Assembly (NCBI RefSeq): GCF_046054155.1 | Contig: NZ_JBEQCT010000002.1 | Coordinates: 255,323 to 279,322 of the forward strand | Source: Celerinatantimonas yamalensis | GTDB lineage: Bacteria; Pseudomonadota; Gammaproteobacteria; Enterobacterales; Celerinatantimonadaceae | Direction: 5' to 3' | DNA: 24,000 nt | In this document: positions 1 through 24,000 of the stretch, one piece after another | Layout: every line of letters starts with the position of its first letter | How positions within the stretch are numbered: the stretch's first letter is position 1 | Position numbers and translations under genes: made by a program | Notes under the pieces: generated by a model | Databases searched by the model: none | The model's input: the letters and a program-made list of their open reading frames with translations, nothing else | Told to the model about the DNA's origin: nothing

Positions 1-1
1 C

Positions 2-433
2 AAACAGGCACACCAGTGGCTTGTGCGACATTATCCACATTGTAAGATATTTTTAGTTGAATATGGACAAATCCCCCTCCACTATCTGACAATATGTCAT
101 TCAGTAAAAGCTGAACCGAAAATAAACGCCATTCTCGGTGAAAAACGCGTTGAAACTCACCATTCCCATTTTGTCAGTTGCAGTTGGGCCTATGATGCGT
201 CAATTCTGTTTGACGTCGGAACATTAATGCAATTGTTAGCTAAATACCCACTGCGGCGCATAAAAGCGTATGTGCAGACACCCCATGGATGGCAAATGAT
301 CCATGGTATTAATGGGCAGTTACAATGCCAGAGTGTGCAACAGATGAGTGAATCACGTATCGAGTTGATCCACAGCCACGCATTAGACTGGTCACATATA
401 GAGTGTGCACTAGATAAAATAAAAATCGGATAA
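2..433 (+). CDS. COG0523/CobW-family putative metallochaperone GTPase, C-terminal portion (5' end outside the window)
   Basis: The frame is open from the window edge to TAA at 431-433; the listed ORF 23..433 is only the first in-frame Met. A His-rich patch (ETHHSHF) is followed by a CobW_C-like pattern (RIKAYVQT...SRIELIHS..LDW..IE.AL). The family call is from remembered family features, not a search. Confidence 0.5.
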   Translation, partial: KQAHQWLVRHYPHCKIFLVEYGQIPLHYLTICHSVKAEPKINAILGEKRVETHHSHFVSCSWAYDASILFDVGTLMQLLAKYPLRRIKAYVQTPHGWQMIHGINGQLQCQSVQQMSESRIELIHSHALDWSHIECALDKIKIG

Positions 434-441
434 GATGTTAT

Positions 442-1731
442 ATGTCCCTAAAGAAGTTTAACGTAATCGCCATCTGGCAAAAATGTCCTAAATTACATCG
501 CCGCATACTGTTAATCTTGTTAGCTATACTTGCTATCATGGTATGTTGGTCACCGTCATCGAGTCTCTCTGGCAATGTGACGATACCTACACAGCAACAG
601 CGCCCCACTGAAAGTGATGACTTTTCCTCAGATAGTGCTGAAGTACCGAGCAATAATGAGATTCAGCCCCCCAGTAGCGAATATACAATCGTCACAGGCG
701 ATACTTTAAGTGAGATTTTCACTCGGTTGGGGCTTTCACTGCAACAGATGCAAAACATCATTGAGAATGACCAAACACAAGCATTAGATACGCTTAATCC
801 TGGCGATAAATTACGTTTTTGGCTCAATGTTAAAAATCAATTAACGCGTTTCCAAGTCTATTTTAATCCAGGTTACTTTGTTGATTTTAATCTCCTTGAA
901 GATGGTAGTTATGAGTCAAAGGTGGTTCGTTTAGAAGGGATATGGAAACAACGCGTTGTGCGCGGCACGATCCAAGGAAGCCTGTATCTATCGGCACGTA
1001 AATTAGGATTAACACCTGCCCAGATCGAACAAATCGGTCAGATGTTTAAAGATAAAATTAACTTTCGTCGAGAATTGCGCGCAGGTGACCCTTTCACCGT
1101 AGTGATTGAATATCAATACGTCAAAGAGCAACCGACCGGAGAAAACAACTTATTAGCAGTACAGATCATCAACCGTCATCGCAGTTACAATGCTTTCTTA
1201 TTTGATAACGGGAAATACTATGATGAAGATGGTCAAAGTTTAACACGGGCATTTTTGCGCTATCCAACCAAACACCATTTTCGGATTAGTTCGCCCTTTA
1301 ATTTGCACCGCCTCCATCCTGTAACTGGGCGACTTGCACCTCACTACGGCACCGATTTTGCCTGCCCGACTGGGACTCCAGTGATGGCCACAGGCGATGG
1401 TGTGGTGACTCGAGTGATCCATCACCCTTATGCCGGGCTGTACATTGATATTCGCCATGGCAGCACTTATATCACCCGCTATTTACATCTGAGTAAATCT
1501 TATGTGAAACGTGGTCAACCGGTCAAACGCGGGCAAGTTATTGCACTTTCAGGAGCAACAGGACGCGTTACCGGGCCACATTTACACTATGAGTTTCGAA
1601 TTAATAATCGACCGGTTAACCCGATGAGTGCAAAAATTCCAATGGCAGCGGCTGTATCCAAAAAAGATATGCCTCAGTTTAAACACAATGTGCAAAAACT
1701 ATTGGCGCTGATGAAAGCGCCGAATAAATAG
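442..1731 (+). CDS. mepM: LysM/M23 murein DD-endopeptidase (MepM/YebA, ShyB-like)
   Basis: 429-aa ORF with an N-terminal membrane anchor (ILLILLAILAIMVCW) and a LysM-like segment (YTIVTGDTLSEIFTRLGL). M23 motifs are present (HYGTDFACPTGTPV, GPHLHYEF). It is colinear with E. coli MepM as I recall it. The ATG lies 8 nt after the upstream stop. Confidence 0.85.
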   Translation: MSLKKFNVIAIWQKCPKLHRRILLILLAILAIMVCWSPSSSLSGNVTIPTQQQRPTESDDFSSDSAEVPSNNEIQPPSSEYTIVTGDTLSEIFTRLGLSLQQMQNIIENDQTQALDTLNPGDKLRFWLNVKNQLTRFQVYFNPGYFVDFNLLEDGSYESKVVRLEGIWKQRVVRGTIQGSLYLSARKLGLTPAQIEQIGQMFKDKINFRRELRAGDPFTVVIEYQYVKEQPTGENNLLAVQIINRHRSYNAFLFDNGKYYDEDGQSLTRAFLRYPTKHHFRISSPFNLHRLHPVTGRLAPHYGTDFACPTGTPVMATGDGVVTRVIHHPYAGLYIDIRHGSTYITRYLHLSKSYVKRGQPVKRGQVIALSGATGRVTGPHLHYEFRINNRPVNPMSAKIPMAAAVSKKDMPQFKHNVQKLLALMKAPNK

Positions 1732-1737
1732 TAGCGG

Positions 1738-1765
1738 TGGGCCTGAGCGCTATGCGCGTGGCCCA
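1738..1765. terminator. GC-rich hairpin between convergent mepM and the ABC-ATPase-like gene
   Basis: TGGGCC (1738-1743) pairs with GGCCCA (1760-1765), with an inner GCGC/GCGC pairing. There is no clean T-tract on either side, so terminator function is uncertain. Confidence 0.35.
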
Positions 1766-1793
1766 TCCATTTATCCACGATTGAGCGTTCCAA

Positions 1794-2906
1794 TTAATGC
1801 ACCGGCGGCTCACTTAACATCTTTGATAGTGTCGCCATTAATGGTTTATAACGAAGTTGCCCCAGGTATTCATTTTGCTGATTAATCACCGCTAAATCGC
1901 GCTGGCGGGCAGCGCCTTGAGCAATTACGTCACTTAAAGGTTGATCCGCTTGAATGGTCGGTAAGTGGTCTATAAATTGTTTTAATGGCTTATCCATTTG
2001 CTGAATAGCTCGGTTGACTTGATACAACGATAATCCACCAACAAGCTGTTTACCATCCAGCAAATAGGCGTAGCTACTTTGAACTTTTTGCATCGCATCT
2101 AACGCCACATCGGCCTTCAGCCGATAATCCAATTGCAACACTGGTCGCTGCGCTAATTGTCCCGCACAAACCATTTGCAGCGAGTTTTCTGCACTCTCCG
2201 CAGATAACAAGCGCTCGCTTGACCATAAGCCAGCGCTTGACAGATCATCATAAAAGCCATTGGCGACACACTCACCTTGCACAAAAGCTAACACATAATC
2301 AGCATATTGACTCATCATGGCTATCTCTGTGGCATGCACAATCACAATCGAATGACGGCTCTGACATAGCGCCTTGAAGCGCAACGACCAGCGTTCTCGA
2401 AGTGAAGCGGGTAACTCACTAAATAGTGACTCAACCAGCAATAGCTCGGGCTTACACAAGAGTGCTCGCCACAACAACAATTGCACATGTTGCATGTGGT
2501 TAAGTTGTTCAGGGCAACAGTTGAGTAACTCCGTCAAATCATCTTCCGCTAATGCGGCATGGATCTGTTTGTAGGCTCTGAGCGGCGCCACGCCATGGAT
2601 CTGTAATGCCAACACTAAATTATCAACAACGCTGAGACACTCAATTAGAGGTAATCGCCAAGCCACCAGCATCACGCCTTTACGACGCCATTGGGTTAAT
2701 GCCTTCGCGGCATGTGGAATAGGCTCGCCGTTATAGCGCACTTTACCTTGGTTAGGTGAGTGCTCCCCGAACAACATAGCGATAAAGTCTTCACAACCTT
2801 CACCAATATCACCACATAAAGCGACAAACTGCCCTGTGCAAAGATTTAAATTGAGAGGTTTACTCACATCATTTAACGCCACTGCACTTAATTGTATTTG
2901 GCTCAT
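1794..2906 (-). CDS. ProV-like ABC ATPase homologue with tandem CBS-like C-terminus; catalytic motifs degenerate (predicted non-hydrolytic)
   Basis: 370-aa ORF colinear with E. coli ProV as I recall it. Motif positions, ProV versus this protein:
- Walker A: GLSGSGKST versus GDIGEGCED
- Q-loop: MVFQSF versus LVAWRL
- signature: LSGGM versus LNHMQ
- Walker B: LLMDEA versus LLVESL
- D-loop: SALD versus SELP
- H-loop: His retained (VHAT)
The C-terminal about 130 aa resembles a CBS pair (YLLDGKQLVGGLSLYQV; AVINQQNEYLGQLRYKPLM). A GAGGA Shine-Dalgarno sequence lies 7 nt upstream. The ATGA start/stop overlaps the upstream permease gene. Confidence 0.75.
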   Translation of the reverse strand: MSQIQLSAVALNDVSKPLNLNLCTGQFVALCGDIGEGCEDFIAMLFGEHSPNQGKVRYNGEPIPHAAKALTQWRRKGVMLVAWRLPLIECLSVVDNLVLALQIHGVAPLRAYKQIHAALAEDDLTELLNCCPEQLNHMQHVQLLLWRALLCKPELLLVESLFSELPASLRERWSLRFKALCQSRHSIVIVHATEIAMMSQYADYVLAFVQGECVANGFYDDLSSAGLWSSERLLSAESAENSLQMVCAGQLAQRPVLQLDYRLKADVALDAMQKVQSSYAYLLDGKQLVGGLSLYQVNRAIQQMDKPLKQFIDHLPTIQADQPLSDVIAQGAARQRDLAVINQQNEYLGQLRYKPLMATLSKMLSEPPVH

Positions 2907-3679
2907 GATGGCATCCTCGGCGCACTATCTAACGACCATAAAAAACCATGAAGTAGCAGTAAGGTCACTACAGCGCCAATCAATTGTTGCTGCTGATGCC
3001 CCAAGAGCGCTTGCAGTATATGCTGACCGAGTCCAGGTAGCCCAATAGTAGCCATTAAGACACTATAAAATAAGGTCACCTGAACGCTATTACAGCGCCA
3101 TCGAACGAGTCGCGCAGACAGCCATCGTGCAGCGACCCACTTCATTTGTTGATGAACATTAGCGCCTAACATGGCCGCTTGAGCCAATGGTTTATCTGGA
3201 ATTTGGGCAAAAAGCGATAATCGTGACAGTAAAAAGTGCGGGATCAATGCGCACCAAAGTACCACCACAGCTATTTCCCAACTGGGTTTAACCGCTACCA
3301 ATGCCAATAACCATACATAGATAGGCCACCAACGCACATCCACCCGACTTAGTTTGAGACATTTAGGAAATAAAATAAGATAACGCGCCATCAACCAAGA
3401 TATCCCCCAACTACTCAGCCACAACAGCAACCACCAGCCAAACTGCTCTATAAACAACGGCCAAACACCGAGTACATAAGCAACGCCCGGAAAACCAATG
3501 GCACCACTGAGAGACCACCACCGATGTCGCAGCAGATTCATGGCAACGGCAATAGCAATAATGCTCCAAAAAGGGATACTCCCTAGCCATTGCGACAGTT
3601 TATCAACCCCTGTTATGGGTGTATTAATAACCAGCCAAGGCGCTGAACTAAACCAAGTCCATAGTGACCATTGCGCCAT
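2903..3679 (-). CDS. ProW-like ABC permease homologue, extremely Trp-rich
   Basis: 258-aa polytopic membrane ORF. An EAA-loop-like segment (IPDKPLAQAAMLGANVHQQMKWV) aligns to ProW [23 protein letters not shown], and the following GLPGLGQHIL matches ProW GGLGQMVL. I count 23 Trp. An AGAGGGA Shine-Dalgarno sequence sits directly after the upstream TAA. Confidence 0.7.
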   Translation of the reverse strand: MAQWSLWTWFSSAPWLVINTPITGVDKLSQWLGSIPFWSIIAIAVAMNLLRHRWWSLSGAIGFPGVAYVLGVWPLFIEQFGWWLLLWLSSWGISWLMARYLILFPKCLKLSRVDVRWWPIYVWLLALVAVKPSWEIAVVVLWCALIPHFLLSRLSLFAQIPDKPLAQAAMLGANVHQQMKWVAARWLSARLVRWRCNSVQVTLFYSVLMATIGLPGLGQHILQALLGHQQQQLIGAVVTLLLLHGFLWSLDSAPRMPS

Positions 3680-3692
3680 GTTTGTCCCTCTT

Positions 3693-4229
3693 TTATCTCA
3701 AATGGTTGTTTATTTCGGTCACATTCACTAATGTCAGACGATGACCACTCCAACTAAAAAATCGTGCTAACTGCACTGTTTCAATCACCCACGTTTGACG
3801 ATTATCACCTGGATGACATTGCAGCGCCTTCGCACTTTGCCACAAGGCTTGATCAATCCATAGCTCAACCTGTCGATCACGGTCAAAAGCCAATGCCAAC
3901 GGAGAGACACACCCTGGCGTTAAATTCAAATACAGAGCCAAACGCCGCGATGAAGCAAGCCCCAACCGAGTTGTTTGTTGGGCCGTTGCTAAGGCTTTCA
4001 GATCAACTTGGCAAGACGCTGGGACAACCAACAAAAAATGTCGTTTACCCGCATTATCTTGTAAAAATAAATTTTTTACGCGAGTTCCTTGTCGAACTAA
4101 TCCCAATTCATCGGCACGCCGACAATCACCTAGGGGCGGATGATCATAGCTCACATAGCCAATATCCAAACGAGCTAACACATGCGCAATTGTTTGCCTT
4201 ACTTGATAAAGTCTATCACCTTGATTCAT
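3693..4229 (-). CDS. YbaK/ProX-type aminoacyl-tRNA deacylase domain protein (prolyl-tRNA synthetase-associated editing domain)
   Basis: 178-aa ORF. Its length and pattern (LDIGYVSYDHPP...KNLFLQDNAGKRHFLLVVPA...VDLKAL...LTPGCVSPLAL) are typical of free-standing YbaK/ProX editing domains. It is the first gene of the three-gene operon. No obvious Shine-Dalgarno sequence. Confidence 0.7.
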   Translation of the reverse strand: MNQGDRLYQVRQTIAHVLARLDIGYVSYDHPPLGDCRRADELGLVRQGTRVKNLFLQDNAGKRHFLLVVPASCQVDLKALATAQQTTRLGLASSRRLALYLNLTPGCVSPLALAFDRDRQVELWIDQALWQSAKALQCHPGDNRQTWVIETVQLARFFSWSGHRLTLVNVTEINNHLR

Positions 4230-4556
4230 AAGTTAAGAATAACACGCGCCGGCAATTTTGCAGTGCCTTTCACGACATCTTTTCGTATCGGTTAAGTCGC
4301 TGGTTTGAGGGACAAAGAAATCAATTCAGTCGTTTTAATTTTAAGCAAATAACTCAATTCACTCCTCGCTTGACTCGCGATGACATAGCTTTTGCGTTAG
4401 TCACTTGGAGATGTCAAACCGAGACCGATTAGGATATCGACCACTATTATCTGGTTGTCTTCCCCTATATGCCCGCAACTTTTATATTGGCGATTTATTA
4501 TCTAGCCCAGAGGTTATATAATCCGCGCTCTTTTCCCACCACTGAGCACGCTTGCT

Positions 4557-5744
4557 ATGAAACCCGCTCTCTATCTGCACCCTAAACGAGAAAAATCACT
4601 CTTTCGTCGTCATCCATGGATCTTCTCTCAAGCGATTGAGCGCATCGATGGCACACCATCTCGCGGTGAAACCGTTTCAATCTATTCTGCAGCAGGGCAA
4701 TGGCTCGCCTACGCGGGATACTCGCCCGATTCACAAATTCGCGCCCGAGTCTGGAGTTTTGATAAACGCACACCCATTGATGCTGACTTTTTCGCCCAAC
4801 AGCTCAAACAAGCCGCACTTAGCCGCGCGTTACTGGGACAATTTGCTCAGACGAATGCGTATCGACTCGTCGCGGGGGAAAATGATGGCCTGCCAGGGAT
4901 CACCATTGATCGCTATGCCGATGTTTTAGTGGTACAGCTTCTCAGTGCAGCCAGTGAGTATTGTCGCCAACTCCTTATTGATGCATTGATTGCTCAGTTT
5001 CCCGAATGTTGTATTTATGAGCGTTCTGATGTGGATGTGCGTAAAAAAGAAGGATTAGAGCCGACCAGCGGTTTACTGCACGGTGAATTGCCCACGCAAC
5101 CGATGATCATCGAAGAAAATGGTCTGAAATTATGGGTCAATATCGAAACCGGTCATAAAACAGGCTATTACTTAGACCAACGTAACAATCGCCGACTCAT
5201 AGGTCAACTCGCAGCCGGTAAGCGTGTTTTGAATTGCTTTAGCTATACAGGCGGTTTTGGTACTTATGCCTTGGCAGCTGGCGCCGACTCGGTCACTAAT
5301 TTAGATGTTTCTCGCGATGCCCTCCATATTGCTGGCGCCAATGTAGAACTGAATGCCTTAGATGCGAGTCGGATTACCCATGAGCGTCAAGATGTTTTTC
5401 AAGCGCTCCGTGACTATCAAGGGCAAAAGGAGTTTGATCTGATCGTGCTTGATCCGCCCAAGTTTGTTGACAGTAAAGCGCATTTAAAACGAGCTAGTCG
5501 GGGTTATCAGGACATCAATCGATTAGCGATGGGATTATTACCCGAGGGGGGGTTATTGGCCACATTTTCCTGTTCGGGACTGATGCCAAAAGAGCTCTTT
5601 CAGAAAATTGTTGCTGATGCAGCGCTTGATGCAGGTCGTAAGGTGGTCTTTTTACAGTCATTGCAGCAAGCTGAGGATCATCCTGTTGCAGGGCCTTATC
5701 CTGAAGGGTTCTACCTTAAAGGTTTTTTATGCCAAATCTTTTAA
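4557..5744 (+). CDS. rlmI: 23S rRNA m5C1962 methyltransferase RlmI
   Basis: 395-aa ORF, near-colinear with E. coli RlmI/YccW (REKSL.RRHPW.FS, SQIRARVW.FD, DGLPGITIDR, HKTGYYLDQR, VLNCFSYTGGF, DPPKF, FSCSG, YLKGF). A TATAAT at 4515-4520 is a plausible -10 box. Confidence 0.9.
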   Translation: MKPALYLHPKREKSLFRRHPWIFSQAIERIDGTPSRGETVSIYSAAGQWLAYAGYSPDSQIRARVWSFDKRTPIDADFFAQQLKQAALSRALLGQFAQTNAYRLVAGENDGLPGITIDRYADVLVVQLLSAASEYCRQLLIDALIAQFPECCIYERSDVDVRKKEGLEPTSGLLHGELPTQPMIIEENGLKLWVNIETGHKTGYYLDQRNNRRLIGQLAAGKRVLNCFSYTGGFGTYALAAGADSVTNLDVSRDALHIAGANVELNALDASRITHERQDVFQALRDYQGQKEFDLIVLDPPKFVDSKAHLKRASRGYQDINRLAMGLLPEGGLLATFSCSGLMPKELFQKIVADAALDAGRKVVFLQSLQQAEDHPVAGPYPEGFYLKGFLCQIF

Positions 5745-5782
5745 ACCAATAGAGTGGTGAAAAAATGGCGATTGGCTCAAGG

Positions 5783-6559
5783 TTAATCGTCATTGGTTAC
5801 ATGAGACACAGTCGGTTTGGCCACGAAGTCCATCATCAATAACCCAGACATAAGCGCTTTCACAATCGCTTGCTGCCGATTGGACGATTGCGTCTTGCTG
5901 AGCGTATTGTTGAGATGATAGTTGACGGTGCTTTCAGCCAGTTTAAGGATCTGGGCGATCTCCCAGGTAGTTTTGCCTTGACTGGCCCAGCTCAAGCATT
6001 CTCGTTCACGGGGGCTGAGGCCATAATCCATTTGGGATTGACGCCAAAAGCGGTTTACCGCTTCATGCAGATAGGGCACAAATAACTGTGATTGCAACTG
6101 CAGATTAAGTTTTTCTGCCGGCTCAATAAGGCGTTTCATAGAGAGGCTTAGAATGCCAAATTCGCCTAATATGCCACGAACAGCTACAGAAATTCCATCG
6201 ATGATCCCAAATTTAGCGATCTCTTGAAAAAACTGCTCGCTTAAGCTATTGGTTGGCTGCTGCTGTTTGAGTTCATGCCAAAAAATCGGACGACAATAAT
6301 CCCGGCAAAGCCTAAAAATAGGATCATAAGAACAGTTGTATAGATAATTTTCTAGCCACTGTTTCGGATAATTACTATCCAAAAAAAGCTGCAATTGAGT
6401 CGTTTCGGCTGGTCTAAACAATCGAAAGAGATAAAAATCACATCCTAAATTCTGAGTAATTTGCTGACAAACAAGTGAAAACGCTTTAACTGTTGATACG
6501 TTGCGGACACGTTCTAACAATTCAACTTGAACTTGTAAATCGAGCATCAGCGTTTCCAT
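5783..6559 (-). CDS. LuxR-family transcriptional regulator with autoinducer-binding domain (LuxR solo; no LuxI in the window)
   Basis: 258-aa ORF. The N-terminal domain carries the AHL-pocket hallmark string NYPKQW..NY......YDP.........PIFW and ...IIDGIS. The C-terminal HTH reads LSPRERECLSWASQGKTTWEIAQIL...STVNYHLNN. Confidence 0.8.
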   Translation of the reverse strand: METLMLDLQVQVELLERVRNVSTVKAFSLVCQQITQNLGCDFYLFRLFRPAETTQLQLFLDSNYPKQWLENYLYNCSYDPIFRLCRDYCRPIFWHELKQQQPTNSLSEQFFQEIAKFGIIDGISVAVRGILGEFGILSLSMKRLIEPAEKLNLQLQSQLFVPYLHEAVNRFWRQSQMDYGLSPRERECLSWASQGKTTWEIAQILKLAESTVNYHLNNTLSKTQSSNRQQAIVKALMSGLLMMDFVAKPTVSHVTNDD

Positions 6560-6568
6560 ACATGTTAG

Positions 6569-6574
6569 ATTATA
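6569..6574 (-). promoter_or_regulatory. Perfect TATAAT -10 hexamer 9 nt upstream of the LuxR-solo ATG
   Basis: The minus strand reads GGGTATAATCTAACATGTATGGAA. No Shine-Dalgarno sequence lies between the hexamer and the ATG. The -35 region is weak (TTCGGA at 17-nt spacing). Confidence 0.3.
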
Positions 6575-6616
6575 CCCATGAAACTGGTTATCCGAACCAC
6601 ACCATACCTTTCAATT

Positions 6617-7114
6617 TTAGCCGTCTTGCCAATCTTGAATATGCGTTAACGGCAGCTCAGTATGTTCAATCACCGTCCGTAAAATAAAACTAGAGCGAAC
6701 ACCCGTCACGCCAGTGATACGTGTCAACTTACCTAACAGAAAATGTTGGAAATGTTCCATATCAGGCACTGTGACTTTCAACTGATAATCAGAGTCATTG
6801 CCAGTCACCAACATACACTCCATCACCTCTTCATATTTGCCCACTTCCTCTTCGAAATGTTGAAATCGCTCTGGTGTATGAAGATCCATCGAAATATGAA
6901 TATACGCCGTCAAACTAAGATTTAATTTATTAGCATTGAGCAATGTGACATGACGACGAATAAATCCGGAGTCTTCTAACTGTTTCACGCGACGAGAACA
7001 AGGCGATGGGGATAAGCCAACCCGTTCTGCTAATTCCAAATTACTAATACGGCCATTTTGTTGCATCACCTCTAAAATTAACCGATCAGTCTTATCCAGC
7101 TTTATCATGACCAT
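6617..7114 (-). CDS. Lrp/AsnC-family transcriptional regulator
   Basis: HTH segment LDKTDRLILEVMQQNGRISNLELAERVGLSPSPCSRRVKQLEDSGFI plus a RAM/AsnC_trans_reg-type C-terminus. I prefer the start at 7114 (MVMIKLD) because AAGGA lies 4 nt upstream. The ORF-track start at 7174 would add 20 atypical residues. Confidence 0.8.
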   Translation of the reverse strand: MVMIKLDKTDRLILEVMQQNGRISNLELAERVGLSPSPCSRRVKQLEDSGFIRRHVTLLNANKLNLSLTAYIHISMDLHTPERFQHFEEEVGKYEEVMECMLVTGNDSDYQLKVTVPDMEHFQHFLLGKLTRITGVTGVRSSFILRTVIEHTELPLTHIQDWQDG

Positions 7115-7363
7115 TTTATCCTTACCATCAAGAAGCTCTTGCCTCATTTTTGCTCGCCACATACTAATGAGCAATCACTGTAAACACAAACGCAATTTAG
7201 GTAAAACCAGTTGAGTTATTGGGAATGTTATCTGTAATTAACACATCAACTGTACAAACCCTATAGATAAAATATAATTTCAACATTTCATCTATAATTA
7301 GCAATAAAACTTATTATAAAGCTAAAAATTAGCAAAAACCAGCGCTCCAACCCGTCATTTTGT

Positions 7364-8338
7364 TCACAGCCAGTTGGTTAACATAACCCCAACACCTAAT
7401 GTTTGAGTACTTTGATTATAATCGATGAGTGATTCGCCATAGCCATTAAAATATTGGACATAACCACGCAATTTACCCCATAACGGGAAACTAAACCCCA
7501 GCTGCAGAGCGCCTTTATTTTGTTGACGAAAATTATTGCGTAGCAGCATATCAACACTGTAGTCGTGCCAAACATGGACCCAGTTGAATTCGCCATAACC
7601 ATAATATTTTTCAATATGCTGATTATCATCATTTTGCCGACTTTCAGGGAATCGATACCAAGGTTTGATGCTAAACACATCATGGGTTGATTCAAACACC
7701 AGTTCACCATACAACCGGTTCCAAGAACGAGAAGCCGGTCGAGAGCGGCCATTAGACTGATGATCCAACCCAATTCGCCAAAGAGATAGACGCCAAGCTG
7801 GTGAGGCAGACTCTGGCAGTTCAAACTGCATAAAGACCTCCGGCTCATAATTACTCTCACGAAACGGAGAAGATATTTCAGAGTTATAGGCCTGCCAAAA
7901 GGATTGTTGCGTATAGGCTGCCCACAAGCTGCTTCCTTTTCCAGCAAAATCAAAAGCGATTGGAAATTTAAAGCTTATTTGAAACTTCACTTCAGTTTCA
8001 TTCAGCCGATTATTAGGATCCTCTGAATCAATATAATTGGCTTGATCAGGGTGCGGCGTATATTTGACAGGCAAGATATAATTGGGCCGATACGGCGTGA
8101 TCACAAACGGCTCATTTTGCTGTTTTTTCTCACGCTCAAGGCGTTGCTGGACTAAGCCGCCCCCCTTTTGGGCCCGTTGTGTAATCGATGTTGGGCCTGA
8201 AGGTTCAATTGAAGGCTTCGCCGAGCTTATTGGTTTCGATGTTGTGCTATCTCCCGATTGGCTTTGTGGCTCGGTGGCTTCCACATGGATGGAAAACACC
8301 AATAAACCACAAATCAAATAGTGCCAATAACTCGACAT
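7364..8338 (-). CDS. pldA: Outer-membrane phospholipase A1 (OMPLA)
   Basis: 324-aa ORF with a signal peptide (LICGLLVFSIHVEA). It has the YRPNYILP motif, and the catalytic block LDHQSNGRSRPASRSWNRLY matches E. coli HESNGRSDPTSRSWNRLY. Confidence 0.85.
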   Translation of the reverse strand: MSSYWHYLICGLLVFSIHVEATEPQSQSGDSTTSKPISSAKPSIEPSGPTSITQRAQKGGGLVQQRLEREKKQQNEPFVITPYRPNYILPVKYTPHPDQANYIDSEDPNNRLNETEVKFQISFKFPIAFDFAGKGSSLWAAYTQQSFWQAYNSEISSPFRESNYEPEVFMQFELPESASPAWRLSLWRIGLDHQSNGRSRPASRSWNRLYGELVFESTHDVFSIKPWYRFPESRQNDDNQHIEKYYGYGEFNWVHVWHDYSVDMLLRNNFRQQNKGALQLGFSFPLWGKLRGYVQYFNGYGESLIDYNQSTQTLGVGVMLTNWL

Positions 8339-8403
8339 TGATGTCCCTCTTCATGCTGATGTTATACCATGATAATTCGTTTATTATGGTTAGTATTATC
8401 CGT

Positions 8404-8874
8404 ATGTCGAATCAATTACTATATATTTCTGATGGTTGTCCCATTGTAGGGCCGTTATCAATCGGCTTACCACAGGCAGATAATGTGTTGTATCTTGCCA
8501 CTGAGATGCCAACATTACCCGCTGCGAATAGTCACTACGAGTGGATCACAGCATTTATCGACGAAAATGGTAATCATTGGCGCAAAATCTTGGTGATCTT
8601 AGCCAAACTCACCGCGCCAGATGACAACTGGAGAGACTACTTATACCAGCAGCTCCTTTACCAACAGCGGATCGTATTGAGCACACAACTTGTCCCTTCA
8701 GCAAAACGTCACCTGATCGCAGGCAAGTCAAATTGGGCACGTTTTAACTGGCATGATAACATCGGACTCCCCAATCGGGTATGGCATCAGAATCAACTAC
8801 TATTACCCTACCCTGATTATCGTCAATTCCCTAACTGGCTCATCGCTCAAGTACGTACTGAACTTTATGGATGA
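8404..8874 (+). CDS. Hypothetical protein (about 156 aa); start uncertain
   Basis: The listed ORF 8188..8874 overlaps the pldA 5' end, so the true start must be downstream. Candidate ATGs are at 8341, 8353, 8359, 8386 and 8404, and none has a good Shine-Dalgarno sequence. I recognise no family. Confidence 0.45.
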   Translation: MSNQLLYISDGCPIVGPLSIGLPQADNVLYLATEMPTLPAANSHYEWITAFIDENGNHWRKILVILAKLTAPDDNWRDYLYQQLLYQQRIVLSTQLVPSAKRHLIAGKSNWARFNWHDNIGLPNRVWHQNQLLLPYPDYRQFPNWLIAQVRTELYG

Positions 8875-8958
8875 ACTCGAATATTGTTTTTTCATCCCTT
8901 CCTGCCACATTTTTTGGCATAATCTTCCCACATGCATAGCTAAATGAGGAGCCACTCG

Positions 8959-9579
8959 ATGTATAGTGGAATTATCGACGGTCATTACCCAGTCTGTGAG
9001 ATCAACAACCAACCGGGGTTATTGTCATTTGATGTATTGTTTCCTGAATCCTTGCTCGGTGGACTTCAACTGGGAGCGAGCGTTGCAATCGATGGTGTCT
9101 GTCAAACGGTAAGCCGAATACAAGGCCAACAGATAGGCTTTGATGCAATGCAAGAAACATTAGATAAAACAACGCTTGGTCAACTCAGCCTCGGAGAAAC
9201 TGTTAATGTCGAGCGATCGTTACGTCATGGCGATGAAAACGGAGGACATGAGTTATCTGGACATATCGATGGGCAGTTAACCATTATAAATGTTGAACAT
9301 CGGCCAAATAACCACATTATCACCTTAGAAGTACCGAGTACCTTTCGTCGTTACGTTTTTAACAAAGGCTTTTTAGCTGTGCATGGTGCCAGTTTAACCG
9401 TCAGTGATTGGGATATCGCAACGGGCCAGTTTAATATTTATCTTATTCCTGAAACGTTGCGATTGACAAATTTAGGCCAATTTAAGCAAGGAGACTCACT
9501 GAATTTTGAGGTCGAACGGCGAACCCAAGTGATTGTGGATACCGTTGAGCGATATTTAAGAGAACATCTCTATGCTTAA
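8959..9579 (+). CDS. Riboflavin synthase alpha-chain paralogue (two lumazine-binding repeats), stand-alone
   Basis: From MYSGIIDG the protein is colinear with E. coli RibC/RibE: GASVAIDGVCQTV versus GASVAHNGCCLTV, VNVER, GGHELSGHI versus GGHLMSGHI, LIPETL, VDTVERYL. GAGGAG lies 7 nt upstream of the 8959 ATG, so I prefer it to 8944. Confidence 0.8.
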   Translation: MYSGIIDGHYPVCEINNQPGLLSFDVLFPESLLGGLQLGASVAIDGVCQTVSRIQGQQIGFDAMQETLDKTTLGQLSLGETVNVERSLRHGDENGGHELSGHIDGQLTIINVEHRPNNHIITLEVPSTFRRYVFNKGFLAVHGASLTVSDWDIATGQFNIYLIPETLRLTNLGQFKQGDSLNFEVERRTQVIVDTVERYLREHLYA

Positions 9580-9606
9580 TTTGCTGATGCGGGGAAGTCG
9601 ATTCGC

Positions 9607-10107
9607 TTAGTCGTTCTGCGGAGATGGTAATTCCAATTCAATATTGGCTATCATCTGTTCTGGTACTGTGGTTGGCGCAAAACGGTGCACGCGTTGGCGA
9701 TCGCGAGAAACTAAGAATTTAGTAAAATTCCATTTAATTCGCTGGGTTCCCATAACACCCGGTGCGGCTTCTTTTAACCATTCAAACAACGGATGAGCGT
9801 GAGCGCCATTCACTTCAGTTTTGCTAAACAAATCAAAACTAACCTGATAGGTCGTTGTACAAAACTGTTGAATTTGCGCATTACCAGCTGGCTCTTGACC
9901 CGCAAATTGGTTGCAGGGAAAGCCTAAAATGTGAAAGCCTTGCGTTTGATAGCGTTGATACAACGCCTCAAGTTGCTGATATTGACTGGTAAAACCACAT
10001 TCACTGGCGGTGTTAACTATCACTAACACATCATCATCATAAGACGCTAACGAAAATGGTTGATGAGAGATCGTTTCCAAGATTAGCTCGGATGGAAATG
10101 TTTGCAT
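9607..10107 (-). CDS. Glutathione peroxidase family protein (Cys-type, BtuE-like)
   Basis: Motifs VNTASECGFT, LGFPCNQF and KWNFTKFLV are present. I prefer the start at 10107 (MQTFPSE), which has AAGGCGGAG upstream, over 10140. Confidence 0.85.
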   Translation of the reverse strand: MQTFPSELILETISHQPFSLASYDDDVLVIVNTASECGFTSQYQQLEALYQRYQTQGFHILGFPCNQFAGQEPAGNAQIQQFCTTTYQVSFDLFSKTEVNGAHAHPLFEWLKEAAPGVMGTQRIKWNFTKFLVSRDRQRVHRFAPTTVPEQMIANIELELPSPQND

Positions 10108-10691
10108 GCTCGCTCCGCCTTTGTTGTATGTAGCAATCACTCATGGGCCATGGTAGAATTGTCACAGTTGTTACTCAATTTTGCCTATCTCAGCATCTAT
10201 TTTTTAATCTCAAACTATACCACAAGAAAAGATCCATCTCTTCTGCGCTTTTTTAGTGATCTTACTTTTGTTTTAGCACACAATATAGTGATTACGATAA
10301 TCTAATATCGTGAAAATTAAAAAATTTAGTATGTTAACAAATAATCGGTTAAGAATTATTCATTTCTGCCGATAGTATTGTTGAGAGACAAGGAGTAGTG
10401 GTTTTAGTCGACGTTTAGATAAGTTAAGACATTATATAATCAGCACGTTGGTATCATCATCAACGGTTAAAATGCATAATGTTTTGAACATCAAAAATTT
10501 ATCAAGTCACTGTCAAAACCAAGCACAATAGGCTAGCATGAATCTTGCATCCTATTGGTAAGCATCATGGAAGGGTTAACATAGCTGTGACATCGATTCA
10601 TGTGTGGGTGAGTCCATAGGCGTTCCCCCATTCCCATCCATGACAGGTCGATGAGATGTTTCACCAAAGCCCGACCAATAGAGGCATTGAC

Positions 10692-11402
10692 ATGAAAGTT
10701 GTTGATTTTTTAAAGAAAAAGAAAGAAACTTTAGCTCAGCATCAGTTTGATTTTATTGATCTAAAAGATCGCATTCCACCTGTATTATTGGATCATTGGG
10801 CCGAATTTATCAACCGAGCCAATAGTATTCAGATCATCAATTGGGCTAGAGAGCATCAACTTCTATCAGCGGATGAAAACGGCCAAAATAACCGTCAGGT
10901 CAAAACGGTTGAAACCACGCCTATTGTTTTGCCGCCACAAGCCCAAACATTACTGGCAAAGCTATCTGCTCAGCTTGGCGAAGAGATCCATGTAGGCGAG
11001 TGGTTTACAGTTGATCAAGAGCGAATCAATCAGTTTGCCAATGTGACTGAAGATCAACAATGGATCCATACTGATCCAGTACGGGCCCAGCAAGAATCGC
11101 CTTTTAAAAGTACCATTGCTCATGGTTTTTTAACCTTGTCTTTGCTACCCATGCTCACCGATAGTATCGATGCATCACAATCGCCCTATCCAGGAGTGCG
11201 AATGACCGTTAATTACGGTTTAAACGAAGTTCGTTTTTTATATCCAGTCAAAGCTGGAAGTCGCGTACGAGCGAGCACCAAACTTAGATCGGTAATCCCC
11301 ATCAAACGCGGATTAGAAGTGGTCAAAGAGATCCGAGTGCAAATTGAAGGCACTCGTCGCCCAGCTTGCATTGCACAAACAGTGATTCGTCTATATTTTT
11401 AA
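10692..11402 (+). CDS. MaoC-like (R)-hydratase hot-dog domain protein with an N-terminal extension of about 85 aa
   Basis: The C-terminal half carries a MaoC/NodN-like pattern (FTVDQERINQFANVTEDQQWIHTDP...TIAHGFLTLSLLP). I prefer the start at 10692 (MKVVDF), which has AGAGG 8 nt upstream. I do not recognise the N-terminal region. Confidence 0.75.
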   Translation: MKVVDFLKKKKETLAQHQFDFIDLKDRIPPVLLDHWAEFINRANSIQIINWAREHQLLSADENGQNNRQVKTVETTPIVLPPQAQTLLAKLSAQLGEEIHVGEWFTVDQERINQFANVTEDQQWIHTDPVRAQQESPFKSTIAHGFLTLSLLPMLTDSIDASQSPYPGVRMTVNYGLNEVRFLYPVKAGSRVRASTKLRSVIPIKRGLEVVKEIRVQIEGTRRPACIAQTVIRLYF

Positions 11403-11437
11403 GTAACTTTGAGTTCTATTTATCAGCTAGGAAACAA

Positions 11438-11455
11438 AGCGCTCTTTTGAGCGCT
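11438..11455 (-). terminator. Intrinsic terminator for the TetR-HAD operon
   Basis: AGCGCTC-TTTT-GAGCGCT forms a 7-bp stem. On the minus strand it is followed by TTGTTTCC. On the plus strand no T-tract follows. Confidence 0.5.
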
Positions 11456-11527
11456 CACAGTATCTAGACGATTACCAGCCTCGAATAAAAAATCACATAA
11501 CACTCATTTTGGTCGTTCCCGTGGCGG

Positions 11528-12241
11528 TTATCCATGGTCAATACCCAGCCATGGTGGCAACTGCGATAATTGCTGAATTTGATAGGTCATCGGCTCAGAG
11601 CTTGCCTGTGATTTCGGGTTAAACCAGACTTGATCGATGCCGACCCCCCGAGCCCCAGCTATATCGGCTTCTAAGCTGTCCCCTACCATTAAACATTCAG
11701 AGGCGGTTGCGCCGACAACCACCATCGCATGCTCAAAAATATCAGGATTTGGTTTATGCATTCCCAACTCATCTGAGATAAAAACCCGATCGAAATAGCT
11801 ATTAAGATTTGCTGAACGCAGCTTATTATACTGAGTTTCACTAAAACCGTTGGTGATCAAATGTAACTGAAAGTGCCCATGGAGCTGAGCCAAACATTGA
11901 TGGCACCCAGGAAAGACACCTGACATCTGAGAGCAATGTTCGAGAAACCACTCGTCAAATTGTTGACTACTGAGCGAAAATTGAGCCGGATCAACCCCTA
12001 GAGCGGTAAAAGTTTGATCAAATCGCTTTGCTCGCAGCTGATGTTTGTCAATCTCACCTTGATTAAAGCGTATCCAAAGCTGCTGATTCACTGCTTCATA
12101 CACATCAATAAACCGTTGTTCAGAAAATTGACTCATCGACAAAAATTGTTGATAGAGCTGCCGTAGTACATGCCGAGCATTATTTTCAAAGTCCCAAAGA
12201 GTATGGTCTAAATCAAAAAAGATGTGTCGATAACTTATCAT
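11528..12241 (-). CDS. HAD-IA hydrolase, YjjG-like pyrimidine 5'-nucleotidase family
   Basis: Motif I FFDLDHTLWDF, ITNGF, HKPNPDIF and MVGDSLEADIAGA are present. Overall colinear with E. coli YjjG as I recall it. The ATGA start/stop overlaps the upstream TetR gene. Confidence 0.75.
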   Translation of the reverse strand: MISYRHIFFDLDHTLWDFENNARHVLRQLYQQFLSMSQFSEQRFIDVYEAVNQQLWIRFNQGEIDKHQLRAKRFDQTFTALGVDPAQFSLSSQQFDEWFLEHCSQMSGVFPGCHQCLAQLHGHFQLHLITNGFSETQYNKLRSANLNSYFDRVFISDELGMHKPNPDIFEHAMVVVGATASECLMVGDSLEADIAGARGVGIDQVWFNPKSQASSEPMTYQIQQLSQLPPWLGIDHG

Positions 12242-12816
12242 TGAGGTTCTCGTATTAGTTGGATCTGTAGATCAACGCAGGCATATAACGACTTTTCATC
12301 AGCCATAAAACTCGGTAGGCTACGCAAACCAAATATATTGACTAACAGCACCCAGGCAGCCTCTGCGGGCATCACACCTTGGCGTAAAAGTCCTTGCGTT
12401 TGTGCTAATTGCAATTGCTGTTCAATGCGCACTAGCAGCTGCTGCCATGGCTCGGATAGGGTCTCTCGAATATCTTCATCGACTGCACTAAAATCAGCCA
12501 CTGTACGACTTAACAAACAATGCGACTGACTCAAACACAACTTTGCCACTAATTGGCGCAAATATTGGTGGATCCCTTCTAATGGATCACCGCTTTCAAA
12601 GCATACTTGGCTCTGTTGCCAGCGGCTTTCAATAAATTGAGTCAAAGCAGCCAATAGAACGCCACGTTTATTTTTAAAAGCACAATATAAACTTCCAGGA
12701 TGCAATCCCGTTGCCAACTTAAGGTCTTGCATCGTAGTATTGGCATATCCTTTTTGACAAAACACATCCATCGCGGCTTCTAGTACTTGCTGACGATCAA
12801 ATTCTGCAGTTCTCAT
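12238..12816 (-). CDS. TetR/AcrR-family transcriptional regulator (6 Cys)
   Basis: The N-terminal HTH reads VLEAAMDVFCQKGYANTTMQDLKLATGLHPGSLYCAFKNK. 192 aa. Divergent from the OYE reductase gene. Confidence 0.85.
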   Translation of the reverse strand: MRTAEFDRQQVLEAAMDVFCQKGYANTTMQDLKLATGLHPGSLYCAFKNKRGVLLAALTQFIESRWQQSQVCFESGDPLEGIHQYLRQLVAKLCLSQSHCLLSRTVADFSAVDEDIRETLSEPWQQLLVRIEQQLQLAQTQGLLRQGVMPAEAAWVLLVNIFGLRSLPSFMADEKSLYACVDLQIQLIREPQ

Positions 12817-12920
12817 AATCCATATTCAGTTAGGTTAGCCGTCAAAGTGTAACGAATCGTAAGACAAATAACTATCCTCTCCAACCGACTTGCTCAGATG
12901 TCCAATATAACTTAATCTTG

Positions 12921-12943
12921 AACGATTATTCAAAATAATCGTT
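12921..12943. promoter_or_regulatory. Perfect 23-bp palindrome, candidate TetR operator
   Basis: AACGATTATT-CAA-AATAATCGTT: 10-bp perfect arms with a 3-nt spacer. It lies in the 250-nt divergent region between the TetR and OYE genes. Confidence 0.5.
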
Positions 12944-13066
12944 AGTACGCTCATTTTGGTATCGGTCTGGTTCAGCTGATAATACTTGGATAGTGAATCA
13001 TGCTCGCTCGTTTTTCAGCTGTACCGATGAAAACAGATACAAATTGGTTTTTGCCATGGAGACACT

Positions 13067-14119
13067 ATGTCACTCGATAAACTACTTAGTCATTATTCAC
13101 TTAACGGCTCACTTACGCTTGCTAATCACGTTGTAATGGCACCACTAACACGCTGTTTTGCTGATGAACAACTCGTTCCAACTGCCGAAATGGTCGCCTA
13201 CTACGCTCGCCGAGCTAACGTTGGACTGATCATTACCGAGGCCACTATCATCAGAAAAGATGGTCAAGGCTATCCGAATACCCCTGGAATCTTCAGCGAT
13301 GCGCAAATCCAAGGCTGGCAGCATGTGACCCATGCCGTGCATCAACATCATGGCTTGATTTTCTCTCAGCTTTGGCATACAGGTCGAGTCGCTCATCCGG
13401 CTTTTTTTGACCCGCAAGGCCAAGTTGTTGCCCCATCAGCTATCGCTGCACATGGCAGCGTTCCAAGACGCCGCGAGTTGACTTATCAAACACCTCATGC
13501 GCTGAACGAAGATGAAATAGCCATATTAGTGAATGATTATGCTCAAGCGGCTAAAAATGCACGCCAAGCAGGGTTTGATGGTGTTGAAATTCACGCGGCT
13601 AATGGTTATTTGATTGATCAATTCCTGCACTATGATAGCAATCGCCGTGATGACAATTATGGGGGCGATGCGAAACGAATGGTTCGTTTTGCCTTAGAAG
13701 TCGTCGATGCAATTAGTACTGCGATAGGCGCTGACCGCGTTGGCATTCGACTATCTCCCCTAGGATATGTCAATAGTATTACCCCAGACAGCCGTGATCG
13801 GGACGTCTTTGACACCCTGCTGGAAGCACTCAATCACAGAGAACTTGCTTATGTTCATGCAGGCTTGTTTGATCATGCCACCAGCTCGGCTATCTTCGAT
13901 GGGAATATTAGTCACTATCTACGTTCACATAGCCAGCATACTTATATTGCCGTAGGTGGTTTTACGCCAAGCTCTGCCGAACAAGGTCTAGTCGATGAGC
14001 ACTTTGATTTGGTTGCGATAGGGCGACCATTAATTGCTAATCCCGATTATATTGATCGTTTACGTGCCGATGAAGCGCTCATCGATTATCATGAACAGAT
14101 GCTCACTTCATTAGATTAA
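13067..14119 (+). CDS. Old Yellow Enzyme family NADH:flavin oxidoreductase / alkene reductase (NemA-like)
   Basis: Motifs VMAPLTR, ITEAT, QLWHTGR, GFDGVEIHAANGYLIDQF and NYGG are present. A GGAG lies 6 nt upstream of the ATG. Confidence 0.85.
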   Translation: MSLDKLLSHYSLNGSLTLANHVVMAPLTRCFADEQLVPTAEMVAYYARRANVGLIITEATIIRKDGQGYPNTPGIFSDAQIQGWQHVTHAVHQHHGLIFSQLWHTGRVAHPAFFDPQGQVVAPSAIAAHGSVPRRRELTYQTPHALNEDEIAILVNDYAQAAKNARQAGFDGVEIHAANGYLIDQFLHYDSNRRDDNYGGDAKRMVRFALEVVDAISTAIGADRVGIRLSPLGYVNSITPDSRDRDVFDTLLEALNHRELAYVHAGLFDHATSSAIFDGNISHYLRSHSQHTYIAVGGFTPSSAEQGLVDEHFDLVAIGRPLIANPDYIDRLRADEALIDYHEQMLTSLD

Positions 14120-14215
14120 CGCACTCACGCGCAATACTTTCAGGCATTGAGCTCTGGTTAAATTGTATGAAATTGAGTTTTATTTATTGAGCTTAACTTG
14201 AGAGCAGAAAAAACA

Positions 14216-14235
14216 GGGCCTAGCATGCTAGGCCC
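14216..14235 (-). terminator. Strong hairpin with its T-tract on the minus strand only
   Basis: GGGCCTAGCATGCTAGGCCC is a perfect 20-nt palindrome. The minus strand continues TGTTTTTTCTGC. The plus strand continues GCGGCGGCTG with no T-tract. It sits between two plus-strand genes. Confidence 0.55.
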
Positions 14236-14306
14236 GCGGCGGCTGATGCCCACAGCAACACTATAGATTATGGTTCAGATCTCAAACACGCTAGAGGAAG
14301 AACGCT

Positions 14307-15098
14307 ATGCCATCACACCCGTGGCAACACCGTTATACTCGAAACGGCCCTGACTATCGTTTTGATAGTAATGTAAGCTTTATCGATATCAAACAGCAGT
14401 TTGGTTTTTCAACTATTCGCTTGGGTCGCTGGGTCAGTATCTTCGAGCAGCAACTGGCGGCTAATCTGATTTTTGATGCACTAGCCGATTTAAGCTTTAT
14501 CTTAAATGTACCGCCATCTACTTTAGGGCTTCGTCAAAGTTTACATTTAGCCTTTGGCTGTGATGGTTCTGTTGATGCCAAAGCTCACTACCAACCCAAT
14601 AAACGCACCTTAGCGCTTGCCAAAAATGCTGGAGGCGGCGCTTTAGCTCATGAATTTTGGCATGCATTTGACCACTATATTACCCAACATCTCTACCCTC
14701 ATGCCCGAGAAGCGCTAGCAAGCCATGCTTGGCTTCATCACCATCAATACGCAAGCCACCCGTTGAATGAACGATTAGTTACATTGTTTAATCACGCCAT
14801 GCTCGGCGAAGATGCAACCCAACCCTCGCGTTACCTACAACAGGCGATAGCCCTCGATAAACACCATCAAAGTCATTACTACAGTCAGCCCACTGAACTG
14901 ATGGCGCGAGCCTTTGAAGCCTTTGTACAAGACAGCGAGATCACCAATGATTTTTTAGTTTCTGGCTCGCACCAATCACTGCTTGCGAAAGCTGGGGGCT
15001 ATCCACAAGGTGACTGTCGTAAGCAGCTTAACCAGAATTTTTATCAGTACTTTACAGCGCTCGGCCAAGCGCTACAGGCGCAAAAATCAATTAAGTAA
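14307..15098 (+). CDS. Hypothetical HExxH-motif protein (putative Zn metallopeptidase-like domain)
   Basis: 263-aa ORF. GAGGAAG lies 6 nt upstream of the ATG. It contains GGGALAHEFWHAFDHY. No signal peptide or TM segment is evident. It is reminiscent of LPD1/CLCA_X-type domains, but that is only a recollection. Confidence 0.6.
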   Translation: MPSHPWQHRYTRNGPDYRFDSNVSFIDIKQQFGFSTIRLGRWVSIFEQQLAANLIFDALADLSFILNVPPSTLGLRQSLHLAFGCDGSVDAKAHYQPNKRTLALAKNAGGGALAHEFWHAFDHYITQHLYPHAREALASHAWLHHHQYASHPLNERLVTLFNHAMLGEDATQPSRYLQQAIALDKHHQSHYYSQPTELMARAFEAFVQDSEITNDFLVSGSHQSLLAKAGGYPQGDCRKQLNQNFYQYFTALGQALQAQKSIK

Positions 15099-15102
15099 CC
15101 AC

Positions 15103-15594
15103 TTAACAAACGGGTGAAAGTAACGCCGGTTGCGTTAATAACGATTTACATAACCGGTCATAAAGCACCACATTCACTGTCGCCGCTAAATTCATGCATC
15201 CTTGAGTGGGGATATATACCACATCCTCACACCAGTCGAGCAAGGTACGATCGATTGATCCGTCCTCTGGACCAAAGATATAAAAAGCCTTATCAGGATG
15301 CTGATAATTTATCAGCGGTTTAGCTTGACGAGACAGCTCAACGGCCACCGGGCGAGCCCCTTTGGGCAACACCTGCCGCAGATCGTCAACACCTAATGTG
15401 GGGATCCGTTGATGCATCTTTTTTGTATCGGTCACATACCGACTAGCCCGATAGTAACGAGTACCCGTATAAAAAATTGACGAAGCCCCATAACACCCAG
15501 CGGCCCTTAAAATTGAACCAACATTTTCGGGTGACTTGGGGTTGACAAGGCCGATGCTCGTAAACGATGCGGCAACCACACCTTTATTATCCAT
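15103..15594 (-). CDS. SpoU/TrmH-family RNA 2'-O-methyltransferase (short form)
   Basis: Motifs NPKSPENVGSILRAAGCYG, FGPEDGS and IPTQGCMNLAATVNVVLYD are present. The start overlaps the upstream gene by 8 nt. Confidence 0.75.
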   Translation of the reverse strand: MDNKGVVAASFTSIGLVNPKSPENVGSILRAAGCYGASSIFYTGTRYYRASRYVTDTKKMHQRIPTLGVDDLRQVLPKGARPVAVELSRQAKPLINYQHPDKAFYIFGPEDGSIDRTLLDWCEDVVYIPTQGCMNLAATVNVVLYDRLCKSLLTQPALLSPVC

Positions 15595-16579
15595 TATTTA
15601 GTAACTCAATTAGATCAATCACAGCTGCATTACAGCGTGAAATATAATTTGCCATGACTAAGGAATGGTTAGCTAAAATGCCAAATCCACTGCCATTCAG
15701 TATCATAGGGCTCCATACAGGCTGTTGGGTCGCTTCGAGTTCGCGGATGATTTGACGGACACTGACCACCGCATTCTTTTTCACTAACACATCGTGAAAG
15801 TCAATTTCAACCGCTCTCATCAGCTCTAACAAGGCCCATGACGAGCCGCGTGCCCGATAAAAGACATTATCCAATTGCATCCAACTGGTTTTATCTTGAA
15901 TATTCGAATCAACCGATGGCGCATCAGGGTTGGTGTCTTTAAGCGAGGTGTTCAGTTGCGCTCTCCCGACACTGGCACTGAGTTGCTGTGACATAGAGCC
16001 CAGACGATTTTGTACCTCTTTGAGCCAATCAACCAGATTATCAGCCCGAGCATAAAAATGCGCTTGATTGGCATTGTTTAACGATAATCGATGACGGTAG
16101 TCGCCCAATAGCTCAATCCCTTTACTATATTCACTTTCAGCACTTGGAAACATCCAGCTTTGATGATCGATATAGAACTTAGGTTGGGCGATTTTTAAAT
16201 CAATATCTTCTTCTGACTGACTTTGACTGCGGCTCAGATCTTTACGCATGATCAATGTCATATCACGAATTTGAGTCAAGACGCCAAGTTCCCAAGATGG
16301 CATATTGTCCATGAATACTGAGGGAGGCATGATATCATTACTTAAATAGCCACCAGGCTTATCTAATAGTGTTTGCGCCAAACGCATCAGTGTCGTGGTG
16401 GTCACAAATCCAGGAACAATGGGTTGATTAATCTGTTTGGATACTTGCTGAGAGTATTTCTCGACATCAAACGTATCTGGCTCTTGGCTCCAATAGACGC
16501 TAATACCATAAAACACCAAGAAAATAACGGCCAGCGCAGCCGCAATCATTTTACTACGCCTTGACCAAGATCCTATCAT
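15587..16579 (-). CDS. DUF2333-like membrane-anchored protein
   Basis: 330-aa ORF with one N-terminal TM segment (MIAAALAVIFLVFYGISVYW) followed by SQEPDTFDV. A GAGAGGAA Shine-Dalgarno sequence lies upstream. The family name is from memory and unverified. Confidence 0.6.
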   Translation of the reverse strand: MIGSWSRRSKMIAAALAVIFLVFYGISVYWSQEPDTFDVEKYSQQVSKQINQPIVPGFVTTTTLMRLAQTLLDKPGGYLSNDIMPPSVFMDNMPSWELGVLTQIRDMTLIMRKDLSRSQSQSEEDIDLKIAQPKFYIDHQSWMFPSAESEYSKGIELLGDYRHRLSLNNANQAHFYARADNLVDWLKEVQNRLGSMSQQLSASVGRAQLNTSLKDTNPDAPSVDSNIQDKTSWMQLDNVFYRARGSSWALLELMRAVEIDFHDVLVKKNAVVSVRQIIRELEATQQPVWSPMILNGSGFGILANHSLVMANYISRCNAAVIDLIELLNNG

Positions 16580-16808
16580 ACGATTCCTCTCTATCTATTC
16601 TCTGATGTTTTGTCTGCTGTATTCTCGACGCCCTGCTCACCCCTATGGTAATTTAAGGATGAACAACCAAGTCTACCATTGAAAGCAGTCAATGATGAAA
16701 AAGTTCCCTTATCAGCCCCGATTATTCCATCACACCTACAATAGAATATCTGGACAACGGGGCAACCATTGAGCAATGCAGATCATTCCCACTACTTTTC
16801 TAGAAAAT

Positions 16809-16827
16809 AAGTCGTTTGTTACGACTT
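16809..16827. terminator. Symmetric (bidirectional-type) hairpin in otherwise unassigned DNA
   Basis: AAGTCGT-TTGTT-ACGACTT, flanked by GAAAATA on the left and TTTAAA on the right, so U-rich runs follow the stem on both strands. The stem is only 7 bp and AT-rich. Confidence 0.35.
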
Positions 16828-17101
16828 TTTAAACGCATGAATCGCGAAATAATGCCCATAGATCCCAACCACTCATCGGTGTATCAACCCCTATAAAAGT
16901 AATCTAGGTTGGGATTCACAATTCATTAACATTAAAATATGATCATAAATAACTCAAAAGATAAGCAACCATAGCTTCGTGTAATAAGCATAGCGCTTAT
17001 CTTTTCTTAATATTGCAAAACATCAATCTAAAACTAAGACAAGACATCTTGAGCATTTCAACTTAGAACAGATGCAAAAGACGACCCTTCACGCTCTAAT
17101 C

Positions 17102-17117
17102 ATTTGATAAATCAAAT
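17102..17117. promoter_or_regulatory. Perfect 16-bp AT-rich palindrome (operator-like)
   Basis: ATTTGAT-AA-ATCAAAT. It lies about 300 nt upstream of the 88-aa ORF. Confidence 0.3.
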
Positions 17118-17411
17118 ATACGCTGATTTGCTAAGCGCGTATATTACACTCGGCAAGTCATGCCTTAAGCCGCGGAGGTAACAATCATATCGCCAAGCAG
17201 ATATAAATGAACACCTCTCCGTGGGCATCTCTCAAAATGGCGTGCCTTTCGTTTTAAGCCCTCCTTTGACGTCCATTTGCCCTTATTAAGCTCACTAATG
17301 CTCATTGACTAGCTGAATGTAAGGTAATGTTCAATATATAAGATGCATTCGACTGTTCATCACAGCAAAGCTCAGGTATGTTGAGGCAACGGTTAAGTTT
17401 AAAAGCGATAT

Positions 17412-17678
17412 ATGATGAAAAAATTTACACATGAGCCTCAATTATTGAAAAAAGCGCTGATCATTGGTCAAGCCTATGCAACAGCCCGAGGTTATGGGCA
17501 ATTTCCAGCCAATATATCTGAAAAAGATAAAGTAGAAGCGTTGTATCGGTTGTTAATCACCGATAAGCGGATCACCCCTTTGGCAGACGATAAACTCACT
17601 GGCCCAGAAATGCGTCACAAACTCGTCTTATGGTTAGCCAAGCAACTTCCAGATGATCACCCTCTATTACAAAACTAA
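17412..17678 (+). CDS. Small hypothetical protein (88 aa)
   Basis: This is the only ORF of 60 aa or more on the plus strand in the 1.7-kb AT-rich stretch. No convincing Shine-Dalgarno sequence. The composition looks protein-like (amphipathic helices, no low complexity), but I recognise no family. Confidence 0.45.
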   Translation: MMKKFTHEPQLLKKALIIGQAYATARGYGQFPANISEKDKVEALYRLLITDKRITPLADDKLTGPEMRHKLVLWLAKQLPDDHPLLQN

Positions 17679-17805
17679 TGTCGATATAGCAAATTATAAA
17701 AATATCGGATCCCCCATACAAACTCAAAAAACAGCATATTGTACTAAAATAAACAATTTTTTTAGCTATAATGCGCTGGTTTTTTATATAATTAATTCAA
17801 ATGTA

Positions 17806-17827
17806 TGATCTGAATTTAATCAGATCA
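17806..17827. promoter_or_regulatory. Inverted repeat with 8-bp perfect arms and a 6-nt spacer
   Basis: TGATCTGA-ATTTAA-TCAGATCA. It lies in the 630-nt region upstream of the GGDEF gene. Confidence 0.35.
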
Positions 17828-18311
17828 CTCAAATGGATTATTTCTATTTGTCTTCCTATCTGTTTTAATGACTGCATTATTATTGTTCGATCTGTTCTTC
17901 GCTAGCTATCTGTAACAATAATGATTAGTTTTATCGCAAGATACATATGTGTCGACTCGCGAATGAGTCAATACTAGCGACAGGGTATTGCGCTAACAAC
18001 CCAGTAAACATGGAAATGACTCACCCTAACCGTATAGCGTAGACTTATTATTATGGCAGTTTAGATATAACAATCGAGAAAAGAGAGTGAAAACAAAAGA
18101 TAGAAAACATTAAGCCATTGCCAGCGATCAACCCTACATAAAATTGACAAGTGCCCACTATTTAACTTTTTTATATCACGGCTTATTTGAGATGAATGAG
18201 TATCGGCTCGTTATTTGCGGTTATAACAGCTCTTTCGGATACTTTCATCACTCCGATATAAATAGTAAATGGTTAGGCAAATGGGACAAAAAATAGGATT
18301 ATTAAAACAAG

Positions 18312-19280
18312 ATGAAATGGATCAGTTCAACCACCGTGTCTCAAACCGATGAAAAACTCGGTATTGTCCATCCAACCTCAGAAAACAGTCGATTTTTAGC
18401 CGTATTGGAGGGATGTCGAAGTACGTACTGGGAGTACCATTTACACACCCAAAAATTGCATTACCTATACTCTATTTGGGAGCAAACTACATCACAGTTT
18501 ATTAGCTATCAAACGAGTGAAGATTTTCAGGCGTTACAAGCAAATATTCATCCCTCAGATCGCGCTTCTTTTTATGCTCAATTAAACCTCCATATAGAAA
18601 AAGTTAACCCAGTATTTGAATGTACTTTCCGCTATCTAACTGCAAAAAATCGCCGTTGGCGGTGGTTCCGATGCCGCGGTCACATTACACACTACCAAGA
18701 TAATGAACCGGCCGTAATAGCGGGTATCTTTCGTGATGTCACGCGTGAAAAATACCGCCAGCAGAAGCTTCGGCAAATGGCTAAACGCGACCCGCTCACA
18801 GGTTTACCCAATCGCGCAGCGCTGAAAGAGGACTTTGACCAGCATCGGCCAGATGAGCATCAATCGGTTTCAATGGCGATTTTTTATCTCGACTTAGATG
18901 GCTTTAAAGAGGTCAATGATAAAATCAACCATCGAGCCGGCGACGTACTATTATGCGACCTTGCCAATCAATTAAATTGCTTCACGCGGCTACATGAGAA
19001 AGTCTATCGCATTGGTGGCGATGAATTTGTACTATTTGTCCCTCGCTTCAGCAATATACAAGAGATCACCCATTTGGCTGAGCGAATTACTCATACTTTT
19101 GCCAACAATAAACTCACTATATCAGGCTATTCTATCCAAGTTGGGATCAGTATTGGAATAGCCACATATCGCACCTCAGACACCTTAGATAGCATACTCG
19201 AACGAGCCGATGCACGAATGTACGAGGTAAAAAACAATGGTAAAAATGGCTATAAATTAGGTCACTCACTCAATGAATGA
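18312..19280 (+). CDS. PAS-GGDEF diguanylate cyclase
   Basis: A PAS-like N-terminal half (...FRYLTAKNRRWRWFRCRGHITHYQDNEPAVIAGIFRDVT) is followed by DPLTGLPNR, FYLDLDGFKEVND and an intact RIGGDEF. The I-site position reads RLHE rather than RxxD. Confidence 0.85.
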   Translation: MKWISSTTVSQTDEKLGIVHPTSENSRFLAVLEGCRSTYWEYHLHTQKLHYLYSIWEQTTSQFISYQTSEDFQALQANIHPSDRASFYAQLNLHIEKVNPVFECTFRYLTAKNRRWRWFRCRGHITHYQDNEPAVIAGIFRDVTREKYRQQKLRQMAKRDPLTGLPNRAALKEDFDQHRPDEHQSVSMAIFYLDLDGFKEVNDKINHRAGDVLLCDLANQLNCFTRLHEKVYRIGGDEFVLFVPRFSNIQEITHLAERITHTFANNKLTISGYSIQVGISIGIATYRTSDTLDSILERADARMYEVKNNGKNGYKLGHSLNE

Positions 19281-20917
19281 TGGGTATGTTGATATAGATG
19301 AACATCTCGCTGTGGGAAGGGAATCGATAATCCGACTTCATCAAAGCGTAATTTCACGCTACGCGTTACATCCCAATAGAGCTCCCAATAAGCTTCGGTT
19401 CGAACCCAAGGACGAACAATAAAATCTACAGATGATTCCCCTAGACGCATCAGCCGAATCACAGGCTCTGGTTCGCGCAATACATCCGGATGCTCATCAA
19501 TAATCGAGCGCAGTACTTTTTCTGCGAGCAAAATATCATCGTCATAGCTGATTGAGAATTCCATATCAACACGCCGAACTCGCTCAGCGGTAATATTATT
19601 GATAGTACTTCCCCAAATTTTATTATTGGGCACCATAATTTTTTGATTATCAAAAGTTCGAATTGTCGTGTTAACCAAACTCATATAGCTGACTTTCCCC
19701 GAAACTCCCCCCGCATCAACATAATCGCCCACATCAAAGGGCCGATAGATCAAAATCATCATGCCTGACGCGAAATTAGAAAGCGTATCTTGCAATGCGA
19801 AACCGATGACAATACCAGCCACACCAAGACCTGCGAGAATTGGGGCTAAATCAACACCAATTTGAGAAAACGCAGCAAGAATACCGAGCAAAATAACGGA
19901 CTTACCAGTAGTTGCAATAAAAAAGTCTTGCACTAATGTCGACATCCGTGAGTGTTTAGATCGCACCATCTTGCTGACCAATTGTTTCATTACCCGTGAA
20001 ATACCATAGAACAGCACAATCATCAAAATAAAGATCAAGGCCTTGGGTAAAAATGATTTAATACTGACAACAAAAAACTGATCGCCGCTAAAAAAGAAGG
20101 TTCTTATAAATGAAAGAAATCCATCGCTGTTGATAACGAGATCGCTGAGTTCGCCCGATGCTGAAAATATCAGCTGATTATAGACCGTGACATCAATATC
20201 ATTGACTTTTAATACGGGCACCAACTGACTGATATTGTCACTGAGTGTTTTGCTCACACGCTGCTGAAGCGTCAATTCATCACTCATCTGTTGGTGCATC
20301 ACTTTGGTTAAGCTACCAATTTCATCCTTGATTTGATCTTGTTTTTTAATACTTGCATTTAAATAATTTGCTAAATCATTCACATAGCGTAGTAGATCAT
20401 TATGAAAACGTACGCGATACTCTTTTCTGGATCTAACATCACGCAGTCTCTCTATCAACTCACTTTGTTTGCTGTAAAGGCTGCTTTGATAATGCATCGC
20501 CGAAGAAACTGTCAACCAACTGAGCGGTTTATTAGCCAGTGAAGCTTGTTCATAACTGTGGAATAGATCGCGCAATCGCTGCGGAGCCTGCGTTTTTTGC
20601 AGCTCAATCACGGTTAACATTTTTTTGACAAGCGCATCATTAGCTGCAATTGAAAGCTGTGATTGAGAACGAGTATTTTTAAGCACCAGTGCATTTAACT
20701 CATCGACCCGGGAGCTTATTTGCTGCAGCAGCATACTACGACTCATATCTGATTCACTTTTGCGCCAAATTTGTCCCAGTGAATTGAGATCATCTTGCCC
20801 TTTTTGCAAGCTCTCTTTGAGTATCAACTGCTCGGATTGCACCTGCGCATAAACAGGGATGGTAAACATAGCCCATATCAATAGGCTTATCCAACCCTGT
20901 CGAATAACTCTGCGCAT
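19262..20917 (-). CDS. MscS-family mechanosensitive channel with a large N-terminal periplasmic coiled-coil region
   Basis: The MscS core reads GVAGIVIGFALQDTLSNFASGMMILIYRPFDVGDYV...GKV..MSLVNTTIRTFDNQKIMVPNNKI. I prefer the start at 20917, which gives the signal peptide MRRVIRQGWISLLIWAMFTIPVYA and has a tandem AGGAGTAGGAGT 5 nt upstream. The ORF-track start is 20962. Confidence 0.85.
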   Translation of the reverse strand: MRRVIRQGWISLLIWAMFTIPVYAQVQSEQLILKESLQKGQDDLNSLGQIWRKSESDMSRSMLLQQISSRVDELNALVLKNTRSQSQLSIAANDALVKKMLTVIELQKTQAPQRLRDLFHSYEQASLANKPLSWLTVSSAMHYQSSLYSKQSELIERLRDVRSRKEYRVRFHNDLLRYVNDLANYLNASIKKQDQIKDEIGSLTKVMHQQMSDELTLQQRVSKTLSDNISQLVPVLKVNDIDVTVYNQLIFSASGELSDLVINSDGFLSFIRTFFFSGDQFFVVSIKSFLPKALIFILMIVLFYGISRVMKQLVSKMVRSKHSRMSTLVQDFFIATTGKSVILLGILAAFSQIGVDLAPILAGLGVAGIVIGFALQDTLSNFASGMMILIYRPFDVGDYVDAGGVSGKVSYMSLVNTTIRTFDNQKIMVPNNKIWGSTINNITAERVRRVDMEFSISYDDDILLAEKVLRSIIDEHPDVLREPEPVIRLMRLGESSVDFIVRPWVRTEAYWELYWDVTRSVKLRFDEVGLSIPFPQRDVHLYQHTHHSLSE

Positions 20918-20988
20918 ATTCACTCCTACTCCTCTATTATATTGATCAATCACTGTTATCATTGCGAAGACTTAGCAAGGAGAAAAAC

Positions 20989-21813
20989 ATGGCAGGTCAG
21001 CCCGCACAATCACCTTGGCGGCAGCGTCTTCATGAAATCATCTACGAAGCCGATACACCAGCAGGCAAAGGTTTTGATGTCACACTGATCATCTGTATTG
21101 TGACCAGTGTCATCGTCGTTATGCTCGATAGTGTTATCTCAATTCATGCCGAGTATGGCAGTTTACTAAAAGGGGTGGAATGGCTATTTACCCTAATATT
21201 TACGATTGAATATATCCTGCGATTATTATGTGTGCTTCGCCCTTGGTTGTATATGCGCAGTTTCTTTGGCTTGGTCGATCTATTCGCTATTTTACCAACC
21301 TTTATTAGCTTTCTTTTCCCCGGAACTCACTATCTTTTAAATATTCGAATTCTAAGGTTACTGCGCATTTTCCGTGTTTTAAAACTGGCCCACTATTTAG
21401 ACGAAGCACAAACACTTCGCCAAGCACTCAAAGCGAGTAGTCGAAAAATCAGCGTGTTTTTACTCGCAGTCTTTGCGCTCGTCGTTATTTTAGGCAGTGT
21501 GATGTATCTTATCGAAGGACCAGAGAATGGTTTTACGAATATTCCTATTTCAGTCTACTGGGCCATTGTCACGTTAACCACGGTCGGTTATGGCGACATT
21601 GCGCCAGTCACCGCCTTAGGAAAAATTGTCGCTTCAATGATCATGGTGATAGGTTACGGCATCATTGCCGTCCCGACTGGAATTGTCACCGTTGAACTCT
21701 CACAAGCGCAGCGACGACAATCCAACGTTTCCACCCAAGCGTGTCCCAACTGTAGTGCGCAAGACCACGACTTAGATGCCATCTATTGCAAATATTGTGG
21801 TCACACGCTTTAA
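20989..21813 (+). CDS. Voltage-gated-type 6TM K+ channel with a C-terminal zinc ribbon
   Basis: S4 reads IRILRLLRIFRVLK, with a basic residue at every third position. The selectivity filter is TLTTVGYGD. The C-terminus is CPNC-x11-CKYC. I prefer the start at 20989 (MAGQPA), which has AAGGAG 6 nt upstream. Confidence 0.85.
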   Translation: MAGQPAQSPWRQRLHEIIYEADTPAGKGFDVTLIICIVTSVIVVMLDSVISIHAEYGSLLKGVEWLFTLIFTIEYILRLLCVLRPWLYMRSFFGLVDLFAILPTFISFLFPGTHYLLNIRILRLLRIFRVLKLAHYLDEAQTLRQALKASSRKISVFLLAVFALVVILGSVMYLIEGPENGFTNIPISVYWAIVTLTTVGYGDIAPVTALGKIVASMIMVIGYGIIAVPTGIVTVELSQAQRRQSNVSTQACPNCSAQDHDLDAIYCKYCGHTL

Positions 21814-21876
21814 TGCAGTTCTACGCAGTGACGATCACCGTGGGTCTTATTTTTCCCAGCAATAGCCTCGCGTTAA

Positions 21877-23235
21877 TTATTCTTGCTCGTCATTATCGTT
21901 ATCAATATCGGTATTTTTAACCCGCGATTGGCGCATCAAGGGTTGATCACCGACATCAATACCATCATGGTAAACGCGGCTACGTTTTTGCGTATTCACT
22001 CGTTTTGGCCGTGCAACAGGACTCGCCTTAGCTGGCGACTGAGGGCGATTCGTCTGGCGATTTAAACGGTTCATTTTAGGTACAACCCCTTTAAATTTAC
22101 CTTCCAAACCATCTAACGTCGCAAACTCTACCTGTATATGTAAAAAACTGCGCAGCAGCAAATACTGCGACCAATCTTTAGGTCCCACTAACGAACAGGC
22201 TAACCCCGTACGCCCTGCTCGCCCGGTACGCCCGATACGATGTACATATTCCTCAGCATGCCTTGGCAAATCGAAGTTAACCACTAACCCAACATTGGCA
22301 ATATCTAACCCTCGAGAGGCTAAATCAGTGGTCACTAACACCTGTTGATGGCCTCGCTCAAAGCCATCCATAATCTGATTACGTTTACTTTGTACCAGCT
22401 CGCCACTGAGTGCCTGCGCGCTATATCCCCACTGACTGATTAGCTCAGCTAAGCGGGTAGTATCCTGGCGGGTCGCTGTAAAAACAATCACTTGCCCTTG
22501 CTGATGTTTATCAAGCAATGCCTTGAGTAGTGCTTGTTTATGATCGAGGTGATCGGCTAAATAAAACTGCTGGGCAATGTCACTGTTAGGAACAAATCCT
22601 TCCCCAATAGCAATACGCTCTGGTTCATGCAATAACTCTTGTGCAATCGTATTGATGGGGAGGTCATCTAATGTTGCCGAAAACATCAAAGTCTGACGTT
22701 TGCGATGATTAGCGGCGTTATCAATCATTCGCAGCTGCGCGGAAAAACCTAAATCAAGCATGCGGTCCGCTTCATCAAAGACTAATAATTCCAACCCTTC
22801 TAAATACAGATTACGCTGTAATAAGTGATCGGCTAAACGCCCAGGCGTTGCCACAATCACTTGCGGCTGACGACGCAGCTGTTTAATCTGATCATTAAAA
22901 TTTTCTCCCCCACAGAGTAACAACCCACGCCCTTGACTGACACTGAGTAGCAATCGCAACTGAGCATAAACTTGCTTGGCCAATTCTCGAGTTGGGGTTA
23001 ACACCACGGCGCGCGGATCACGTCGACTCAGCGCTTTTACTCGCAGTAAGCGTTGCATTAGCGGGATCAGGTAAGCTAACGTTTTGCCTGAGCCAGTTTT
23101 TGACGACGCTATCAGATCCCGCCCGGTCATTGCCGTTGGGATCGCTTCTTGTTGGATCTCTGTTGTTTCAGTAAATCCAAGATGTTCGATGGCTCGAAGG
23201 ATCCGATTATCCAGACCAAATTCGCTAAATTGCAA
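21877..23235 (-). CDS. DEAD-box ATP-dependent RNA helicase (SrmB/RhlE-like) with a basic/acidic C-terminal tail
   Basis: The Q-motif region, SKTGSGKT, PTRELA, VFDEADRML, FSAT and HRIGRTGRAG are all present. The start appears to be TTG at 23233-23235, since no in-frame ATG lies upstream of the Q motif. Confidence 0.85.
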   Translation of the reverse strand: MQFSEFGLDNRILRAIEHLGFTETTEIQQEAIPTAMTGRDLIASSKTGSGKTLAYLIPLMQRLLRVKALSRRDPRAVVLTPTRELAKQVYAQLRLLLSVSQGRGLLLCGGENFNDQIKQLRRQPQVIVATPGRLADHLLQRNLYLEGLELLVFDEADRMLDLGFSAQLRMIDNAANHRKRQTLMFSATLDDLPINTIAQELLHEPERIAIGEGFVPNSDIAQQFYLADHLDHKQALLKALLDKHQQGQVIVFTATRQDTTRLAELISQWGYSAQALSGELVQSKRNQIMDGFERGHQQVLVTTDLASRGLDIANVGLVVNFDLPRHAEEYVHRIGRTGRAGRTGLACSLVGPKDWSQYLLLRSFLHIQVEFATLDGLEGKFKGVVPKMNRLNRQTNRPQSPAKASPVARPKRVNTQKRSRVYHDGIDVGDQPLMRQSRVKNTDIDNDNDEQE

Positions 23236-23427
23236 AATCGTGTACCTTAACCTGTGACTGAGGCTGAATTATAGCGGTTTAGTATCGAGAATACAGCCAT
23301 TCCCTTAGCTTAAGCATCATCATCTCTGGCGAATAAAGGTTCACTACCCTATTATAGTTAAATTAGACTATACTCAAATTTAGACAAAATGTCTTAAATC
23401 TGAGCCAGACACTGCTGCGGAGGTTGT

Positions 23428-24000
23428 ATGGACGCAAATTTGCGCTTAGTTATTGGGAATAAAAATTATTCATCGTGGTCGCTGCGTCCTTGGTTACTAC
23501 TCAAACACTTTGCGATTCCCTTCAGTGAACAATCCATTAATCTCGCCAATCATGATGCAATGCTACAGATGCAGCAACTCTCGCCAAGTGGTCAAATTCC
23601 CGTCCTTTGGGCAAACGATATCGCTGTTTGGGACTCTTTGGCGATTTGTGAATGGATCAACACCTATTATCTTGATGGCCAAGCATGGCCAATCCGAGCT
23701 CATCTAAATGCATTAGGCCGTTCAATGAGCGCCGAAATGCACGCCGGATTTACTCTGATCCGCCGCTCTCTTCCTATGAATTGTCGGGCGCGCGTCGCCA
23801 TTCCTGATATGCCAGCAGCGCTTGCCGAAGAAATAGTCCGAGTCGAACAATTATGGCAGCAAGCATTAGATGCCAGTGGCGGCCCTTGGTTGCTGGGTTC
23901 TTTTTCAATTGCCGATTGCATGTTTGCGCCGATGGTATTGCGCCTTCAAACTTATGAACTGGCCGTTGATGAGCATCTCATCACTTATTGCCAACAAATT
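23428..24000 (+). CDS. Glutathione S-transferase family protein (3' end outside the window)
   Basis: This gene is not in the ORF track because no stop is reached. GGAGG lies 4 nt upstream of the ATG at 23428. My own translation reads MDANLRLVIGNKNYSSWSLRPWLLLKHFAIPF...LSPSGQIPVLW...VWDSLAICEWI and stays open through 24000. The pattern is typical of a GST N-terminal domain. Confidence 0.75.
   Translation, partial: MDANLRLVIGNKNYSSWSLRPWLLLKHFAIPFSEQSINLANHDAMLQMQQLSPSGQIPVLWANDIAVWDSLAICEWINTYYLDGQAWPIRAHLNALGRSMSAEMHAGFTLIRRSLPMNCRARVAIPDMPAALAEEIVRVEQLWQQALDASGGPWLLGSFSIADCMFAPMVLRLQTYELAVDEHLITYCQQI

Follow-up and report, generated by a model that had tools for sequence, protein, structure and literature searches.

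The window analysed here is a 24,000-nt stretch of the Celerinatantimonas yamalensis genome (contig NZ_JBEQCT010000002.1, positions 255,323 to 279,322), and the three-gene module described below occupies window positions 1794-4229 on the minus strand. Celerinatantimonas is a genus of marine bacteria. The original prediction, made from the sequence alone, had placed three minus-strand open reading frames here, and all of them were found (4229-3693, 3679-2903 and 2906-1794). The first gene (3693..4229, start at 4229) encodes a predicted 178-aa free-standing aminoacyl-tRNA deacylase of the ProXp-ala/PrdX type (INS/YbaK superfamily), the second (2903..3679) a predicted, highly diverged 258-aa transmembrane (TM) subunit of the ProW/OpuAB type of type-I ABC importers, and the third (1794..2906) a predicted 370-aa pseudo-ATPase of the ProV/OpuAA type with an ABC NBD fold and a tandem CBS module. 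Both gene junctions could be read directly in the sequence as described. The deacylase stop codon TAA is followed by the 13-nt spacer AAGAGGGACAAAC (3680..3692, minus strand), which carries a Shine-Dalgarno for the TM gene, and then by the TM-gene ATG, while the TM and ABC-like genes share an ATGA start/stop overlap (2903..2906, minus strand), with GAGGA 7 nt 5' of the ABC-like gene ATG. Translational coupling of all three genes had been proposed; it is strict for the TM/ABC pair, whose overlap is kept in 7/7 genomes, but five genomes have a deacylase-TM spacer of 13-19 nt and the other two one of 74 nt. The module is flanked by genes for an M23 DD-endopeptidase and RlmI, and, as had been claimed, no substrate-binding-protein gene is adjacent. 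A cognate ProX/OpuAC gene was found beside the module in none of the 7 loci, no substrate-binding domain is fused to the 258-aa TM protein, and the PADLOC anti-phage defence models matched none of the three proteins.

The deacylase ATG has no Shine-Dalgarno in front of it. The upstream alignment contained a single promoter-like conserved block, CGTGTTATTCTTAA (4233..4246, minus strand), whose 14 nt are identical in 5 species despite saturated synonymous sites and which may be read as an extended -10 (TGtTATTCT). A weak -35-like hexamer, CTGCAA (4258..4263, minus strand), lies 16 nt upstream of the -10-like element and is kept as CTGCA(A/G) in 5/7 species, which would be consistent with a promoter. 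The putative extended -10 ends 6-7 nt before the deacylase ATG, so this reading implies that the operon mRNA would be leaderless or near-leaderless. At the other end, a terminator-like GC hairpin with a T-run (1704..1721, minus strand) was picked up by a consensus scan whose site count was near chance; it lies 73 nt past the last stop codon, within the 3' end of the M23 gene, which is convergent.

The deacylase matched the Pfam tRNA_edit model with 8.2e-20 and 71.6 bits (cut-off 25.5), and its closest PDB relatives are Atu3699 (1vki) and C. crescentus (Cc) ProXp-ala (5vxb). In Cc ProXp-ala the near-universal K45 positions A76, and R80 reads G72 of tRNAPro (PMC10164551). The equivalents of these residues, K52 and R88, are invariant in 6 orthologues of our deacylase, and the product of gene 1 is apparently a competent ProXp-ala-type aminoacyl-tRNA(Pro) deacylase. 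It differs from the Cc enzyme in having Gln57 at the K50 equivalent, in its overall identity of about 30%, in its operon with a membrane pseudo-transporter, and in its occurrence in a gammaproteobacterium. Gammaproteobacterial ProRS normally carries its own INS editing domain. In Pseudoalteromonas and Ferrimonas the deacylase has orthologues that are not accompanied by the TM/pseudo-ATPase pair; those in Pseudoalteromonas adjoin proA, and in Ferrimonas an EamA/DMT transporter gene comes next.

The 370-aa product had been described as colinear with ProV, with an ABC domain followed by a CBS-like pair, and profile and fold comparisons bore this out. Pfam ABC_tran (PF00005) matched with 1.8e-9 and 38.7 bits (cut-off 25). 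The best NCBIfam model was proV TIGR01186, over residues 16-360, although its 77 bits did not reach the curated cut-off of 326.6, and PRK10070 ProV likewise gave 55.5 bits against a cut-off of 444. Alignment to E. coli ProV by hhalign covered aa 17-360 versus ProV 44-392, CBS included (probability 99.7, E = 6e-27), at about 20% identity to canonical ProV. The best Foldseek match of the structure model, whose confidence in the NBD fold is moderate, was full-length OpuAA (7ahe_C, E = 4e-19, 395 columns), and hundreds of NBDs were matched at E < 1e-15. The CBS pair is supported by the full-length ProV profile alignment and by the OpuA fold match, but the Pfam CBS model gave no match to the 370-aa protein. 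Its two cores, aa 277-303 SSYAYLLDGKQLVGGLSLYQVNRAIQQ and aa 334-354 RQRDLAVINQQNEYLGQLRYK (1845..2078, minus strand), align to ProV CBS1 and CBS2 and are the most conserved parts of the pseudo-ATPase: identity is 0.8 or more in 15-aa windows at aa 284-305, and 0.82 in a block at 331-340; a further peak of conservation is a beta-hairpin at aa 50-65. The N-terminal cationic HTH insert, which is present in 10 canonical sequences and in OpuAA, is missing (about 35 gap columns) in all members of the pseudo-ATPase family. The deleted region spans the A-loop aromatic and the counterpart of the KRIK/HTH insert of OpuA, which is an ionic-strength sensor (PMC7673798).

Three independent alignments served to check the motif columns of this protein: phmmer against the ABCB1 NBDs, hhalign against E. 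coli ProV, and MAFFT with 10 canonical ProV-like proteins. All three agreed with the original prediction that Walker A, Q-loop, signature, Walker B and D-loop are replaced, and nowhere else in the 370-aa protein did the profile alignments place a canonical Walker A Lys, LSGGQ or catalytic Glu. The Walker A remnant is GDIGEGCED (aa 32-40; 2787..2813, minus strand), in which GLSGSGKS has become GDIGEGCE (aa 32-39), with Cys in place of Lys and Glu in place of Ser/Thr. All 7 orthologues read GD[IM]G[EAS]G[CSAP]E here and have neither the Lys nor the Ser/Thr; two acidic residues that flank the P-loop, D33 and E39, are invariant across the family. The former Lys position varies (C/S/A/P), which means that it has no conserved substitute base. 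The P-loop glycines G32, G35 and G37 are kept in C. yamalensis. In the Q-loop remnant VAWRLPL (2646..2666, minus strand) the Gln is W83 (D in 2 orthologues), the signature LSGGQ/M is LNHMQ (aa 135-139; 2490..2504, minus strand), and the stretch at 2409..2444 (minus strand) holds a Walker B remnant LLLVES (aa 155-160; canonical ILLMDE/hhhhDE) and a D-loop remnant SELP (aa 163-166; canonical SALD). Family-wide, the Q-loop residue is W/D, the signature L[NSD]xx[QE], Walker B [VI][EDN][SAQ] and the D-loop xxLP, whereas the 10 canonical ProV-like proteins in the same alignment retain all four motifs. The claim that only the H-loop His survives is right for C. yamalensis, where H191 is kept in IVHAT (2328..2342, minus strand), and does not extend to the family: the His is present in 5/7 orthologues and is Phe in the clade of L002 and L005. 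From these replacements we infer that the pseudo-ATPase would be unable to bind ATP.

The identity of the 258-aa protein as a permease needed the family profile and the structure model, since as a single sequence it matched nothing in Pfam, NCBIfam or the PDB. Pfam BPD_transp_1 did not match the C. yamalensis TM protein and matched the L005 orthologue weakly. The family profile matched the OpuA TMD (7ahc_A, E = 1.2e-7, aa 30-252), hhalign against E. coli ProW gave E = 3.4e-5, and the AF2 model (pLDDT 80.3) had the OpuA TMD as its only significant Foldseek matches (TM-score 0.65). Profile searches of the PDB, hhalign and Foldseek thus agree on a ProV/ProW ancestry of the pair, and we identify the 370-aa and 258-aa proteins, from profile and predicted-fold comparisons, as diverged ProV/OpuAA and ProW/OpuAB. 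The TM protein is Trp-rich (8.9% W), with 7 invariant Trp residues, and it is the fastest-evolving of the three (30-46% identity between clades). One of its two most conserved stretches is a predicted EAA-type cytoplasmic coupling loop, LAQAAMLGANVHQQMKWVAARWL (3119..3187, minus strand), which aligns to a stretch of 12 residues in ProW and to OpuA EAADSFGSTARQ; the canonical Glu is here the invariant Gln167 (QAxxLGAN; canonical EAA-x3-G). The other is IGLPGLGQ (3023..3046, minus strand), a motif common to OpuA (IGAPGLG) and ProW. The position that we take to be equivalent to the MalFGK2 NBD Arg, which pairs with the EAA Glu, is A/K/D/E in the pseudo-ATPase. Because the EAA Glu is Gln and the partner Arg on the NBD is replaced, docking of TMD and NBD is deduced from conservation alone. 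The OpuA betaine-gate residues F142/F166/M227/M233 correspond to variable positions in the TM family.

The intact three-gene module, in identical order and with dead motifs, was present in 7 Celerinatantimonas genomes (C. yamalensis and 6 others), and the linkage to the deacylase is kept in all of them despite rearrangement of both flanks. The TM/pseudo-ATPase pair is restricted to this genus. When 1.84 billion proteins were searched exhaustively by HMM, the pseudo-ATPase family stood at 656 bits, canonical ProV-like proteins came at about 113 bits, and nothing intermediate turned up; no relatives with canonical motifs and a binding protein were found, and all 7 genomes share the degenerate motifs. 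Synonymous sites are saturated (pS about 0.8). The pN/pS of the pseudo-ATPase was 0.077-0.088, the M23 peptidase used as a housekeeping control was equal to it with 0.075-0.095, and the values for the TM protein and the deacylase were 0.18-0.22 and 0.16-0.23, respectively. A pseudogene or decaying locus is ruled against by the intact frames, with no frameshifts or stops in the 6 other genomes, and by pN/pS far below 1, in keeping with the original view that the locus is not in simple decay. Conservation in 7 genomes, purifying selection and the lack of intermediate relatives thus show that the module is a genus-restricted, selectively maintained pseudo-ABC importer. A slowly decaying, functionless relic whose link to the deacylase is merely inherited gene order would fit the confinement of the family to one genus, its faster evolution than the neighbouring M23 peptidase between distant clades, and deacylase orthologues that stand alone elsewhere. 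But the frames have stayed intact at saturated dS with pN/pS of 0.08-0.22, nowhere near 1, the derived motifs (GDxGxGxE, LP in the D-loop, the CBS cores) and the start/stop overlap are conserved, and the module has remained whole while both flanks were rearranged. The selection analysis largely refutes this explanation, which we consider the least probable of all and scarcely credible.

Comparison with known systems shows how far the pair has moved from its origin. ProU (ProVWX, E. coli) and OpuA (Lactococcus lactis; 7ahc/7ahd/7ahe) are osmoregulated glycine betaine/proline ABC importers; the NBD and tandem CBS are collinear with ProV/OpuAA over the full length, and the TM subunit resembles OpuA/ProW in profile, predicted fold, EAA-type loop and IGxPGxG motif. 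Unlike ProU and OpuA, the module has all ATP motifs replaced, the HTH/KRIK insert deleted and no binding-protein gene or domain; its gene order, W then V, also differs from ProU, and the residues that gate betaine in OpuA are not conserved in it. Natural loss of NBD catalytic residues is found in CFTR, SUR, TM287/288, TmrAB, ABCC1 and Pdr5, which remain functional, but these have one degenerate site, keep Walker A and bind ATP tightly there, and a second site still drives the cycle (PMC7756269). In the module no complete site would be possible, because the NBD, presumably a homodimer, no longer has Walker A, Walker B or a signature. SbmA/BacA has an ABC-type TMD, is NBD-free and is driven by the proton gradient, and so offers a precedent for an ABC membrane domain kept for an ATP-independent function, as we propose for the module; its TMD is, however, of the exporter type and its NBD is gone, whereas the module has a type-I importer fold and retains a pseudo-NBD and CBS. 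Transporter-derived sensors ("transceptors") include yeast Ssy1 and Snf3/Rgt2 and E. coli UhpC, and C-terminal domains of ABC NBDs act in regulation in MalK-MalT and in MetN/ModC trans-inhibition. The module may resemble these, by analogy only, as a transporter scaffold in the service of sensing or regulation, with a cytoplasmic NBD domain as ligand sensor. To our knowledge, none of them is an ABC importer wholly devoid of ATPase capacity.

The ancestor of genes 2 and 3 is a ProW/ProV (OpuAB/OpuAA) ABC importer of compatible solutes. The binding protein, the osmosensing HTH insert and all ATP-binding and hydrolysis motifs have disappeared from it, with both genes held by purifying selection; these losses under selection make the pair a pseudo-transporter. 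Its most likely form would be a TMD2:pseudo-NBD2 complex, joined by the preserved EAA-loop docking site and the tandem CBS module. We give an even chance to the reading in which the pair is an ATP-independent, membrane-anchored CBS-based sensor or regulator, not a pump. It would act as a receptor derived from a transporter does, with its CBS module and the conserved surfaces of the pseudo-NBD as the working parts. The peaks of conservation in CBS1, CBS2, the beta-hairpin and the cytoplasmic EAA loop favour a role in cytoplasmic interactions, but this argument is soft, because TMDs usually evolve faster than NBDs in genuine importers too.

The main rival is an ATP-independent facilitator or CBS-gated channel, in which a ProW-like dimer lets a small solute pass down its gradient (proline, an analogue that the deacylase releases, or an osmolyte) and the pseudo-NBD/CBS only gates; we regard it as possible though unlikely. 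The TMD fold is intact in the model and under purifying selection (pN/pS about 0.2), the coupling loop is conserved, the 7 invariant Trp could line a cation-pi path, and the EamA/DMT gene after the Ferrimonas deacylase hints at a theme of deacylase plus transporter. On the other hand, the OpuA betaine-entry gate is not conserved, the TM protein has the lowest conservation of the three and there is no binding protein; type-I importer TMDs without a closed NBD dimer also rest inward-facing, shut to the outside. A D-loop mutant of TAP does turn an ABC pump into a facilitator, but that precedent is still nucleotide-gated (review PMC7756269). The same review bears on two further explanations, since it is common for heterodimeric ABC proteins to have one dead half and known degenerate ABC sites retain Walker A and still bind ATP (PMC7756269). 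The former would suit a regulatory or dominant-negative partner, whose dead subunits mix with a live ProVW encoded elsewhere and throttle transport, and so would the kept and highly conserved CBS module, the mediator of NBD-NBD crossover in OpuA. We consider this improbable, since the pseudo-ATPase has its own translationally coupled TMD partner in 7/7 genomes and is far from canonical ProV in identity, and a mixed dimer would have two defective composite sites because the dead subunit lacks Walker A and signature. The retention of Walker A in degenerate sites speaks against a primary transporter that still binds or hydrolyses ATP through non-canonical residues. The P-loop glycines and H191 kept in C. 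yamalensis and the predicted NBD fold could be cited for such an enzyme, but none of the 7 orthologues has the A-loop, the Walker A Lys/Ser, the Q-loop Gln, the signature, the Walker B Asp-Glu or the D-loop Asp, the residue in place of the Lys is free to vary while two acidic residues in the P-loop are fixed, and 2 orthologues have lost the His, which leaves this explanation very improbable.

The sensor or regulator reading can be extended to proline. Co-expression with a tRNA(Pro) editing enzyme and a proline/betaine ancestry would point to homeostasis of proline or a proline analogue, and the R80 equivalent of the deacylase and proA beside the Pseudoalteromonas orthologues suggest the same link. 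More specifically, an ATP-independent device, whether receptor-like sensor or gated facilitator, may have a functional coupling to the proofreading of tRNA(Pro). It might, for instance, detect proline or a toxic proline/alanine analogue, or let it through, and so coordinate editing and amino-acid homeostasis at the membrane. We put this forward tentatively and regard it as doubtful; the deacylase linkage, known from one genus only, could be inherited synteny.

ABC transporters are defined by ATP-driven cycling, and known degenerate members keep one working site. Nature offers few cases of an ABC importer that has become something other than a pump, and the module, although its pair is confined to one small genus, is one of them. 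A homodimer-type importer with both composite sites erased that is conserved like a housekeeping enzyme would mean that the TMD/NBD/CBS scaffold has a selectable ATP-independent function, and the module would be a natural system for studying the CBS module and the NBD-TMD interface on their own. If the interpretation is true, the pair would be the first case in nature of a fully "dead" ABC importer that has kept a function, and trans-editing factors would gain their first membrane partner. The invariant operon link suggests an unexplored connection between translational quality control, in the form of tRNA(Pro) trans-editing, and membrane transport or sensing.

We read the window sequence directly and found three consecutive minus-strand ORFs, as the original prediction had proposed: a ProXp-ala-type deacylase (4229-3693, 178 aa), a transmembrane (TM) protein (3679-2903, 258 aa) and an ABC-like protein (2906-1794, 370 aa), here called the pseudo-ATPase. 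The deacylase stop TAA is followed by AAGAGGGACAAAC-ATG of the TM gene, and the TM and pseudo-ATPase genes overlap by ATGA, with GAGGA 7 nt 5' of the pseudo-ATPase start. An NCBI protein of Celerinatantimonas yamalensis has the same sequence as the pseudo-ATPase (100% identity). The NCBI annotation of the pseudo-ATPase goes no further than "ATP-binding cassette domain-containing protein", and that of the TM protein no further than "hypothetical protein". The genes beside the module in the window encode an M23 DD-endopeptidase (ShyA/MepM-like) and RlmI, so the predicted absence of an adjacent binding-protein gene also held. Just beyond rlmI are genes for two regulators, one of LuxR type with an autoinducer-binding domain (5783-6559) and one of the Lrp/AsnC type (6617-7174), both on the minus strand. 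Elsewhere in the window, genes for an MscS-family mechanosensitive channel (19262-20962, minus strand, 566 aa) and a PAS-GGDEF diguanylate cyclase (18312-19280, plus strand) are convergent with slightly overlapping ends, and no link between them and the module was established.

The pseudo-ATPase matched Pfam ABC_tran (1.8e-9), and its best NCBIfam model was proV TIGR01186 over residues 16-360, where it scored only 77 bits and the cut-off is 326.6. In hhalign, a six-member family alignment matched E. coli ProV along the whole protein, with the two CBS repeats covered as well (probability 99.7, E = 6e-27), and the top PDB match of an AlphaFold2 model (pLDDT 75.6) was full-length OpuAA of the Lactococcus lactis importer OpuA (7ahe_C, E = 4e-19), so the product is colinear with ProV, CBS pair included, as predicted. 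The motif columns were determined by three independent and agreeing alignments, namely phmmer against the ABCB1 NBDs, hhalign against E. coli ProV, and MAFFT with ten canonical ProV-like proteins and E. coli ProV. Walker A GLSGSGKS was replaced by GDIGEGCE (aa 32-39), the Q-loop Gln by W83, the signature LSGGM/Q by LNHMQ (aa 135-139), Walker B ILLMDE by LLLVES (aa 155-160) and the D-loop SALD by SELP (aa 163-166), and the H-loop His was retained in the window protein (H191). The claim that nearly every catalytic motif is replaced was thus upheld, and all three alignments ruled out canonical motifs elsewhere in the protein. The family substitutions occurred in none of the canonical relatives in the MAFFT alignment. 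This alignment also revealed a feature absent from the original prediction: an insert of about 35 residues between the first two beta-strands, typical of ProV/OpuAA, was missing from all family members. The insert holds the A-loop aromatic residue of ProV/OpuAA, and that of OpuA also carries the cationic KRIK helix-turn-helix (KRIK at OpuAA residues 16-19), identified by Sikkema et al. as the ionic-strength sensor (PMC7673798). Across the Celerinatantimonas orthologues the former Walker A Lys position varies (C/S/A/P), and D33, E39, the D-loop Pro and the CBS cores are newly fixed in the family.

As a single sequence the TM protein had no match in Pfam, NCBIfam or PDB, and its identity was resolved only by a family profile and a fold model. 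The profile matched the OpuA transmembrane domain (7ahc_A, E = 1.2e-7, residues 30-252 against 43-271) and E. coli ProW (E = 3.4e-5), and the significant structural matches of the model (pLDDT 80.3) were to the OpuA transmembrane domain only, with a TM-score of 0.65; both results agree with the predicted ProW-like permease. Its two most conserved stretches are an IGxPGxG motif and an EAA-type coupling loop in which the Glu has become an invariant Gln. In MalFGK2, the EAA-loop Glu has as its partner an Arg that follows Walker A. The position after Walker A in the pseudo-ATPase family (aa 43, window ~2776-2778) is A/K/K/D/E/E and the EAA Glu is invariantly Gln167, so this canonical salt bridge seems to have lost its two partners together. 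Betaine entry in OpuA is proposed to be gated by F142, F166, M227 and M233; the positions aligned with them in the TM protein are variable and read Y/I/F, I/C, Y/S and T/I/L/F. The TM protein (window 2903-3679) is also unusually rich in Trp (8.9% in the window vs 5.3-6.8% in orthologues), which occupies 7 of the 37 invariant positions of the TM family alignment (W7, W73, W87, W118, W134, W181 and W194), and W73 is the sole invariant Trp apparently common to ProW/OpuA.

Word-indexed searches found homologues of both the TM protein and the pseudo-ATPase only in Celerinatantimonas. Six further loci were obtained from sp. MCCC 1A17872, sp. YJH-8, C. diazotrophica and three metagenome lineages, and all six had the order deacylase, TM, ABC-like with uninterrupted frames, the same degenerate motifs and a start/stop overlap between the TM and ABC-like genes. 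Both the substitutions and the three-gene linkage therefore hold in all seven genomes. The flanks differ among genomes (gltBD or rlmI upstream, M23 or AsnC downstream), so the module has been held together through rearrangement on both sides. In the clade of YJH-8 and the locus L005, an AsnC-type gene lies directly 3' of the module and convergent to it (L002 7239-7727; L005 6872-7360). The rlmI homologue of L005, a metagenome contig, was called in two pieces of 71 and 325 aa (2987-4182), a split that might come from a frameshift or from misassembly. Synonymous sites were saturated (pS about 0.75-0.85). In the closest clade the pseudo-ATPase had a pN/pS of 0.077-0.088, which cannot be told apart from that of the M23 peptidase used as control (0.075-0.095); the TM protein had 0.18-0.22 and the deacylase 0.16-0.23. 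Constraint acted on each half of the pseudo-ATPase, with a mean pN of 0.32 in the NBD and 0.27 in the CBS module. Its conservation peaked in the CBS module, a beta-hairpin at aa 50-65 (SPxQGKVRYNGEPIP) and the post-signature region (LLWRA), and the TM protein preserves its cytoplasmic coupling loop while its periplasmic gate and TM helices drift. With no disrupted frame in the six further loci and low pN/pS, the module is not in decay, as its intact frames had been taken to indicate. In the C. diazotrophica clade (L001, L004 and L008), the pseudo-ATPase is the most conserved protein of the module (88-90% identity), and its gene had a pS of 0.65-0.80 vs 0.43-0.67 in the neighbouring genes for the deacylase, the TM protein and the M23 peptidase, which could reflect recombination, codon-usage effects or noise.

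A sigma-70 consensus scan gave no minus-strand promoter, but alignment of the upstream regions brought out a promoter-like 14-nt block, CGTGTTATTCTTAA, which ends 3-4 nt before the deacylase ATG (4233-4246, minus strand), identical in five species (the window, L001, L003, L004 and L008), with CTGCA(A/G) 16 nt further upstream (4258-4263, minus strand). In the L002/L005 clade the sequence is different (TAAGAT aatgtc ATG) and the geometry unchanged. We infer that the block may be an extended -10 promoter (TGtTATTCT) giving a leaderless or near-leaderless transcript, which fits the lack of a Shine-Dalgarno sequence before the deacylase start. No Rfam family matched the 327-nt spacer upstream of the module, and a riboswitch, T-box or leader was rejected because Rfam was null at gathering score across the window and at E <= 1 in 4150-4650. 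The consensus scan placed a terminator-like hairpin 3' of the last gene (1721-1704, minus strand). A defence system was also rejected, since no PADLOC model matched any of the three proteins.

When 1.84 billion representative proteins were searched exhaustively with hmmsearch, the cluster of the family itself scored 656 bits, followed by tandem-NBD proteins at no more than 128 bits and full-length ProV-like proteins at about 100-113 bits. There were no intermediates between the family and canonical ABC proteins, so a wider family or relatives with live motifs were ruled out among these representatives. The deacylase matched Pfam tRNA_edit (8e-20), and its best solved relatives were Atu3699 (1vki) and Caulobacter crescentus ProXp-ala (5vxb), in which K45 is the near-universal Lys that positions A76 and Arg80 reads G72 of tRNAPro (PMC10164551). 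Their counterparts K52 and R88 are invariant in six orthologues, so the deacylase looks competent and directed at tRNA(Pro); the counterpart of K50 is Gln. Deacylase orthologues of about 50% identity were found in three Pseudoalteromonas species and Ferrimonas gelatinilytica, and none has a ProVW-like neighbour, which rules out an ancestral deacylase-ProVW operon in these genera and means that the TM and pseudo-ATPase pair joined the deacylase within the Celerinatantimonas lineage. In the three Pseudoalteromonas species (L010 3992-6492; L011 3969-6480; L013 3782-6453), the deacylase lies downstream of proA (glutamate-5-semialdehyde dehydrogenase, 576 bits) and a small lipoprotein-like ORF, with its 3' end overlapping a convergent MFS transporter gene, so it has a second, independent proline-related context. 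In Ferrimonas gelatinilytica (L012 5929-7395), a Ca2+/Na+ antiporter gene precedes the deacylase, and an EamA/DMT-family carboxylate/amino-acid/amine transporter gene follows 22 nt later on the same strand, a hint that the pairing of a deacylase with a transporter may recur.

An ABC ATP site takes Walker A/B from one NBD and the signature from the opposing NBD, so a subunit that has neither could not contribute to a complete ATP site, whether self-paired or with a live partner. The Lys position varies freely, two acidic P-loop residues are fixed and the A-loop is deleted, which together argue against cryptic ATP binding, and we consider cryptic ATPase activity very improbable. Functionless decay of the module is the least probable reading of all, because seven intact orthologues and pN/pS of 0.08-0.22 rule out a pseudogene or strain-specific wreck. 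It is also improbable, though slightly less so than cryptic activity, that the dead subunits modulate a canonical importer. A passive, CBS-gated facilitator is the likeliest of the alternatives, though still unlikely. The conversion of TAP into a facilitator by a D-loop mutation offers a partial precedent, but that mutant remains nucleotide-gated (PMC7756269).

We favour, at about even confidence and with near variants included, an ATP-independent membrane-anchored sensor or regulator, because the CBS module, hairpin and coupling loop are preserved while the periplasmic gate and TM helices drift. The TM protein and pseudo-ATPase would assemble stably as TMD2:pseudo-NBD2, and this complex would work through its cytoplasmic surfaces with no need of ATP. 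Given its linkage to tRNA(Pro) editing and its proline/betaine ancestry, the pair may serve proline or proline-analogue homeostasis; here the argument is at its weakest.

In descent and fold the pair groups with ProU/OpuA, but unlike these systems it lacks the ATP motifs, the helix-turn-helix sensor and a binding protein, and it falls below the curated family cut-offs. In CFTR, SUR, TM287/288, TmrAB and ABCC1, a single site is degenerate and retains Walker A and tight ATP binding (PMC7756269), whereas the Celerinatantimonas pseudo-ATPase does not keep Walker A. Nothing relevant on this locus, and no account of a fully dead ABC ATPase or importer, turned up in our searches of the literature. 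The module, limited to one genus and known here from sequence, is of real interest to specialists in ABC transporters and pseudo-enzymes.
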